DNA from: Candidatus Poribacteria bacterium
Lineage (GTDB): Bacteria > Poribacteria > WGA-4E > WGA-3G
Direction: 5' to 3'
Assembly: GCA_965214095.1 (NCBI GenBank)
Contig: OZ243938.1
Location: forward strand, 2,816,001-2,880,000
DNA length: 64,000 nt
Each line of letters opens with the position of its first letter. The first letter of the stretch is position 1. A program made the translations under genes and the position numbers. The notes under the pieces are model-generated. The model saw only the letters and a program-made list of their open reading frames with translations. It searched no databases and had not been told where the DNA came from. Positions 1 through 64,000 of the stretch are shown here, piece by piece.

Positions 1-60
1 CCTTTCCTAAGAAAGTTTGTTTCATCACAGAAATCTCTGCAAAGGAACAGTTTATTGCAT

Positions 61-197
61 TATAGTAAAAACCATAATTATTTACACACGACGGTAGGTT
101 CGGTTTCCTAACCGAACCGGTGTTTGTTCAATCTCATAGATGCGGTTAGGAAACCGCATCTACCGGGGAGTGTGCACGTATTTTACATTTCACTATA
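61..197. repeat. TATAGT...ACTATA-bounded miniature element containing an inverted pair of GTAG-type REP hairpins (REPIN-like), copy 1
   Basis: Near-exact reverse complement of 4990-5127. Contains GGTAGGTTCGGTTTCCTAACCGAACC and GATGCGGTTAGGAAACCGCATCTACC. Confidence 0.85.
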
Positions 198-969
198 AGG
201 TGCTTTTCTTGACATTACCCCAGTATGTTGTGAGTTTCCCTTTTGGCTCCACAGGTGTAAGACTTGGTGGATTACTGCCTTCGTAGATAAGTAGGTCATC
301 TATAAATCCTTGTGCGACTGTGGAGTAAACATGGAACGCAACCCACTGTGCAACTGGATTTGTCGCAGCCTTACGGAAGGCGAGTCCTGCTTTTGGTGTG
401 GCTTCACGAGCAGCATCCATGTCATCTCCTACGTAGTAATCAAAGGTACTTTTACTCACATCAGCAACAACGCGAACATATTTCCAAGCATCAAACTGGA
501 AATCATCAATCGCAACCCATGCTGATCCGTCGTAAAGCCGAACAGCGTTTTCATTCCAATTCACATAGACACCACCATCGTTTACTGCAATGTTATCATC
601 AGAAACGACTTTAAGATTGAAAGAGCGACCTGTTCCCTTAATCATTACCCAGAATTCCACTGAAATGATAGGATTTTCAGTGTCAATGGCAACGCCTACT
701 CTGTCATCGTTTGCTCCACCTAAGATGCCGAGTGCTTTATTATCGGTTTTCACAGTGGCATCTGTAACTTGCATCTGATTGCCTCGGACTTCCCAATCTT
801 GCGGGGGTTCACCGACTGTGAATTCTTCAAAACCTGTTTGCAATAACACTTTTTGTGCTAATACGGGTTGTGGAAGAAAGAGACTGGAAACAAATGTGAC
901 TAATAAAATAAATGGTATGATCAGATTGGTATAAGATTTTGACTTGATTCGGTATAAATTGTTATTCAT
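193..969 (-). CDS. Secreted beta-sandwich (ConA/LamG-like) protein with C-terminal PVEPKGKLTTYWGNVK tail
   Basis: 258-aa ORF; signal peptide ending PVLA|Q; beta-rich body; GGAG RBS; tail shared with three other ORFs in the window. Confidence 0.75.
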   Translation of the reverse strand: MNNNLYRIKSKSYTNLIIPFILLVTFVSSLFLPQPVLAQKVLLQTGFEEFTVGEPPQDWEVRGNQMQVTDATVKTDNKALGILGGANDDRVGVAIDTENPIISVEFWVMIKGTGRSFNLKVVSDDNIAVNDGGVYVNWNENAVRLYDGSAWVAIDDFQFDAWKYVRVVADVSKSTFDYYVGDDMDAAREATPKAGLAFRKAATNPVAQWVAFHVYSTVAQGFIDDLLIYEGSNPPSLTPVEPKGKLTTYWGNVKKSTL

Positions 970-1066
970 TATGTTCTCCGTGATTGTAATTAATTATAGG
1001 TTTGCTAACCCTGGTTGGTTAGATAGTAATATTGACTGATTAATATTTCATGAAAATTCACAGTAT

Positions 1067-1687
1067 TCAATTACCTTGCTCTACACACGCTTTTATGCCA
1101 TCAACAAATATCTGAAAACTTTTTGATCTATTGCGACTCGGTTCCATGTGTTGTGCGATGTTACGCGCTACTTCGGTTTTAGGTAGTTTTCCTGTATAAT
1201 ACCGATTTCGTATCAGTAAACGTTCTAATGCTTCGGCCGTTCCCCCTGTAATTGCATCTGAATCTCGATATTTTCTTTGATATTGAAGTGTTTCTGATAT
1301 TTTTGGATATGCTTCATGCAGAGCCGTTATGTCTCCAAAAAACCATGCCTCCAATTCTTCAATTGCTATTCGGTTGACCACTTGAAAATCACCAATAGGC
1401 AGTGTACTGGATTTTGTGACCAGATTCGCATCAAGTGCGGCGTTTTCCATTTGTGATTTGAGTTTGTGGCAATTTTGCCTATCTTCATCAATAAGTACCA
1501 CAATCCTCCAATCTTTGGGAACCCATGTAGAGTATCCTCTCATCCGCATTGGTAGTTTTTTAAGCAAATCTGATTTACCTTGAAAAACATGCAATTTAAA
1601 GGTGACATCGTCTGGGAGAATCTTGGGTAAAATATAATTCAATGCTACTTCTGCCGAACGTTCCTCCAAAAGGAATTCAATATGCAT
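1067..1687 (-). CDS. DUF4276-family (TOPRIM-like) protein
   Basis: N-terminal IEFLLEE, LIDED (DxD) and IEELEAWF motifs, C-terminal NRSKSF; starts 2 bp after the ATPase stop. Confidence 0.75.
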   Translation of the reverse strand: MHIEFLLEERSAEVALNYILPKILPDDVTFKLHVFQGKSDLLKKLPMRMRGYSTWVPKDWRIVVLIDEDRQNCHKLKSQMENAALDANLVTKSSTLPIGDFQVVNRIAIEELEAWFFGDITALHEAYPKISETLQYQRKYRDSDAITGGTAEALERLLIRNRYYTGKLPKTEVARNIAQHMEPSRNRSKSFQIFVDGIKACVEQGN

Positions 1688-1689
1688 AC

Positions 1690-2904
1690 TTACCCCTTCT
1701 TTGGACCGCCTGCATTGGTTAACGGATCGCCGAATTCAAAATAACCCTCCATCCACAGTTGTCCTAACTTAGCACCAGTTTTTAGAAACTCATTAATTCC
1801 TTGCATTTCCGATGTGCGTTTGCACACAGTAAAACCTTGTTCGTCTCTATATAACACCCATACCTCATCTGCGCGAAATTCATTAACAAATTGTGGTGAA
1901 TGCGTAGTAATCATGAGCTGCGACAAGGCTGAGACCTGATGACATTCCTCTGCTAATCCAGATAATAGACGTGGATGCAAATAGTTTTCAGGTTCTTCAA
2001 TTCCAATCAACTGAGGTGGTTCGGGATCATATAACAGTGTCAAGTAAGACAACATCTTTAACGTGCCATCGGAGGCAAATTTTGCCAAAATAGGTTGATC
2101 AAACGGAGCATCTTTAATTTGTAACAGAAGCCGCCCATCTAACATGATCTCTGCGTCTACCTTCTCTAAACGCGGTACCCTTCTGGACAGAATTGAGAGG
2201 ATATCATTCAAACGAACTTGATGTTGCTCTTTCAAATATTGGATGACGTTTGGTAAATTATCGCCCGATTCGGACAACCTTTCTTGAGGTCCAGCTTCCG
2301 AAACACCACGTGTTGCATCAGCAGAAAGATAAGAGAGGTGCCAACCTGTAATAAACCTTCGGAGTGCACTGACACGTGGATGTCTCGCCAATTGACCTAA
2401 TGTGCTGACAGCAATCATTGATGAATCATCAAGTTGCTCAGTTATCCGTTCTTCATCTTCATCAGGTGTTTCCCCTCCAATAACACGGCCTGCACCATCC
2501 TGAAAATCAAGGAACCGAAACGGTTTACCTCTACTACCGCGCCGCCACTGTAACCATTCGGCATTAACGTAAGGACCTTTCGTTTCCTCACCAATTGCTA
2601 AATGATAAGTGATAATTGGTGTGTTGGGTCTTTCACGATATTTTAACTCAAATTCAATGGGTCCTTCACTTCCCCGTGTTCTTAGTTCTTTAAACCGTCC
2701 CCGTTTGTCCCATGCTCTGCGTAGACCTTCTGTAAAACAATCAGAAAGAAATGCAAAAACATCAAAAAGCGTTGATTTACCACTGCCGTTTGACCCTAAA
2801 AAAGCAGTAAGCGGTGTGATTTTTTTTAATTCAACATCACGTAACGCGCGGTAGTTTTTCACCCGCAATGCCTCAATGCGGGGTACAGTTTGTTTTGTTT
2901 GCAT
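1690..2904 (-). CDS. ABC-type ATPase (AAA_21/AAA_15 family)
   Basis: Walker A GSNGSGKS, signature ASDGTLK, Walker [14 protein letters not shown]-loop TTHSP. Confidence 0.9.
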
Positions 2905-2965
2905 CTAATATCTCCATTTGACTTGCATTCTCTAAACTAATCTGTCTAAATAATACTGATGAAAT

Positions 2966-3745
2966 TTACGGCATCCAGATGTTCCATTCTCCTCTTTTTT
3001 GCCAAGGTCGACATTCATAGCACAAACACATAAAACGAATTGCAAAGCGCGGAGATTTTCCAGCATTTAACGTACTAGCATGCGGCAATAGATGGTGAAA
3101 CAAGAGAACATCCCCCTGTTTTGCAACAACTTCCATCGGTTCACCCAAATCAATCTCTGGCAAATGTGTTAGCATAATTTGGACATTATCGGAAAGACTT
3201 GGATTTTGTTTGCGGTATTCACGAATACGCTGTGGACCCTCAGGCCAAATCACCGTCGTGCCTTGATGGGAATTGGCATCAGTAAGATAGGTTAAACTGG
3301 ATGCGCGAAATGTGCCTGGATCCAATCGTAAATCTCTTGAGTAACCATCTAAATGAGGTAAAGGTGTCCTCCATTCATCATCAATGGGAAATTGATTCAT
3401 TGCCCAGATGGCATCTGGCTCTTTGCTTTTACAATGCGGGATGGTCGGATATTGTTCAGCAAGTTGATTTAGGACGGTAAGATAATCTGGTGTGCAACAT
3501 GCCAACAAATCTGGATGCGTTACACCGAAAAGCTCAATACGCTTTTCGTGTGCCATGTTCTCTATGTAAAAACCAGTGAGAAATGGACGTTGGATGTTTT
3601 CCCAAGAGTCTGGATTGCTGGATTCCATTCCCATGCAATTCCACATTGCTTTTTCTGCCTTTGCGATGGTCTTATTCGGAATCAACCCCGACAGTAACAA
3701 GTATCCCCTTTCATCAAACTGCTTTAACTGTGCTGTTGAAAGCAT
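2966..3745 (-). CDS. Phytanoyl-CoA dioxygenase (PhyH) family Fe(II)/2-oxoglutarate dioxygenase
   Basis: MLSxxQLKQFDERGYL start, PHLD (HxD), GDVLLFHHLLPH and PRFAI motifs. Confidence 0.85.
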   Translation of the reverse strand: MLSTAQLKQFDERGYLLLSGLIPNKTIAKAEKAMWNCMGMESSNPDSWENIQRPFLTGFYIENMAHEKRIELFGVTHPDLLACCTPDYLTVLNQLAEQYPTIPHCKSKEPDAIWAMNQFPIDDEWRTPLPHLDGYSRDLRLDPGTFRASSLTYLTDANSHQGTTVIWPEGPQRIREYRKQNPSLSDNVQIMLTHLPEIDLGEPMEVVAKQGDVLLFHHLLPHASTLNAGKSPRFAIRFMCLCYECRPWQKRGEWNIWMP

Positions 3746-3808
3746 CGAATGTCCCTTTGTTATTTCGCTTAATTAATTTTGAATGTATATGAAAGTATAA
3801 TATTAATG

Positions 3809-4102
3809 TTATGACAAATAAATCCAAGACCATAATATTACCCAAGAAACCGATAGGATTAAGAATGATATATTCCCTACCATCTGTGAAGGATTTAATG
3901 TTATTTTTTCGCCAGCAAATATAAAGTAATATGAAAATATACTCCAGATTATTACAATTCCTCCCAAAATGGAAGTCCACAAAAAATGTCCTGAACCAAT
4001 ATTTAGGTATTGGATCAAGATATCCACATTTATCAGTGAAAGTCCGACAAAAATTGCTATTAGCACATTTCTTTTATTATCACTCAAAAGATTGAATTTC
4101 AT
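3809..4102 (-). CDS. Small membrane protein (about 3 TM), unknown function
   Basis: 97 aa with three hydrophobic segments; GAGG RBS; co-oriented between ppk2 and the PhyH gene; very AT-rich. Confidence 0.55.
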   Translation of the reverse strand: MKFNLLSDNKRNVLIAIFVGLSLINVDILIQYLNIGSGHFLWTSILGGIVIIWSIFSYYFIFAGEKITLNPSQMVGNISFLILSVSWVILWSWIYLS

Positions 4103-4122
4103 AACTTGTCCTCGACTAATCT

Positions 4123-4950
4123 TTAGTCAACACGTAATATAGATACATCAGAATTCGGTTTTGGGAATTTCATATCTAAATTCTCAAGAGTTTCAACGAT
4201 ACGTTCTGTGATAATAAGATTCCGATACCACTTTTTGTTCGCTGGGATTATATACCATGGTGCCCATTCTGTACTGCATTTGTGTAGCACAGATTCATAC
4301 GCCTGCATGTAATCGTCCCAGTAAGCGCGTTCCCGGATATCCGCTTCAGTGATTTTCCAATGTTTTGTGGGGTCGTTGATGCGGGATTCAAGCCGCTCTT
4401 TCTGTTCGTCCTTAGATATATGAAGGAAGAATTTCAGGATGACTGTTCCGTTTTCCACGAGCATCCTTTCAAAATCGTTTATCTGCTGGTAGCGTTGTTT
4501 CCAAACCGATTCTGGTACAAGGTCATGCACCCGCACAACAAGGACATCTTCATAATGTGACCGGTTGAAAATTCCGATTTTTCCTTTTCGTGGTACGGCT
4601 CTATGTGCACGCCACAAAAAATCTCGTGAAACTTCGTCCGCTGTCGGGACTTTGAAATTAACTACATCACAACCTTGCACATTTATACCTGTCATTACCC
4701 GCCTAATAGTACCGTCCTTACCACATGTATCCATTCCTTGTAGGATTATTAGAAGGGCATGCTGACTTTCAGCGTAAAGTAGTTCCTGAAGTTTGAGTAG
4801 ACGTTTATTCAGTTTCTTTAAGGGTTTTTTCGTTTCACCTTTTTTACGATAAGCCCCTGTATAATCCGGAATATGTTCGGGGTTACAATCATTTTCAACC
4901 CCGCTGAGACCAATTTTTTCAACGGGCTTAACAATAAAAGGTTGCTTCAT
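4123..4950 (-). CDS. ppk2: Polyphosphate kinase 2 family protein
   Basis: LQGMDTCGKDG Walker A, FNRSHYEDVL and KFFLHISKDEQ motifs. Start moved to ATG 4950 (MKQPF) because it has a GGAGG RBS and the ORF-track extension runs through the repeat. Confidence 0.9.
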   Translation of the reverse strand: MKQPFIVKPVEKIGLSGVENDCNPEHIPDYTGAYRKKGETKKPLKKLNKRLLKLQELLYAESQHALLIILQGMDTCGKDGTIRRVMTGINVQGCDVVNFKVPTADEVSRDFLWRAHRAVPRKGKIGIFNRSHYEDVLVVRVHDLVPESVWKQRYQQINDFERMLVENGTVILKFFLHISKDEQKERLESRINDPTKHWKITEADIRERAYWDDYMQAYESVLHKCSTEWAPWYIIPANKKWYRNLIITERIVETLENLDMKFPKPNSDVSILRVD

Positions 4951-4989
4951 TGCGATCCTCCAAATATTCAAGGTGTATGTGAAATAGAT

Positions 4990-5127
4990 TATAGTGAAAT
5001 GTAAAAATACGTGCAGGCTCCACGGTAGATGCGGTTTCCTAACCGCATCTATGAGACTGAGCAAACACCGGTTCGGTTAGGAAACCGAACCTACCGTAGT
5101 GTGTGAATAATTATGGTTTTTACTATA
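4990..5127. repeat. TATAGT...ACTATA-bounded miniature element with REP doublet, copy 2 (inverted relative to copy 1)
   Basis: Reverse complement matches 61-197 with only a few substitutions and one indel. Confidence 0.85.
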
Positions 5128-5197
5128 AATCCAATAGTTGGACAAACGGAACTTGCCGAATTGTCCCTACTGGAATGGTTAACCTATCCGATTCTGC

Positions 5198-8100
5198 TTA
5201 CTTCGCTAAAGATTCGTAGTAGTTATCGACGAGTTTACGATATTCGGGTGGAACATCTTCTTTTGCGACTTGAGTCAGTTGTTTTTTCTCTTGAAGCATG
5301 TTGAGACGTTTTTCTAATGCTTCCTCCAATTTTCTCAGGTCACGTATAGCGAATTCATAATTGGGGAAGGGTTGCGAACGTCGTCCTGCTGGCGGCTGCA
5401 TAGAATCGATCATCTCAAGCCATAGTTCTTTTATTTCGCGATTGGATTCTACCCCACCGCGTGGTAAGTCATTTTCATTTTCTCCCTGACCGTTCTGCCC
5501 GGGTTGCTGCCCTTGTTGTGCTTCTTGACCGGGTTGCTGTCCAGGTTGTTGACCTTCTTGTTGTCCTTCTTGACTCGGTTCCTGTCCTTGTTGTCCAGGT
5601 TGTTGACCTTCTTGAGCGTTTTGCATGGCTTGTTGTGCCTCTTGCATCCGTTCCATTAACTGCTGTTGCTGTTCGGCAAGTTGCTGTTGTCGTTGTTGTT
5701 GCTCCGCAGTCTGTTCTTGCCCTTCCATTCCTTCAAGTTCACGTTGAATGTCCTGCATCTGTTCTTCAAAACTCTGAAGTTGATCCAGTGCAGCTTCCAA
5801 TTGTTCCTCTTCATTTGTTGCCATATTGGCTCGTGCCTGTTGAAGATCTGCTTGTGTCTCTTGAAGCGTTTCAAGTACTTCTTGCTGATTCAGATCAGCG
5901 GATTGCAAACTACGCCATTGTAGTGCGCGTTGTGCGGTTGCCATATCTTCCGATGTCTGTTCTTCCGCAAGTCGTCTTGATGCGTCTGAAACATTTTCCG
6001 CCGCCTCTGGATTGTCTTGGTTGAGTTGTTGTTGAAGGTTGCCCAAATCTTCTTCAAGCGATTCTAAGTCGCGTTGCAATTGTCGCTGCTCATTTGCAAG
6101 TTCGGAGGCTTGCCGATAATCATCGGGAGTCATACCCGATTGCTGAGACCTGTTTCTTAACTCCTGTGTTTGTTGTTGAACAACGGATTGTTCCTCTGTC
6201 AACTGTTGGAGTTGTTGGTTGGCTCTTTCAAGAGCGTTTTCGGAGAATTCAGCTGCAGCTCTTTCAAGTTGATCAATAGCTTCCTCAAGTCTTTCCTCAG
6301 CTTTTTCACCCTTCGCGGCACTCATCTGGGGTTGTTGCTGCTCCATCCCTTGTGATGCTTGCTGCATTTGCTCACCTGCTTGTTGCATCGACTGTCCGGC
6401 TTGACTGAGACGTTGTTGTTGAGGATTTTGCGCATTGCCCTGCATTTGGGAAAGTTGTTCTGACATCTGTTGTGCCTGCTGAGATAATTGTTCCTGTTGT
6501 TGGCTATTCTGTTGCATATCACTCGGAGAAGGTTGATCTTGTCTCCCTAATTCTTGACTCTGTTGATTAAGATTTTGTTGTTGTGATAGCATTTCACGTG
6601 CTTGGTCTAACATCTCCTGGGTCTGTTCTTGCATCTCTTGATCAAGTTCTTCCTGATCTTGCTCAAGTTCACTTTCAAGCTCCTCCATTTCAATTTCAAA
6701 GTCCTCAGCGAGTTGAGGTTGACTGGCTCTCGCCTGCATCAGGACTTTAGGTATAGCAAGATTGACTTTATTGAGCAGCTCCAATGCAGCTTGTTCAGGT
6801 GGCATTGCTTCAACAGGTTGGACAGCATTCAAGTTATCTCTCGCTTCACCCATTTTATCAATCGCTTCTTCAAGGTTCATCATGATTTCTGGGTCAACTT
6901 GCATCTCTTGCATCGCCATACTTAACTCATCCGCTACACGTTGTGTTTTATCTTTCAAGTCAGATTGCTTTTTTCCAGTCTGTTTAACGGCAGTACTATA
7001 TTCATCCGTAACCGATGGCGGTTGTGAGTTGATGTGCTTCCAAGTCTCGCGGATGATCTGCTTCTGTGATGCAATTACCTCCAACAAAGGATTTGGCATA
7101 CTTTCTTCAGCTTCAACTTGTCCACCATCTTCAAGCCGCTGATTAAAGGGTTTGATCTCTATGAAGTAAATTTCACTACTCGCTTCACCTGGTCCAGTTA
7201 GTGTGTTATTGTCAATAGCATGTGCATAGTATGAGATCACTTCACCAGGTTCAATATCAAACTCTTCCAAATAGAAGGTATATGTGCCAGACCGCAGATG
7301 TTTTCCAGATCCTACATCAGCATTTTCACCAGTAGATTCTAAAGGGATCTCCTTCAATTCACCTGCACCGATGCGATACATAAGGTTTAACTTATCAACG
7401 CCGAAGTCATCTGTAGCCTCAGCAACGATTTCTACCTCTTCCAATTTTGATGCTTTGACATCGCGTCCGGGTTCTTTGATTACCACTTCAGGGACATTGT
7501 CGGGTAAGGCTTTGATAGTATATTCAATCGGAATTTCATTCTTGAACTCATCAATACAGAAGAGTTCAACAGTATATTTTCCATCTTCACGCACATCTAT
7601 CGTATGTGTAAGAATGTTCCCATCAGCAATGTTCATTTCAACAGATGTAGAAGGATCTGCGTCATCTGTAACATCTTCCGCAATTATGGTTGCCGCTTCT
7701 GAACTTTGCTGGGTGAATGTTGCTTTCTGTATCACTTTATTGGTTGTCATACGGATTTCTGCTGTTGTGCCTACGACTGCTTGTATATCACCACTTCCTT
7801 GCTGCACAACAGGGCCAAGATCTGTATATTCAGGATATACATAAGAGACAGAAATATCTTCAACCCGTGGCATTTCAAACACTTCGACGGTATACCGTTC
7901 AGAGGTGGTTTCATTTGCTACAACATAGTATTCCATGTCGGCTTCTATATTGAATATTTCATAAGCAAACCCGCGTTTGTCCTCGGGGTTCTGCAACATA
8001 TTGATTTCCTGTTTACTTCCTTCACTTTCTGCTGTCGGTGGTGTGTCTTTGTCATAATATGTTAGGACCGCCTTCTCCGCATCCTTGCCCGTAACAACGA

Positions 8101-8749
8101 CCTCAATAGGTAGACTTTTTCCACGCAGGATACGATCATTTCCGGGTGTGACCTTAACTTTTGTCGTCAAAATCGGGTCAGTTTTCTCCCATGGCACAAA
8201 TATTCGCATCAAACTTGTTCGAGTTTCTGATGGAAAAAGAAGGGAAAGCAAACAACACGCCGCAAAGACTAAAAATGCAATACCTACAAATTTACGGGTA
8301 CGACTGTGATCAACCGTTGTTTTGAAATCTATGCCTTTTATACGTTCTGTTGTATCTTCAAGCAACCGTTGTAGCATGTGCGCCTCTATCGGATCATCTG
8401 ATTCACGGGCACCGAATTGGACTGCACTAACAAGTCTGTCTTCAAGATTTGGATGGCTCTGTTCAACGTTCAGAGCGACATCTCGCAGTGTTAGTGATGC
8501 TCTCAAAGGTTGAATTAAATGTTTATAAAGTAGGTAAAGTGTTGCTCCAACTATCCCCGCAAGTAAAACAATGCGTACAGGACTTGGGAGTGGCATCAAC
8601 CAATCAACGACTGATCCTCCGATTAGAATTGCCAAGAGTCCGATCAGCACGATAGCCAAACCTGTCCAGAATAGACTCCGTTTCCATACCCGTCTCGCGT
8701 CCAATATTCTTGCCTGCAGTTCTGCGTAACCTTCTCTTGTGTTCATCAT
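5198..8749 (-). CDS. Large membrane-anchored protein with Ig-like domains and a Q/E-rich coiled coil (DUF4175-like)
   Basis: N-terminal TMs, LEDRLVSAVQF, ATDDFGV, long Q-rich helical region, C-terminal VPPEYRKLVDNYYESL. Confidence 0.75.
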   Translation of the reverse strand: MMNTREGYAELQARILDARRVWKRSLFWTGLAIVLIGLLAILIGGSVVDWLMPLPSPVRIVLLAGIVGATLYLLYKHLIQPLRASLTLRDVALNVEQSHPNLEDRLVSAVQFGARESDDPIEAHMLQRLLEDTTERIKGIDFKTTVDHSRTRKFVGIAFLVFAACCLLSLLFPSETRTSLMRIFVPWEKTDPILTTKVKVTPGNDRILRGKSLPIEVVVTGKDAEKAVLTYYDKDTPPTAESEGSKQEINMLQNPEDKRGFAYEIFNIEADMEYYVVANETTSERYTVEVFEMPRVEDISVSYVYPEYTDLGPVVQQGSGDIQAVVGTTAEIRMTTNKVIQKATFTQQSSEAATIIAEDVTDDADPSTSVEMNIADGNILTHTIDVREDGKYTVELFCIDEFKNEIPIEYTIKALPDNVPEVVIKEPGRDVKASKLEEVEIVAEATDDFGVDKLNLMYRIGAGELKEIPLESTGENADVGSGKHLRSGTYTFYLEEFDIEPGEVISYYAHAIDNNTLTGPGEASSEIYFIEIKPFNQRLEDGGQVEAEESMPNPLLEVIASQKQIIRETWKHINSQPPSVTDEYSTAVKQTGKKQSDLKDKTQRVADELSMAMQEMQVDPEIMMNLEEAIDKMGEARDNLNAVQPVEAMPPEQAALELLNKVNLAIPKVLMQARASQPQLAEDFEIEMEELESELEQDQEELDQEMQEQTQEMLDQAREMLSQQQNLNQQSQELGRQDQPSPSDMQQNSQQQEQLSQQAQQMSEQLSQMQGNAQNPQQQRLSQAGQSMQQAGEQMQQASQGMEQQQPQMSAAKGEKAEERLEEAIDQLERAAAEFSENALERANQQLQQLTEEQSVVQQQTQELRNRSQQSGMTPDDYRQASELANEQRQLQRDLESLEEDLGNLQQQLNQDNPEAAENVSDASRRLAEEQTSEDMATAQRALQWRSLQSADLNQQEVLETLQETQADLQQARANMATNEEEQLEAALDQLQSFEEQMQDIQRELEGMEGQEQTAEQQQRQQQLAEQQQQLMERMQEAQQAMQNAQEGQQPGQQGQEPSQEGQQEGQQPGQQPGQEAQQGQQPGQNGQGENENDLPRGGVESNREIKELWLEMIDSMQPPAGRRSQPFPNYEFAIRDLRKLEEALEKRLNMLQEKKQLTQVAKEDVPPEYRKLVDNYYESLAK

Positions 8750-9009
8750 TACTCCTCTGTTCTTATCCGATTTTGGGATGAAATAAAATATCCTAAGTTT
8801 ACGTCAATTGGATTTATGACCTTATGTATTAGACTGATATGTTACAAAAATGTTTTTAGAAAGTAGAACTGATGTACTCTCAATACAAATCAAGGTTTTC
8901 TATCTAATATAACAAATTATCTATTAATATAGCAAGGATATTTTGATATCAGCGTAATTCAATTGTCGCGATTACCGAGTGTTGGATATTGACAATTGAT
9001 TCTATTTAC

Positions 9010-11070
9010 TTATTCTCTGGTTTGCTTTACCTTAATCACTACAAGCGTTACATCATCTTCAGACGGTCTTCCGCGTGCCCATTTAGTACTTGCCTTAAAG
9101 AGGTGTTCAATAATTTCCTTTGGAGATTCATCTGCTACTTCTGTGAACAACTCTTTCGTTTTTGGATAATCTAACATCTCATCTTTGTGATTCAACATTT
9201 CTGGCAAGCCGTCACTCATTAGTAAGACAGTATCTCCAGCTTGAAGTTCAAACGACACTTCTTCACGTTCAGAACCAATACCTCCACCTAACGGCATTCC
9301 TTCAAGCAGTATTTCCTCAACAGTATCTTCGTTTGCATGATAGAGCAAAACAGGTGGCATCCCCGCTCCCGTCAGTGTCATTTTATTCTCCTCAAAAGTA
9401 GCGAGTGTCATTGCCATATACAGCCTTTTAAGATTCATGCTCTTAACACCTTGTGAGATGCGTTCAAGCGTCTCAGCATTTCCTGTTCCTGGTCTTGTAG
9501 TCTTGAAAAGGCTTTTGACAGCGGAAACAACGAGCCCCGCATTCATGCCGTGTCCAGTTGCATCTCCGATTGCAATCGTAAGTTTACCATCTTCTGTTAG
9601 GTTGTAGTCGTAATAATCTCCACCTACTTCTGTTGCGGGATGCATTTCAAAGTCAACATCAAGGTGAGATATATCCGGTGCTGCTTGTGGTAACATTGAC
9701 ATCTGTAGTTCACGGGCAGCTTCCAATTCCTCAGTTTTGCGAGTGTTTTCTACTTCCAAGAGTTGACGTTCAAGTTCTTCAGTTTCAAGTTTACGTCTTG
9801 TGCGGGAGAAGTTTCGTGCAAGATATACCGACATGGAGAAAAGTGGAGCGAGGATTATGATAAGAACTCCCCATTGCCAAGCAATTGTGAATCCTGTTTG
9901 TGCAATAAAAAAACTTAGTGCTATCGGCAGGATAAACGGTGAAAGTGAACCGAGTCCAAATATCCATGCACCATCCTTTTTCTTTACAATGGCAACAAAT
10001 ATAACCCGTGCCATTTCTAACAATGTGAAAATCGTACCCAGTAATAGGAGAAGAGTTGTTAAGCCTGTGTTGAAAGTAAAGGATGTGTTTTTCAGGAAAC
10101 TAATGGTGTAATTATTCACGTCAAACCAACTAACAAAGACAGTGAAAATCCAACCAAACAGCAATAAATAATAGATCTTTGGTCTCTTTGGATAAAAGAG
10201 TTTATACAGAAATAACAATCCGGACAGGAACATTAAGATATATACAAAGATAAGCAGCGTCAGCAGATTTCTAAGTTGAATTGCACTCGTTGCTAATAGA
10301 AAGAATTGGAAGATAAGATAAACAAAGGCACCAATACTGCCAGTTGAAATCGCAAAATATAGATTCTCCTTTGCACGTGGGAAAAAGAGATATAGCAATA
10401 GATGCTGCAGCATGAGAAAAACACAGATCGCAGTCCATACCATCTGTAATGTTGTGCCATGTCGAACAATATCAACACGAACTTTAATGCTTTCTTTCAA
10501 TGGTGCAATCACAAACCAAAAACCGAGAACAGGTAAAGATTGGTATGACGAAACATTTGAATACCTAACTGCGATTACATGGTCGGTCTCTCCAGAAAAT
10601 GTAATCTGCTGTGGGTTACGTTCCCAATACGGTTTCTCATCCTGTTTCTGCGTTGCTACTGACCCGAATTCATAAAGCAACTCACCATCAAGATAGATTT
10701 CAGATGCTCCAGCTTGATATACTATATTTAGAGCCAGTGGGGTATTCCAGAGTCGCTGATCTGGAATTGACAGATGTAGTCTAAACCATCCGATTCCGTT
10801 CCAGTTTTTTTCGAATAGTTCACTTTTTGGCAGGAGTGTGCCGAGGGTACCCATATATTCCCACTCAGAATCATCAAAAGTTGGACTTGCCCACTCAGGA
10901 TTATCACCCATTTGAAACTTCCATGGATAAACTTTAATGCCTGACTTTAATTCATCTGATGTGAGCACAAGTGATTCAGGAATAGAATCGTTGTCTTGCG
11001 CTGGCGCGTGGAAAATGAACATACTCATAATGATTATGAGAAGTAGGGTTAGAATAGACTTGTATTTCAT
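9010..11070 (-). CDS. Membrane sensor PP2C (SpoIIE/RsbU-type) phosphatase with an extracellular sugar-binding-like domain and 7TM region
   Basis: WKFQMGDNPEWASPTFDDSEW and GWFRLH extracellular domain; multiple TMs; EVGGDYYD, GDATGHG, SDGLPE and EDDVTLV PP2C motifs. Confidence 0.85.
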   Translation of the reverse strand: MKYKSILTLLLIIIMSMFIFHAPAQDNDSIPESLVLTSDELKSGIKVYPWKFQMGDNPEWASPTFDDSEWEYMGTLGTLLPKSELFEKNWNGIGWFRLHLSIPDQRLWNTPLALNIVYQAGASEIYLDGELLYEFGSVATQKQDEKPYWERNPQQITFSGETDHVIAVRYSNVSSYQSLPVLGFWFVIAPLKESIKVRVDIVRHGTTLQMVWTAICVFLMLQHLLLYLFFPRAKENLYFAISTGSIGAFVYLIFQFFLLATSAIQLRNLLTLLIFVYILMFLSGLLFLYKLFYPKRPKIYYLLLFGWIFTVFVSWFDVNNYTISFLKNTSFTFNTGLTTLLLLLGTIFTLLEMARVIFVAIVKKKDGAWIFGLGSLSPFILPIALSFFIAQTGFTIAWQWGVLIIILAPLFSMSVYLARNFSRTRRKLETEELERQLLEVENTRKTEELEAARELQMSMLPQAAPDISHLDVDFEMHPATEVGGDYYDYNLTEDGKLTIAIGDATGHGMNAGLVVSAVKSLFKTTRPGTGNAETLERISQGVKSMNLKRLYMAMTLATFEENKMTLTGAGMPPVLLYHANEDTVEEILLEGMPLGGGIGSEREEVSFELQAGDTVLLMSDGLPEMLNHKDEMLDYPKTKELFTEVADESPKEIIEHLFKASTKWARGRPSEDDVTLVVIKVKQTRE

Positions 11071-11177
11071 TATGAATTTGAACGGTGGTGTATATTGTAG
11101 TTTTTCCTTTTATATTACTACGTCTGCGTTGAAATGGCAAGGGTATTTTGGCATGTTGGCAAGTGTAGCAAATTCGG

Positions 11178-11206
11178 TTGATTATTCACGGTCTATATGC
11201 TATTAT
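11178..11206 (+). promoter_or_regulatory. Sigma70-type promoter for the DUF488 operon, probably near-leaderless
   Basis: TTGATT-17 bp-TATTAT with extended -10 TG; ATG lies 9 nt downstream with no SD. Confidence 0.5.
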
Positions 11207-11215
11207 CTTTATATT

Positions 11216-11770
11216 ATGGATAAGAAAACAGACACCATTCCAATTTGGACGATAGGCTACGGAAGCCGTTCCATTTCTGAGTTTATTGATGTCCTTAAGC
11301 AATATGAGATTGCCTATCTTATTGATGTTCGATCGGTCCCACATTCAGGTTATAAGCCAGAATTCTCCAAAAATCAACTTGCCAATGAAGTTGAACAACA
11401 CGGCATTCGTTATGTGTTTATGGGTGACCTGCTCGGTGGGAAACCTGATGATGAATCGTGTTATGTTAACGGAATTGTTGATTATGAGAAGGTTAAGGAG
11501 GCGGAATTCTATCAGCGTGGTATTGAACGTCTACGGACTGCTTGGACGCAACAGCAGCGTGTTGCACTTATGTGTGCTGAGGGGAAGCCAGAACATTGCC
11601 ATCGCACTAAACTTGTCAGTGCTACCCTCACTGATGAAGATTTGCCTGTTGTCCATATTGACGAAAATAGTGAAGAGATGACTCAGGAACAGATCATTGA
11701 TCGGATTACGGGTGGACAGATGAATTTGTTTGGGGATGATATGTTTCACTCGCGTAAGAAGCACAAATAA
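11216..11770 (+). CDS. DUF488-family protein (1)
   Basis: IWTIGYGSRS, LIDVRSVPHS, Y..MGDLLGG and LMCAEGKPEHCHR motifs. Start moved from 10937 because that extension overlaps the divergent gene. Confidence 0.85.
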   Translation: MDKKTDTIPIWTIGYGSRSISEFIDVLKQYEIAYLIDVRSVPHSGYKPEFSKNQLANEVEQHGIRYVFMGDLLGGKPDDESCYVNGIVDYEKVKEAEFYQRGIERLRTAWTQQQRVALMCAEGKPEHCHRTKLVSATLTDEDLPVVHIDENSEEMTQEQIIDRITGGQMNLFGDDMFHSRKKHK

Positions 11771-11776
11771 TATATT

Positions 11777-12268
11777 ATGAAAAAGATTAAAGTAGTCACC
11801 ATCGGTGTATACGGTTTTGATGAGACAAGTTTTTTTGACGCACTGTGCAAAGCAAGAGTTGATACCTTCTGCGATATTCGTAGTCGGCGCGGGGTCCGTG
11901 GTTCTACCTATGCATTCGCGAATAGTAAGAGGCTGCAAGCACGGCTTGTTGAACTTGGCATCCGATATATTCATCGTAAAGATCTTGCACCGACGCAATC
12001 TGTCAGAGAGAAACAAGCGGCAGCAGATAAAGCAACGAAAACCGCTAAACGCAAACGGACTGAACTCGGTGAAGTTTTCATTGAAGCATATCGCACTGAA
12101 TGTCTTGATGCATTTGAACCTAAAAGTCTATTTGAGGAATTAGAATCGGATGCTCGGATTGTGGCATTTTTCTGTGTGGAAACTGTCCCAGAGGCATGCC
12201 ACCGCTCATTAGTAGCTGAAAAACTTGCACAAGCATTCAATTGGGAGGTAGAAGATATCTTACCGTGA
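11777..12268 (+). CDS. DUF488-family protein (2)
   Basis: VVTIGVYG, FCDIRSRR, YIHRKDLAP and FCVETVPEACHRSLVA motifs. Confidence 0.85.
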   Translation: MKKIKVVTIGVYGFDETSFFDALCKARVDTFCDIRSRRGVRGSTYAFANSKRLQARLVELGIRYIHRKDLAPTQSVREKQAAADKATKTAKRKRTELGEVFIEAYRTECLDAFEPKSLFEELESDARIVAFFCVETVPEACHRSLVAEKLAQAFNWEVEDILP

Positions 12269-14766
12269 GAGTATTGATTGTTGCAAAAACACGAATGGGT
12301 AGCGGTGCGTGTATCGGAGGGATAACAGAGATAGGAGAGAGTGTCCGACTCATTCCATTGAATGCTGATCCGCATGATGGTGCAAACAGAGAATATGAGA
12401 TTGGTGATATTTGGGAAATTACTGGTGAGCCAGAAACTTCGCTGATTCCACCACACAATGAGAACTTTGTTGTCCATAGTCAGTTACGACTTTATAGGAC
12501 AGAAGATACGAGAGAATTGATAGGTGCGATTGAACTCTTGATGCCGTCGAAAACAGGAAATCCGTTGAAGTTGTATGAAGGCTTACTGAAAATTACAGAC
12601 AGCGGCTCGCTCTACCTTCCACCGGGAAGTGATGTGCTACCTTACAGCACCATGTTTTGGCGAACAGATAAGGAACTCATCCTTGAAACAGATAAAAAGA
12701 AACTACGTTATCGTTATCCGACTGAAAATGGCGGTTGTACGCTCACTTTTGTCGGCTATCAAGATCCGCCAAGAGCAATTCCAAAAGGTACACTTCTGCG
12801 TGTGTCACTTGCTCATTGGTGGCGACCAGACAACACGTCACACGTTGAACTGCGTTGCTACGTGCAAATTTCCGGATGGTTTTTTGAAGAGGTGGAACCA
12901 GTGCTTCCGGAACCGTCCCGAAAAATGAAACTGCCACCATCTCCGATTTTAACACAAAATCCTTTAGAAATGCTTGAGAATGTTTTTGGGCATGAAGAGT
13001 TTCGTCCACTTCAGAAGGCTATCATTGATAATATCCTCAACAGACAAAATGCCCTGGTTGTTCTACCAACAGGGGGCGGAAAGTCACTCTGCTATCAATT
13101 GCCAGCACTCATTTTTGATGGATTAACTGTGGTTGTTTCTCCACTAATTGCCCTCATGCAAGATCAGGTGATGCAGTTGGAACAGAAAGGAGTCAGTGCA
13201 GCTTTTCTCAACTTTATGATTGAGGAAGAAGAGTATGTGGTCACAATGCATAAGGTCAGACAGGGTGAAATTAAGTTGCTTTATCTTGCCCCTGAAACAC
13301 TTGTTAAGTCTGAAATACTCGTAATGCTTGATGAAGCGAACGTCGCATGCCTTGCGATTGATGAAGCGCACTGCATTTCGCAGTGGGGACACGATTTTCG
13401 TCCAGATTATCGAGAATTAGTCTCCATTCGTCAACGCTTTCCAAACGCTGTTTGTGTGGCACTAACAGCTACAGCTACTCCACGGGTTCAAGATGATATT
13501 AAGCAGTTGTTAGGAATTCATGATGATAACAAGTTTATTGCCAGTTTTGACAGACAAAACCTTTTTATCGCCGTTGAGCCAAGGTTTAATTTACTCGGGC
13601 AAACATTAACATTTCTTAATAAGCATACGAATGGATCTGGTATAATCTACTGTCAAAGGAGAAAACAAGTTGAATCGCTTTATCAGGATTTAGTAGCACA
13701 TGGGATTTCGGCACTGCCCTATCACGCAGGACTTGATGGTGAGACCCGCAAACAAAATCAAGAGGCTTTCATTAATGGTGACACCCGAGTGATAGTTGCT
13801 ACAATTGCGTTTGGGATGGGCATAGATAAAGCAGATGTACGTTGTGTCCTACATGCTGGATTACCAAAGAATCCAGAATCTTATTATCAGGAAATTGGAC
13901 GCGCTGGCAGGGATGAGCTCCGATCAGCATGTCTCTTGTTATTTGATAATGAAGATGCTGAAATTATCAACGATTTCATTGATCAAGGTGCCCCATCTGA
14001 ACGGGAAGGACGACTCAAACGATTACAGACGCTTGTTTCATGGGCGACTTCAACAGAGTGCCGCCGCAAAGAATTGCTAGGCTATTTCGGAGAAGAATAC
14101 GAGACACAGAATTGTGGAATGTGTGACAACTGTTACAATACTGAAATAGAACAGGTTGACTTGACAGAACCAGCGCAAAAATTTCTCTCTGGTGTTTACC
14201 GAACTAATCAGATTTTCGGAGAAGTATATATCATTGATGTTTTAAGAGGTTCACGACGAAAAAAGATTCTTGATAACGAGCATGACAAAATCAAGACCCA
14301 TGGCATTGGCAGAGAGTATAACAAGGACCAATGGCGATATTTGGCACATCAATTCCTCAAACACCAACTGTTAGAGCGAGATTCGCGGTTCGGTAGTCTT
14401 TGTTTAACAAAAAAAGGATGGGACATCCTTAAAAATAGAGAGAAATTTTGGGGACTTCCTGTAGATACAGTAAATCACGTAACCGAAATGGTAAATACTT
14501 ATGAATCAATATCCGAACCAAACCTATCCGCTCCTGAACTTTTCGACCAACTTCGTGCCAAGCGTAAAAGTATAGCAGATCAGGAACGGTTACCAGCATT
14601 CTGTATTTTTCACAACAAAACGTTGCTAACTATGGTGACAGATTTTCCGCAAACCAAAGAAGCCTTTATGCAGATTCGTGGTGTTGGACAAGTGAAAACA
14701 GAAAAGTATGCTGATATTTTCTTGCCGGTTATCCAGGCGTATTGCGAGGAACAGGGAATTGATTGA
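12265..14766 (+). CDS. recQ: RecQ helicase with an extra ~210-aa N-terminal domain (Dual-OB-like)
   Basis: PTGGGKS, DEAHCISQWGHDFRP, TATAT, ATIAFGMGIDK, YYQEIGRAGRD, Zn motif CRR..CGMCDNC, RQC and HRDC regions. GTG start overlaps the upstream TGA (GTGA). Confidence 0.9.
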   Translation: MRVLIVAKTRMGSGACIGGITEIGESVRLIPLNADPHDGANREYEIGDIWEITGEPETSLIPPHNENFVVHSQLRLYRTEDTRELIGAIELLMPSKTGNPLKLYEGLLKITDSGSLYLPPGSDVLPYSTMFWRTDKELILETDKKKLRYRYPTENGGCTLTFVGYQDPPRAIPKGTLLRVSLAHWWRPDNTSHVELRCYVQISGWFFEEVEPVLPEPSRKMKLPPSPILTQNPLEMLENVFGHEEFRPLQKAIIDNILNRQNALVVLPTGGGKSLCYQLPALIFDGLTVVVSPLIALMQDQVMQLEQKGVSAAFLNFMIEEEEYVVTMHKVRQGEIKLLYLAPETLVKSEILVMLDEANVACLAIDEAHCISQWGHDFRPDYRELVSIRQRFPNAVCVALTATATPRVQDDIKQLLGIHDDNKFIASFDRQNLFIAVEPRFNLLGQTLTFLNKHTNGSGIIYCQRRKQVESLYQDLVAHGISALPYHAGLDGETRKQNQEAFINGDTRVIVATIAFGMGIDKADVRCVLHAGLPKNPESYYQEIGRAGRDELRSACLLLFDNEDAEIINDFIDQGAPSEREGRLKRLQTLVSWATSTECRRKELLGYFGEEYETQNCGMCDNCYNTEIEQVDLTEPAQKFLSGVYRTNQIFGEVYIIDVLRGSRRKKILDNEHDKIKTHGIGREYNKDQWRYLAHQFLKHQLLERDSRFGSLCLTKKGWDILKNREKFWGLPVDTVNHVTEMVNTYESISEPNLSAPELFDQLRAKRKSIADQERLPAFCIFHNKTLLTMVTDFPQTKEAFMQIRGVGQVKTEKYADIFLPVIQAYCEEQGID

Positions 14767-14882
14767 AATGCCTCTTTTATTCCGTTTCAGAAGTATTTGG
14801 AACCTTTGAAGGCATTTCCTGCATCATAGGAATAACATAACTCCGAATCGTCAACTCCTCTATCGTCTCCGTAAAGATGTTG

Positions 14883-15803
14883 TTATATGTCTCCAATCTT
14901 CCCCAAAATATACCCAACAGCATCCGATATTTCCTCACGATCAACCCACTCAATACGTGCGTCTTTCCGAAACCATGTCATCTGCCGTTTTGCAAATCGT
15001 CGGGTGTTCTGTTTTAGTTGTTCAACTGCTTCTATATAAGTACATTTCCCATCAAGATACGCAATCAATTCTTTATAGCCAAAACTTTGGAGAGCAAAAT
15101 TATCACGGGAATATCCTGCAGCTAATAACGACTCAACCTCTGCAATCAATCCATTTGCAAGCATTATGTCTACGCGTTGTTCAATGCGGCAGTAAAGTAG
15201 TTCACGTGGCATTGTGAGTCCAAAAGCGATAAATGGATAACGTTGGTTTTCAGGTTTCCATTGCTGCTGGTGTTCAGACATAGGAGTACCTGTTAGTTCA
15301 TAAACTTCAAGCGCACGGATGACGCGGATAACGTTGTTAGGATGGATACGTTCTGCAGATTCTGGATCGCAAGTTCGGAGACGATTATGCAGCACATCAA
15401 CGCCGTGTGCTGATGCTTCCTGCTCAAGTCGTTTACGAAGTGAAGGGTCTGCCGCAGGTCCTTCAAACAAACCATCAACAATGGCGCGGAAATAGAGACC
15501 AGCACCACCAACGAGTAATACTTGTTTACCCCTATTTTGTATATCAGCAATTGCTGTATCTGTGAGGGATTGATAGTCTGCGACAGAGAAAGGTTGTGTG
15601 ATGTCTACACAATCTATGAGGTGGTGCCGTGCTGCTTGTTGTTCTTCGGGAGTAGGTTTGGCGGTCCCGATGTCCATCTGACGATATATCTGTCGGGAAT
15701 CAACGGAGATAATTTCGGCATTGAGACGTTGGGCAAGTTGAATTGCTATTTCAGTTTTGCCAGATGCTGTGGGACCGAGGAGACAGAGGAGTTTCGGTTT
15801 CAT
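14883..15803 (-). CDS. miaA: tRNA dimethylallyltransferase
   Basis: GPTASGKT, SVDSRQIYRQMDIGTAKP and RRFAKRQMTWF motifs. Confidence 0.95.
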   Translation of the reverse strand: MKPKLLCLLGPTASGKTEIAIQLAQRLNAEIISVDSRQIYRQMDIGTAKPTPEEQQAARHHLIDCVDITQPFSVADYQSLTDTAIADIQNRGKQVLLVGGAGLYFRAIVDGLFEGPAADPSLRKRLEQEASAHGVDVLHNRLRTCDPESAERIHPNNVIRVIRALEVYELTGTPMSEHQQQWKPENQRYPFIAFGLTMPRELLYCRIEQRVDIMLANGLIAEVESLLAAGYSRDNFALQSFGYKELIAYLDGKCTYIEAVEQLKQNTRRFAKRQMTWFRKDARIEWVDREEISDAVGYILGKIGDI

Positions 15804-15813
15804 CTATCAAATG

Positions 15814-16347
15814 TTATTGCGTGGACAAGGAATCAGTCAAGTTCGGTAACCATCGTGAAAAGAAATGGATCGCCTCATCATCTTGGCGATGTGGTGCAAG
15901 TAGGTATTTTCCTTTAGATCTTTCTGAATAGCCAAGAACATAGAAACCGATTGAATGATGGTATCCAACAGCAACAATGCCAACCGCATTAAGACCGATG
16001 GCGATCACACCAACTGCGTTTGTCCCGATGGCGACAACCCCTACAACGTTTACCCCGAAAACAAACACCCCTGCCATGTTAATACCAACTGAGACTATGC
16101 TGATGGCGCATACGCCTAATGTAATAACACTATAATGAATGTTCCCTCCATCAAATATAGCACCTATATCCATAAACCAAGAAGTGAGCAGATGTGAAAA
16201 ATCCCAACTGCGTATAGGAATGCATATAGTGATAAAAGTTATGAAGGTTATTAATACTGCGTAAACGATGCTCCACTTTACCAAATAAGGCTTAAATGCA
16301 TTTTTAAAGTTTTCAGCGTTTGACATATCTTGTGATGTATCTTGCAT
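15814..16347 (-). CDS. Membrane protein with a period-5 glycine repeat
   Basis: Hydrophobic segments and GINMAGVFVFGVNVVGVVAIGTNAVGVIAIGLNAVG; AGGAG RBS; lies between mnmA and miaA. Confidence 0.7.
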   Translation of the reverse strand: MQDTSQDMSNAENFKNAFKPYLVKWSIVYAVLITFITFITICIPIRSWDFSHLLTSWFMDIGAIFDGGNIHYSVITLGVCAISIVSVGINMAGVFVFGVNVVGVVAIGTNAVGVIAIGLNAVGIVAVGYHHSIGFYVLGYSERSKGKYLLAPHRQDDEAIHFFSRWLPNLTDSLSTQ

Positions 16348-16363
16348 TGAGTTGTCTCCTTAT

Positions 16364-17458
16364 TTACGTTGCAGTGTTGCCAGCATTTACAATCCAACCA
16401 CCACCAAGAACGTATTCTCCATCATAAAAGACGGTGGCTTGACCGGGGGTGATTGCGCGACGTGGTTCGTCAAACTTAACAACTGCTTCTGTCTCACTCA
16501 CGGGAGTAATTGTCGCAGGACCACCCTCGTCACGAGAACGGATTTTAACGTGTGCGCGTATCGGTTCTGTCATCTTCTCAATTGAGATGAGGTTGATACG
16601 TTCTACGTGCATAGTATCTTCAAGGAGATCGTCATGTTCTCCGACAACGACGGTGTTATCTGATGCGTCGAGTTTCGTCACATAAAGCGGCTTGCCGACT
16701 GCGATGCCTAACCCACGACGTTGTCCAACGGTATAAAATGGCACACCTTGATGCTTGCCGAGTACTTTACCATCCTGGTCAATAATATTGCCACCTTCAA
16801 TCTTTTCAGGAATTCTATCTTGAAGGAACCTTCTATAATTGGTATCTGCGACGAAACAGAGTTCCTGACTTTCAATCTTTTCGGCTGTTCGCAACTGATA
16901 CTTGCGTGCGAGGTCACGCACTTCTGCTTTTGTATATTCACCGAGAGGCATCATGGCACATCGTAATTGCTCCTGTGTGAGTGCAGCAAGGAAATAGGAT
17001 TGATCTTTGCTAACATCAAGTGCCTTTCGTAAAAGATAACGACTTGTCTCAGGATGCTGTTCAATTCGGGCATAATGTCCTGTGGCTATTGTCTCACATT
17101 CCAATGATTTTGCCAGGTCAAGGAGTTTCCCGAATTTGAGTTTACGGTTACAGACCATGCATGGACTTGGTGTGCGACCAACGAGATATTCTTCTACAAA
17201 ATAGTCAATAATCTGTTCTCGGAATATATCTTCGTAATTCACGCCATAAAAAGGGATTCCAAGTTGTGTGGCAACGCGCCGCGCATCCTCAATGCCTTCA
17301 AGTGAACAGCAATTGGGACGTTCCGGTTCTACTTCAATGGTATCAGGCGCACCGAGCCGCATAGTGATGCCTGTGACATCATATCCAGTGTCAACCATCA
17401 TGGCAGCGGTAACAGAACTATCTACGCCACCGCTCATTGCGACGAGTACTTTTTCCAT
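16364..17458 (-). CDS. mnmA: tRNA 2-thiouridylase
   Basis: AMSGGVDSS, TPSPCMVCN, ATGHYAR, KDQSYFL, ESQELCF, YTVGQRRGL and ITPGQATVFY motifs. Confidence 0.95.
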   Translation of the reverse strand: MEKVLVAMSGGVDSSVTAAMMVDTGYDVTGITMRLGAPDTIEVEPERPNCCSLEGIEDARRVATQLGIPFYGVNYEDIFREQIIDYFVEEYLVGRTPSPCMVCNRKLKFGKLLDLAKSLECETIATGHYARIEQHPETSRYLLRKALDVSKDQSYFLAALTQEQLRCAMMPLGEYTKAEVRDLARKYQLRTAEKIESQELCFVADTNYRRFLQDRIPEKIEGGNIIDQDGKVLGKHQGVPFYTVGQRRGLGIAVGKPLYVTKLDASDNTVVVGEHDDLLEDTMHVERINLISIEKMTEPIRAHVKIRSRDEGGPATITPVSETEAVVKFDEPRRAITPGQATVFYDGEYVLGGGWIVNAGNTAT

Positions 17459-17497
17459 GGGATATTACCTTGGGGTGTTTACGGTATAAGGTATTTA

Positions 17498-18664
17498 CTA
17501 CGCTTCAACTTGCCAATGTTCATTGCCAGCATAGCGTGCATCATAAACATCTTGATTAAATTCCAAACCGAGACCGGGTGTATCGGGCACTGTGAACGTT
17601 CCATCTGAGAATTCATAACCAGAAACATCAATTACATCACTGGTTAACGTTGCGACTTCACCGTAAAGAAAATGTGGGATCGATTTTGCGAATTGGAGAC
17701 TGAGGAAAAACCCGAGTAGAGAACCCCAGTTATGTGGAGCACATTGGACATTACCCGCAGCTGCCATATCAGAAAGTCGTCTCCAACCTGTCACACCAAG
17801 TCCTTTCATGTCGTGTTGGATGACATCAAGGACACCCGCTTCAAAGAACGGATCGTAGAATTCAAGTGGAGCACGGGTGCGGGTTTCACCATCAGCGATT
17901 AAGGTGTTTAAGCCTTTTTCTTGGATATATGCTTTTAAGTTGCGGTATAATTCAACATCTTCTTCAAACATCTCTTCAATCCAGAACACATCACATTCAC
18001 TTGTTTCGTCAAGGAAAGTGATCACTTCATCGTAAGTATATGCGTTGTTCGCATCAACGAGGATATTGTAACCGTCTCCTGCAATGCTTCGGGCAAGTTG
18101 CACGACCTCTATGTCCCGTTCTAACCCGGCTTTACGTTCCATGAGATGATTGCCGCGTCCCATTTTCATTTTGCACGCGGTGAATCCATCTGTCAGACTC
18201 TTCTTGACATCATCCTCTATGCGTTTGAGACCTTCGGCTTTTGTTTCATATAACAGATCGTTGAAATAAATTGTGCTATCATACGCAGGTAATCCGTTAC
18301 CGTAAGATTCAGTTCCCATGAGTTGATATGCAGGTTTTCCAAGAATTTTCCCGATTGTATCCCACAAGGCATTTTCAAATCCACGGTATTTTTCAACAAC
18401 TCCATTTTCAGGATTCAACAAATCAAACGGATTCTTATTGATGGCAGACTTTGCTTCTTCTGCGGATGACCCCCAACTTGTTGCTCCCCAACCGAGTGTG
18501 CCATCATTGGTATATATACGCGTAATTCCTTCACGCCACTTACCATTGGGATCAGGTTGTTTTATCTCTTTTGCCCCTGAATTACAACCGATTGCTGGTT
18601 GATCAATTTCAATTGTAACCTGTTCAATTTTGATTATCTTGATATCCTTCGGATAATTAGGCAT
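17498..18664 (-). CDS. Mandelate racemase/muconate lactonizing enzyme family (enolase superfamily)
   Basis: ALWD..GK..GKP, KMKMG, VDANN, WIEE, DGE and PHNWG motifs. Confidence 0.85.
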   Translation of the reverse strand: MPNYPKDIKIIKIEQVTIEIDQPAIGCNSGAKEIKQPDPNGKWREGITRIYTNDGTLGWGATSWGSSAEEAKSAINKNPFDLLNPENGVVEKYRGFENALWDTIGKILGKPAYQLMGTESYGNGLPAYDSTIYFNDLLYETKAEGLKRIEDDVKKSLTDGFTACKMKMGRGNHLMERKAGLERDIEVVQLARSIAGDGYNILVDANNAYTYDEVITFLDETSECDVFWIEEMFEEDVELYRNLKAYIQEKGLNTLIADGETRTRAPLEFYDPFFEAGVLDVIQHDMKGLGVTGWRRLSDMAAAGNVQCAPHNWGSLLGFFLSLQFAKSIPHFLYGEVATLTSDVIDVSGYEFSDGTFTVPDTPGLGLEFNQDVYDARYAGNEHWQVEA

Positions 18665-18771
18665 GTGTTCAAATCCCCTTCAATTGTGGCAGCATACATC
18701 TATAGGATAAGGATACTAAGGTTGTGTTTGATTGGAAAAGTAAAATTACTTCATGTATCTAATCAACAAGT

Positions 18772-19998
18772 TCAATCTTCTACACTTTCTTTTGGATCAA
18801 GTTCAACAAGCAAGGAATTAAGTTCATAATTGACCGTTGTGTTTTTCTCCTTATTTTCATAGTAGTCATAGAGCTTAAACTGTAAATTATCGGTCGGATT
18901 AGATTCTTCAATTTCCTTGATCAGTGCAGGTTTATTCAGTAGTTGTACGATAAGGACTCTGTCTTCGTGATTAGGAATTGCTTTGTTTATCAGCAAATCG
19001 ATTAATCGTGGTGCTAATCCAGATGCGCTCCCTTTTTCAGCATAAAGACTTAACGTATCAACAACAACCTTTTTCGTTTTTATACTTGAATCGTTGGTGA
19101 GCATGTCAATTAAATTATCAACAGCATTTGCATCAACATGCTTCTGTAATGCTCTGACAATGGAGATCCGCACTAAATCGTCGGTGTCTTTAAGAGCGTT
19201 GATCAATTTTGGTGTTGGCGGTGGATTTAGCAATATCATCGATCTGGCAGCAGCACGTCGTGCGACAACGTTAGCATCATTCAAACCTGCCTCAATGTCA
19301 TCTTTGTATGCTTTGTTGTTCAGTTTGTATAAAGCAGCAATAATCTCCATCTTCAAACCAGCATCCGTTGCTGTATTTTTTAGTGCTTCTAATCTGTCCT
19401 CGGCAGCAGGATCAGCGATTTCTCCGATAATACGGATCAATCTGTCCCTGACTAAAACAGGCGTGTCTGTGCTTTCAACTGCGGTGAAGAGTTCATCAAG
19501 ACCTTTGCTTCCAATTTGTGTTAGGATATAATCAAAGTCTGAATGTGCATTGGTATATTTATTTTCAATGAAACTCTTTATAATAAGGGGAATGACTGGT
19601 GTTCCTTTATCAATTAGGATTTGTATTGTATCCTTATGAACACGGTATCTCCCATCAAGAACCCGACAAGTTTCCCTCATTTCAGATAAGTTCAATTCTG
19701 CGAGTCGTCTGGCACGTTCATTTTTATATTCACTTTCTTTATTGTTGGTTCTTAACCACGCAGTGTTCTCAGAAAGGGCATGACTATATGCAATGAGCAA
19801 GAGTGCTCGAACTTCATCCTTATCTTCTTCTTCTACTTCGGCAAGTTTTAGATGTTCCTCAATTGCTTCAATTGCAAGTCCAGCTTGCAATAATTTATCT
19901 TTACCAGGCGATATTTCAGGTATGATTCCACCATCCTGCTTACAGCCAAACGACACAACCCATAGTAATACGAGGCATATCGTTATAAGTTTTTTCAT
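18772..19998 (-). CDS. HEAT-repeat lipoprotein (paralog A)
   Basis: Lipobox SFGC; LNDANVVARRAAARS and LKDTDDLVRISIVRAL HEAT repeats; GGAGG RBS before MKKL. Confidence 0.8.
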   Translation of the reverse strand: MKKLITICLVLLWVVSFGCKQDGGIIPEISPGKDKLLQAGLAIEAIEEHLKLAEVEEEDKDEVRALLLIAYSHALSENTAWLRTNNKESEYKNERARRLAELNLSEMRETCRVLDGRYRVHKDTIQILIDKGTPVIPLIIKSFIENKYTNAHSDFDYILTQIGSKGLDELFTAVESTDTPVLVRDRLIRIIGEIADPAAEDRLEALKNTATDAGLKMEIIAALYKLNNKAYKDDIEAGLNDANVVARRAAARSMILLNPPPTPKLINALKDTDDLVRISIVRALQKHVDANAVDNLIDMLTNDSSIKTKKVVVDTLSLYAEKGSASGLAPRLIDLLINKAIPNHEDRVLIVQLLNKPALIKEIEESNPTDNLQFKLYDYYENKEKNTTVNYELNSLLVELDPKESVED

Positions 19999-20272
19999 GT
20001 TACGTTCGTTTTTTCCTCCTAACATCAACATAAATAAAATGTCCCATTCATAATGTTACTTCTATTATTTTTCCTCAAGATTACGAGGGTATCATTCTTC
20101 ATATATAATAAAACAGATGCATTTTTGTGTCAAGAATATATTTGCTTCCGTATTATCAGTGTGAATCCAATAGCAAAACAGAACAAATCGTTTGCAGTCA
20201 CTATACAATATCACAGCCTCTTCCATGCTCATGAAAGAGGCTGTATTTACATGTCCATATTGGTTGTTCAAT

Positions 20273-20825
20273 TTGACATACTCCCCCAGCTAAAGCAGGG
20301 GGATTCTTTTATCCCTCTGCCCTGGGTAAATTCTGCGATCAACAGTGAATGCAAACGCCAGCAAGGCCTTTGTTTGTCTTCTATCACCTACTGCACTGGA
20401 CGATGCCCCGCCCATTCATCTGTCACAGATTTTCACCTGTTTTAGATAGCAAGATTCTTTTTTGTGAAGTGGCACTGCCTCACCCGAAACAGTTCATTGT
20501 TGTCCTTCTTACCAGACACCCCGACACAACAAGAGATGACTTACTTCTCTTGGGGGTCTTTTATACAATATGTCTACTCGCTCCTTTTGAGAGTTCGCTA
20601 TTTAGCGACTTTGGTAACGCATATTGCAGATATGTGCTGCATATCAACCCGCTCACGTGTTCCAGTTCGCATTCGACTGGCATGATATGGATGCTCTCCA
20701 CCTACCTACATGGTTGACGATGTAGTATTACATCTAATCTTTCGTTGGGCAGTCAGTGATACCCCGCACATGTTAGCCGTTCTACATCCCAAAACTAAAG
20801 CATTGGGTTTTGAACGGAATGTTTG
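20273..20825 (-). mobile_element. Non-autonomous IS200/IS605-family derivative (both ends present, no tnpA/tnpB)
   Basis: On the minus strand, TTAT|CAAACATTCCGTTCAAAACCCAATGCTTTAGTTTTGGGATGTAGAACGG is a left-end-type hairpin and GAATCCCCCTGCTTTAGCTGGGGGAGTATGTCAA is a classic right end ending in TCAA. Confidence 0.75.
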
Positions 20826-20837
20826 ATAAAAGCACAA

Positions 20838-22061
20838 TTATTTGATTTCTTCAAGCAAATCAAAGAGTGCCTTTCTCACGAAATCACTTTCTTCCTGTTG
20901 TGAATAAGTGTAGAGTTGATTATATATATCCTCGGTTAGCTTCAATGCTTTAAGGGATTTTTTTAACACAGGATCCTGCAAGAATGTAACAATCCGAAGT
21001 CGTACATTGTCACTGCTTATCTCTTTATTTATGAGTAACTCAGCGACAGTTTTTGCGATTCCTCTTTTTAGTTCTCCACCAGCATGAACATACGTAGTAA
21101 GCGTATTTAACACCTCTTGCTTGACATTTTGTTGTTCTTCCCTATCAGCATCTTTATTTTCGCTCTTCAGAACGTTTACCAAAGGTTGTACTGCATTTTT
21201 TGATTTATGTACAGCCAGTGCCTTAACAATTTCCTTTACTACCTGTTGATCATCGTCTTTAAGAGCATTGATGAGAGAGGAAGTGTTGACATTCTTTAGG
21301 TTCGCCATAGATTTTGCTGCAGCCCGACGCACTTCAACCTTATCTGATTTCAATCCGGCAAGTATCTGAGATTTATAGGAACTATCACCGAGTCTATATA
21401 ACGTTGTATACAATTCCATTTTGAGTGCTGCGGACATATTTGTCAGGTCAATTGACTTTAATCTTTCGACTGTCGTTTTATCGCCAATTTCGCCGAGTAC
21501 GCCAATAAGTTTCATTTTTGTTGCGAGAGGAGTTGAAGCGTCAGTGATACTGTCTAAAACAGGATCAACCGCATTAGACTTCATCTTTACAAGAACATTT
21601 GTGAGATGATTTTGTATCTTTGGATATGTGCCAGCAACAAGATGTTTAATTATTACATTTGCGGCATCTGTTCCTTTTTCAACAAATACTTGAAAACCAT
21701 TCTGTTGAACTTGTGAACGTTTACTGAGAATTTCAATCATTTTGTCCATCTCAGCATCGTTTAAGGCAGCTATTCTTTGTTCCTTTTGTTTCTCGTATTC
21801 CGATTCAAATGTCTGTCCTCTTGTAACACCTGATGTTAGTGCATGTGAATATGCTATAACAAGCAATGCTCGGGGTTCTGCTTTATCCTCTTCTCTTTTT
21901 TCAGCCTCTATAAGATAATTATTTATGGCTTCAACTGCATTCCCTTTATCCATTAGTGTTGTCCTACCCACCTCCAGATGTGTGGGACCTTTCTGTTTCG
22001 TATCACAACCTATGCAGATGAATAAGAGTAAAATCAACGGTATAATTGTAAGTTTCTTCAT
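20838..22061 (-). CDS. HEAT-repeat lipoprotein (paralog B)
   Basis: Lipobox CIGC; shares RALL.IAYSHAL with paralog A; LKSDKVEVRRAAAKS HEAT repeat. Confidence 0.8.
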   Translation of the reverse strand: MKKLTIIPLILLLFICIGCDTKQKGPTHLEVGRTTLMDKGNAVEAINNYLIEAEKREEDKAEPRALLVIAYSHALTSGVTRGQTFESEYEKQKEQRIAALNDAEMDKMIEILSKRSQVQQNGFQVFVEKGTDAANVIIKHLVAGTYPKIQNHLTNVLVKMKSNAVDPVLDSITDASTPLATKMKLIGVLGEIGDKTTVERLKSIDLTNMSAALKMELYTTLYRLGDSSYKSQILAGLKSDKVEVRRAAAKSMANLKNVNTSSLINALKDDDQQVVKEIVKALAVHKSKNAVQPLVNVLKSENKDADREEQQNVKQEVLNTLTTYVHAGGELKRGIAKTVAELLINKEISSDNVRLRIVTFLQDPVLKKSLKALKLTEDIYNQLYTYSQQEESDFVRKALFDLLEEIK

Positions 22062-22245
22062 AGACCCTTTATGTTCCTCCTAACACTATTATTTAAGAAC
22101 GATTTGTCAATATAACTGCGAATTTTTCAATAGTCTACATTATAAAAAATACCACATAATCTTCTAAAAGTCAAATCAAATACAGATAAGACAGGTTCAG
22201 AATTGTTCTGATCTATTGAGAATACATAGTAGAGCTGCTGCCTGA

Positions 22246-22656
22246 TTATTCCGCTAACAATTCAACTTTATATTCCTCAACAATGGCGTTCAAAACAGAT
22301 TGACGAATATCATCTAACTGTGATGCTAATTCCTCTTCAACATTAACCATCAGGCTGTGATCAAAAGTTTCACGTTCAGCACATGGGTCAAACGATTCAC
22401 CATGTGCTTCCAATAAGTGAGACAAGCGTTCAGGAGTTAATCCTGCTGAGATACCGTGTAAGTTCCACGCAGTACCATGGTAACCTTTCACATAGTCATC
22501 TCCGAGATTCTTTCGCAATATCTCTTCTCTTTCTGCACCTTGTACACTACTATTTTCAAGTTCTTCCATAGCAGCTATTGCCCTCGAATCCAATTCTATT
22601 TGAAATGCAGTTGAAGCATCTGCTGCAGCAACTGAATAGATTTTATAGTTTGTCAT
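22246..22656 (-). CDS. Hypothetical protein
   Basis: 136-aa acidic ORF, AAGG RBS, 18 bp downstream of nnr. Confidence 0.65.
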   Translation of the reverse strand: MTNYKIYSVAAADASTAFQIELDSRAIAAMEELENSSVQGAEREEILRKNLGDDYVKGYHGTAWNLHGISAGLTPERLSHLLEAHGESFDPCAERETFDHSLMVNVEEELASQLDDIRQSVLNAIVEEYKVELLAE

Positions 22657-22674
22657 TTTCCTTCTCTATTTCGG

Positions 22675-24231
22675 TTATTCTTGTATCAATGTAGATATTG
22701 CCTGCGGTATTGTCCTTAACACATCGCTTGCGATGAGTCCATGCCTACCAAAAGTTTTGGCAGCGATGTCTCCCGCAAACCCGTGCAAATAAACACCAAG
22801 AGTCGCGGCGTTAGCACTTGGCACTTTTTGTGCAATCAATCCTGCGATAACTCCTGTCAGCACATCTCCCATACCCGCAGTTGCCATTCCTGGGTTGCCG
22901 GTAGCGTTTATCCAAACTCTACCATTTGGATAGGAAGTTATAGTAGGTGCACCTTTAAATACAAGTGTTCCCTCGTATCTTTCTGCGAATTCCGCCGTTG
23001 TGCTAATCCTGTCTGCAGCTAATGTCGGAATAGGAGTGTCTGTGAGCCGTGCCATCTCTCCGAGATGAGGTGTTAGGATTGTTTCCTCACCGAGTAATGG
23101 AATAAGTTCTTTTGCTTTTGCTAATGCATTCAAACCATCTGCATCAATAACCATTTGCAAACCCAGTCCTCGTTCACTATTATCCTTTATCAGTTGATGA
23201 ACAAGCACCACCGTTTCTCGGTTTTGCGACAGACCAGGTCCTATTGCGAGAACAGACTGAGTTCTTTCTGCAAATTCAAGGATAGGTTGGGTTGCTGATT
23301 CTGCTAAACTCCCATTTTCCGTTTCAGGTAAAGGCAGTGTCATAACTTCAGATAACTTAACCTCTAAAATAGAGTTTAGACTTTCCGGAATAGCGAGTGT
23401 CACAAGTCCCGCGCCTGCCCGTAAAGCAGCTTCACTTGTCAGAGAAGCCGCGCCTGTCATCCCTGTTGACCCGGCAATAACAAGCACACGTCCATAACTT
23501 CCTTTGTGTGAATCAGAAGCACGGGGTGGCAACCAAGCCGCTGCATCTTTTTCTGTTGTCCAATTAACTTTGATCTTCTGTGCATTAATGACTTGTTTCG
23601 GAAATCCAATGTCAACAATCTCTAATTGACCTGCAAGTTCAGCACCGGGTTGTAATAACAATCCTCTTTTAGGTAAACCAATAGTTACCGTCCTATCGGC
23701 TTTTACACAAGCACCTAAAGGAGCACCTGTATCTGCATCCAAACCAGATGGTAAGTCAACAGCAAGAATCGGCATGGATAGTTTGTTGATCTCATTGATT
23801 ATTGTTGAGATAGGTTCTCGTACATCACTATGCAATCCTGTACCAAAAATCGCATCTACCAACAATTCACATCTACGATTCTTTATATAGGTTGTATCAT
23901 CTGTCAAAGTCTCCTCAATACACAGTCCAAGCTTATATGCAATGTCCAAATTAGCTCGCGCTTCTCCTGAGAAGCTTTCTTGTGGAGAAACAAGAAAGAT
24001 ATGCACCTCACGTCCAACATGCGCGAGTTGACGTGCAATCACCAGACCATCCCCACCATTATTCCCTTTACCTACAAGAACACCGATTCGTTGCGCAGAT
24101 GGATAATGACATTCTATGGCACGAACAATTTCATTCCCCGCAGTTTCCATAAGAACGATGCCCGGGATACCAATACCATCAATTGTATCTTGGTCAATTT
24201 TGCGCATTTCAGCTGCAGTCACAACTTTCAT
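22675..24231 (-). CDS. nnr: Bifunctional NAD(P)HX epimerase/dehydratase (YjeF)
   Basis: GKGNNGGDG, DAIFGTG, DLPSG, HKGSYG, IDADGLN, TPHLGEM and GMGDVLTG motifs. Confidence 0.95.
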   Translation of the reverse strand: MKVVTAAEMRKIDQDTIDGIGIPGIVLMETAGNEIVRAIECHYPSAQRIGVLVGKGNNGGDGLVIARQLAHVGREVHIFLVSPQESFSGEARANLDIAYKLGLCIEETLTDDTTYIKNRRCELLVDAIFGTGLHSDVREPISTIINEINKLSMPILAVDLPSGLDADTGAPLGACVKADRTVTIGLPKRGLLLQPGAELAGQLEIVDIGFPKQVINAQKIKVNWTTEKDAAAWLPPRASDSHKGSYGRVLVIAGSTGMTGAASLTSEAALRAGAGLVTLAIPESLNSILEVKLSEVMTLPLPETENGSLAESATQPILEFAERTQSVLAIGPGLSQNRETVVLVHQLIKDNSERGLGLQMVIDADGLNALAKAKELIPLLGEETILTPHLGEMARLTDTPIPTLAADRISTTAEFAERYEGTLVFKGAPTITSYPNGRVWINATGNPGMATAGMGDVLTGVIAGLIAQKVPSANAATLGVYLHGFAGDIAAKTFGRHGLIASDVLRTIPQAISTLIQE

Positions 24232-24635
24232 GCAGTTTCGCCTTGTAGTTTGTCAGCTAATTCCAATAAATACGTTTCCATTTTACAAGTAGCTTGTTCT
24301 AAGCTCTCTTGCGAAACCTGAATTTCCTGAATTCGTTCATCTTGATGCGTTTTTAGACAAAACGTCAAATTTGTGCGAAGATCGAACAGACTCTGATGAA
24401 TATGGTCTTGGAATGAACCATCTGGATACATCCACCGTCTACCACGCGTCTGACGTAAGTTGAAGTGGCAATGTCCGTTATCACCACCAAAACAATCAAA
24501 CCGCATAATCTCATCATCATAAACATATAGCGATGCTGCGGGACCACGTCCACCAACATCATCTCGCCAATAGACTTGCAACAAAACATTCTCTTGAATA
24601 GGATATTCAACCAGATCATGTTTTCGGTTAGCCAT
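24228..24635 (-). CDS. Hypothetical protein with an RFDCF..HxH motif
   Basis: GAGGAGG RBS before MANRK; stop overlaps the nnr start (ATGA). Confidence 0.7.
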   Translation of the reverse strand: MANRKHDLVEYPIQENVLLQVYWRDDVGGRGPAASLYVYDDEIMRFDCFGGDNGHCHFNLRQTRGRRWMYPDGSFQDHIHQSLFDLRTNLTFCLKTHQDERIQEIQVSQESLEQATCKMETYLLELADKLQGETA

Positions 24636-24953
24636 CTGTATCCTCCTCATCCACTAAAAAAGTATGTTGAGTTTCAACTTAATATGTGATAAATTATAGC
24701 ATTGTTACAATGAAGGGTCAAGATCTTACTAGACTAAATTGCGGAGTACCGTCTTGCAGATTTCAATTGATGTAGTATGGAAACTTGCTGAAGCTTCCTC
24801 GACAACATGTGACATGTCTTCATCCGATTCAGCAATTATCGCTAATATTCTGTTAGGTGATAACCTCATAAATCAATTGACATAACAGTTTGACTGTTGC
24901 GATCATCTGGTCGCACAATTTTGATCTACGGATCATAAAGAAAGGAAATTAAT

Positions 24954-25958
24954 ATGGCAAAATTTAAAGCAGGTATTATCGGTTGTGGTGGACGCGGACG
25001 CGCACATGCACAAGGATACAAAGCATCTCCTGATGTGGAGATAGTCGCATGCTCAGACCCAATTGAAGGCGCACGTGACAAATTCTCTGAACAGTTTGAA
25101 GTGCCGCGGACTTATGAAGACTATAATGAAATGCTTGAAAAGGAATCGCTGGATTTCGTCAGCGTATGCACATGGATTGCACTTCATAAAGATATGGTCA
25201 TCGCTGCTGCCAATAGCGGCATCAAAGCAATCCACTCCGAAAAACCGATGGCACCGACATGGGGTGAGGCAAAAGCACTCTATCAGGCATGCGTGGATAA
25301 CGATGTCGTGATAACTTTCTGTCATCAACGCCGTTTTGGTGCACAATTCATCAAGGCAAGACAATTGGCGAACGAAGGTGCAATAGGTGATTTGCGGAGA
25401 ATGGAAGGTTCATGTTCAAATCTACTTGATTGGGGAACACATTGGTTTGATATGTTCCAATTCTACAACAATGACGAACCTATTGACTGGGTTATTGGTC
25501 AAATAGATGTAACAGAGGAAAGAATCGTCTTCGGAACGCAGGTAGAAACCAGTGGTTTAACGTGGTACCGATGGAAAAACGGTGTAGAAGGCTTGTTGAC
25601 GACAGGTGGTGTCTCCTTAAGTGGATTCGCAAATCGTATCATTGGTACGAAAGGCATTATTGATGTCGGTGGTGGAGCACCGGTAAAAATGCTAAGAGAA
25701 GGGTCAAACGAATGGGAACAACCCGATCTCAGCGATGTTACCCCAAAAGGAAACGACACGACACTCTCTGTACTTGATCTAATTGACAGTGTCAAGACAG
25801 GACGTGAACCTGAGCTTAGTGGACGAAAAGCACTTCAGTCAACTGAACTTATATTCGCAACCTACCACTCCAGTCGTGAACGTGCCAAAATCACCTTACC
25901 ACTCACCGCAGATGATTCCGCACTTCTAACTATGGTCGCAGATGGAGATATCGGTTGA
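24954..25958 (+). CDS. Gfo/Idh/MocA family oxidoreductase
   Basis: IIGCGGRG, SEKPMA, HQRRF and DWGTHWFD motifs. Confidence 0.9.
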   Translation: MAKFKAGIIGCGGRGRAHAQGYKASPDVEIVACSDPIEGARDKFSEQFEVPRTYEDYNEMLEKESLDFVSVCTWIALHKDMVIAAANSGIKAIHSEKPMAPTWGEAKALYQACVDNDVVITFCHQRRFGAQFIKARQLANEGAIGDLRRMEGSCSNLLDWGTHWFDMFQFYNNDEPIDWVIGQIDVTEERIVFGTQVETSGLTWYRWKNGVEGLLTTGGVSLSGFANRIIGTKGIIDVGGGAPVKMLREGSNEWEQPDLSDVTPKGNDTTLSVLDLIDSVKTGREPELSGRKALQSTELIFATYHSSRERAKITLPLTADDSALLTMVADGDIG

Positions 25959-25970
25959 TTTCAACTTAAT

Positions 25971-25993
25971 TGGGCAGGTTTTGAACCTGCCCA
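25971..25993. terminator. Hairpin downstream of the oxidoreductase
   Basis: TGGGCAGGTT-TTG-AACCTGCCCA perfect 10-bp stem; no clear U-tract. Confidence 0.4.
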
Positions 25994-26106
25994 TAACACA
26001 AAACATAGGATATAGATACAATGCTATGTTTTTATCAACCTAATTATAATTCCTGCGTCTAAACCATAAATTTAATCCAATCTATATTAATAGGACATTA
26101 ATTCTT

Positions 26107-29100
26107 GTGAATACACGCGAAGTTGAATCCAAACTTCGTAGTAGTGGGGGAAAACGCGTGTCAAAAATCAAAAATTGTTTTACTTCTGTGTGCCACAACA
26201 AACAAGGGACTAAATTATCAACCGGTTATCGTTGGGCACTATTTCTCATTTTCCAATTGCTTATTGCATTGTTAGTTGTGCAGCCGAATGCCTGGGCAGG
26301 TCTATTGGGTCTCTCCGTAGATGCGAATGGCGATAATGTATTTAACGGTAAAGACGATGGAGAGAAATTAATCATCTCCTTTACAACCAGCGATTTTGGT
26401 GATGCTCCTAATGAACTTGGTCAAGGTGGTCAACAGTATAAATATGCTATCCTTGTGGATCATAATGGAGAGAAAACAATCATCTCCGGTCCTGGTACAG
26501 GTGATACATTATCAAAAAACCAAACTGTACAATATGTATGGGATGGAACCTATCAAAAACCTGACAATCCAGATGAACGACAAATACTACCTGATGGTGA
26601 TTATACAATTACAGTCAAACTTACTGGTACTCCCGCTCTTCCACAAGGTCAAGTATCAGAACTAACTGCCCAAGTAACCTTAGACACCAAAGTTCCAGAA
26701 ATTACTATCAGTATTGATGATGATGCTTTTTCACCTGTCCTGTATTCACTTCCTGTCTACTATGATATAGATGAAGATGTCTCCGAGGCATGGTTGGAAT
26801 TTCAAAGAGCACCAGGAAACGTTAACATTGGCAGACGTGTTCCACTTGCTACCACATCTGGCAGCCACACATATAATTGGGATGGTGAGGATAACAATAG
26901 AAGAGCCTTTTTTGATGGACAATATACTTTAAGAATTCGAGTGAAGGACAGAGGTGGAAATGAAGCAGAATCAGGGAAAACAGGGAATATTACAATTGAC
27001 ACAGAAGAACCCCGTATTACAAGTCTTACACTGAACGATTCAATTGCACTTACAAATGGCAAGTTTGTGAACGCGCCAATTACGACAATCGATTTCACTG
27101 CTGATGACCCTGAAGGCACAGGTGTTAATCTCACGGGACGAGATACAGAAGTCCTAATTAGATTTGTCGGTGGAGGATACCTAAATGGTGCAATGACCTT
27201 TGGGAACAAAGTTACATTTACGCTCGGGGATATTTTAGATGAACTTGATGAAAACGGTGAATATGAAGTTACTGCATTTATCTCCGATAATGTTGGAAAC
27301 CTTGCTTCAAGTCGCGTCCGATTCACATTTGATAACTCTGTTCCCATATTAAAGAGTGTCGCAACACAAAGTGGAGAATTTGCCCCGGGTAGTGGTATTA
27401 GTGGATTGACAAATTATATTGAAGCGACATTAGAAGACAATATTGAACTTAATCTCGCTGATTCAACAATACGGTTAAAAGGACCGAGTGGTAGCGACAT
27501 GCTTGGACAGCAGACGCGACCCGCAGATGATAAAATACGGTGGCAGCTGTTATCTCCCCTATTAGCAAAAGATGGCATACATGACGGTCAGTACACTGTT
27601 GAGGTAGTCGCTTCAGATAAGGCGGGAAACCAAACCACACCCATACAGATTACATTTCTTTTTGACAATCTTGCACCAGAACTTGTATCAATAAGTCCGA
27701 CACGTGATGGTGAACCATTCAACATCTTAGGCGACACTGTGTATTACAATCTCCCCCTAAACCAGTTTGTTGCTACTTTTGATGATGGTGAATTTGGGAC
27801 AGGTGTAATCTTTTCAGAAGCAGACGACATTAGTCGTATTATATTTGGTACACAAAAGACAGACGGTGGTGTTGATACAATATCAGGCAGCGCATTCCCA
27901 GACCCAAATAATAATGTACTTACATACATATTGGATGATCCTCTTCTAAATAGTGATGGAAATCAAGACGGAAGTTATAGACTTAATGTTAAAGCTTCAG
28001 ACCCTCTCGGTAATAATAGAATCTACAGTTTTCATCTTATCTATGACACACAAGTGCCCACGCTTGTTTCTACAGTCCCAGCTGCGAATCAAAGCGTTCA
28101 GGATTTATCGCAAGTTGTTGTGAAACTAAATGAAACAACAAGCGGAATTGATTTCGTTCAAAGTGTCTTTGCACTCAAACGCAATATGGGTGAAAATCAA
28201 GTTGAAGTGCCTGTGAATATTTCAAGTAACGGCACAGATACTGCTACACTTACGCTACTACAACCGATTGCGTTGGATGGATCCGACGATGGCACTTATA
28301 TAATTGAAGTTATACCGACTGACAGAGCAGGAAATCTCGGTTCAGTTGTCCGTCGTGAATTCTATCTGGTCAGTCAGGTACACCCACAAGTCAAATTACT
28401 TACACCTGAGACCGGAACGGTAAATAGTTTAGATGATATAACAGTAGAACTTGTTGGTTATATCGGTTCAGGAATCAATTTTGATGCTTCAACAATCACT
28501 GTGCGAAACGCACTAGGTCAAATAGTTCCACAAGCAGAAGTTACTGCAGATGCTGCCACTAACCAGTTGACATGGAGCACAGAAGCCGCAATTCCAAAGG
28601 GTACAGCAGATGGAAGATACACTATTACAACGTCTTTCCGTGATTATTCTGGTGTTGTAATCGCTCAGACTTTTAATTTGAATCTGGATACCTTATCCCC
28701 TTCAATCACATCTGTCCAGGTTGGCACAGATGCATTGAGTTCACTATCTCTTGATAGTACTATTGATGTTACTGAAGCGTTCTCTCATATCAATATTGAA
28801 TTTGATGCAACCGATGTAGACTTTGAAAACACAGTTGTCACATTAGTAGACCCCGATAGCAATGAGATTGCAGCACGCAAAAGCATTGATGGGGAAACAT
28901 TGTTGACACTTAGTTTCCAAAACCTCGCGAGACTCGGTTCTTACACACTTACAGTCACACCCATAGATAACATCGGAAATGTATCTGACTCACCGTTTAT
29001 CTACAAATTCAATTTAGATATTGCAGTGCCAGTTGTTACATCTGTCTTGATTGACGGTCAAATTGGTGCGATTGTTTATGTCAAGGGTGCTGGAGAAATC

Positions 29101-32100
29101 ATCGCGACGATAGCAGATACGACTGGAATCGGTATAGCAGTTGGACAAGGTGAATCAAACATCGTTGTAACAAGTGAAAGTGGACTTCCTGTGCCTGGAA
29201 TTACGACGGTAAACAGTGAAAACCAACTGGTATGGAGACCATCAGTATTACCCTCTGATGGTAGTGCGGATGGACGCTATACGGTCTTTGTTACTCCTGT
29301 AGATAAAGCAGGTCGTACTGGTGATGTTGTATATCGTGCATTCATATTTGATACACAATCCCCTCAAATAACTGCTGCTGCACCTATAACTTTACATCAA
29401 CCGATTTCTTATGTCGGTGATAGTTTGGAACAGTTTCAATTTTCTGTTGAGGATGTCGGTCCCGCGCTACTTGACCTTGATGATCAAACTATTAGTCTTA
29501 CAAAGGAAAGTGGTGAAATTGTTGCTGGACATACTACACATGATAGCAACAATCAACTTTTCTTCACACTCCCTGCTCCATTGCCCACTGATGGTAGTGC
29601 TGATGGGAAATACACACTTACGGTTGACCTTGTTGACAAAGCGGGTAATCCATATCAAGTTGAGCATACTGTTGTTTACGATTCTCAAGCACCACAGTTG
29701 GCTTCAGTCTCATTGAACACAGAGACACCGTTAGATCTAACACCTTATCAAGTTACAGATCTATCCGGTTCTATCAGCAAAATCACACTGAACTTTATCG
29801 AGATGACAAGGATCGATTTTGATAATACGATTATCACATTAATGGGACCAGATGGTTCAACAATTCCGTTAACACTTGAAAATAACGGAATTGACAAAAT
29901 AACTGCAAACTTTGTTTCTCTAATACAGGGTGGCTTGTATACGCTTTCTGTCACTCCGCAAGACGTTTCTAGTAATGTTGCCCAAGGGGCAGTCCCATAT
30001 CCATTTCGTCTGAAGTTTGAAGTGCCAGGTATAACAACCGTTCATGCAAACTCAGTTTCTGCATCCTATGAACTTGCATCCTATGAGATTATGGATATAT
30101 CTGATGTCATTAACAGTTTCTCACTCAAGTTTACGGACGCAGAACGTATTGACTTTGAAAACACAAGTGTCACACTCACTTCACCTAACGGACAGGATAT
30201 AGCAGTAACCCAAGAGGAGAGCGGTAGCAATCAGTTCTTGGTGCGTTTTATCCCATTAACACAAAGTGGTCTCTATACACTCTCTGTCACACCACAAGAT
30301 ATTGCGGGAAATGTCGTACAAAGTCCAATTCAATATCAGTTTAGACTGGAAATCACGCTCCCCACCGTAGGTTCGGTCCTTATTGATGGTAAACTTGGCA
30401 CAAATATATTGATTAATGATCCTGACACAGAGATAATCGCAATGTTCGCGGATGCAACGGGTGTGGGATTAGCGTTTGGCGATAGTGGTTCAACAATTAC
30501 TGTCAATAGTGAACAAGGATCTGCTGTGTCTGGAATCATCTCATCCAACGGAACGAACCAGGTAACTTGGACTCCCGCGGCACTTCCGACAGATGGCAGT
30601 GCCGATGGACGATATACTGTTACTATCACTCCTGTAGATAAATCTGGACGTACGGGGACAGTTGTCAATCGTCACTTTATTTACGACACACAGGCACCAC
30701 GAATAATCAACGCTACACCAATCATACTTCATCAGCCGATGTCTTATATTGGTAGCAACCTAACATCAATTGAGTTGACAGTTGAAGATGTAGGTCCATC
30801 ATTACTTGAGCTTGATGATCAAACAATCACATTGGACAAAGATGGTGCGGAAGCGGTTGCCGGACAGGTAACGCATGACGGAGTTAACCGGCTTTTCTTC
30901 ACTCCTACTCCATCTCTGTTGACTGATGGAAGTGCAGATGGTGAATACACTCTGACTATAAATCTCATTGATAAAGCAGGGAACACGAATCAAGCTACAC
31001 ACACAATCCATTATGATTCGCAAGTGCCACGTATATCATCAGTCTCTCTGAATACTGAGACACCGATAGACTTAACACCATATCAAGTTACAGATTTATC
31101 TGCGTCTATCAACAAGCTTACAATTAATTTTGTTGAAACAACACTGGTAAACTTTGCAGCTACGGTTATTACACTCACAGGTCCGGGTAATTCATCAATT
31201 CCACTCACAATAGAAAATAATGGTACTGACCAATTAACTGCAAGTTTCGTCTCATTAGAACAGAATGGTATGTACACACTATCTGTCACACCACAAGATA
31301 TTGCTGGAAATGTCGCACAGGGGGCAGTTTCATATCCGTTTAGGTTGAAGTTTGAAATACCAGGATTAGCATCTGTTAAAGCAAATACAGTTGATGCTTC
31401 TTTTGAACTAATTTCTTATGAGATTGTTGAAACTACTGAATCTGTTAGTAGTTTTACCCTTGAGTTTACAGATGGCACACGTATTGACTTAGAAAGTACT
31501 GAAGTAGTCTTGACAGGACCTAACGGTCAACAGATACCCTTGACTTTAACTGAGGACGGTGATGCGAAGTTAGACATACGATTCGTCTCATTAGAACAGA
31601 ATGGTATGTACACACTATCTGTCACACCACAAGATATTGCTGGAAATACGGCGCAGGGAGTTGTGTCATATTCGTTTAGGTTGAACCTTGAGATACCAGG
31701 AGTAGCATCCGTTACAGCAAATTCCGCAGACGATTCTTTACAACTTATTCAACATGCGATAGTTGAGACTTCTGAATTAATTAACAATCTCACACTTGAG
31801 TTTACTGATCCATTACGTGTTGACTTTGAAAATACCAACGTAAGTCTGAGAGGACCAGATGGACAAGAGATCCTAGTCACGCTTGAAGACAACGATAGTT
31901 CTCAGTTGATCGTTCGTTTTGTGCCTCTGGAACAAAGCGGTCTGTATACACTATCTGTCACACTACAAGATAATGCTGGCAACATTGCTCAGAACGCTGT
32001 TTCCTATCAATTAAGGTTGAAATTTGAAGTGCCGGGTTTAGAAGCTATAACAGCACATGCCGATGATACTTTTGTTGCTCTCATTCAACATGACGTTGTT

Positions 32101-35100
32101 GAAATTTCTGAACCTATAGGTAGCCTGACATTGAAGTTCATTGATGCACAACGTGTTGACTTTGAAAACACCAGCGTAACATTGACAGATCCAAACGGTC
32201 AGGAAATCCCTGTCACGCTTGAAGACAATGAAAACTCTCAACTAACGGTTCATTTCGTACCATTGACGCAAAGCGGTGTCTACACAATTTCTGTCACACC
32301 ACAAGATATCGCAGGAAACGTAGCACAAACCGCTATCCGATATCAGTTCCGACTTGATACTACATTGCCATCAGTAAATTCTGTTCTCATTGATGGAAAA
32401 GTAGGTTCAAATGTATACGTAAGGACCGCCGTTCCCAGAATCATCGCAGCTATCACCGATTCAATTGGTGTTGGGTTGTCTGTAGGAGATACCGGTTCTA
32501 CTATTGTCGTTACCAATTCACAAGGCATACAGGTATCTGGAACTACGACCCTCAATGCAGCAAATCAGTTGACGTGGGTACCTATACCACTGCCAGTAGA
32601 TGGTAGTGCTGATGGAGAATATACAGTTGTTATTACACCTGTTGATAAGGCAGGACGTACGGGTACTGCTGTCAGAAGGCAATTTATCTATGACACACAA
32701 GCACCTCGGATAACCTCTGCGTCCCCCATAACGCTGCATGCACCTATTTCCTATCTCGGCAGTGGATTAAATCAGTTTGTTCTCACCGTTGAAGATGTGG
32801 GACCGGCTGATATGGTGTTTGCCTCTCAAGTCGTAGCATTGATGGATGCAACAGGTAGACCTGTTCCAGCAAAGTTAACCAATGATGAACTAACAAATCA
32901 GTTGTATTTGACGCTTGACACACCTTTTGCCAGTGATGGTAGTGCTGACGGTCCTTATACACTTAATGTACTTCTTACTGACAAGGCTGGTAATGGTTTA
33001 AGTACACGATTCAATTTAGTCTACGATTCAATCAGACCACAAGTGTCATCTGTTCAAGTCAATACTGCTGGAACACCTGTGGAGCTTACGCTAAATCAGG
33101 TTGCAGAACTTTCTGAATCTGTTGACACCATAACGATTAAGTTTAACGAAGCAACGCGGGTTGACTTTGAAAACACAAGTGTGTTTCTGCTTGATCCAAA
33201 TGACCAAGTGGTTCCCCTCACTGTAGGTGATGATGGCGTTTCTCAAATGACACTTAGTTTTGTTGCTTTGACGCAGATCGGCCAGTATACATTGTCTGTA
33301 ATACCTCAAGACATTGCAGGAAATGCCGTACAAAGTCCGATTCAATATGCGTTTAATCTTGAATTCATTCTCCCCGATGTTGAATCCGTTATCATTGGTG
33401 ATACAGTAACCTTGGGAAGTGGAGATGCGGCTTATGTCAATGCAGAAAACCTTGTAATTGTAGCGAATCTGCTTGACCCCGCTGGCACGGGACTATCTTT
33501 TGATCCTATTACCGGTTCTGAAATCATCGTGGCAACACTTGATGGAATAATCGTTCCAGGATCAGTAGCCACTAATGGAACTGACCTACTTGTGTGGAGA
33601 CCTATAACACTCTCCAACGATGGTAGTTCCGATGGCAGATACGCCGTATATGTTTATGCTGTTGACAAAAAGGGACGTGCGGCGAGTGCAGTCTACCGCG
33701 AGTTTGTTTATGACACACAAGAACCCGAGATAACAAACGCTTCACCGATGAACCTGAGTCAACCGGTCTCATATATCAGCCAGAGTTTAACGCAATTCCA
33801 ATTTACTATTCAGGATGTTGGACCTGCAGATTTGATGCTGGAAGATCAGGTAGTGACACTACGAAATCAAAATGGTGTTCTTGTGCCGACAAAGCTCACG
33901 AACGATACGAATAATCAACTCTTCCTCACACTTGACGAACCACTTCCACTTGATGGTAGTAGAGATGGTCAATATACCTTGGAAATAGCATTTTCCGATA
34001 GATCAGAGAATGTCCTTTCTATTAATCACCCAATTGTGTATGATACACAAGCACCCACACTTGTGAGCACAGTACCTGCCGATAGTGAACTTCTGACAGA
34101 AGATGTGTCACAGATACAGGTAAATCTTGATGATAAGGGTGAAAGCGGCATAGATTGGTCGCGTACAACGGTGACATTGATTGATCCGAACGGTATAACA
34201 ATTTCTGGCGATCTCTCCAGCGACGGAAAATCACGGTTGACTCTAAAAACAAATCAACTCGTAGCAGATGGAAGATACGTTATTCAAGTTCAAGCAATTG
34301 ACAGGGCGGGTAACGGATTTGGATCTGTTCATGAAAGTGATTTCTTACTCTCAAGACGATTACCTGCTATTGTTTCTACAGTCCCAACCACTGCTCCCAG
34401 AGATGAAGCGTATACAAATCAAGAAGTTGATGAGGTTGAAGTACTACTTGAAACTGTAGATACACGACATCTTTCAACAGTGCGTTTATTGAATGCTGAG
34501 GGACAAGTAATCGCGGGTCAGCAGCATCGGGAAACCGGAAAGTTAATTTATAGGTTAGTCCGTCCACTCGCAACGGATGGGTCTGAAGATGGCGATTATA
34601 CAATTGAATTTACACCAATAAGTTCATCTGGGCGTAGTGGTGCCGCACAAAGTCTGGTCTTCACCTATGATACACAATCACCTGAACTTGATCCCAAAGA
34701 TGTCCATCTTATCGTTGCAGAACAACAAGTGGATAATTCACTCGTTAGAATTCGCTTGGATATTACTGATAACCATGCAGGTGTGGATTGGGAAAACCTT
34801 GATATTGATTGGGTCACCTTTGAGCGGATTTCACCTAATTCTACTGACATAGATGGGAGTCTGTTATATGTGTCTGATGAACCAGAGCATCTTTTATTCA
34901 CTCTGAATGTCCCGCTCGCTGACGATGGGTCTGCAGATGGAAAATACAGAATTACCGTTACTCCCATTGACAAAGCTGGGAATGGAGATGAAACTTACGA
35001 GAAAGAATTTACCTACGACGCAAGTCCACCTGTCATCGACCCCAACTCACTGCTGTTAAATGAAACACCACTACTTACTGACATTGATGCTGACGATTAC

Positions 35101-36081
35101 CCAAGTGCAGTTTCAACCACAGGTGGTGTTGTTATTCAGGCGATTGTTTCTGACACCGGATTAGGCGTCAATCTATCACAATCACGTATCGTTGTAAGAA
35201 ATCCCAATGGTCAAGAACTCTCAGGAACCACCCGACAAAACGGGGTTGACACGTTGGTCTTCAAATCAGATGGGTTGAATATTGAAGGCATCTACCAAGT
35301 AACAGTCACCGCTACCGGCAATGACACTGAACAACTTGGTATTACGCCTCAAGGGTCTATTACTACAGCGTTCCTATACGAAACAACAGAACCAACTGCA
35401 GTTGTAACAGATGATGGCGGCAAAACGGAACTTACTGACGAAGCACTGCCATTAATCGGAACTGCTGCAGACCCTGAAGGTACCCGTAGAGCAGGACAAC
35501 AAGGTGAAAATGAAATACCAGTTCCTGCATCTGGTATATGGCTCGTTGAAATCGTTGGCACAGGACCCGATGGACAACCTATTGAACCGGTGCCAGCTGA
35601 GGACGACAGCAACGCACAACAAGAACCTTGGAGTCGTTGGAAGGTTGACTTCCTACCCACACGATCAGGGGATTACGATTTAGATATACGAGTCACTGAT
35701 AAAGCCGGGAACTATGCTGTATATGATTATGGAGAGGTCACAATGTCCGTTTCCTTTACGTTCAGTGGAGACACATTTGTTTGGCCAAACCCTTTACGCC
35801 AATCCAATGATGATGTCGGTTTCTTTTCTTTTGACCTCAACACATCGGATGAGACACTCACATTGAATCTTTACATTTATGATTGGAGCGGTGACATGGT
35901 TTACTCCAAGACTTATGACAGAATAACACCTGAACATCGGAATGGTAACGAAGTGAGTTGGCAATTGAAAAACAGTGCTGGAAACCGAGTCGCGCGCGGC
36001 ATTTACGTGTTCCGTTTAGAAGCAGTCGATGGAGCAGGAAATCGCGCTAACGTTGTCGGCAAGATACTTGTCGTTGACTAA
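26107..36081 (+). CDS. Giant secreted Ig-like repeat protein with FlgD-Ig-like domains and a T9SS-like C-terminal domain
   Basis: Signal peptide ending NAWA|G; more than 20 repeats of about 110-125 aa (DGSADGxY, DxAGN, YDTQxP); C-terminus WPNP...IYDWSG...GIYVFRL...KILVVD. The true start may be GTG 26158. Confidence 0.85.
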   Translation: MNTREVESKLRSSGGKRVSKIKNCFTSVCHNKQGTKLSTGYRWALFLIFQLLIALLVVQPNAWAGLLGLSVDANGDNVFNGKDDGEKLIISFTTSDFGDAPNELGQGGQQYKYAILVDHNGEKTIISGPGTGDTLSKNQTVQYVWDGTYQKPDNPDERQILPDGDYTITVKLTGTPALPQGQVSELTAQVTLDTKVPEITISIDDDAFSPVLYSLPVYYDIDEDVSEAWLEFQRAPGNVNIGRRVPLATTSGSHTYNWDGEDNNRRAFFDGQYTLRIRVKDRGGNEAESGKTGNITIDTEEPRITSLTLNDSIALTNGKFVNAPITTIDFTADDPEGTGVNLTGRDTEVLIRFVGGGYLNGAMTFGNKVTFTLGDILDELDENGEYEVTAFISDNVGNLASSRVRFTFDNSVPILKSVATQSGEFAPGSGISGLTNYIEATLEDNIELNLADSTIRLKGPSGSDMLGQQTRPADDKIRWQLLSPLLAKDGIHDGQYTVEVVASDKAGNQTTPIQITFLFDNLAPELVSISPTRDGEPFNILGDTVYYNLPLNQFVATFDDGEFGTGVIFSEADDISRIIFGTQKTDGGVDTISGSAFPDPNNNVLTYILDDPLLNSDGNQDGSYRLNVKASDPLGNNRIYSFHLIYDTQVPTLVSTVPAANQSVQDLSQVVVKLNETTSGIDFVQSVFALKRNMGENQVEVPVNISSNGTDTATLTLLQPIALDGSDDGTYIIEVIPTDRAGNLGSVVRREFYLVSQVHPQVKLLTPETGTVNSLDDITVELVGYIGSGINFDASTITVRNALGQIVPQAEVTADAATNQLTWSTEAAIPKGTADGRYTITTSFRDYSGVVIAQTFNLNLDTLSPSITSVQVGTDALSSLSLDSTIDVTEAFSHINIEFDATDVDFENTVVTLVDPDSNEIAARKSIDGETLLTLSFQNLARLGSYTLTVTPIDNIGNVSDSPFIYKFNLDIAVPVVTSVLIDGQIGAIVYVKGAGEIIATIADTTGIGIAVGQGESNIVVTSESGLPVPGITTVNSENQLVWRPSVLPSDGSADGRYTVFVTPVDKAGRTGDVVYRAFIFDTQSPQITAAAPITLHQPISYVGDSLEQFQFSVEDVGPALLDLDDQTISLTKESGEIVAGHTTHDSNNQLFFTLPAPLPTDGSADGKYTLTVDLVDKAGNPYQVEHTVVYDSQAPQLASVSLNTETPLDLTPYQVTDLSGSISKITLNFIEMTRIDFDNTIITLMGPDGSTIPLTLENNGIDKITANFVSLIQGGLYTLSVTPQDVSSNVAQGAVPYPFRLKFEVPGITTVHANSVSASYELASYEIMDISDVINSFSLKFTDAERIDFENTSVTLTSPNGQDIAVTQEESGSNQFLVRFIPLTQSGLYTLSVTPQDIAGNVVQSPIQYQFRLEITLPTVGSVLIDGKLGTNILINDPDTEIIAMFADATGVGLAFGDSGSTITVNSEQGSAVSGIISSNGTNQVTWTPAALPTDGSADGRYTVTITPVDKSGRTGTVVNRHFIYDTQAPRIINATPIILHQPMSYIGSNLTSIELTVEDVGPSLLELDDQTITLDKDGAEAVAGQVTHDGVNRLFFTPTPSLLTDGSADGEYTLTINLIDKAGNTNQATHTIHYDSQVPRISSVSLNTETPIDLTPYQVTDLSASINKLTINFVETTLVNFAATVITLTGPGNSSIPLTIENNGTDQLTASFVSLEQNGMYTLSVTPQDIAGNVAQGAVSYPFRLKFEIPGLASVKANTVDASFELISYEIVETTESVSSFTLEFTDGTRIDLESTEVVLTGPNGQQIPLTLTEDGDAKLDIRFVSLEQNGMYTLSVTPQDIAGNTAQGVVSYSFRLNLEIPGVASVTANSADDSLQLIQHAIVETSELINNLTLEFTDPLRVDFENTNVSLRGPDGQEILVTLEDNDSSQLIVRFVPLEQSGLYTLSVTLQDNAGNIAQNAVSYQLRLKFEVPGLEAITAHADDTFVALIQHDVVEISEPIGSLTLKFIDAQRVDFENTSVTLTDPNGQEIPVTLEDNENSQLTVHFVPLTQSGVYTISVTPQDIAGNVAQTAIRYQFRLDTTLPSVNSVLIDGKVGSNVYVRTAVPRIIAAITDSIGVGLSVGDTGSTIVVTNSQGIQVSGTTTLNAANQLTWVPIPLPVDGSADGEYTVVITPVDKAGRTGTAVRRQFIYDTQAPRITSASPITLHAPISYLGSGLNQFVLTVEDVGPADMVFASQVVALMDATGRPVPAKLTNDELTNQLYLTLDTPFASDGSADGPYTLNVLLTDKAGNGLSTRFNLVYDSIRPQVSSVQVNTAGTPVELTLNQVAELSESVDTITIKFNEATRVDFENTSVFLLDPNDQVVPLTVGDDGVSQMTLSFVALTQIGQYTLSVIPQDIAGNAVQSPIQYAFNLEFILPDVESVIIGDTVTLGSGDAAYVNAENLVIVANLLDPAGTGLSFDPITGSEIIVATLDGIIVPGSVATNGTDLLVWRPITLSNDGSSDGRYAVYVYAVDKKGRAASAVYREFVYDTQEPEITNASPMNLSQPVSYISQSLTQFQFTIQDVGPADLMLEDQVVTLRNQNGVLVPTKLTNDTNNQLFLTLDEPLPLDGSRDGQYTLEIAFSDRSENVLSINHPIVYDTQAPTLVSTVPADSELLTEDVSQIQVNLDDKGESGIDWSRTTVTLIDPNGITISGDLSSDGKSRLTLKTNQLVADGRYVIQVQAIDRAGNGFGSVHESDFLLSRRLPAIVSTVPTTAPRDEAYTNQEVDEVEVLLETVDTRHLSTVRLLNAEGQVIAGQQHRETGKLIYRLVRPLATDGSEDGDYTIEFTPISSSGRSGAAQSLVFTYDTQSPELDPKDVHLIVAEQQVDNSLVRIRLDITDNHAGVDWENLDIDWVTFERISPNSTDIDGSLLYVSDEPEHLLFTLNVPLADDGSADGKYRITVTPIDKAGNGDETYEKEFTYDASPPVIDPNSLLLNETPLLTDIDADDYPSAVSTTGGVVIQAIVSDTGLGVNLSQSRIVVRNPNGQELSGTTRQNGVDTLVFKSDGLNIEGIYQVTVTATGNDTEQLGITPQGSITTAFLYETTEPTAVVTDDGGKTELTDEALPLIGTAADPEGTRRAGQQGENEIPVPASGIWLVEIVGTGPDGQPIEPVPAEDDSNAQQEPWSRWKVDFLPTRSGDYDLDIRVTDKAGNYAVYDYGEVTMSVSFTFSGDTFVWPNPLRQSNDDVGFFSFDLNTSDETLTLNLYIYDWSGDMVYSKTYDRITPEHRNGNEVSWQLKNSAGNRVARGIYVFRLEAVDGAGNRANVVGKILVVD

Positions 36082-36121
36082 TACAGCTTCAAAACGGAAA
36101 TAAACGAAAAGGAGACAGATA

Positions 36122-37120
36122 ATGCACAAAAGTGTAGTTGTAGCAGTTCTAACCATTACCCTACTCCTAACCGGAGCATATAGTTTCGCAGATATCTCTG
36201 ACGGTGCTGGAACTGCGGGGGCAGCTTTTCTCAAAATCGAGCCTGGAAGCAGACCTGTTGGAATGGGTGGCGCGTTTACCGGACTGGCAAACGACATCAA
36301 TACCATATTTTGGAATCCCGCAGGTCTAACAACCATTCAGACACGGGAACTTACCGCAATGCAACACTTTTGGGTTGCAGATGTTAGCAGTCAGTCTATC
36401 GGATATGCCCAGCGAGCAAATAATATCGTTTGGGGTGCAAGTTTGGTAGGCAGTTTCACTGAAATTCCGCGCAGAACAGGTCCATCCGAAACTCCGGATA
36501 GTACCGTTACCGTCGGCGGGTTTGCTACTGGATTATCTCTTGCATATCCACTCGGCACATCCACTTCAATCGGAGGTTCAGCGAAGTTCATTTCACAGCA
36601 ATTGGATATACAAAATGTATACGGGGCAGCAGTAGACTTCGGCTTAATTACACACTTATTAGATAATAGACTCGGTATTGGATTGACCGCACAAAATGCT
36701 GGTATATTTTTTGAAGACTCTGAACGCGACGAAGATCTTCCCAGTGAATACCCACCACTTGCACTGCGTGCAGGATTTGCCTACAGATTATCACAGGGAG
36801 TTGAAATTGAAGGTGAAGAAGGGATGCAACAGCATGAATTATGGACATTCGTGGCAGATGCACATCTTCCTCTAATTGATGCAAATCCAAGTTTCCACTT
36901 CGGTGTTGAGAGATGGTTTTACAATATTATTGCCGCACGAATCGGTTATCGTATCGGACTAAACGAAAACCCAAATGATGGATTGTCAATCGGTATTGGA
37001 GTTAGAAAGAAAGGATTGGACTCCTTAGCAAATGTGGGTTTCCAATTTGATTATGCTTTCGTCCCACAATCCGATTTTGAAAGCAATTCACACCGAATAT
37101 CTATCATCACAAGGTTTTAG
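36122..37120 (+). CDS. PorV/PorQ-family (FadL-like) outer-membrane beta-barrel
   Basis: Signal peptide, AAFLKIEPGSRPVGMGGAF..LANDINTIFWNPAGL, amphipathic strands, terminal Phe (HRISIITRF). Confidence 0.8.
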   Translation: MHKSVVVAVLTITLLLTGAYSFADISDGAGTAGAAFLKIEPGSRPVGMGGAFTGLANDINTIFWNPAGLTTIQTRELTAMQHFWVADVSSQSIGYAQRANNIVWGASLVGSFTEIPRRTGPSETPDSTVTVGGFATGLSLAYPLGTSTSIGGSAKFISQQLDIQNVYGAAVDFGLITHLLDNRLGIGLTAQNAGIFFEDSERDEDLPSEYPPLALRAGFAYRLSQGVEIEGEEGMQQHELWTFVADAHLPLIDANPSFHFGVERWFYNIIAARIGYRIGLNENPNDGLSIGIGVRKKGLDSLANVGFQFDYAFVPQSDFESNSHRISIITRF

Positions 37121-37152
37121 AACACTATTTGACGATTGCTATACTACAGTTT

Positions 37153-37200
37153 AAAACACGTGGGGGAGGTATGATTTGTCATACCTCCCCCACGTGTTTT
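37153..37200. terminator. Bidirectional intrinsic terminator
   Basis: Perfect 22-bp stem AAAACACGTGGGGGAGGTATGA-TTTG-TCATACCTCCCCCACGTGTTTT between convergent genes. Confidence 0.85.
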
Positions 37201-37228
37201 CTTTTAACACTAATCTTGTTTTTTGTCT

Positions 37229-38347
37229 CTACACACTCGCTTCAAGCATTCGCTCAATCGGTAAACGCGCTTTGTCAATCACCTCTGGATCAAGGGTGAC
37301 CTCATATTCGGATAGGTCGTCATCATTGTCAATCGCTTCTAAGATCTTTGCAATCTTGTCTAATCGTACTTTTGCCATGTGTGAACACCGCACAGAACAT
37401 GCCGTCCAAAACTGCACTTTGGGAAACTCCTGTGCTAAATTGGAGGTTAGTTCACATTCTGAAGCAACAAATGCACGGTCTAACATATCATTTTCTACAC
37501 GCGCACCAATATCCTTCATTATCTGACTGGTGCTTCCGTAGAAATCGGCTTCCTTTAGGACATTAGGACGACATTCCCAATGTGCATATAGTGATCGTTT
37601 CGGATGCCCTTTAGGAATTTCAAAGGAATCACGTATCGCGAGCAGATCAGAAAGCGTGAACCTTTCATGGACTTCACAAACCGCTCCGCGAGCAGTGTTA
37701 CCTTTTCCGGGATAAACAACAGTTTTGTCGTCTTTCAGTTCTTCTTCCAAATTCTGTGCGAAGAAGATATCCGGCACGAAAATCAACGTGTCTCCTGGCA
37801 TAGATTTAGCAATGTGTGCTGCATTTGCAGATGTGCAACAGATGTCGGATTCTGCTTTCGCATCCGCATAACTGTTCACATAAATCATTACGGGAGCACC
37901 CGGATATAGTTCTTTCAATTTTCGGACATCTTCAGCACCGAAGTTGTCAGCAAGAGAACATCCGGCTGTTTTGTCCGCTACTAACACGGTTTTATCTGGA
38001 CTCAGGATTTTTGCGGTTTCTGCCATGAACGGCACACCGTTAAAGATGAGGTAAGGAGACTCTGTTTTCGCAGCGAACATACTCAATCCAAGTGAATCCC
38101 CCTGTTCCTCTTTATCGGAGAGACCGAAAACCAAAGGTTCCATATAGTTGTGACCCAACATCACAACGTTATTTCTCTGTTTCAATGTTCGTATCTGATG
38201 TATCGTTTTTGCGTGGACTTCAATATCAAGAGACGTTAGACTCGGGTGGTGCCGATTATATAACTCGTTCTTAACGTCTTCAAGTGTCAATTCCTGACTA
38301 TTATTCTGCGCACTTTCCACCTGGGGAGAATTTCCCATAGGATCCAT
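37229..38347 (-). CDS. nadA: Quinolinate synthase
   Basis: LGHNY, GDSLGLS, FMAETAKILSP, AGCSLA, CTSANA, CEVH and AHWEC motifs. Start set at MDPMG with a GGAG RBS. Confidence 0.9.
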   Translation of the reverse strand: MDPMGNSPQVESAQNNSQELTLEDVKNELYNRHHPSLTSLDIEVHAKTIHQIRTLKQRNNVVMLGHNYMEPLVFGLSDKEEQGDSLGLSMFAAKTESPYLIFNGVPFMAETAKILSPDKTVLVADKTAGCSLADNFGAEDVRKLKELYPGAPVMIYVNSYADAKAESDICCTSANAAHIAKSMPGDTLIFVPDIFFAQNLEEELKDDKTVVYPGKGNTARGAVCEVHERFTLSDLLAIRDSFEIPKGHPKRSLYAHWECRPNVLKEADFYGSTSQIMKDIGARVENDMLDRAFVASECELTSNLAQEFPKVQFWTACSVRCSHMAKVRLDKIAKILEAIDNDDDLSEYEVTLDPEVIDKARLPIERMLEASV

Positions 38348-38534
38348 GCTAATCACGCTCCAAGTTATTGCTAATCTAATGGTTAGATCTATCGCTTCCA
38401 CGTCTAATTATTATTTGATACGGACAGATACCATTTGATTAACGGGACTTCTTTATTCATATTAGGATACTCACTAAATTCAATTTTGTCAAGTATAACA
38501 CACAAAAATGCGAAAATTTTGCTATAATTGTAGT

Positions 38535-39104
38535 ATGAATCTCAAAAAAGTGCTTCATATTCTCATTATTGCCTGTTTAATTTGGAATTGTAGTTTTCCC
38601 GCAGAGGGAATCTCGGTTAAACTGAGAGGGAAACTGGCATTGGTTGGAATTCTTTCAGGCGTTGCATATTTGACACACACCCTTGTTAAACGCGATACAC
38701 AAACAGCGGAAGAATTAAAGTCACAACTCGGTCAAGCAGAACATATCATACAGATTGAACGTGGGTTTGACAGATGGGAGATACATCACTTCCCTGAACA
38801 GGCATATTATTTTTTAAATAACCGTTTCATTAGGAAAAAGGCAGCTAACGCCTTTTTCCTTAATCAAACATTTCATAATACTTTTGAGTGGCATCTTTTC
38901 TCGTATCATACATCAAATCGGAACAGAGTTGTTCCTTCAGCACTTACCGATATGACTTTTTTAGGGAACCCCAGGTGGTTGTCACTTTACCCTTTGCGTC
39001 AACTGCTAATCCATCAATCTGCAACTCCCTATCTTCATCGGTTGGCACGCGAACATTGGCTTGGACAGGATTCACCGCGTCCGTATTTGAGGTTACAAAA
39101 ATAG
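38535..39104 (+). CDS. Hypothetical secreted or membrane protein; 3' end doubtful
   Basis: Signal peptide plus TM; TGCTATAAT extended -10 lies 6 nt before the ATG. The last ~54 codons overlap the convergent gene. Confidence 0.55.
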   Translation: MNLKKVLHILIIACLIWNCSFPAEGISVKLRGKLALVGILSGVAYLTHTLVKRDTQTAEELKSQLGQAEHIIQIERGFDRWEIHHFPEQAYYFLNNRFIRKKAANAFFLNQTFHNTFEWHLFSYHTSNRNRVVPSALTDMTFLGNPRWLSLYPLRQLLIHQSATPYLHRLAREHWLGQDSPRPYLRLQK

Positions 39105-39621
39105 CATCTAACTTTGCTGCATCTTCACGCACACCGATACGCAACACTGTTTCTCCTGGGTCATCAAACTCCCAAATGCGTTCATGTGTTCCTGCGTTTA
39201 ACCAGTGATTGATACGGTCCCAATGCCATGCGTTTCCATTTTGAACTGCCCAACGAAACTGCGTATTGTTTGTGGCTTGTGGGTCTTCGTCAGGATCAGC
39301 AGGTTGCCATGTCACCCAAAATGAATCACTGTTCCCATCCCAAGCGATGACATGTCCCCATAATGCATATTCACCATCTTCGGGAAGGTTGATGATAAAT
39401 TCTGCCCATCCTGTGCCACCACCCCCAGTTGCGGGTGCTCCGGGTCCCCAGATGTATTTGCCATCCGATGTATTTGGTTCGTCTTCAGCGATTACCATCG
39501 GTGCTTGAATGACATCTGCTAATTCTGCTTCCAAAGCAATTTCTACATCAGCAACAAGGACGGCAGTTGATAAGCATAAAATCAAAATGATTAGCATTGA
39601 AAAAATAGTAACGTATTTCAT
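38944..39621 (-). CDS. Secreted CBM-like beta-sandwich protein with C-terminal AVDAKGKVTTTWGSLK tail (paralog 1)
   Basis: Signal peptide; EAE, GEYALWGHV, DGNSDSFWV and REDAAKLDAIFVT motifs; AGGAG RBS. Confidence 0.8.
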   Translation of the reverse strand: MKYVTIFSMLIILILCLSTAVLVADVEIALEAELADVIQAPMVIAEDEPNTSDGKYIWGPGAPATGGGGTGWAEFIINLPEDGEYALWGHVIAWDGNSDSFWVTWQPADPDEDPQATNNTQFRWAVQNGNAWHWDRINHWLNAGTHERIWEFDDPGETVLRIGVREDAAKLDAIFVTSNTDAVNPVQANVRVPTDEDRELQIDGLAVDAKGKVTTTWGSLKKSYR

Positions 39622-39719
39622 CAAAAACTCCTTTTCTAATGACACATCATCTGCAGGCACACTTAGATTGCGTACTTACAGATGATGTTCTATTAACCAC
39701 AATATAGTACTATTTCAAA

Positions 39720-40367
39720 CTACCTTTGCGATTTGAGTTTTCCCCATGTTGTTGTAAGTTTTTCTTGCGGTTCAACAGGGGTTACATCTTCGGGACCAGG
39801 ATCCCGTGGATTAACTTCAGCCTGATCTGCGGAAAGGTTATCGGTAATGAAAATGACATCTAACATTGCAGCGTCTTCTCTGACAGCGATACGTAGGGTT
39901 GTTTCTCCAGCAGGAAGTTCCCATTCTCTTTCAAATGTGCCTCCGTCTAGCCAGTGGTTGATACGATCCCAATGCCAATCCTCTCCACCAGCAACAGCCC
40001 AACGGAACTCAGTGTTGTTTGTATCCTGTGGGTTTTCATCAGCATCAGCCGGTAGCCAATTTACCCAGAATGAGTCACTGTTGCCATCCCAAGCGATGAC
40101 TTTTGCCCATAAGGCATAAGTGCCTGCTTCTGGTAAAATAACAATTAATTCTAATCCGCCTTCGCCACCACCACCAGTTGCCCGTTCTCCTGGAGCCCAG
40201 ACAAATTTCCCGTCTGATGCATTTTCATCATCAGCGATAATCATCGGTTCATTTATCGTGTCAGCACTTTCTGCCTCAATTGCGCGGTCATAACTGTAAC
40301 CAATTCCTTGGGTAATCAGCAATCCGGCTATAAGTAGTATTCCTAAAATATGAATCTTGTTATACAT
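39720..40367 (-). CDS. Secreted CBM-like protein with C-terminal PVEPQEKLTTTWGKLK tail (paralog 2)
   Basis: Shares VIAWDGNSDSFWV and WHWDRINHWL with 38944-39621; AGGAG RBS. Confidence 0.8.
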   Translation of the reverse strand: MYNKIHILGILLIAGLLITQGIGYSYDRAIEAESADTINEPMIIADDENASDGKFVWAPGERATGGGGEGGLELIVILPEAGTYALWAKVIAWDGNSDSFWVNWLPADADENPQDTNNTEFRWAVAGGEDWHWDRINHWLDGGTFEREWELPAGETTLRIAVREDAAMLDVIFITDNLSADQAEVNPRDPGPEDVTPVEPQEKLTTTWGKLKSQR

Positions 40368-40411
40368 AAAAAATCTCCTTAATATTTGAAGTGATACATC
40401 ATGTCCACAAT

Positions 40412-41407
40412 CTAATGTTCATTAGGTTTCTGATGATTACTAAGGGTTTTAATTTTACCCCACTGTTGATATTGTAAAAATAACGGATTTATCGGTAATC
40501 CGGTAGAACTATGTTGCCATTTTGGTTGGGTTGCCCAACCGTCATTCTTGATGAGTTCACGACGATCACTGCCATCTGCATTCATCAAATGTATTACCCA
40601 TTTTGCATTTTGTTCTGATTGAAAGACTATCAAACTACCATCTGGCGAGAATGCGGGAAATGCTTCATCTATCTGTGTATCTGTCAGTGCTGTTTTGTTG
40701 CCACCCTCCGCATCCATAATGTAAAGATCAAAATCTGCCTGATCAACATCCTGCCGCATTGAGCAATATACAATATGTTTGCCATCAGGTGACCACGTAG
40801 CATAAGCATCCATAAAAGGCTGATGTGTCAGACGTTGCTCCTCGTGAGTTCCTATATTTATGGTATAGATGTCCCAATTTAATTCACGTTGTGAATGGAA
40901 AGCAACTTTTTTTCCATCTGGTGACCATGTTGGAATTACATCATCAAATTTGTTTTTTGTGAGATTTTTTACCACTCCACTCTTAATGTCTAAAATATAG
41001 ATATTGGAATGACCTTCACGATTTGAACTGAATGCTATAGACATCCCATTCGGTGCCCAAGAAGGTGCTTTATCTGTTGCTGGATGATGTGTTAACCTTC
41101 TCTGATCCGTGCCATCTGACCGCATCACATATATTTCGTGGTTATCATCACGGTTTGAGAAAAAAGCAATTTGCGTCCCATCCGGTGACCACGATGGATA
41201 ATAATCCGCTGCAGGATTGAACGTTAGATTTATGGGTATCTTTCCAACAGAATCTGTCAGATAGATGTCCCAGTTGCCGTCATTGTTTGAAGCAAAAGCA
41301 ATCGTTACCGGTGAGTGCGGTTCGCTGAAAGCAGGATCAATCGTCCCAATGCAAAAAAGGGATAATAGGAATATCAAACCACAAGAATATATTATCAAAA
41401 TCCGCAT
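40412..41407 (-). CDS. TolB-like (PD40) beta-propeller secreted protein with a degenerate WGKIK tail
   Basis: Repeated P.WSPDG..IAF.S.R motifs; C-terminal PINPLFLQYQQWGKIK. Confidence 0.85.
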   Translation of the reverse strand: MRILIIYSCGLIFLLSLFCIGTIDPAFSEPHSPVTIAFASNNDGNWDIYLTDSVGKIPINLTFNPAADYYPSWSPDGTQIAFFSNRDDNHEIYVMRSDGTDQRRLTHHPATDKAPSWAPNGMSIAFSSNREGHSNIYILDIKSGVVKNLTKNKFDDVIPTWSPDGKKVAFHSQRELNWDIYTINIGTHEEQRLTHQPFMDAYATWSPDGKHIVYCSMRQDVDQADFDLYIMDAEGGNKTALTDTQIDEAFPAFSPDGSLIVFQSEQNAKWVIHLMNADGSDRRELIKNDGWATQPKWQHSSTGLPINPLFLQYQQWGKIKTLSNHQKPNEH

Positions 41408-41587
41408 TTTTTGTCTATACAGTTTTTATCTATCAGAATCCTTCAATATTGACAATTCACTGTTATCAGTTGTGTTACCAATGTATACATTAGCAGACAT
41501 CCCATATAAATGCAAGATTCAAATCGGGTGTGGCAGGATTATATAGTTCTAAGTATTTTCCAAAATAGAGATGGACTGAAAGTTAAT

Positions 41588-41702
41588 CCCCAAGCCGGTA
41601 GGTGCGGTTTCCTAACCGCACCGGAACCCACAATAAAACTGACCGTGAAAGGTTTTAGCACAAATTCGGTGCGGTTAGGAAACCGCACCTACCGGCTTGG
41701 GG
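41588..41702. repeat. REPIN-like doublet with a perfect 36-bp inverted repeat
   Basis: CCCCAAGCCGGTAGGTGCGGTTTCCTAACCGCACCG (41588-41623) and its exact reverse complement (41667-41702). Confidence 0.9.
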
Positions 41703-41931
41703 CATTTAGCATTTGTGAAGGAATACATAAGAAAACCTTAAAACTAAAAAACCCTGTCTGAATATCCACACTCATTGACATATCAAATGAAAGATGATAG
41801 AATTTAGGTAGAGATTTCAATAGAATTGATAAAGTTAAAATACACCTTCCACATAAAAGTAGTTTACAATATTTCCCAGAGAACCCACTGCTGTATATGA
41901 CATACCATCTAGAAAATAGGAGAACTAACCG

Positions 41932-42090
41932 ATGAAAAACAGATGGTTTCCAATATTGATGACATTGTTGATAGCATTCCCAATTATGTCCTGTAGTCTC
42001 CAACAAGGTTCATTGGAGGATACGATATATGAACCACAGCAAAAGCGTATACACCAAGGTGTGAATGTTTCTCTGAGAAAATCGGCTTGA
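41932..42090 (+). pseudogene. 5' stub (52 aa) of the WD40 lipoprotein gene
   Basis: Near-identical to 43448-43597 including the RBS; homology breaks at 42082 and a stop follows. Confidence 0.8.
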
Positions 42091-42150
42091 TCTTTTTAGC
42101 AACACATAAATACTCTATCTACCAATTTCTATTTTGAAAGGAGAAGCATC

Positions 42151-43308
42151 ATGAAATTTCTAAACTCCTGTGTGTTTATCACTTATGTCTTTATGACATT
42201 AATGCAATTCGGTTGTTTATCTGTTGGTGTAATGAACAGCGCGGAAAAATTAGTGGAAGCAAAGGATTACTATGGCGCAATAGAAGCCTATCAGAACATT
42301 ATTGATACAAAACCTCGAACTTCAGATGCGCGTGCAGCACAACTTGCCATCGGTGAAATCTACGTCAAACATATTGATCAGCCCGAGCACGGAATAAAAG
42401 CTTATGAAGCACTCATTGCTGAAGCACCTACAAGCGATGAAGCCGCAGAGTCACACTATCGCCTCGGGATACATGCCTTTTACCAAGAAAATATTGAAAC
42501 AGCGCAAACCCAATTCAGTATTATTGTTAATCAATTTTCCCATTTGGAATTAAGCAAAAAGGCACAGCTTTTGTTGGCAAGGTGTTATGAGAAAATTCAA
42601 AAATTTGAACAAGCTATAGAAGTGTATGATAATTTTGTTCAACAGAATCCACAAAGCAAACGCACACCACAAATTCTTGCATATAAAGCGCGAATCCAAC
42701 GAAAACACCTTAAGAATGATGAAGAAGCAATACGTACACTGCAATTATTGGTGAGAAAATACTATAATACTGAGAGTGTAGGGTCATACGTTAAAGAAGC
42801 ACAGAAAGTATTAAGCGAGTTCAATGTTACTCCTTTTGGGTTTGGTCCATATCCTGAAGTTCCTGTTGATTATCCCTATCAAGAACGACTTTGGGATAAT
42901 GCAACACCGGGACATGAGTTGTTAGTCCGAGTTCGAATTAAATTATGGAAACAGGGGATACAGACGACAGGTGCTACGTACGATAGTAATGGTTTCATTT
43001 ATCCAACTATTCCTGGTGTTCTTTATGTGAAATGGGTTTATTTTGAAGATGGAGACCCAAAGTATTATGGTCGAAGGTATACAGGCAGATTAAGCGGTGA
43101 TCCAGAAACTGCTGAAGAGTGGGAATCTTTATACATAACTGACAGTTGGTATGGTGCTGACCGGACACTTGAACGTACAGACATAACACCTGATAAAGTT
43201 GAGGAATCAGGTGTTACAGTATATGTGTACCCGAATGGCACAAGAGTTTATGAATACCCGGATGGCGGAATAGATCCTTACGAATTTCTCGGTTTATCAA
43301 GACAGTAA
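42151..43308 (+). CDS. TPR lipoprotein with a C-terminal 'PFGFGPYP' domain (copy A)
   Basis: Lipobox QFGC, TPR helices, C-terminal GGIDPYEFL; AAGGAG RBS. Confidence 0.85.
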   Translation: MKFLNSCVFITYVFMTLMQFGCLSVGVMNSAEKLVEAKDYYGAIEAYQNIIDTKPRTSDARAAQLAIGEIYVKHIDQPEHGIKAYEALIAEAPTSDEAAESHYRLGIHAFYQENIETAQTQFSIIVNQFSHLELSKKAQLLLARCYEKIQKFEQAIEVYDNFVQQNPQSKRTPQILAYKARIQRKHLKNDEEAIRTLQLLVRKYYNTESVGSYVKEAQKVLSEFNVTPFGFGPYPEVPVDYPYQERLWDNATPGHELLVRVRIKLWKQGIQTTGATYDSNGFIYPTIPGVLYVKWVYFEDGDPKYYGRRYTGRLSGDPETAEEWESLYITDSWYGADRTLERTDITPDKVEESGVTVYVYPNGTRVYEYPDGGIDPYEFLGLSRQ

Positions 43309-43447
43309 GTAATAAAGAAACTTTATCGTGTTTTTTTTATCGTTCACCATCTTCTACGTTAATAGAAATATAAGAAAATCAATAGTATGCCACAAGATTT
43401 ATAAAAGAACACTGAAGTGTTTAGAGCAAACACAGGAGAACTAACCG

Positions 43448-44440
43448 ATGAAAAACAGATGGTTTCCAATATTGATGACATTGTTGATAGCATTCCCAAT
43501 TATGTCCTGTAGTGTCCAACAAGGTTCATTGGAGGATACGATATATGAACCACAGCAAAAGCGTATACACCAAGACGTGAATGTTTCCCTGAGGAAATTA
43601 CAGGCTATTATGGATGTGCAGTTTTCACCCGATGGCACACTGCTCGCGATTGCGACGGACATTGGGATTTTGCTTTACAATACGAAGACTTATGGCAATC
43701 CTGAAATACTTAAAGGGCACACTGGTAATATATGGAGTATAGCGTTTCGTCCGGATGGAAAGGTGCTTGCCAGTGCAGGACAGGACAAAACTGTCCGTTT
43801 GTGGGACGTTAACAGTAGACAACAAATAAGAACCTTCGGAATAAACCTATGCCCTAGAACTAACATTGTGTTTAGTCCAGATGGAAAGATGCTCGCGAGT
43901 GGAGGTATGAATGATGATACGGTTGCTAACGCTTATCTGTGGGATGCGGATACAGGTAAAAGTTTACGTGCATTTTCTGGACGGACGGTTTCTGGACATA
44001 GGTTAGCAGTGATCGGTGTGGCATTGAGTCCGGATGGAAAAGTGCTCGCAAGTACGTATGATGATCAAACCGTCCGTCTATGGGATGTGAACACCGGAGA
44101 ACAAATTAGATTACTTACTATCAATGCCCACTTTGAACAAAAAATAAATTCCCTCGTAGGTATTAATGGTGAAGATGTGGCGTTCAGTCCGGATGGAAAC
44201 ACTATCGCAATTACTGGACCTTCTACCATCCATCTATGGGATACAGGCACAGGACAACACCATAGAATACTCCATAACGGACAGTATCCTGGACAGTATC
44301 CTGTTGAAGTAATAACAGATATAGCGTTCAGTCCGGATGGAAGTATCGCATGTATTGGTCGACTTGAAGCGCATGTATGGGATATGGAAACGGAAACACT
44401 CATCCACTTACTGATAGATATTACTGCTAATGGTTATTGA
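43448..44440 (+). CDS. WD40-repeat lipoprotein, possibly C-terminally truncated
   Basis: Lipobox IMSC; GH...F.PDG..LAS...D.TVRLWD repeats. Confidence 0.85.
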   Translation: MKNRWFPILMTLLIAFPIMSCSVQQGSLEDTIYEPQQKRIHQDVNVSLRKLQAIMDVQFSPDGTLLAIATDIGILLYNTKTYGNPEILKGHTGNIWSIAFRPDGKVLASAGQDKTVRLWDVNSRQQIRTFGINLCPRTNIVFSPDGKMLASGGMNDDTVANAYLWDADTGKSLRAFSGRTVSGHRLAVIGVALSPDGKVLASTYDDQTVRLWDVNTGEQIRLLTINAHFEQKINSLVGINGEDVAFSPDGNTIAITGPSTIHLWDTGTGQHHRILHNGQYPGQYPVEVITDIAFSPDGSIACIGRLEAHVWDMETETLIHLLIDITANGY

Positions 44441-44497
44441 TACTACCGCTGAGTAAACGGCATACCGAAACCAGCACCGCTTCACGTCAGTTTTGAA
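44427..44497 (-). pseudogene. Diverged duplicate of the last ~24 codons of comEC
   Basis: Aligns to 45994-46065 (KTDVKRCWFRYAV versus KTDGKQCWFRYAV) with a 1-bp deletion and TAG in place of TAA. Confidence 0.75.
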
Positions 44498-44574
44498 TGA
44501 TCTCCTCGGCTTGATCTTTTTAGCAACACATAAATACTCTATCTACCAATTTCTATTTTGAAAGGAGAAGCATC

Positions 44575-45732
44575 ATGAAATTTCTAAACTCCTGTGTGTT
44601 TATCACTTATGTCTTTATGACATTAATGCAATTCGGTTGTTTATCTGTTGGTGTAATGAACAGCGCGGAAAAATTAGTGGAAGCAAAGGATTACTATGGT
44701 GCAATAGAAGCCTATCAGAACATTATTGAGACAAAACCAGGAACTTCAGATGCGCGTGCAGCACAACTTGCCATCGGTGAAATCTACGTCAAACATATTG
44801 ATCAGTCCGAACACGGAATAAAAGCTTATGAAGCACTCATTGCTGAAGCACCTACAAGCGATGAAGCCGCAGAGTCACACTATCGCCTCGGGATACATGC
44901 CTTTTACCAAGAAAATATTGAAACAGCGCAAACCCAATTCAGTATTATTGTTAATCAATTTTCCCATTTGGAATTAAGCAAAAAGGCACAGCTTTTGTTG
45001 GCAAGGTGCTATGAGAAAATGCAAAAATTTGAACAAGCTATAGAAGTTTATGATAATTTTGTTCAACAGAACCCACAAAGCAAACGCACACCACAAATTC
45101 TTGCATATAAAGCGCGAATCCAACGAAAACACCTTAAGAATGATGAAAAGGCAATACGTACACTGCAATTATTAGTTAGAAAACACATCAGAATTGAGAG
45201 CGCACAACCGTACGTTACAGAAGCTATAAAAGAATTGATTGAAGCTAAAAAAGAACTGATTGAATTCAATCATTCTCCCTTTGGATTTGGTCCATATCCT
45301 AAAGTCCCTGTTGATTATCCTTATCGGGAAGAGGTACAGACTTGGGATGATTCCACACCGCGGCATGAATTGTTAGTCCGAGTCCGTATTAAGTTATGGG
45401 AACAGGGGATACAGACGGAAGGTGCTATGTTTGATAGTAATGGTCTCATTTATGTATCTATTCCTGGTGTTCTTTACGTGAAATGGGTTTATGGTGTACC
45501 TGGAGCCCCAAAGTATTATGGTCGACAGTATGCAGGTAGAATATTCGGTAATGGTGAAACTGCTAAAGAGTGGAAATCTTCATACTTAACTGATCGTAGA
45601 TTTGTGCGTACAGACATAACACCTGAAGAAATTGATGTGTCGGGGACGAAGGTTTATGTGTACCCAAATGGCACAAAAGTTTATGAATACCCGGATGGCG
45701 GAATAGATCCTTACGAATTTCTCGGTTTATGA
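44575..45732 (+). CDS. TPR lipoprotein with a C-terminal 'PFGFGPYP' domain (copy B)
   Basis: First 203 aa differ from copy A at 5 positions; the C-terminal part is divergent. Confidence 0.85.
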   Translation: MKFLNSCVFITYVFMTLMQFGCLSVGVMNSAEKLVEAKDYYGAIEAYQNIIETKPGTSDARAAQLAIGEIYVKHIDQSEHGIKAYEALIAEAPTSDEAAESHYRLGIHAFYQENIETAQTQFSIIVNQFSHLELSKKAQLLLARCYEKMQKFEQAIEVYDNFVQQNPQSKRTPQILAYKARIQRKHLKNDEKAIRTLQLLVRKHIRIESAQPYVTEAIKELIEAKKELIEFNHSPFGFGPYPKVPVDYPYREEVQTWDDSTPRHELLVRVRIKLWEQGIQTEGAMFDSNGLIYVSIPGVLYVKWVYGVPGAPKYYGRQYAGRIFGNGETAKEWKSSYLTDRRFVRTDITPEEIDVSGTKVYVYPNGTKVYEYPDGGIDPYEFLGL

Positions 45733-45796
45733 AGATAATAAGTAATTAAAGAAACTGTATCGTGTTTTTACTTTTATCGTTCACCATCTTCCGTCG

Positions 45797-45985
45797 GATG
45801 CGGACATGAACCATCACCACAGAAGCCTCTGGCACGGAAAGTATCCAGATCAGTATCCCATTATAGCAACAGATGTAGCGTTCAGTCCGGATGGAAAAAC
45901 TATCGCATGTGTTGGTTTCCGTGAAGCACATGTATGGGATATGGAAACGGAAACACTCATCCATTTACTGATAGATACACATTGA
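45797..45985 (+). pseudogene. 3' remnant of the WD40 gene
   Basis: Matches ~44240-44420 (DVAFSPDGKTIAC..EAHVWDMETETLIHLLID) with no 5' part. Confidence 0.7.
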
Positions 45986-45993
45986 TATTACTG

Positions 45994-48453
45994 TTAATGG
46001 TTATTGATACTACCACTGGGTAAAACGGCATACCGAAACCAACACTGCTTCCCATCAGTTTTGAGTATAATCGCTCCGAGTCGATCTGTTCTTAGCTGCA
46101 CACAATTCCGTTCTTGATATCGTGCTACTACCTCTGCATGCGGTAATTGATAGCGGTTGTCTTTACCAAGCGAGAAAATAGCGTATCTCGGTTGCACCCT
46201 ATCCAAAAACCGCGCACTGCTGGAGCTGCGGCTACCATGATGCGGCACCTTCAGCACCTCTGACTGTAAATCTTGCTGAGACCTTATCAAACGCGTTTCA
46301 GCATTCATTTCAATGTCTCCTGTAAATAGAATATCCACCTCACCGTAGCTAAGTTTCAGAACGAGTGAGTCATCGTTCTTGTTCTCGTCCAGCAGATTGG
46401 TGGACGTTTCATCTATTGGGTGTAGGAGATTTAATTTTACATCCGCAGTCAATTCAATTTCACTTTTATATCGGAAAGAATAAGGAATATCACGCACCTT
46501 TGCTATGGTGCGTAGTCGCTGATGCGTTTGCGAATCAAGTGTCATGTCTGATATACCGAGAATATGTTTCACCCTATAGTTTTGTAGGATATGTCCAAGT
46601 CCGCCACCGTGGTCAAGGTCTGGATGTGTCAGCACCACTAAATCAAGTTGCTGAATACTGTTTGCATCAAGATAAGGTTCAATTATCTGTTCACCGACAT
46701 CATAATCAACTTGTCTTTGTTTCTTTTCATCAAAATAGGCGTGTTGAATTCCGCCATCAATCAATATTGTTCGTCTGTCTGGTAGTCTGACGACAGCAGC
46801 GTCCCCTTGACCGACATCAAGCGTAATCACTTCTAACAGACGACCTTTTTGATGGAGCGCACTGTCCCAAACCCAGATTGCGATGACTGAGAGTGTAATG
46901 AGACTTGCTATTCTCCAATGTTCATAAGCCTTTCGCCAATGTGTGACACCTAAAATTATGGCTATGTAGACAATGATGACACCTACTATCGGTGCTAACT
47001 TCATGATACCCCATTTTTGTCCAAAAATGCCGATGAGATCTAAAAAGATGAAGATGATTGCGTGGTTGACCATTGCCAAAAGTTTAGCAAGCGGCAGCCA
47101 GATAAATCCTATACATACCGATACCATGCCAACACAAACGATTAACGAAACAAGACCGACAGCGAAGGGACCGACGATTAGACCGAGTGGATATGCTCTG
47201 TAAAAATGATATGCGATGAGTGGTCCCGTGCCGAGTTGTGCTGCGAATGTTACAAGATAGGACAGTATCAACCATTTCACCGCTCTGTTTTTATATCTCA
47301 CGAAAGCGGGAATATCAATAGATTCAGGTTGTTCCCACAACTTCCGCAAAGGTTGTTCCATTTTCGGCACAAGATAGACGATAGAAGCCACTGCAACGAA
47401 GGACAACTGAAAGCCGACATCCCACACTTGAGTCGGGTTTATCAGTAGTAAAACTGATGCTGCAACTGCGAGTAGGTTATAAATATCGGCATCACGATCA
47501 ATGATAGATGCAAATAGGAATAGGATAGCCATGAGCGAGGCACGGAAAACAGATGGACGGAAACCGACTAAACACGCGTAAATGACAACTGCCAAAATCG
47601 TCAGCAAGGATACTATTTTCTTTGGCATACGAAATATTGATAGACCGAAATAACAAAAGAACGCCACGAGTCCGACATGCAAACCTGACACTGCCAACAC
47701 GTGAAAAGTGCCACTATTACGGAAGATGTCCAATGTCTCTGTTGGCACATCTCCCCGTTTTCCAAGTAGAACCCCTTTTAGCAATTCTGCGTTTAATTTT
47801 GTTGGATGGCTTCCTAACCCAGAATAAGCACTATCAATCACCCGTTCAGTTTTCAGTCGTAATGCTTCAATCCAACGTAGTGGTAAAACACCTGATTGCT
47901 CACCTATCTGTAGCAGACCTTTATGATTTATGATACCAGATACCTTTTGTCGATTAAGATATGCGCGATAGTCGAACCCACCCGGATTTCTCTGTGACTG
48001 CGGTTGACGTAACATACCTGTTAGTGTTAGGTGTTTCCCGTATCGTAGTGGCTGTGAATCCTGAAATCGTATCAACAACTTTGCCGACACTTTCTGCGTT
48101 GGATTGGATAGGAGTTGAGCTTGTCCTACGGCATAGCATGCGTCCCATGCCTCACCGCGTTCTGGTTGGTATACTGTCTTACCTGTGAAGCTAACAGGTT
48201 GGTCATAAAAATGTTGAGGAATTGTTGGGACGGTAGCAATTTCTAATCGCAGCATCCCACCTGCAAAGACTGCGACGTGAAGCAACACATAACAAATATA
48301 TTTTGAACGAGGTCTCATCAGGATGCTACCGATGAAGCATAGTAACACGAATACCCATATCCACAGGATTGGGATTGATATGTATTCACCTGCTATGATG
48401 CCAAAAAGGAACGGTATAAGAAAGAATAGAGCAGGACGTGGTTTGAGTTTCAT
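45994..48453 (-). CDS. comEC: DNA uptake protein ComEC/Rec2
   Basis: RNPGGFDY, HVLAVSGLHVG, GFQLSF, LDVGQGDA, THPDLDHGGG and KVPHHGS motifs. Confidence 0.95.
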   Translation of the reverse strand: MKLKPRPALFFLIPFLFGIIAGEYISIPILWIWVFVLLCFIGSILMRPRSKYICYVLLHVAVFAGGMLRLEIATVPTIPQHFYDQPVSFTGKTVYQPERGEAWDACYAVGQAQLLSNPTQKVSAKLLIRFQDSQPLRYGKHLTLTGMLRQPQSQRNPGGFDYRAYLNRQKVSGIINHKGLLQIGEQSGVLPLRWIEALRLKTERVIDSAYSGLGSHPTKLNAELLKGVLLGKRGDVPTETLDIFRNSGTFHVLAVSGLHVGLVAFFCYFGLSIFRMPKKIVSLLTILAVVIYACLVGFRPSVFRASLMAILFLFASIIDRDADIYNLLAVAASVLLLINPTQVWDVGFQLSFVAVASIVYLVPKMEQPLRKLWEQPESIDIPAFVRYKNRAVKWLILSYLVTFAAQLGTGPLIAYHFYRAYPLGLIVGPFAVGLVSLIVCVGMVSVCIGFIWLPLAKLLAMVNHAIIFIFLDLIGIFGQKWGIMKLAPIVGVIIVYIAIILGVTHWRKAYEHWRIASLITLSVIAIWVWDSALHQKGRLLEVITLDVGQGDAAVVRLPDRRTILIDGGIQHAYFDEKKQRQVDYDVGEQIIEPYLDANSIQQLDLVVLTHPDLDHGGGLGHILQNYRVKHILGISDMTLDSQTHQRLRTIAKVRDIPYSFRYKSEIELTADVKLNLLHPIDETSTNLLDENKNDDSLVLKLSYGEVDILFTGDIEMNAETRLIRSQQDLQSEVLKVPHHGSRSSSSARFLDRVQPRYAIFSLGKDNRYQLPHAEVVARYQERNCVQLRTDRLGAIILKTDGKQCWFRYAVLPSGSINNH

Positions 48454-48614
48454 TTTTGCTGTAATGTATTTGGTTGGGTATGCTATCTATTATATTGTGT
48501 GCGATGAAAAAATACAACGTTTATGTCTGGGTAAACATCTTGAATATTATCGTTATGCATGTTATATTGTAGTCATACGTAAACTGACAGATTTTGTAGA
48601 CAAAGGACCCTAAT

Positions 48615-49796
48615 TTGAACCAAGATATTCATACCTATTTTTTGCCACCACAAATTGAATTTGGGGAAGGTGCCATCGCAAACTTGGCTGAGCATGTTAC
48701 TACTTTCGGTGGTAAGAAACCTTTCATCGTTAGTGATACAGGAATCCAGAACGCGGGAATATTAGACCAAGCAACCGCACCGTTAGACGCAGCGAATATA
48801 CCTTATGCAAGCTATATTGACATTGAACCGAATCCCACGGATATTAGCATTACACAAGGGGTGGAGGTTTATCAGGAGGAAAAATGTGATGTTGTCATCG
48901 CAGTGGGTGGTGGCAGTGTGATGGATGCTGCAAAGGCAATTCGCCTCTTAACAACGCACACACCACCATTAGAACCCTATTATGTTGATTCGGATCGTGC
49001 GAACAAGATTCGAGGCGACATGCCACCTTTGATATGTGTGCCAACAACCGCCGGGACTGGTAGCGAAGTCTCTCAAGGTGCTATCATTACCGATACCTCG
49101 TTACAAACGACAAATAGATGGCGAAAACGTGCTATCATAACACGTTTCAATATGTCAAACCTCGCACTACTTGACCCAGTGTTAACTGTGGGAATGCCGC
49201 AGTCTTTGACAGCAGCAACAGGCATGGATGCTATCACACACGGGATTGAGGCGTATGTCGCAACGAAATATCACCCAATCTCAGAAGGCGTAGCATTGCA
49301 AGCAGTGAAGATGTTGGGAGCGAATATCCGAACAGCGTATCATCAAGGAGATGACCTGAAGGCACGGGGTGAGATGTTGTTAGCATCGTGTATGGGAGCG
49401 TTTGCGTTTCAGAAGGGACTTGGGGCAGTCCATTCCATTGCACATCAGTTGTCAACAGACGCACCGATTCCACACGGTGTTGCGAATGCCATTCTCTTAC
49501 CGCCTGTAATGGAGTTCAATTTGCCTCATGTGATTGACAAATACGCTGATATTGCTGTTGCATTGGGTGTCAATGTGGAAGGTATGTCTAAAGGTGAAGC
49601 AGCCTGTGCTGCGATTGACGAAATCCGTTCATTGAACGACGAACTCAAAATGCCTACAGGTTTAGGTGCAGCAGGATTAGACAGAGATAAACTACCAAAA
49701 CTTGCTGCCGATTCCATGCTTGACCACTGTCATAAATTCAATCCTCGGCGGTGCACAGAACAAGATATGCTGCATTTGCTTGAGGATGCCTTTTAA
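48615..49796 (+). CDS. Iron-containing alcohol dehydrogenase
   Basis: GGGSVMDAAK, PTTAGTGSE, GMDAITH, HSIAHQL and PHGVANA motifs; TTG start. Confidence 0.9.
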   Translation: MNQDIHTYFLPPQIEFGEGAIANLAEHVTTFGGKKPFIVSDTGIQNAGILDQATAPLDAANIPYASYIDIEPNPTDISITQGVEVYQEEKCDVVIAVGGGSVMDAAKAIRLLTTHTPPLEPYYVDSDRANKIRGDMPPLICVPTTAGTGSEVSQGAIITDTSLQTTNRWRKRAIITRFNMSNLALLDPVLTVGMPQSLTAATGMDAITHGIEAYVATKYHPISEGVALQAVKMLGANIRTAYHQGDDLKARGEMLLASCMGAFAFQKGLGAVHSIAHQLSTDAPIPHGVANAILLPPVMEFNLPHVIDKYADIAVALGVNVEGMSKGEAACAAIDEIRSLNDELKMPTGLGAAGLDRDKLPKLAADSMLDHCHKFNPRRCTEQDMLHLLEDAF

Positions 49797-49803
49797 GGTT
49801 ATG

Positions 49804-52017
49804 CTACGGAGACAGGTCAATAGGCACAATCCAACCCATTGTATTGGCAGGTTTATAGGTATTATCTCGCAGATAATCTGAGGTGTGCCACAAGCAAAGG
49901 CTTTTACCATCTGGCATCCAGACAATAGATGCAAGTTTCATAGATGTTCGGGCTATGGGGTATTTCTTACCTTTATCCAAGTCGTACACCCAAACCTTCC
50001 ATCGAAGTCCAGTACAATCTTCACGTTCTAAATATGCCAACAAGTTTCCATTCGGTGACCATGCGGGGGCAGTATGTTTGAGCACTTGGTGTTTTGTAGA
50101 CTTATTTGTAATCTCAACGAGATGAAGTCGTTTATCAAGAACAGGGTCTTGTCGGATACTGCCAGAAACCACATACGCGAGTCTTTTCCCATCGGATGAC
50201 CATTGCAACTGTCTGATCCGTTGATGTTGGGTTGCGATCTGTTGTAAACGTTCACCTTCTACATTTTGTATACGGATAGCCGCATAAGAAACCGTCCCGT
50301 TTCCGACTTCCTGATCTTGTGCTTCCTCAAAAGCAAGTATATCTCCATTTGATGACCAAGTAGGTGCTTGCATATAGGAATATGCATACCGAGATTGTTT
50401 GTATAGAACACGTGCTATTTCTCTGCCACCACTGCCATCACTATTGATCCGATAAATAATATCATGCCCTTTTTCTCTTCGCTTGAATGCCAATTGATTA
50501 GCGGTTGGTGACCATGCTGGGGCAGTACCTTTGATCAGTTTCTTGATATGTCCCAACTCCCAATCGGCAATATAGATATAACGTTCAACATCAACTTCAA
50601 CCTCAAGTGCTAACAAACGACTATCCAAAGACCAAGAAACATGTGGATTGTAAAACGCATCGGTATATAGTTTTTTCGCTTGTTTCCCCTCTTTATCCAT
50701 AATCCATAATTCGCTTGCTTTCCAATAACTCCCACTCAGGTCTGTTCTCTTTAGCATAGCGACGAGTTCACCATTTGGACTCCACTTTGGATATTCCGCG
50801 CCTTCAACTAAATGTAACACATGAGGTGTTCCGCAATAGTTTGTGTTAAACATAACACCATCGGTTTCCTCAAATTCGCCAAAGCCATCTCTATTTATCC
50901 AGACTGCTTCTGTGTTAGGAAGTTCAACCTGATACCAATCCCGTTCGGTTTGAACAATCGGCAAACTTGTACCATCATTGAGACGGTATAAAGGTGAATT
51001 ATCCTCTTTTTCGGCAAATACGGACGTATTATCTTGTGTAACGATACCGTGTTTACGTGAATCATCTGTAACTTGTGAACTTTCTGTTGCATTCGTAAAT
51101 GCATAGACTGAACCGTCTGTAGAGGAAATATAAAGGATACCGTCAGAAATTGCAGGTGCTGCATCAACAGGACCGGCAACCTGATGTGTCCATTCTGTTG
51201 TCTTGCTGGTCATATTGATTGCATGAATCTTCCCATCCCGCGAACCGATATAGACGTAATCGTTTGCCATGACAGGATAACTCTCACTCGCGAGCGTAAA
51301 ACTACGCCATAATTCAGCGTCGTAATTTGGTATTACAGGACGAAACTCTGCATTTGCACATCCGTATTCTACTCCGTTAATAGTGACCGTTCGTTGTCGT
51401 TCAGACTTGATTTTACCCGTGAATGCATCCAGCATATATATACGCGTAGGATATGCACCTGTGTAAACGATTCCATCAAATACAATCGGTGCTGAATCCA
51501 TCCATCCCTTCGTCTCATATTCCCATAACATATCACCTGTTTTGGCATCAAGTGCATATATTTTGTTGTCGCGTGTGTTAAAATAGACACGATTACCCCA
51601 TACCACTGCAGAAAATCGGATTGAACTACCAGCATCAAACACCCACTTTATACCCCATTCTTTGGCATTTAATGCATAGAGTTTCCCGTCTGCAGAACCG
51701 ATATAAACCGTATCGTTTGCAATGACAGATGAAGCCGTCACAGGTCCACCTGTCTTAAATTGCCATACTAAGTTGAATGGAGGTTTAAGTTTCTGATCCG
51801 AACTCTTTCCAGAGAACTGCAGGTCGTGCATGAACATGTGCCAATCTTCAGGACGCGGTAATTCAACAGGTTCAACAACTTCAGGAGCAACAGGTTTGGG
51901 GGATGACGGTTTGGATTTCTCTGAGTCCTCTTGCGAATTACAACTACATAGAAGGAGCAACGGAATGAGAAGAAATGTGAATGTTATGATGAGGCTTTGT
52001 TTTATGAGTTGGGACAT
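49804..52017 (-). CDS. Lipoprotein with a PQQ-like (BamB-type) propeller, an SH3b-like domain and a TolB-like propeller
   Basis: Lipobox LCSC; VYIGSADGKLYALNA repeats; DWYQVELP..VWI segment; P.WSP.G repeats. Confidence 0.8.
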   Translation of the reverse strand: MSQLIKQSLIITFTFLLIPLLLLCSCNSQEDSEKSKPSSPKPVAPEVVEPVELPRPEDWHMFMHDLQFSGKSSDQKLKPPFNLVWQFKTGGPVTASSVIANDTVYIGSADGKLYALNAKEWGIKWVFDAGSSIRFSAVVWGNRVYFNTRDNKIYALDAKTGDMLWEYETKGWMDSAPIVFDGIVYTGAYPTRIYMLDAFTGKIKSERQRTVTINGVEYGCANAEFRPVIPNYDAELWRSFTLASESYPVMANDYVYIGSRDGKIHAINMTSKTTEWTHQVAGPVDAAPAISDGILYISSTDGSVYAFTNATESSQVTDDSRKHGIVTQDNTSVFAEKEDNSPLYRLNDGTSLPIVQTERDWYQVELPNTEAVWINRDGFGEFEETDGVMFNTNYCGTPHVLHLVEGAEYPKWSPNGELVAMLKRTDLSGSYWKASELWIMDKEGKQAKKLYTDAFYNPHVSWSLDSRLLALEVEVDVERYIYIADWELGHIKKLIKGTAPAWSPTANQLAFKRREKGHDIIYRINSDGSGGREIARVLYKQSRYAYSYMQAPTWSSNGDILAFEEAQDQEVGNGTVSYAAIRIQNVEGERLQQIATQHQRIRQLQWSSDGKRLAYVVSGSIRQDPVLDKRLHLVEITNKSTKHQVLKHTAPAWSPNGNLLAYLEREDCTGLRWKVWVYDLDKGKKYPIARTSMKLASIVWMPDGKSLCLWHTSDYLRDNTYKPANTMGWIVPIDLSP

Positions 52018-52073
52018 AGTATAGAAAATGACTCACATACAGAATTGTTGAAGTAACGGAAATTCATGCCTCT

Positions 52074-52102
52074 AATATAACATGTAGATAGTTATATGTC
52101 AA
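52074..52102 (-). promoter_or_regulatory. Sigma70 promoter for 49804-52017
   Basis: TTGACA-17 bp-TATATT with extended TG on the minus strand. Confidence 0.6.
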
Positions 52103-52290
52103 CGTCTGATCAGGATTATTTCGTTTTAAGATTTTGTTCAATATTACACGCGTTTATTTTGTTATGGGTTTGTATTCCTATTTGTCTGAACCAGGATTTT
52201 CAGGATTATAGGATTGGCAGGATTATGAGTAATGACTACGAATCCTTAAAACTATGGCGAAGTATGAAATTATATCTACACTTTCTTTCT

Positions 52291-52422
52291 ACGGTAGGTG
52301 AGGTTTCCTGACCTCAGCGATATAGTGAATTATAATATAAGTTGACACTTTCGACCCACGGTAGGCGAGGTTTCCTAACCTCGCCGATGCAGCGTGTTCA
52401 AATAATTTCAAAATCTACTATA
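52291..52422. repeat. REP copy followed by a TATAGT...ACTATA element (52321-52422) carrying one REP
   Basis: ACGGTAGGTGAGGTTTCCTGACCTCAGC and ACGGTAGGCGAGGTTTCCTAACCTCGCCG; termini resemble those of 61-197. Confidence 0.75.
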
Positions 52423-52577
52423 TGTAGAATTCATTCAATGATTTACCATAAATAACCCTGTCAGGTTGTGAAAACATCTTGAAATTGGATGCATAATATG
52501 TCATACTATAAAAAACATTAAACGCTAAATTACAGGAATAATAAGTATAGAACCACAATTTCACTTTGGAGGTTAAA

Positions 52578-53069
52578 ATGAAGATTCATAGATTTTTGGC
52601 AATGACATGTATTGTCATTTTTGTATGTGCATTGAGCATCGGTTGTGAACAAGCGTTTGGACCATTGATGTTTTCAATTGATGACACACTCATTCCAGAC
52701 GATGTAGACAAGAACCTACCTGAAATATCACCTGTAAGTAATTTGGAACACACGAGATACCGAATGCGAGTGGCAAGAGCTGTTTCTGATGACTCTAAAC
52801 TAATAGAATTAAGAAGTTTTATCGGGGATCATGGTGCACGCGTAACAGTGAAACTATACCTAAATCCTGCTCCGTTAGCTAAAGCAGCAGATGGTATGTC
52901 CATTACGGGTTACAAAATACTCAATGATGCGATCATTCTTGATGTCGTTGTAGTGAAAATCACAAAGGTCATAAATGAGACAACCACTTTGTTAGAATAT
53001 GAGGGGTTCATCGAAAAGAATCTATCTCGTCCCGAAGTGAAGATCGTTTATCTTGATGAAGGTATGTAG
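52578..53069 (+). CDS. Hypothetical lipoprotein
   Basis: GGAGG RBS, lipobox SIGC. Confidence 0.7.
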   Translation: MKIHRFLAMTCIVIFVCALSIGCEQAFGPLMFSIDDTLIPDDVDKNLPEISPVSNLEHTRYRMRVARAVSDDSKLIELRSFIGDHGARVTVKLYLNPAPLAKAADGMSITGYKILNDAIILDVVVVKITKVINETTTLLEYEGFIEKNLSRPEVKIVYLDEGM

Positions 53070-53142
53070 AAAGGTTTGGTCAGTGGATGTAGACTGGACA
53101 GATTACGCGGATTTTTAAGTTTGATTTTTCCATAATTCTGTT

Positions 53143-53199
53143 GCGAAGATTGTCGCTCCTACAAATGTCCGAGGCACAATGAATTGCGCCTCGGACATT
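53143..53199. repeat. REP-like GTAG hairpin plus a long stem-loop between convergent genes
   Basis: Minus strand TGTAGGAGCGACAATCTTCGC; stem AATGTCCGAGGC...GCCTCGGACATT. Confidence 0.5.
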
Positions 53200-53258
53200 C
53201 ATCTTACATAGACCTCATCAATGCTACTTTATTTATTAGAATTGGTATTATTTCTGCT

Positions 53259-54662
53259 TCAACGCCAGTCTCCAGTGACTTCCTCAAATGGCGCGACTGG
53301 TTCAAATGCCTCGTCGTAATCCCCACCATTGTGGCTAATCTTACAAGAGCGGAGCCATTCGCGCAGGTCCTTGCGAGTTTGTCCCATACGTTCATGTTGT
53401 TCATTTACCAAATTGGTCGTTTCTGACCGGTCTTTAATCATGTCAAAGCACAAATCTTCGCTGCCATCGCTTGATAGGTTAGTCAAGCATTTAAAACGGT
53501 TGTCCATCATTGCAATGGTCGGTGCGTCAAACATTGAGCCTTTTCCACTGTTGAACCGATACGGAATGGGAATGGGTCTTTCTGTCATGTTTCCTTTTAT
53601 GGTTGACAGTAGACTGATGCCGTCAATCGGACGACTATCTGGCATTTCATATTTCATCACCTCAGCGATTGTCGGGAAGTAATCCAACGTGCTACACGGC
53701 ATTTCCACCACGCGTCCAGGATCTGCATGACCTTGCCAGTGCAAGAATGCGGGTACACCCACGCCACCGTCAAACAAAGATCGCTTTCGTCCGCGCAAAC
53801 CGCCTGTTGATCCTCGGCTGCGTCCATTTCGACCTGTGCGTCCCTCGGGACCGTTGTCCGAACAGAACCATATCATAGTGTTTTGCGATACACCCCATGC
53901 TGCCAATGTGTGATACAATCGTCCCACCTGATCGTCTATGGCAGTGATACAGCCGTAATAGTGCTGCTCATCTTCGCTGTAATCAGAATACATGGCGCGA
54001 TATTCCGGTCCGGCAACAACTGGGGTATGGGGTGCATGAAACCAGATTGTTGCAAAGAACGGTTCAACATTTTCAACTGCTTGTTCAATAAATGGAATCG
54101 CTCGGTCCATCAAGACTCGGGAATCACATCCTTCCAGATTTTCCGTTGCCAGTTTTCCATTTTCGTAATAAGGTGATGCCCAGGGACGGTCTAAACGTTT
54201 TCCGTTCCCCTGTATACCCACTGCAGGATCCCAGGTGGGAACTGCATACTCAGTCGCAAAAGACGTATCATAATCCCGCTCCCACGGCGGAGCGTAATTG
54301 CGTGCTGGATTACGATTGGGTTTCCCCGAATAATTCGGATCAAGTGTACCCAGATGCCATTTGCCAAAATGTCCGGTTGTATAGCCATAGGATTTTAACA
54401 TTCGTGCCAATGTTATTTCTTGTGTGGGTAAGTGCCCGCGATTAGCATGTGTTACACCATATCGAAAATAATGTCGTCCAGTTAAACACGTGCCTCGCGT
54501 TGGCGAGCACACCGGTCCTCCCGCATAAAAGCGCGTGAATCGGATCCCATTGTTAGCCAGACGGTCCAAATTCGGAGTTTTGATGACTTCATTTCCGTTA
54601 AATCCCACATCGCCATATCCGAGGTCGTCACACATCATTAATATTATATTAGGTGGTTTCAT
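53259..54662 (-). CDS. Sulfatase (Cys-type, formylglycine-dependent), no signal peptide
   Basis: DDLGYGD, CSPTR, GKWHLG, HAPH, SDNG and LRGRK motifs; GGAGG RBS before MKPPN. Confidence 0.92.
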   Translation of the reverse strand: MKPPNIILMMCDDLGYGDVGFNGNEVIKTPNLDRLANNGIRFTRFYAGGPVCSPTRGTCLTGRHYFRYGVTHANRGHLPTQEITLARMLKSYGYTTGHFGKWHLGTLDPNYSGKPNRNPARNYAPPWERDYDTSFATEYAVPTWDPAVGIQGNGKRLDRPWASPYYENGKLATENLEGCDSRVLMDRAIPFIEQAVENVEPFFATIWFHAPHTPVVAGPEYRAMYSDYSEDEQHYYGCITAIDDQVGRLYHTLAAWGVSQNTMIWFCSDNGPEGRTGRNGRSRGSTGGLRGRKRSLFDGGVGVPAFLHWQGHADPGRVVEMPCSTLDYFPTIAEVMKYEMPDSRPIDGISLLSTIKGNMTERPIPIPYRFNSGKGSMFDAPTIAMMDNRFKCLTNLSSDGSEDLCFDMIKDRSETTNLVNEQHERMGQTRKDLREWLRSCKISHNGGDYDEAFEPVAPFEEVTGDWR

Positions 54663-54939
54663 TTTGCAGCCTCCATTTCTGTCCACTGTTCAGCATTCAG
54701 GTTTTATCTATGTTCATGGTCAATTTAATGTTGATCGACAGGCAATTTGTAAAGCGTTTGCTATGATAGATAATCTACACGAAACCTGAATTAATGTCAA
54801 ACCTCTTTATGTATGAACCAGAGGCATTCGGTCTATCTTTGTATTGACATTTTTTCTTAGACCTTTTATACTCTTGCTAACTCAACAATTGTCAGTTCCC
54901 AGTATTGTAAAGAACATCTATTTATCCAGGAGACAATAT

Positions 54940-57900
54940 ATGACAAAATCACACTTCTCAATTAACGTTTCATGGCATTTTTTGATGCGAGTTTCAATTT
55001 ATTTACTAGGCATTCTGTTGGCACTTGGTATGTCAGCATCCATCGGTCATGCTCAATCCCATCTCGTCTTCGTAGTGGGTGAAGGTGAGTATCGTTCCGA
55101 AGTAACGATGCCCGCATTAGCGCAGGTATTGAAAGAACACTACGGTTTCCAGACTACAGTTCTCATAGATAGTGAACTTCATGGCGGCGAAGGAAACAGC
55201 ATCAACGGACTTGAAGTCCTTGAAACCGCTGATCTACTCGTCTTGTATCTGCGATTCCGTCAACTCCCAGATGACCAACTTGCACTGCTGCAAAAATACA
55301 TTGACCGTGGTGGTCCCATTGTAGCTTTTCGCACGACAACACATGCTTTTGATTACGATGGAGATGATCCGCGAGCGGAGAAGTGGAACAGCTTCGGTGC
55401 CCGCGAACTTGGTGCGCCGTGGATACATCACTACGGACATGAGGCAAGCACAGATGCTACAACCATTGGTGAACATCCAATACTTGCAGGTGTGCGTCCT
55501 AAATTCCATGTCCGATCTTGGACGTACCATGTGCGTCCCGATTATCCACCGAAAGATGCCAACATCTTGGTGCAAGGACGACCTGTACTTCCGGAAGGAG
55601 AACGCGGAGGGGATGAGACGGTCAATCCGATTGCCTGGACACACACCCATTCTGGTGACGGACGTGTGTTCACAACGACAATGGGACATCCAGAGGACTT
55701 CAGCGTGAGCGATTTTCGTCGGTTGATTGTCAACGGTGTCTATTGGTGTCTTGAAACCGAAGCACCGCAACGATATGCTCCCGGTTGGCGTGCTAAAACC
55801 GGAGAACGGTGGCGAGATATGGATTATGGTCCATTCATCTCCACTGCCGTTGCCGCGAATGACAATAACCTTACATATAAAGGTATTGTTATTCCGCTTA
55901 CTCCTGATCATACTGGTGGTGCAGTAGCGTTTGACACTGACCTATTACGTTATTCTGCAGGTTGGATAGATGGACTGATTGACTTTGCTGATGTTGAATT
56001 TAACGGTTGGCATCAGAGTTACCCATCTATAGAAGGAAAACTGCTATGGGAAAATAAGGTGGAACCCGGATGGGCAAAAGATGATAGTTTTGAAGATACA
56101 CGAACCATTCCCTTCGGTCCGTTACCCAGAGATTGGGCTCATTGGAAGGGATTATATCTTCATGAGGACAAGGTTATTCTGTCTTATACGGTTGGGACTC
56201 GTTCGGTGTTGGAAACGCCATCACTTGAAAGCGGAGAAAAAGCGGACGCTTTTGCCAGAACTTTCCATCTCGGTCCCTCCACATCAAGTACACTTGTCCG
56301 TATCGCAACAATGGCTGACAGTGCCACAATTCTCTTACCCAAATTGTCACGTGGTGCTGCCATCGCTCTGTGTCCACAGGGTACAGAAGCTGGTGCCCCC
56401 GGCAGTCTTCTCGCTGCGTTGGTTGACGCACCAAAAGAAGCACATTTGGAGATAGTGAATGAGGAAATCCGGGTTAGGTTCCCGGCATCTCAGGAATCCA
56501 TCTCAGCCAAAGTTCTGATCACCTCAGCAGTTCAGGATAGACTTGACATAGACGCATGGAAAGAATTTGTTGAAACTTCCGCTCCTGTAATAGACCTAAC
56601 GACATTGATCAAAGGTGGGCCGCAACGTTGGACAGAAAAATTAAATACAACAGGACAGACTGATATGCAGCGAAAACTTAGACTGGAAACGTTGAAAATA
56701 GACCCCGGAACAACGACTTTACGGCTTGAAATAGATGGATACATCCCGAAAGTACTTTCAATGGATGACCTCTCTCCTGCCCCTGGTGACGTTGCCAATG
56801 CAGATCAGTACTTCGCTGTCTTGGTCCCATCTTCCAGCACTGGCAAGTCCGCGTCTGCGTTGGAACATAAGGATGATCCGACTTTGATCGGACACTGGCG
56901 TTTTGACGAGGGTGAAGGTTCACAAACCGTAAGTACCGCTCAGGAGAAGCAAACAATCTCCCTTGATGGTGTTCACTGGGAAGATGGACCGCAGGGCAAA
57001 TGTCTTGTATTTGGTGGTGATTCGGAAGCTCGTTTTGACCAAGACTTTGCACTTGATTTTGATACTACCGACCTAAGCTTTTCTGCATGGATTAACACAA
57101 AGGATGACGGTACAATCTTCGCTGAAACACTTGATGAACCAGAGTGGGTACCGGATGGCAAGACCTTTTTTATCCGAAATGGACAATTAGCATTTGATAT
57201 CGGTTGGGTCGGTGTCATCACAAGTAATACAGGAGAGGGTAAATCAGTCGTTGATGGTGCTTGGCATCATGTTGGATTGACGTGGCGGCATGAAACTGGT
57301 GCAGTGAAGTTGTTTTTGGATGGAGAGATTGTCGCAGAAGGCACTCTCAAGCCAGAAGATGATTTGGAAGATGACATATTACGACTCGGATATACTGCCG
57401 AAAATTTCCCACAATCTCCTCGGTTAGAAGGCAAACTTGATGAACTGCATCTCTACAACCGTGTCCTTTCATCTGACGAGATGCAGACGTTTTACCAAAG
57501 TCTTCAAGAGCCGCCTCTGATTGCTGCGGCTCTGGTAGAACCGATTGAGGGTGCGAAATGGACCCTCGACTCTGACAGTGTCACCCTACATCTATCAACA
57601 GACACTACTGCATCGGTTCTTACATGGGATGGCAGTGAACAGACGCTTCCAGATTTCGCTAAGTTGGCGGCAAATGATGGACGCGATCCAAACCAACCGT
57701 TCGCTATTGATAAGATAGATTGGCCGGAACAAAATCCGTGGGATTCGTGGATACGTTTCGGTGGGTTTGACTTCTTCCAAGATGGTAATCGCGCAGCACT
57801 TTCTACTTGGAACGGGGATGTCTGGACAGTTACCGGACTCAACGATGCTTTGGACTCTCTCACTTGGCAACGTGTCGCAACTGGACTGAATCAACCGTTG

Positions 57901-59049
57901 GGACTAAAAATTGTTGATGAACAGATTTACGTTGCTGGACGGGATCAGATCACCCGTCTCGTTGATCTTAACGGAGACGGTGAAACTGACTTCTATGAGA
58001 ACTTCAACAATGATGTTTACAATAGTGAACACTTCCACGAACAGGTTATGGACTTGCAAACCGATGAAGCTGGCAACTTCTATTTCATGAAATCCGCACG
58101 GCATGGACTACCCGCTCAACATCCACACCATGGCACACTCGTTAGAGTATCATCAGATGGAAAGAAATCCGACGTGCTCGCTTACGGATTTCGTGCCTCA
58201 AATGGACTTGGGATTAGTCCTGGTCCTACATTCTACGGTACAGATCAGGAAGGTTATTGGATGCCTGCTAATCGACTGAACCGTATCACTGCCCCCGGTA
58301 AATTTTACGGAAATCTATGGGGGTGGCATCCACCCGGTGGTCCACCTGATAGTTATGAACCGCCTCTCTGCTGGGTGGCTCCTTTTGTTGACCGTTCTCC
58401 TGCAACATTAGTCTGGGTTCCCACTGATATGTGGGGTGAAATGGGTGATTCTCTACTCTCAGTCAGCTATGGTACGGGGAAAGTATACGCGGTTCTTCAG
58501 CAAGAGATAGGGGAAACTGTACAAGGTGCTCTCACCGAAATGGGTTTAGAATTTCCCACAGGTGTGATGCGTGGACGATTCCATCCAATCACTGGAAACC
58601 TTTATATTGCGGGTTTATTCGGTTGGTCGTCGGAAAAACAGAGAGACACTGGATTCTATCGAATACGCATGACAGGTGCTCCACTGCGTACCCCCAAATC
58701 GTTCCGCGCTGTCAAAGACGGGTTAATCATTGATTTCTACACTCCACTTGAAGCAGAATCCGTAGCAAATTTAGAGAATTGGCGAGTACAAAGTTGGGAG
58801 TATCGGTGGTCTAAAAACTACGGTTCACCACAGTTGAAACGTTCTGGTGAAGAAGGTAGAGATGAACATACTGTTCAATCTGCTACACTCTCTGATGATG
58901 GCAAAACTGTTTTCCTGAAGATACCATCGCTTACGTCTACGATGCAGTTTCATGTTGTTATCAAGGGTAACTTTGCTGATGGTGTGCCGTTGGATTGTTA
59001 TTTGCATGGAACGATACAGGAGCTTGAAGAGGAGCACGACACTGAGTGA
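54940..59049 (+). CDS. Secreted multidomain protein: ThuA-like + DUF6797-like + LamG + sugar-dehydrogenase-like beta-propeller
   Basis: GEGEYRSE..GRVFTTTMGHP (ThuA-like); MDYGPF..FDTDLLRY; GHWRFDEGEG..WHHVG..LDELHLYNRVLS (LamG); GLNQPLG..DLNGDGETD..GFRASNG; AGGAG RBS. Confidence 0.75.
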   Translation: MTKSHFSINVSWHFLMRVSIYLLGILLALGMSASIGHAQSHLVFVVGEGEYRSEVTMPALAQVLKEHYGFQTTVLIDSELHGGEGNSINGLEVLETADLLVLYLRFRQLPDDQLALLQKYIDRGGPIVAFRTTTHAFDYDGDDPRAEKWNSFGARELGAPWIHHYGHEASTDATTIGEHPILAGVRPKFHVRSWTYHVRPDYPPKDANILVQGRPVLPEGERGGDETVNPIAWTHTHSGDGRVFTTTMGHPEDFSVSDFRRLIVNGVYWCLETEAPQRYAPGWRAKTGERWRDMDYGPFISTAVAANDNNLTYKGIVIPLTPDHTGGAVAFDTDLLRYSAGWIDGLIDFADVEFNGWHQSYPSIEGKLLWENKVEPGWAKDDSFEDTRTIPFGPLPRDWAHWKGLYLHEDKVILSYTVGTRSVLETPSLESGEKADAFARTFHLGPSTSSTLVRIATMADSATILLPKLSRGAAIALCPQGTEAGAPGSLLAALVDAPKEAHLEIVNEEIRVRFPASQESISAKVLITSAVQDRLDIDAWKEFVETSAPVIDLTTLIKGGPQRWTEKLNTTGQTDMQRKLRLETLKIDPGTTTLRLEIDGYIPKVLSMDDLSPAPGDVANADQYFAVLVPSSSTGKSASALEHKDDPTLIGHWRFDEGEGSQTVSTAQEKQTISLDGVHWEDGPQGKCLVFGGDSEARFDQDFALDFDTTDLSFSAWINTKDDGTIFAETLDEPEWVPDGKTFFIRNGQLAFDIGWVGVITSNTGEGKSVVDGAWHHVGLTWRHETGAVKLFLDGEIVAEGTLKPEDDLEDDILRLGYTAENFPQSPRLEGKLDELHLYNRVLSSDEMQTFYQSLQEPPLIAAALVEPIEGAKWTLDSDSVTLHLSTDTTASVLTWDGSEQTLPDFAKLAANDGRDPNQPFAIDKIDWPEQNPWDSWIRFGGFDFFQDGNRAALSTWNGDVWTVTGLNDALDSLTWQRVATGLNQPLGLKIVDEQIYVAGRDQITRLVDLNGDGETDFYENFNNDVYNSEHFHEQVMDLQTDEAGNFYFMKSARHGLPAQHPHHGTLVRVSSDGKKSDVLAYGFRASNGLGISPGPTFYGTDQEGYWMPANRLNRITAPGKFYGNLWGWHPPGGPPDSYEPPLCWVAPFVDRSPATLVWVPTDMWGEMGDSLLSVSYGTGKVYAVLQQEIGETVQGALTEMGLEFPTGVMRGRFHPITGNLYIAGLFGWSSEKQRDTGFYRIRMTGAPLRTPKSFRAVKDGLIIDFYTPLEAESVANLENWRVQSWEYRWSKNYGSPQLKRSGEEGRDEHTVQSATLSDDGKTVFLKIPSLTSTMQFHVVIKGNFADGVPLDCYLHGTIQELEEEHDTE

Positions 59050-59104
59050 ACTCAGTGCGAACGATTTTCAGTACGGTTAGAAAACCAAATCATTTACGTA
59101 AATT

Positions 59105-59230
59105 TATAGTGAATTATACATGCTCACTGCAGGAGTAAGTTCCGAATCGCTATTAAGTCCAATGTTAGTAAGGAATCGGAGTTTCCTTCTACAATCCAAC
59201 AATGTAGAATAAATTGTAAAACCTACTATG
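59105..59230. repeat. Degenerate TATAGT-bounded element with a different internal REP-like pair
   Basis: Left end TATAGTGAATTATA is identical to 52321; right end ..CTACTATG; internal TGCAGGAGTAAGTTCCGA...TCGGAGTTTCCTTCTACA imperfect inverted repeat. Confidence 0.55.
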
Positions 59231-59338
59231 GTACTCAATCGTCTGTATAAGAAACGTATTGACAGATCCACTTATATGTTTTACATTTTAACAGACAATC
59301 AGACTGAAACATGATGAAGATTGAAGGAGGTAAGATGC

Positions 59339-59746
59339 ATGAATGGCACAGAAAAAGTCGTAAAACACTTGGAAATGACACAAGCCATTATAAACCGTTT
59401 AGGACGCAACACTTTCCTCTTAAAAAGCTGGAGTATGACAATTCTCGTTGCAGCAATGGTCTTAATCGCTAGAGAAGACTTACAAAATCCATTTCTTGTA
59501 TTGGTTCTATTCCTTCCTATCGCTGGGTTTTGGATTTTGGACGGATACTTTCTCTGGCAGGAACGCTTGTGCCGACAAGTCTATGACGATATCCGAGAGC
59601 AAACTGACACCGATTTCAAGATGGAGCTTGGTAAACACAAAAATAAACCAAAGTGTAATTGGATCTCAGCGATTTTTTCAGTTACACTCATTATTTTTTA
59701 TCTGATAGAGGTACTATTTGTCGGTGCAATTGCGTATTTCTTCTAA
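59339..59746 (+). CDS. Small membrane protein (3-4 TM)
   Basis: AGGAGG RBS; HLEMTQAIINRL..N.F.LK.W and FW.LDGYFLWQERL motifs; upstream TTGACA-17-TACATT. Confidence 0.8.
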   Translation: MNGTEKVVKHLEMTQAIINRLGRNTFLLKSWSMTILVAAMVLIAREDLQNPFLVLVLFLPIAGFWILDGYFLWQERLCRQVYDDIREQTDTDFKMELGKHKNKPKCNWISAIFSVTLIIFYLIEVLFVGAIAYFF

Positions 59747-60084
59747 TTGATGAATTTTTATGAGATTTGTGTTTTCAGTTTTAGGTTAGATTGAAACATG
59801 AAACCCATAGGTGTCAACTTAAGGAATTCCTAACATTGGAAACCTTCTCCTGTCCCGACCGAAGACATGTACAAAATTTTCACCCAGAACCTACACCATC
59901 CAACACGGCTCTAAGTATCCATTCCAACAATTTAATAGTTCAGTTTTATTGAAGTAACGAAAATCCGTTACCACTAATATAACATGTAGGCATCAATATC
60001 AACTTTTCTTGTAATTGTGCCAAATTTGTGATATTATTTTAACTTTACAATAAAACAAGATGTCAAGTTACACTCGGTGAAAAA

Positions 60085-61338
60085 ATGAATAAATTATTGG
60101 CAGACGTAGACCCAGAAATAGTAGAGATTGCCGCCAATGACTTAGCACGTCAGCAAAATACGTTGATGCTAATCCCCTCTGAGAACTATGCCAGTCGTGC
60201 CGTTATGGAAATACAAGGGAGTATCCTTGGGAATAAATATGCTGAAGGGTATCCCGGTGAGCGTTACTATAACGGTTGCGAGTTTATGGATAGTGTGGAA
60301 TCGCTTGCGATAGAACGTGCGAAAACACTTTTCGGTGCCGAACACGTTAACGTTCAACCGCATGCTGGCACACAAGCGAATATGGCAGCATACCATGCCT
60401 TGCTTGATCCGGGTGATACGATCTTAGCCATGACTCTCAGTCACGGTGGACATCTGAGCCACGGGGACAAAGTCAACTTTTCTGGACGTTATTACAATAT
60501 AGCGTCTTACGGTGTAGACGCAGAAACGGAACTGATTGACATGGACGTTGTAGGTCGCCTTGCCGAAGAACATCAACCGAAACTCATTGTTGTTGGGGCA
60601 ACTGCGTATCCTCGTCAATTTGACTTTGCTGCTTGGCGTGAAGTCGCAGATTCTGTGGACGCATACCTACTCGCAGACATCGCACATATTGCTGGACTTA
60701 TCGCAGGCGGTGCTCATCCAGATCCTGTCCCATATAGTGATGTGGTTACGACTACAACACACAAAACCTTACGCGGTCCTCGCGGTGCGATGATAATGTG
60801 TAAGGAAGAATATGCAGCGAAGATTGATAGAGCAGTATTCCCAGGTCTACAAGGCGGTCCTTTCCTGCACACAATCGCCGCAAGAGCAGTTGCTTTCAAA
60901 GAAGCAAGCGAACCAGAGTTTAAAACATATCAAGCACAAATAGTTAAAAATTCAAAAGCACTTGCATCAAGGTTAATTGAGAACGGATTCAGGTTAGTCA
61001 GTGGTGGCACAGAAAACCATTTGATGTTAATAGACTTAACTTCAAAATATGAAAAACTAAGCGGTAGGCAAGCAGCAGATCATCTTGAGGATGCGGGAAT
61101 TATTGCTAATAAAAACACTATTCCTTTCGACAAAAGGAAACCGAAAACAACAAGTGGCATCCGACTTGGCACACCTATGGTTACAACACGCGGCATGAAA
61201 GAAGATGAAATGATACAAATTGCAGATTTTATGACTGAGGCACTTGAAAACAGACTAAAAGCTTCTGTGAAAAAACGCATCCGAGAAAAAGTCAAAGAAT
61301 TCTGCGCGCAGTTCCCAATTTATGAATACCTGTCGTAA
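60085..61338 (+). CDS. glyA: Serine hydroxymethyltransferase
   Basis: [40 protein letters not shown] and SGIRLGTP motifs. Confidence 0.97.
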
Positions 61339-61375
61339 ACACAATTTCTATACTACAAACGATTATACCTAAAAG

Positions 61376-62749
61376 TTGGACTACAAATCTGCACTCGCCT
61401 ACATAGAACAGTTTATTGATTATGAAAGAAGTCCGGACTTCGCACGACAAGCGCGGTTTTACAATCTTAATCGTATAACGCAGTTATTAGAGTTGCTCGG
61501 AAATCCACACGAAAAATTAAATGTCATTCATGTCGCAGGGAGTAAAGGCAAAGGATCAACAGCAGCGATCATCGCATCAGTGCTAACACATGCGGGATAT
61601 AAAACGGGGTTGTATACCTCTCCACATTTGATAACACCACGGGAACGGTGTCGGATTAACAACGAACTTATATCAGAATCAGAAGTTGCTTGCTACATTG
61701 ACAAACTGAAACCTGCGATTGAAACCGTTTCCGATTCAGAATTCGGACGTGTTTCATTCTTTGAAATATACACAGCACTTGCCTTTACCTATTTTGCTGA
61801 TAAAGCAACAGATTTTGCTGTTATTGAAGTCGGACTGGGAGGACGACTTGACGCAACAAACATCGTTTCTCCGGTGGCAACTGTCATGACACCCATTGGT
61901 TTAGAACACACATCAATATTAGGAGATACCTATACTAAAATAGCGATTGAAAAAGCGGAGATAATCAAACAAGAGTGTCCGGTTGCAGTTGCCCCGCAAC
62001 ATCCTGATGCATACACTGTCATAGAAAGGGTAGCAAAAGAACGAAACGCACCAATTGTAGAAGTCAAAAATATAGTAGAAAAAAGATCCGATAATCCTGT
62101 TCTTAATTCAGACGGTGTAACTATAGCGCAACACTTTGATGTAGAAACTGATACAGAGACTTTTAGACAGCTCATGCTGCCACTATTAGGACACCATCAG
62201 TATATCAACGCTACGACTGCCATTGCTGCGATTGAGTGTCTGAAACAGAAAGGATATGAAATCACTAAAGATAGTGTATATGAAGGTTTTAAGAACGTAA
62301 CGTGGCATGGACGTATCCAGTTAATAAAGTCCTCACCACTTGTCGTGCTTGATGGAGCACACTCACCTATTTCTATGGAAGCACTCTGTAGCACTCTTCG
62401 TAACAATTTGCGTTACACTCAGGTGGTTTTTATCGTTAGTATTATGAAGGATAAGGATTTAGTAGCAATTGGCAATATTATCTCAAAAACAGCGGATTCC
62501 GTGATTGTAACACAAGTTCCCGACAACCCTCGTGTCCTATCTGCAGAAACAATACACGATGCTTGGTCGGGTTTATTCCAAAATATAAGAATCCATAAAA
62601 CCCCAAAAGAAGCAATCACAATGGGATTATCCTCAGCATCACCAACAGATTTAATTTGCGTGACAGGTTCCCTATACCTTGTCGGACAAGCACTCAAGTT
62701 TTTTAATTGGGAATATGAAAATAATAAAAGAGAGGTATTTAATGCGTGA
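61376..62749 (+). CDS. folC: Folylpolyglutamate synthase/dihydrofolate synthase
   Basis: HVAGSKGKGST, YTSPHL, EVGLGGRLDATN, LDGAH and TGSLYLVG motifs. Confidence 0.93.
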   Translation: MDYKSALAYIEQFIDYERSPDFARQARFYNLNRITQLLELLGNPHEKLNVIHVAGSKGKGSTAAIIASVLTHAGYKTGLYTSPHLITPRERCRINNELISESEVACYIDKLKPAIETVSDSEFGRVSFFEIYTALAFTYFADKATDFAVIEVGLGGRLDATNIVSPVATVMTPIGLEHTSILGDTYTKIAIEKAEIIKQECPVAVAPQHPDAYTVIERVAKERNAPIVEVKNIVEKRSDNPVLNSDGVTIAQHFDVETDTETFRQLMLPLLGHHQYINATTAIAAIECLKQKGYEITKDSVYEGFKNVTWHGRIQLIKSSPLVVLDGAHSPISMEALCSTLRNNLRYTQVVFIVSIMKDKDLVAIGNIISKTADSVIVTQVPDNPRVLSAETIHDAWSGLFQNIRIHKTPKEAITMGLSSASPTDLICVTGSLYLVGQALKFFNWEYENNKREVFNA

Positions 62750-64000
62750 AATCATTTGCAAAAGACGGTGGCTAAATTGGAAGTTAATTCTAATCTGCCT
62801 AACTGTATTCTGTTTAGCCACCGTGGCTTTTGCCCAATCAGACACCAATCTGGAAAATCCTCCCGTGCCTTTAGTTTGGTGGATTGCACCGATCGGTTCA
62901 CTTATTGCTTTAGGTTTCGCATACCATTTCTATCGTTCCGTAATGAAACAGGACGAAGGAAATGAAACAATGCGTGAAATTGCACAATCTGTCCGTGAAG
63001 GTGCAATGGCATATCTTCGGCAACAATATAAAGTGGTCGGCATCGTCTTTGCTGTCCTGTGTCTCATCTTTATCTTCATGGCTTTCGTCCTTAAAGCACA
63101 GAACCAGGTGGTACCTTTTGCTTTCCTAACAGGAGGCTTTTTTTCTGGTCTCTGCGGTTTCCTCGGCATGAAAACCGCAACCAATGCATCCGCCCGGACA
63201 ACAAGTGCAGCGATGAAAGGACTCAACGCTGGTTTACGGGTTTCCTTCCGTGCTGGTGCGGTGATGGGATTGATAGTCGTTGGCTTTGCACTCCTTGACA
63301 TCACTGGATGGTTTCTCATACTCTATTACATCTTCCCAAAAATCTCTTGGATAGGTGAAGACTTTTTAGGTAAAAACCCGTTACCCCAAATTACAGTGAT
63401 TATGCTTAGTTTCGGAATGGGTGCTTCCACACAAGCACTGTTCGCTCGTGTTGGCGGTGGTATCTATACGAAAGCAGCGGATGTCGGTGCTGACCTCGTT
63501 GGAAAAGTTGAGGCAGGCATACCTGAGGATGATCCGCGTAATCCTGCTGTTATCGCTGATAATGTTGGCGATAATGTTGGTGATGTGGCTGGCATGGGTG
63601 CTGACCTATACGAATCTTATGCAGGTTCTATTCTTGCAACAGCTGCCCTCGGTGTCGCTGCTGTTGCAGCTAAAGATTATGGTAATCTTTCCCTACAACT
63701 GAAATACCTCTCTGCCCCCATGATTATCGCTGGTATCGGTGTGCTTCTCTCTATTTTAGGTATCTATATGGTGCGTACAAAAGAGGGAGCGACGATGAAA
63801 CAGCTGATGGGTTCGCTTAATCTCGGTATCAACGGGAGTGCTCTCGGTATAGCAATAATCTCTCTCCCTGTTTTACTCTATTTAGGAAAAGAAGAGGGTT
63901 TTAATAACGAATGGCAAATCTGGGGAGCAATTGTCGCTGGACTTGTAGCTGGATTAGTTATCGGTAAAGTCACTGAAATTTTTACTTCCCATGAATATAA
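62742..64000 (+). CDS. hppA: Membrane-bound Na+/H+-translocating pyrophosphatase (partial; runs off the window and is absent from the ORF track)
   Basis: Manual translation from ATG 62742 (GAGG RBS) gives MREIICK...EGAMAYL...RVGGGIYTKAADVGADLVGKVEAGIPEDDPRNPAVIADNVGDNVGDVAGMGADLYESY. Confidence 0.95.
   Translation, partial: MREIICKRRWLNWKLILICLTVFCLATVAFAQSDTNLENPPVPLVWWIAPIGSLIALGFAYHFYRSVMKQDEGNETMREIAQSVREGAMAYLRQQYKVVGIVFAVLCLIFIFMAFVLKAQNQVVPFAFLTGGFFSGLCGFLGMKTATNASARTTSAAMKGLNAGLRVSFRAGAVMGLIVVGFALLDITGWFLILYYIFPKISWIGEDFLGKNPLPQITVIMLSFGMGASTQALFARVGGGIYTKAADVGADLVGKVEAGIPEDDPRNPAVIADNVGDNVGDVAGMGADLYESYAGSILATAALGVAAVAAKDYGNLSLQLKYLSAPMIIAGIGVLLSILGIYMVRTKEGATMKQLMGSLNLGINGSALGIAIISLPVLLYLGKEEGFNNEWQIWGAIVAGLVAGLVIGKVTEIFTSHEY

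Follow-up and report, generated by a model that had tools for sequence, protein, structure and literature searches.

A sponge-symbiont bacterium, Candidatus Poribacteria, encodes a complete RecQ helicase that begins with a DuOB domain and lies at the end of a three-gene operon, DUF488A–DUF488B–DuOB::RecQ. RecQ is tied to a predicted tandem-OB domain and to two putative phosphatase-fold enzymes in three ways (by gene order, by translational coupling, and by two recurrent fusions), and the association spans at least five phyla. From bacteria to humans, RecQ helicases have a central part in keeping the genome stable, and no bacterial RecQ is known to us that comes with an enzymatic accessory module of its own. 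Our preferred reading, to which we assign a probability of roughly 45%, is that the operon specifies a module, coupled to RecQ, for processing DNA ends or gaps in the maintenance of the cell's own genome.

The operon lies in the window, that is, the whole 64,000-nucleotide stretch of DNA analyzed here (Table 1). Its three genes are as tightly linked as the initial annotation had described: the DUF488B ATG follows the DUF488A TAA by six bases, and the GTG start codon of the fusion gene overlaps the DUF488B TGA stop codon (GTGA). That annotation also had a single promoter driving all three genes, an arrangement that the upstream sequence makes plausible. Specifically, a promoter-like site ends approximately 10 nucleotides upstream of the DUF488A start codon, which implies that this candidate promoter would yield a leaderless or near-leaderless mRNA. 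Its TTG and TAT..AT positions hold in an alignment of 16 Poribacteria upstream regions, with each column either invariant or conserved to at least 90%. The region as a whole contains 10 promoter-like sites against 8.9 expected from shuffles, a total that is not above what shuffled sequence provides.

Table 1. Features of the operon, in positions of the window
Feature	Position	Strand	Details
Promoter-like site	11178..11206	+	TTGATT, 17-nt spacer, TATTAT, extended -10 TG
DUF488A, 184 aa, orthogroup A	11216..11770	+	PF04343, E 1.3e-22; PADLOC PDC-M45B, E 1.2e-51
Candidate active-site loop of DUF488A, C120-A-E122-GKPEH-C128-H129-R130	11573..11605	+	Invariance, n=43 sequences
QMNLF, residues 168-172, in DUF488A C-terminal tail; then FHSRKK	11717..11731	+	Tail alignments
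DUF488B, 163 aa, orthogroup B	11777..12268	+	PF04343, E 2e-12; PADLOC PDC-M45C, E 4.7e-13
Candidate active-site loop of DUF488B, C133-V-E135-TVPEA-C141-H142-R143	12173..12205	+	Invariance, n=43 sequences
DuOB::RecQ gene, product 833 aa	12265..14766	+	
DuOB domain, fusion-protein residues 1-205, predicted two OB folds	12265..12879	+	
Pro-rich linker, ~residues 206-234	12880..12966	+	Read from translation
RecQ proper	12967..14766	+	Pfam; TIGR01389

Pfam places every part of the operon in the family first proposed for it (DUF488 twice, DuOB, and RecQ). The RecQ portion contains DEAD (residues 247-409), Helicase_C (447-549), RecQ_Zn_bind (563-623), RQC (628-728), and HRDC (758-823) domains, all above their gathering cut-offs, and GGGKS and DEAH motifs are seen in the translation. 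Its residues 235-826 match positions 3-591 of the 591 in the NCBIfam recQ equivalog TIGR01389, at 692.7 bits against a cut-off of 640.2. Thus, the earlier description of a complete RecQ (helicase, Zn, RQC, and HRDC) stands, as does that of a Pro-rich linker preceding it. The fusion shares this full domain set with canonical bacterial RecQ, exemplified by E. coli RecQ. It differs in adding the 205-aa DuOB domain and the linker, and in its translational coupling to two DUF488 genes.

No second complete recQ was found in the 94.5%-complete genome. The other RecQ_Zn match is a 547-aa paralog that covers model positions 7-352 of 591 and scores below the cut-off. The initial annotation had conceded that its proposal would suffer if this were the only housekeeping recQ and showed no DUF488-dependent phenotype. 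The first half of that proviso describes what we find, and because the fused RecQ is the only complete one found, defense is no more likely than housekeeping to be its role. Among other genomes with the fused type, the fused RecQ is the only above-cut-off recQ in one of four (G151). In G153 and G155, it is the best recQ match, falling below the cut-off in pieces, and the other RecQ-family matches are partial paralogs. The fusion of DuOB to RecQ is no rarity: the DuOB part has 868 matches among database proteins of 458-1458 aa, and all of the best 120 contain RecQ domains.

The domain that precedes RecQ, absent from canonical RecQ and initially named as DuOB, matches PF22557 over the full length of the profile (positions 1-210 of 210, E 1.1e-24, 88.1 bits versus a gathering cut-off of 27). 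Its AlphaFold model (pLDDT 93.4, declining to 64 at the model end) is all-beta, with two barrel-like halves. A structure search, which the initial annotation had called for, bears out an OB-type fold: the matches are only OB-fold nucleic-acid binders (HIN-200, RPA, and telomere-end proteins), and every full-length match is a tandem-OB protein, at weak scores. DuOB has its predicted two-OB arrangement in common with the HIN-200 proteins AIM2, IFI16, and p202, with RPA70 DBD-A/B, and with POT1 and TEBP. The model suggests that DuOB is a tandem-OB domain of the kind that binds single-stranded DNA (ssDNA) or DNA ends. The best Foldseek matches are HIN-200 innate-immune DNA sensors; by sequence, the DuOB domain does not qualify as a member of the HIN-200 family.

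DUF488A and DUF488B belong to separate orthogroups, and both exceed the PF04343 cut-off of 22.2 bits (81.1 and 48.3 bits, respectively). On PF22751 (DUF488-N3a, the "active N3 subclade"), they score 23.1 and 25.5 bits, under the cut-off of 27, and orthologous B proteins of other phyla score 27.2-34.6 bits. The C-x-E-x5-C-H-R motif, recognized at the outset in both paralogs, is invariant in 43-sequence alignments of each, with a pair of invariant cysteines, eight residues apart, flanking the loop. In the DUF488A AlphaFold model (pLDDT 91.7), the candidate loop spans the end of a strand and the start of a helix. The fold matches are PTP-fold phosphatases, including RNA 5'-phosphatases, and the N-terminal domains of class III methylases. 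The RNA 5'-phosphatase domain of mammalian capping enzyme, the baculovirus RNA 5'-phosphatase, and PIR1 all have, as does DUF488A, a Rossmann-like fold with a Cys at the end of a strand and an Arg at the start of the next helix. The suggestion that DUF488 belongs to the rhodanese-phosphatase superfamily therefore gains ground in one respect, in that the DUF488A fold resembles Cys-dependent PTP-fold phosphatases, but the scores are weak.

The initial annotation proposed a gene-neighborhood survey, and the three-gene linkage proves to be conserved across other genomes. The A–B–DuOB::RecQ order occurs at 38 of 51 RecQ-related loci. At 76 of the 80 nearest DuOB loci, in at least five phyla, A and then B lie directly upstream of DuOB; the remaining four loci are cut by contig ends. 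The phyla with the module include Poribacteria, Chloroflexota, Verrucomicrobiota, and Acidobacteriota. At more distant DuOB loci, A and B both accompany DuOB in 74 of 77, and in 66 of 77 DuOB stands alone without RecQ, which agrees with the earlier statement that DUF488 is often encoded beside a standalone DuOB. In one genome with a stand-alone A–B–DuOB, RecQ is absent altogether. The core of the module is A–B–DuOB, which is probably ancestral; RecQ would be an add-on, and the core would also work in genomes that have no RecQ.

DUF488B and DuOB are gained and lost together. Within the genus, DuOB is patchy, occurring in 19 of 37 other genomes. Some congeners keep only A and have lost B–DuOB–RecQ, a loss that a remnant of B marks as a deletion. 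A full RecQ of any kind is missing from three complete congeners.

The three-gene module is already present in databases (PF22557, PF22751, and PDC-M45), with the same two orthogroups and DuOB in the same A–B–DuOB order. There, DuOB is a separate protein of 200-230 aa, whereas here it forms the N terminus of a complete RecQ. The known module supplies a name, not a mechanism. Burroughs and Aravind reportedly treated the DUF488–DUF488–DuOB module in 2023, in a paper whose abstract is said to speak of "nucleic-acid-modifying systems."

DuOB is not the only partner fused to RecQ. Single A::RecQ open reading frames of 802 aa (L030) and 796 aa (L032) exist, and among database proteins of 441-1404 aa that match the A part, 72 of 80 protein clusters combine DUF488, helicase, RecQ_Zn, and RQC, nearly always with HRDC. 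These fusions (L030, P0272-P0350) share the RecQ lineage and the DUF488A orthogroup, including its GQxxLFG...SRK tail; they lack DUF488B and DuOB, and A joins RecQ directly past the SRK motif. In a RecQ tree that omits unfused RecQ from Chloroflexota and Verrucomicrobiota, and for which the thorough tree search is incomplete, A::RecQ rows are scattered among DuOB::RecQ rows, and supported branches force at least eight changes. Fusion to RecQ recurs for DuOB as well as for DUF488A. Similarly, DuOB is fused to an SF1 helicase (P0196) that matches PDC-M16A at E 1e-260 and carries a TBP-TOTE ("TOTE conflict system") domain, and DUF488 is also fused to another SF1 helicase (P0286).

The DUF488A tail contains a candidate motif, QxxLF, that resembles a beta-clamp-binding peptide, the consensus for which is of the QL[SD]LF type, Q-[LM]-x-[LM]-F, in an accessible region. 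The pattern Qxx[LMI]x?F is present in 74 of 79 A tails from RecQ-linked loci. In a mostly stand-alone set, it is present in 35 of 75, among them all 11 RecQ-linked tails, and stand-alone Bacteroidota A tails are without the Q of the motif. B tails do not have the pattern (0 of 74). G167 and Q168 of DUF488A are invariant (n=43 sequences). In the AlphaFold model, QMNLF occupies a loop in a tail with pLDDT of approximately 80, before a last strand (residues 178-182) that packs onto the domain. This packing weakens the clamp idea, and QMNLF may instead be a structured loop or part of an active-site lid rather than a free peptide.

Our preferred reading, genome maintenance, can be set out as follows. 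RecQ would unwind a gap, a stalled fork, or a broken end, and DuOB would hold the exposed strand or terminus. The DUF488 pair would then act on a phosphate-linked group at a DNA end or sugar, removing or transferring it; such a group could be a phosphate-type adduct that blocks a 3' or 5' terminus. Once it was dealt with, synthesis or recombination could proceed. At primer-template junctions, the QxxLF tail of DUF488A might hold the unit on the beta sliding clamp.

Several findings support the maintenance reading. The RecQ is orthodox and the only complete one in the genome, and the operon is chromosomal, shows no GC anomaly, and has housekeeping neighbors (a SpoIIE-type phosphatase, miaA, and mnmA). 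The A–B–DuOB order is conserved, the A::RecQ and DuOB::RecQ proteins are "Rosetta stone" fusions, and SF1 helicases are fused as well. DuOB matches only OB-fold nucleic-acid binders, DUF488A matches RNA 5'-phosphatases among PTP-fold proteins, and QxxLF-type motifs are common in A tails. Finally, mobile DNA seldom carries DuOB (one occurrence in 72,556 plasmids, none in 50,697 phage records), and PADLOC matches in flanking genes are few. Against the maintenance reading stand the patchiness within the genus, which is typical of accessory or defense genes (recQ is also dispensable in many bacteria), the PDC-M45 matches of both DUF488 genes, the fusion of DuOB to a PDC-M16 helicase, and the proximity of cas1-cas2 in Rhodothermus marinus.

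A bolder version, which we regard as rather unlikely, is that A–B–DuOB is the core of an unrecognized, widespread bacterial DNA-repair pathway whose sites of action are stalled forks or primer-template junctions. In this scheme, a pair of Cys-dependent PTP-fold enzymes, one of them clamp-tethered, would clear a phosphate-linked block from DNA presented by a tandem-OB protein, and several phyla would have joined this unit to RecQ via DuOB or DUF488A. If so, it would give bacterial RecQ its first dedicated module of accessory enzymes.

The initial annotation left the choice between repair and anti-phage function open, and its interpretation is partly supported overall. An anti-phage or conflict system, the leading rival, strikes us as the less probable of the two, a possibility to be held with some doubt. 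The notion is that the operon is a RecQ-armed PDC-M45 in which DuOB senses foreign DNA or ends, RecQ unwinds them, and the DUF488 enzymes modify or disable the termini. DUF488A and DUF488B do match components B and C of this PADLOC candidate (Table 1), and the P0196 fusion points in the same direction, as do the patchy distribution with its deleted segment and the HIN-200 sensors at the top of the DuOB matches. Moreover, one stand-alone locus has PDC-S01 adjacent, and on pRMAR01 of R. marinus, the module lies co-oriented, 123 bp upstream of cas1-cas2, in the order cas1-cas2-cas6-csx2. PDC candidates originate from genes found inside BREX, DISARM, and type I RM loci, which favors defense, but they have candidate status only, and the main text of the preprint does not contain the words PDC-M45, DUF488, or RecQ and reports no test of PDC-M45 (Payne et al., bioRxiv 10.1101/2024.01.29.577857).

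The genomic context also argues against defense. None of the operon's neighbors in the window (SpoIIE-type phosphatase, miaA, and mnmA) belongs to a known defense system that embeds or adjoins it, and synteny with these genes is partly conserved in relatives: of 38 Poribacteria full-operon loci, 17 have SpoIIE and 21 have miaA no more than 5 kb away. DuOB-only proteins (the window domain and 8 of 8 others) match no PADLOC model, so these scans do not link PDC-M45A to DuOB; for the full RecQ, the PADLOC matches considered are the best 25 of 35 families. In the flanks of 15 stand-alone modules, 7 of 135 open reading frames match PADLOC at E <= 1e-15, mostly to generic families. The near absence of DuOB from plasmids and phages and the operon's possession of the only complete RecQ weigh on the same side.

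Nucleic-acid modification, or redox or sulfur transfer, is improbable. Here, the cysteine pair of each DUF488 would form a persulfide or disulfide relay of the rhodanese or ArsC type, and the enzymes would add or take off a modification of the bases or backbone of RecQ-exposed ssDNA. The two invariant cysteines in both paralogs fit this idea, the rhodanese/PTP fold family includes members with Cys relays, and the phrase reportedly used by Burroughs and Aravind counts in its favor. In the VIA results, DUF488A is closest to class III methylase domains, but these matches cover only its N-terminal Rossmann-like half, and the surveyed loci contain no conserved sulfur-mobilizing, SAM-dependent, or base-modifying neighbor. 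A CRISPR-adaptation accessory, or other processing that trims or prepares DNA fragments such as prespacers, is suggested by the R. marinus arrangement and by E. coli yeaO, a DUF488 gene that came up in a screen for CRISPR-adaptation host factors and whose deletion skewed the sources of new spacers (bioRxiv 10.1101/2024.05.24.595836), yet it is very improbable, given that R. marinus is one locus among more than 150 surveyed, that cas genes do not adjoin the operon in the window or the other scanned loci, and that YeaO is a distant single-domain DUF488 for which the preprint's authors favor an indirect explanation.

Should the module process DNA ends or adducts, DUF488 would gain a new chemistry and RecQ-dependent repair a new branch. 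Should it serve defense, it would amount to an immune module armed with a helicase and equipped with a HIN-like sensor. Culturable carriers of the module include Rhodothermus marinus DSM 4252, Mucilaginibacter pineti 47C3B, Polaribacter marinivivus CECT 8655, and Bacteroides vicugnae A2-P53. We note that the RecQ proteins of related loci also vary at the opposite end, with two to four tandem HRDC domains or a C-terminal HTH_40.

The operon is real, and it has the anatomy that the initial annotation had read from the sequence: two DUF488 paralogs (DUF488A and DUF488B, here A and B) are followed by a RecQ helicase with an N-terminal DuOB domain (DuOB::RecQ). Six bases separate A from B, and the third gene starts at a GTG that overlaps the B stop codon (GTGA). 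In the 833-aa product, DuOB (PF22557) covers residues 1-205 and matches all 210 profile positions (E 1.1e-24); the Pfam domains DEAD, Helicase_C, RecQ_Zn_bind, RQC, and HRDC follow. The helicase scores 692.7 bits versus the NCBI recQ equivalog cut-off of 640.2. Two observations support the GTG start: homologs open with MKVLIVAKT at the matching position, and the last base of the B frame coincides with the start of the DuOB match in 45 of 46 Poribacteria-type loci. Upstream lies a promoter-like site, TTGATT-17-(TG)TATTAT, that ends ~10 nt 5' of the first ATG. Promoter-like sites in the region occur at chance level; the key bases of this one are kept throughout the 16 upstream regions aligned from relatives, which suggests that the operon is expressed as one near-leaderless transcript. 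By eye, the 16-sequence alignment displayed no operator-like palindrome (e.g., an SOS box) around or between the promoter elements, a weak negative.

Coordinates of the operon genes and of features discussed in the text. Bare positions refer to the window, L numbers denote loci, and G000 is the window's own genome.
Feature	Position	Strand	Description
DUF488A	11216-11770	+	184 aa; Pfam DUF488, E 1.3e-22
DUF488B	11777-12268	+	163 aa; Pfam DUF488, E 2e-12
DuOB::RecQ	12265 (GTG) to 14766	+	833 aa
Glycine-rich membrane protein	15814-16347	-	177 aa; no Pfam match
Second RecQ-family gene	L002:1495-3138 (G000:C1, ~1.38 Mb)		547 aa
DUF488B remnant	L064:7262-7312		17 residues, 76% identity
Four co-oriented genes	L066:1122-6783		533, 356, 316, and 589 aa
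Split DUF488A locus	L024:2624-4506		same genome as L103:3609-5506
Tandem HRDC examples	L003:7497-8102, L005:7488-8378, L040:7632-8225, L051:858-1715
Stand-alone module of plasmid pRMAR01 (L229)	NC_013502.1 46430-48221		A-B-DuOB

The three-gene linkage, which the initial annotation had left to a neighborhood survey, is conserved in other genomes. A survey of species-representative genomes with the DuOB::RecQ protein as the query recovered 51 loci. A, B, DuOB, and RecQ stand in the window's order in 38 of them; A is directly followed by RecQ in three, one holds a C-terminal fragment, and nine, all from other phyla, hold a plain RecQ. Within 5 kb of the 38 full loci, SpoIIE occurs in 17 and miaA in 21. 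With the DuOB alignment as the query, relatives were found encoded on 488 genome stretches. In 76 of the best 80 of these, DuOB is immediately preceded by A and B, in that order and all on one strand; contig ends cut the remaining four. Those best 80 include 34 loci from outside the Poribacteria (Chloroflexota, Verrucomicrobiota, Acidobacteriota, Methylomirabilota, and Planctomycetota), with flanking genes that vary between loci; ~28 of the 33 assessable ones carry the DuOB-RecQ fusion, mostly with a C-terminal HTH_40 domain (Pfam). A and B form two separate, ancient orthogroups: with its own profile each reaches ~300 bits, versus ~20 with that of the other paralog. The C-x-E-x5-C-H-R loop is invariant in both. 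The RecQ C terminus varies; many Poribacteria orthologs possess two to four tandem HRDC domains, an arrangement known from Deinococcus RecQ, and the window's protein possesses one.

The core of the system is A-B-DuOB, and RecQ is an add-on. DuOB has 712 matches among 1.84 billion representative proteins, and most of these are stand-alone proteins of 190-230 aa. A second locus scan, centered on stand-alone DuOB, yielded 77 new loci. Both A and B are present in 74 of them, and at 66 DuOB stands alone with no RecQ within 7 kb; DuOB is fused to RecQ in 10, and a broken RecQ adjoins it in one. One carrier of a stand-alone module lacks RecQ altogether: the recQ model matches nothing in that genome better than E 2.4e-8. 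DuOB is also joined to other partners: an SF1 helicase plus a TBP-TOTE domain in protein P0196, an HSP70-like ATPase in P0266, and HRDC alone in P0137.

A second fusion, DUF488A::RecQ, is independent of DuOB::RecQ. Specifically, in loci L030 and L032, A is in frame with RecQ (ORFs of 802 and 796 aa), the junction lies directly past the conserved SRK tail motif, and B and DuOB are missing. A database search with the A part as the query returned 80 proteins of 441-1404 aa, of which 72, many from Chloroflexota, combine DUF488, helicase, RecQ_Zn, and RQC, nearly all with HRDC; another, P0286, joins DUF488 to an SF1/UvrD-like helicase. From 61 RecQ cores, with three partial rows left out beforehand, we inferred a quick maximum-likelihood tree that has SH-aLRT as its sole support measure. 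One supported set (51 rows, 97%) contains all module-linked RecQs except two. It includes one unfused RecQ, from a 13-kb contig of a Terriglobia genome, and the other eight unfused RecQs lie outside it. The A::RecQ rows are scattered amid the DuOB::RecQ rows, and supported branches force at least eight changes. On the simplest reading of this tree, whose unfused RecQs include none of Chloroflexota or Verrucomicrobiota origin, B-DuOB would have been deleted repeatedly, each deletion welding A onto RecQ.

Candidatus Poribacteria are sponge symbionts. The window's genome (5.2 Mb, four contigs, 94.5% complete) has flat GC content over the operon region, and the operon's neighbors are a membrane SpoIIE-type phosphatase, miaA, a small membrane protein, and mnmA. 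On these neighboring genes we rejected a defense-island context for the window, there being no sign of such an island. The small glycine-rich membrane protein between miaA and mnmA is 41-64% identical in relatives and missing from many loci; its neighbors exceed 80%. The genome's only DUF488 genes are the two in the operon. A check for a second canonical recQ, which had also been proposed, turned up one further RecQ-family gene, a paralog with a helicase core and a C-terminal Cys cluster matching RecQ_Zn_bind. It aligns to the first 352 of 591 recQ model positions and scores under the recQ cut-off. Thus, DuOB::RecQ is the only complete RecQ found in the genome.

Presence of the module is uneven across the phylum. 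Among 151 genomes, DuOB occurs in 101 and DUF488 in 136; within the window's genus, 19 of 37 further genomes have DuOB, and none of 14 control genomes does. By hand count, 99 of the 101 DuOB-positive genomes have at least two DUF488 matches; of the 50 DuOB-negative genomes, 11 have at least two, 24 have one, and 15 have none. Full RecQ is absent from three complete DuOB-negative congeners and from two genomes of a sister genus, and in these five operon-less relatives the same short paralog (frames of 584-657 aa) is the only RecQ-like gene. All three congeners keep an A-type DUF488, which still adjoins the SpoIIE gene in two. In the third, which lacks B, DuOB, and RecQ, a remnant of the DUF488B N terminus follows an intact DUF488A and reads as a deletion scar. 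The pattern in the three congeners indicates that B, DuOB, and RecQ were lost jointly while A was retained. The B-DuOB-RecQ segment can be dispensed with, and A serves a role apart from it. In one DuOB-less congener (L066), four co-oriented genes between miaA and DUF488A occupy the place of the window's B and DuOB::RecQ.

The N-terminal domain had been proposed to be of the OB type, and its predicted structure (pLDDT 93.4, pTM 0.89) agrees. The best Foldseek matches are HIN-200 domains (AIM2, IFI16, p202, p204, and MNDA), weak at E 1.5e-5 to 1e-3 and TM 0.33-0.40, followed by Teb1, POT1, Deinococcus SSB, and the Oxytricha telomere-end protein. The scores are weak and the fold class is consistent; DuOB would be a nucleic-acid binder of the tandem-OB type, to which no solved structure is close. 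Sequence searches of solved structures returned nothing for DUF488A and, for the DuOB profile, a single chance-level row (E 0.74). Across two DuOB alignments, C16, H64, E66, R179, S181, C198, Q201, and S203 are invariant, a polar and Cys set that would exceed the needs of a plain DNA-binding surface and could reflect a metal site or a catalytic function in DuOB. The DUF488A model (pLDDT 91.7) has fold matches in two groups, PTP-type phosphatases and N-terminal domains of class III methylases, with values close to the common level. We take DUF488 to be a member of the rhodanese-phosphatase superfamily; the model matches agree with that assignment, short of proof. C120 lies at a strand end, and C128-H129-R130 lie at the start of the next helix, an arrangement that in the predicted structure has phosphate-binding-loop geometry.

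The tail of DUF488A (...TGGQMNLFGDDMFHSRKKHK) carries a conserved motif. Of 79 A tails from RecQ-linked loci, 74 carry Qxx[LMI]x?F. In a second set, 35 of 75 tails have it, including all 11 that are RecQ-linked; Bacteroidota A tails of that set have G.G[TE]VDLFG. None of 74 B tails has the motif, and G167 and Q168 are invariant in DUF488A. The motif fits the beta-clamp-binding consensus QL[SD]LF, and beta-clamp binding by the A tail is a candidate lead. Alternatively, the segment may fold into a lid that covers the active site: in the model the tail has pLDDT ~80, residues 178-182 are packed as a strand, and the spacing from LF to SRK is almost fixed.

What could the module do? The reading we favor, with a probability of about 0.45, is that the RecQ-coupled A-B-DuOB module would process DNA ends or gaps and so maintain the genome. 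Counting for it are the housekeeping setting with partly conserved synteny, the fact that the operon carries the only complete RecQ, and the recurrent fusion of A and of DuOB to repair-type helicases. DuOB is likewise absent from all 50,697 phage records, and PADLOC matches are few around stand-alone modules: at E <= 1e-15, 7 of 135 ORFs flanking 15 such modules matched, mostly to generic families, with one clear match to PDC-S01, a PADLOC defense candidate.

Second in rank, and unlikely in our estimate, is a conflict system of the kind that the initial annotation had raised. A and B match PDC-M45B and PDC-M45C, component models of a PADLOC defense candidate; no PADLOC model matched the window's DuOB domain or eight other DuOB-only proteins. 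According to the source preprint, the 145 PDC candidates derive from genes that sit inside BREX, DISARM, and type I RM loci, an origin in favor of conflict, and are stated there to be untested; its main text mentions none of PDC-M45, DUF488, and RecQ (bioRxiv 10.1101/2024.01.29.577857). P0196, the DuOB-SF1 helicase, matches PDC-M16A (E 1e-260), and the module's patchy presence points the same way. So does a stand-alone A-B-DuOB module on plasmid pRMAR01 of Rhodothermus marinus DSM 4252, the single plasmid match and one in a culturable species. The module is co-oriented with, and 123 bp upstream of, cas1 (long, 525 aa), cas2, a J-domain gene, cas6, and csx2, and ssb lies 2 kb upstream. That the module is a modification or redox system seems improbable, and that it is a CRISPR-adaptation helper seems far-fetched.

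The A-B-DuOB module has already been catalogued computationally. We found no experimental work on it and no relevant literature on DuOB, on dual OB with RecQ, on DUF488 with rhodanese, or on PDC-M45; in the accessible literature, a passage on yeaO is the one exception to a lack of reports on DUF488 function. New here are the A::RecQ fusions, which arose repeatedly, the finding that B and DuOB vary together, the pattern of loss seen in the genus, a genome that has the core module and no RecQ, a tail motif that is conserved but carries a structural caveat, and culturable carriers such as R. marinus, Mucilaginibacter pineti 47C3B, and Polaribacter marinivivus CECT 8655.

Finally, individual loci carry insertions. 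In L024, ~1.3 kb of inserted sequence splits DUF488A and leaves B and DuOB::RecQ intact. Inserts also lie between B and DuOB: ~1 kb in L111, a DJ-1/PfpI gene in L129, and a RelB antitoxin gene in L148.
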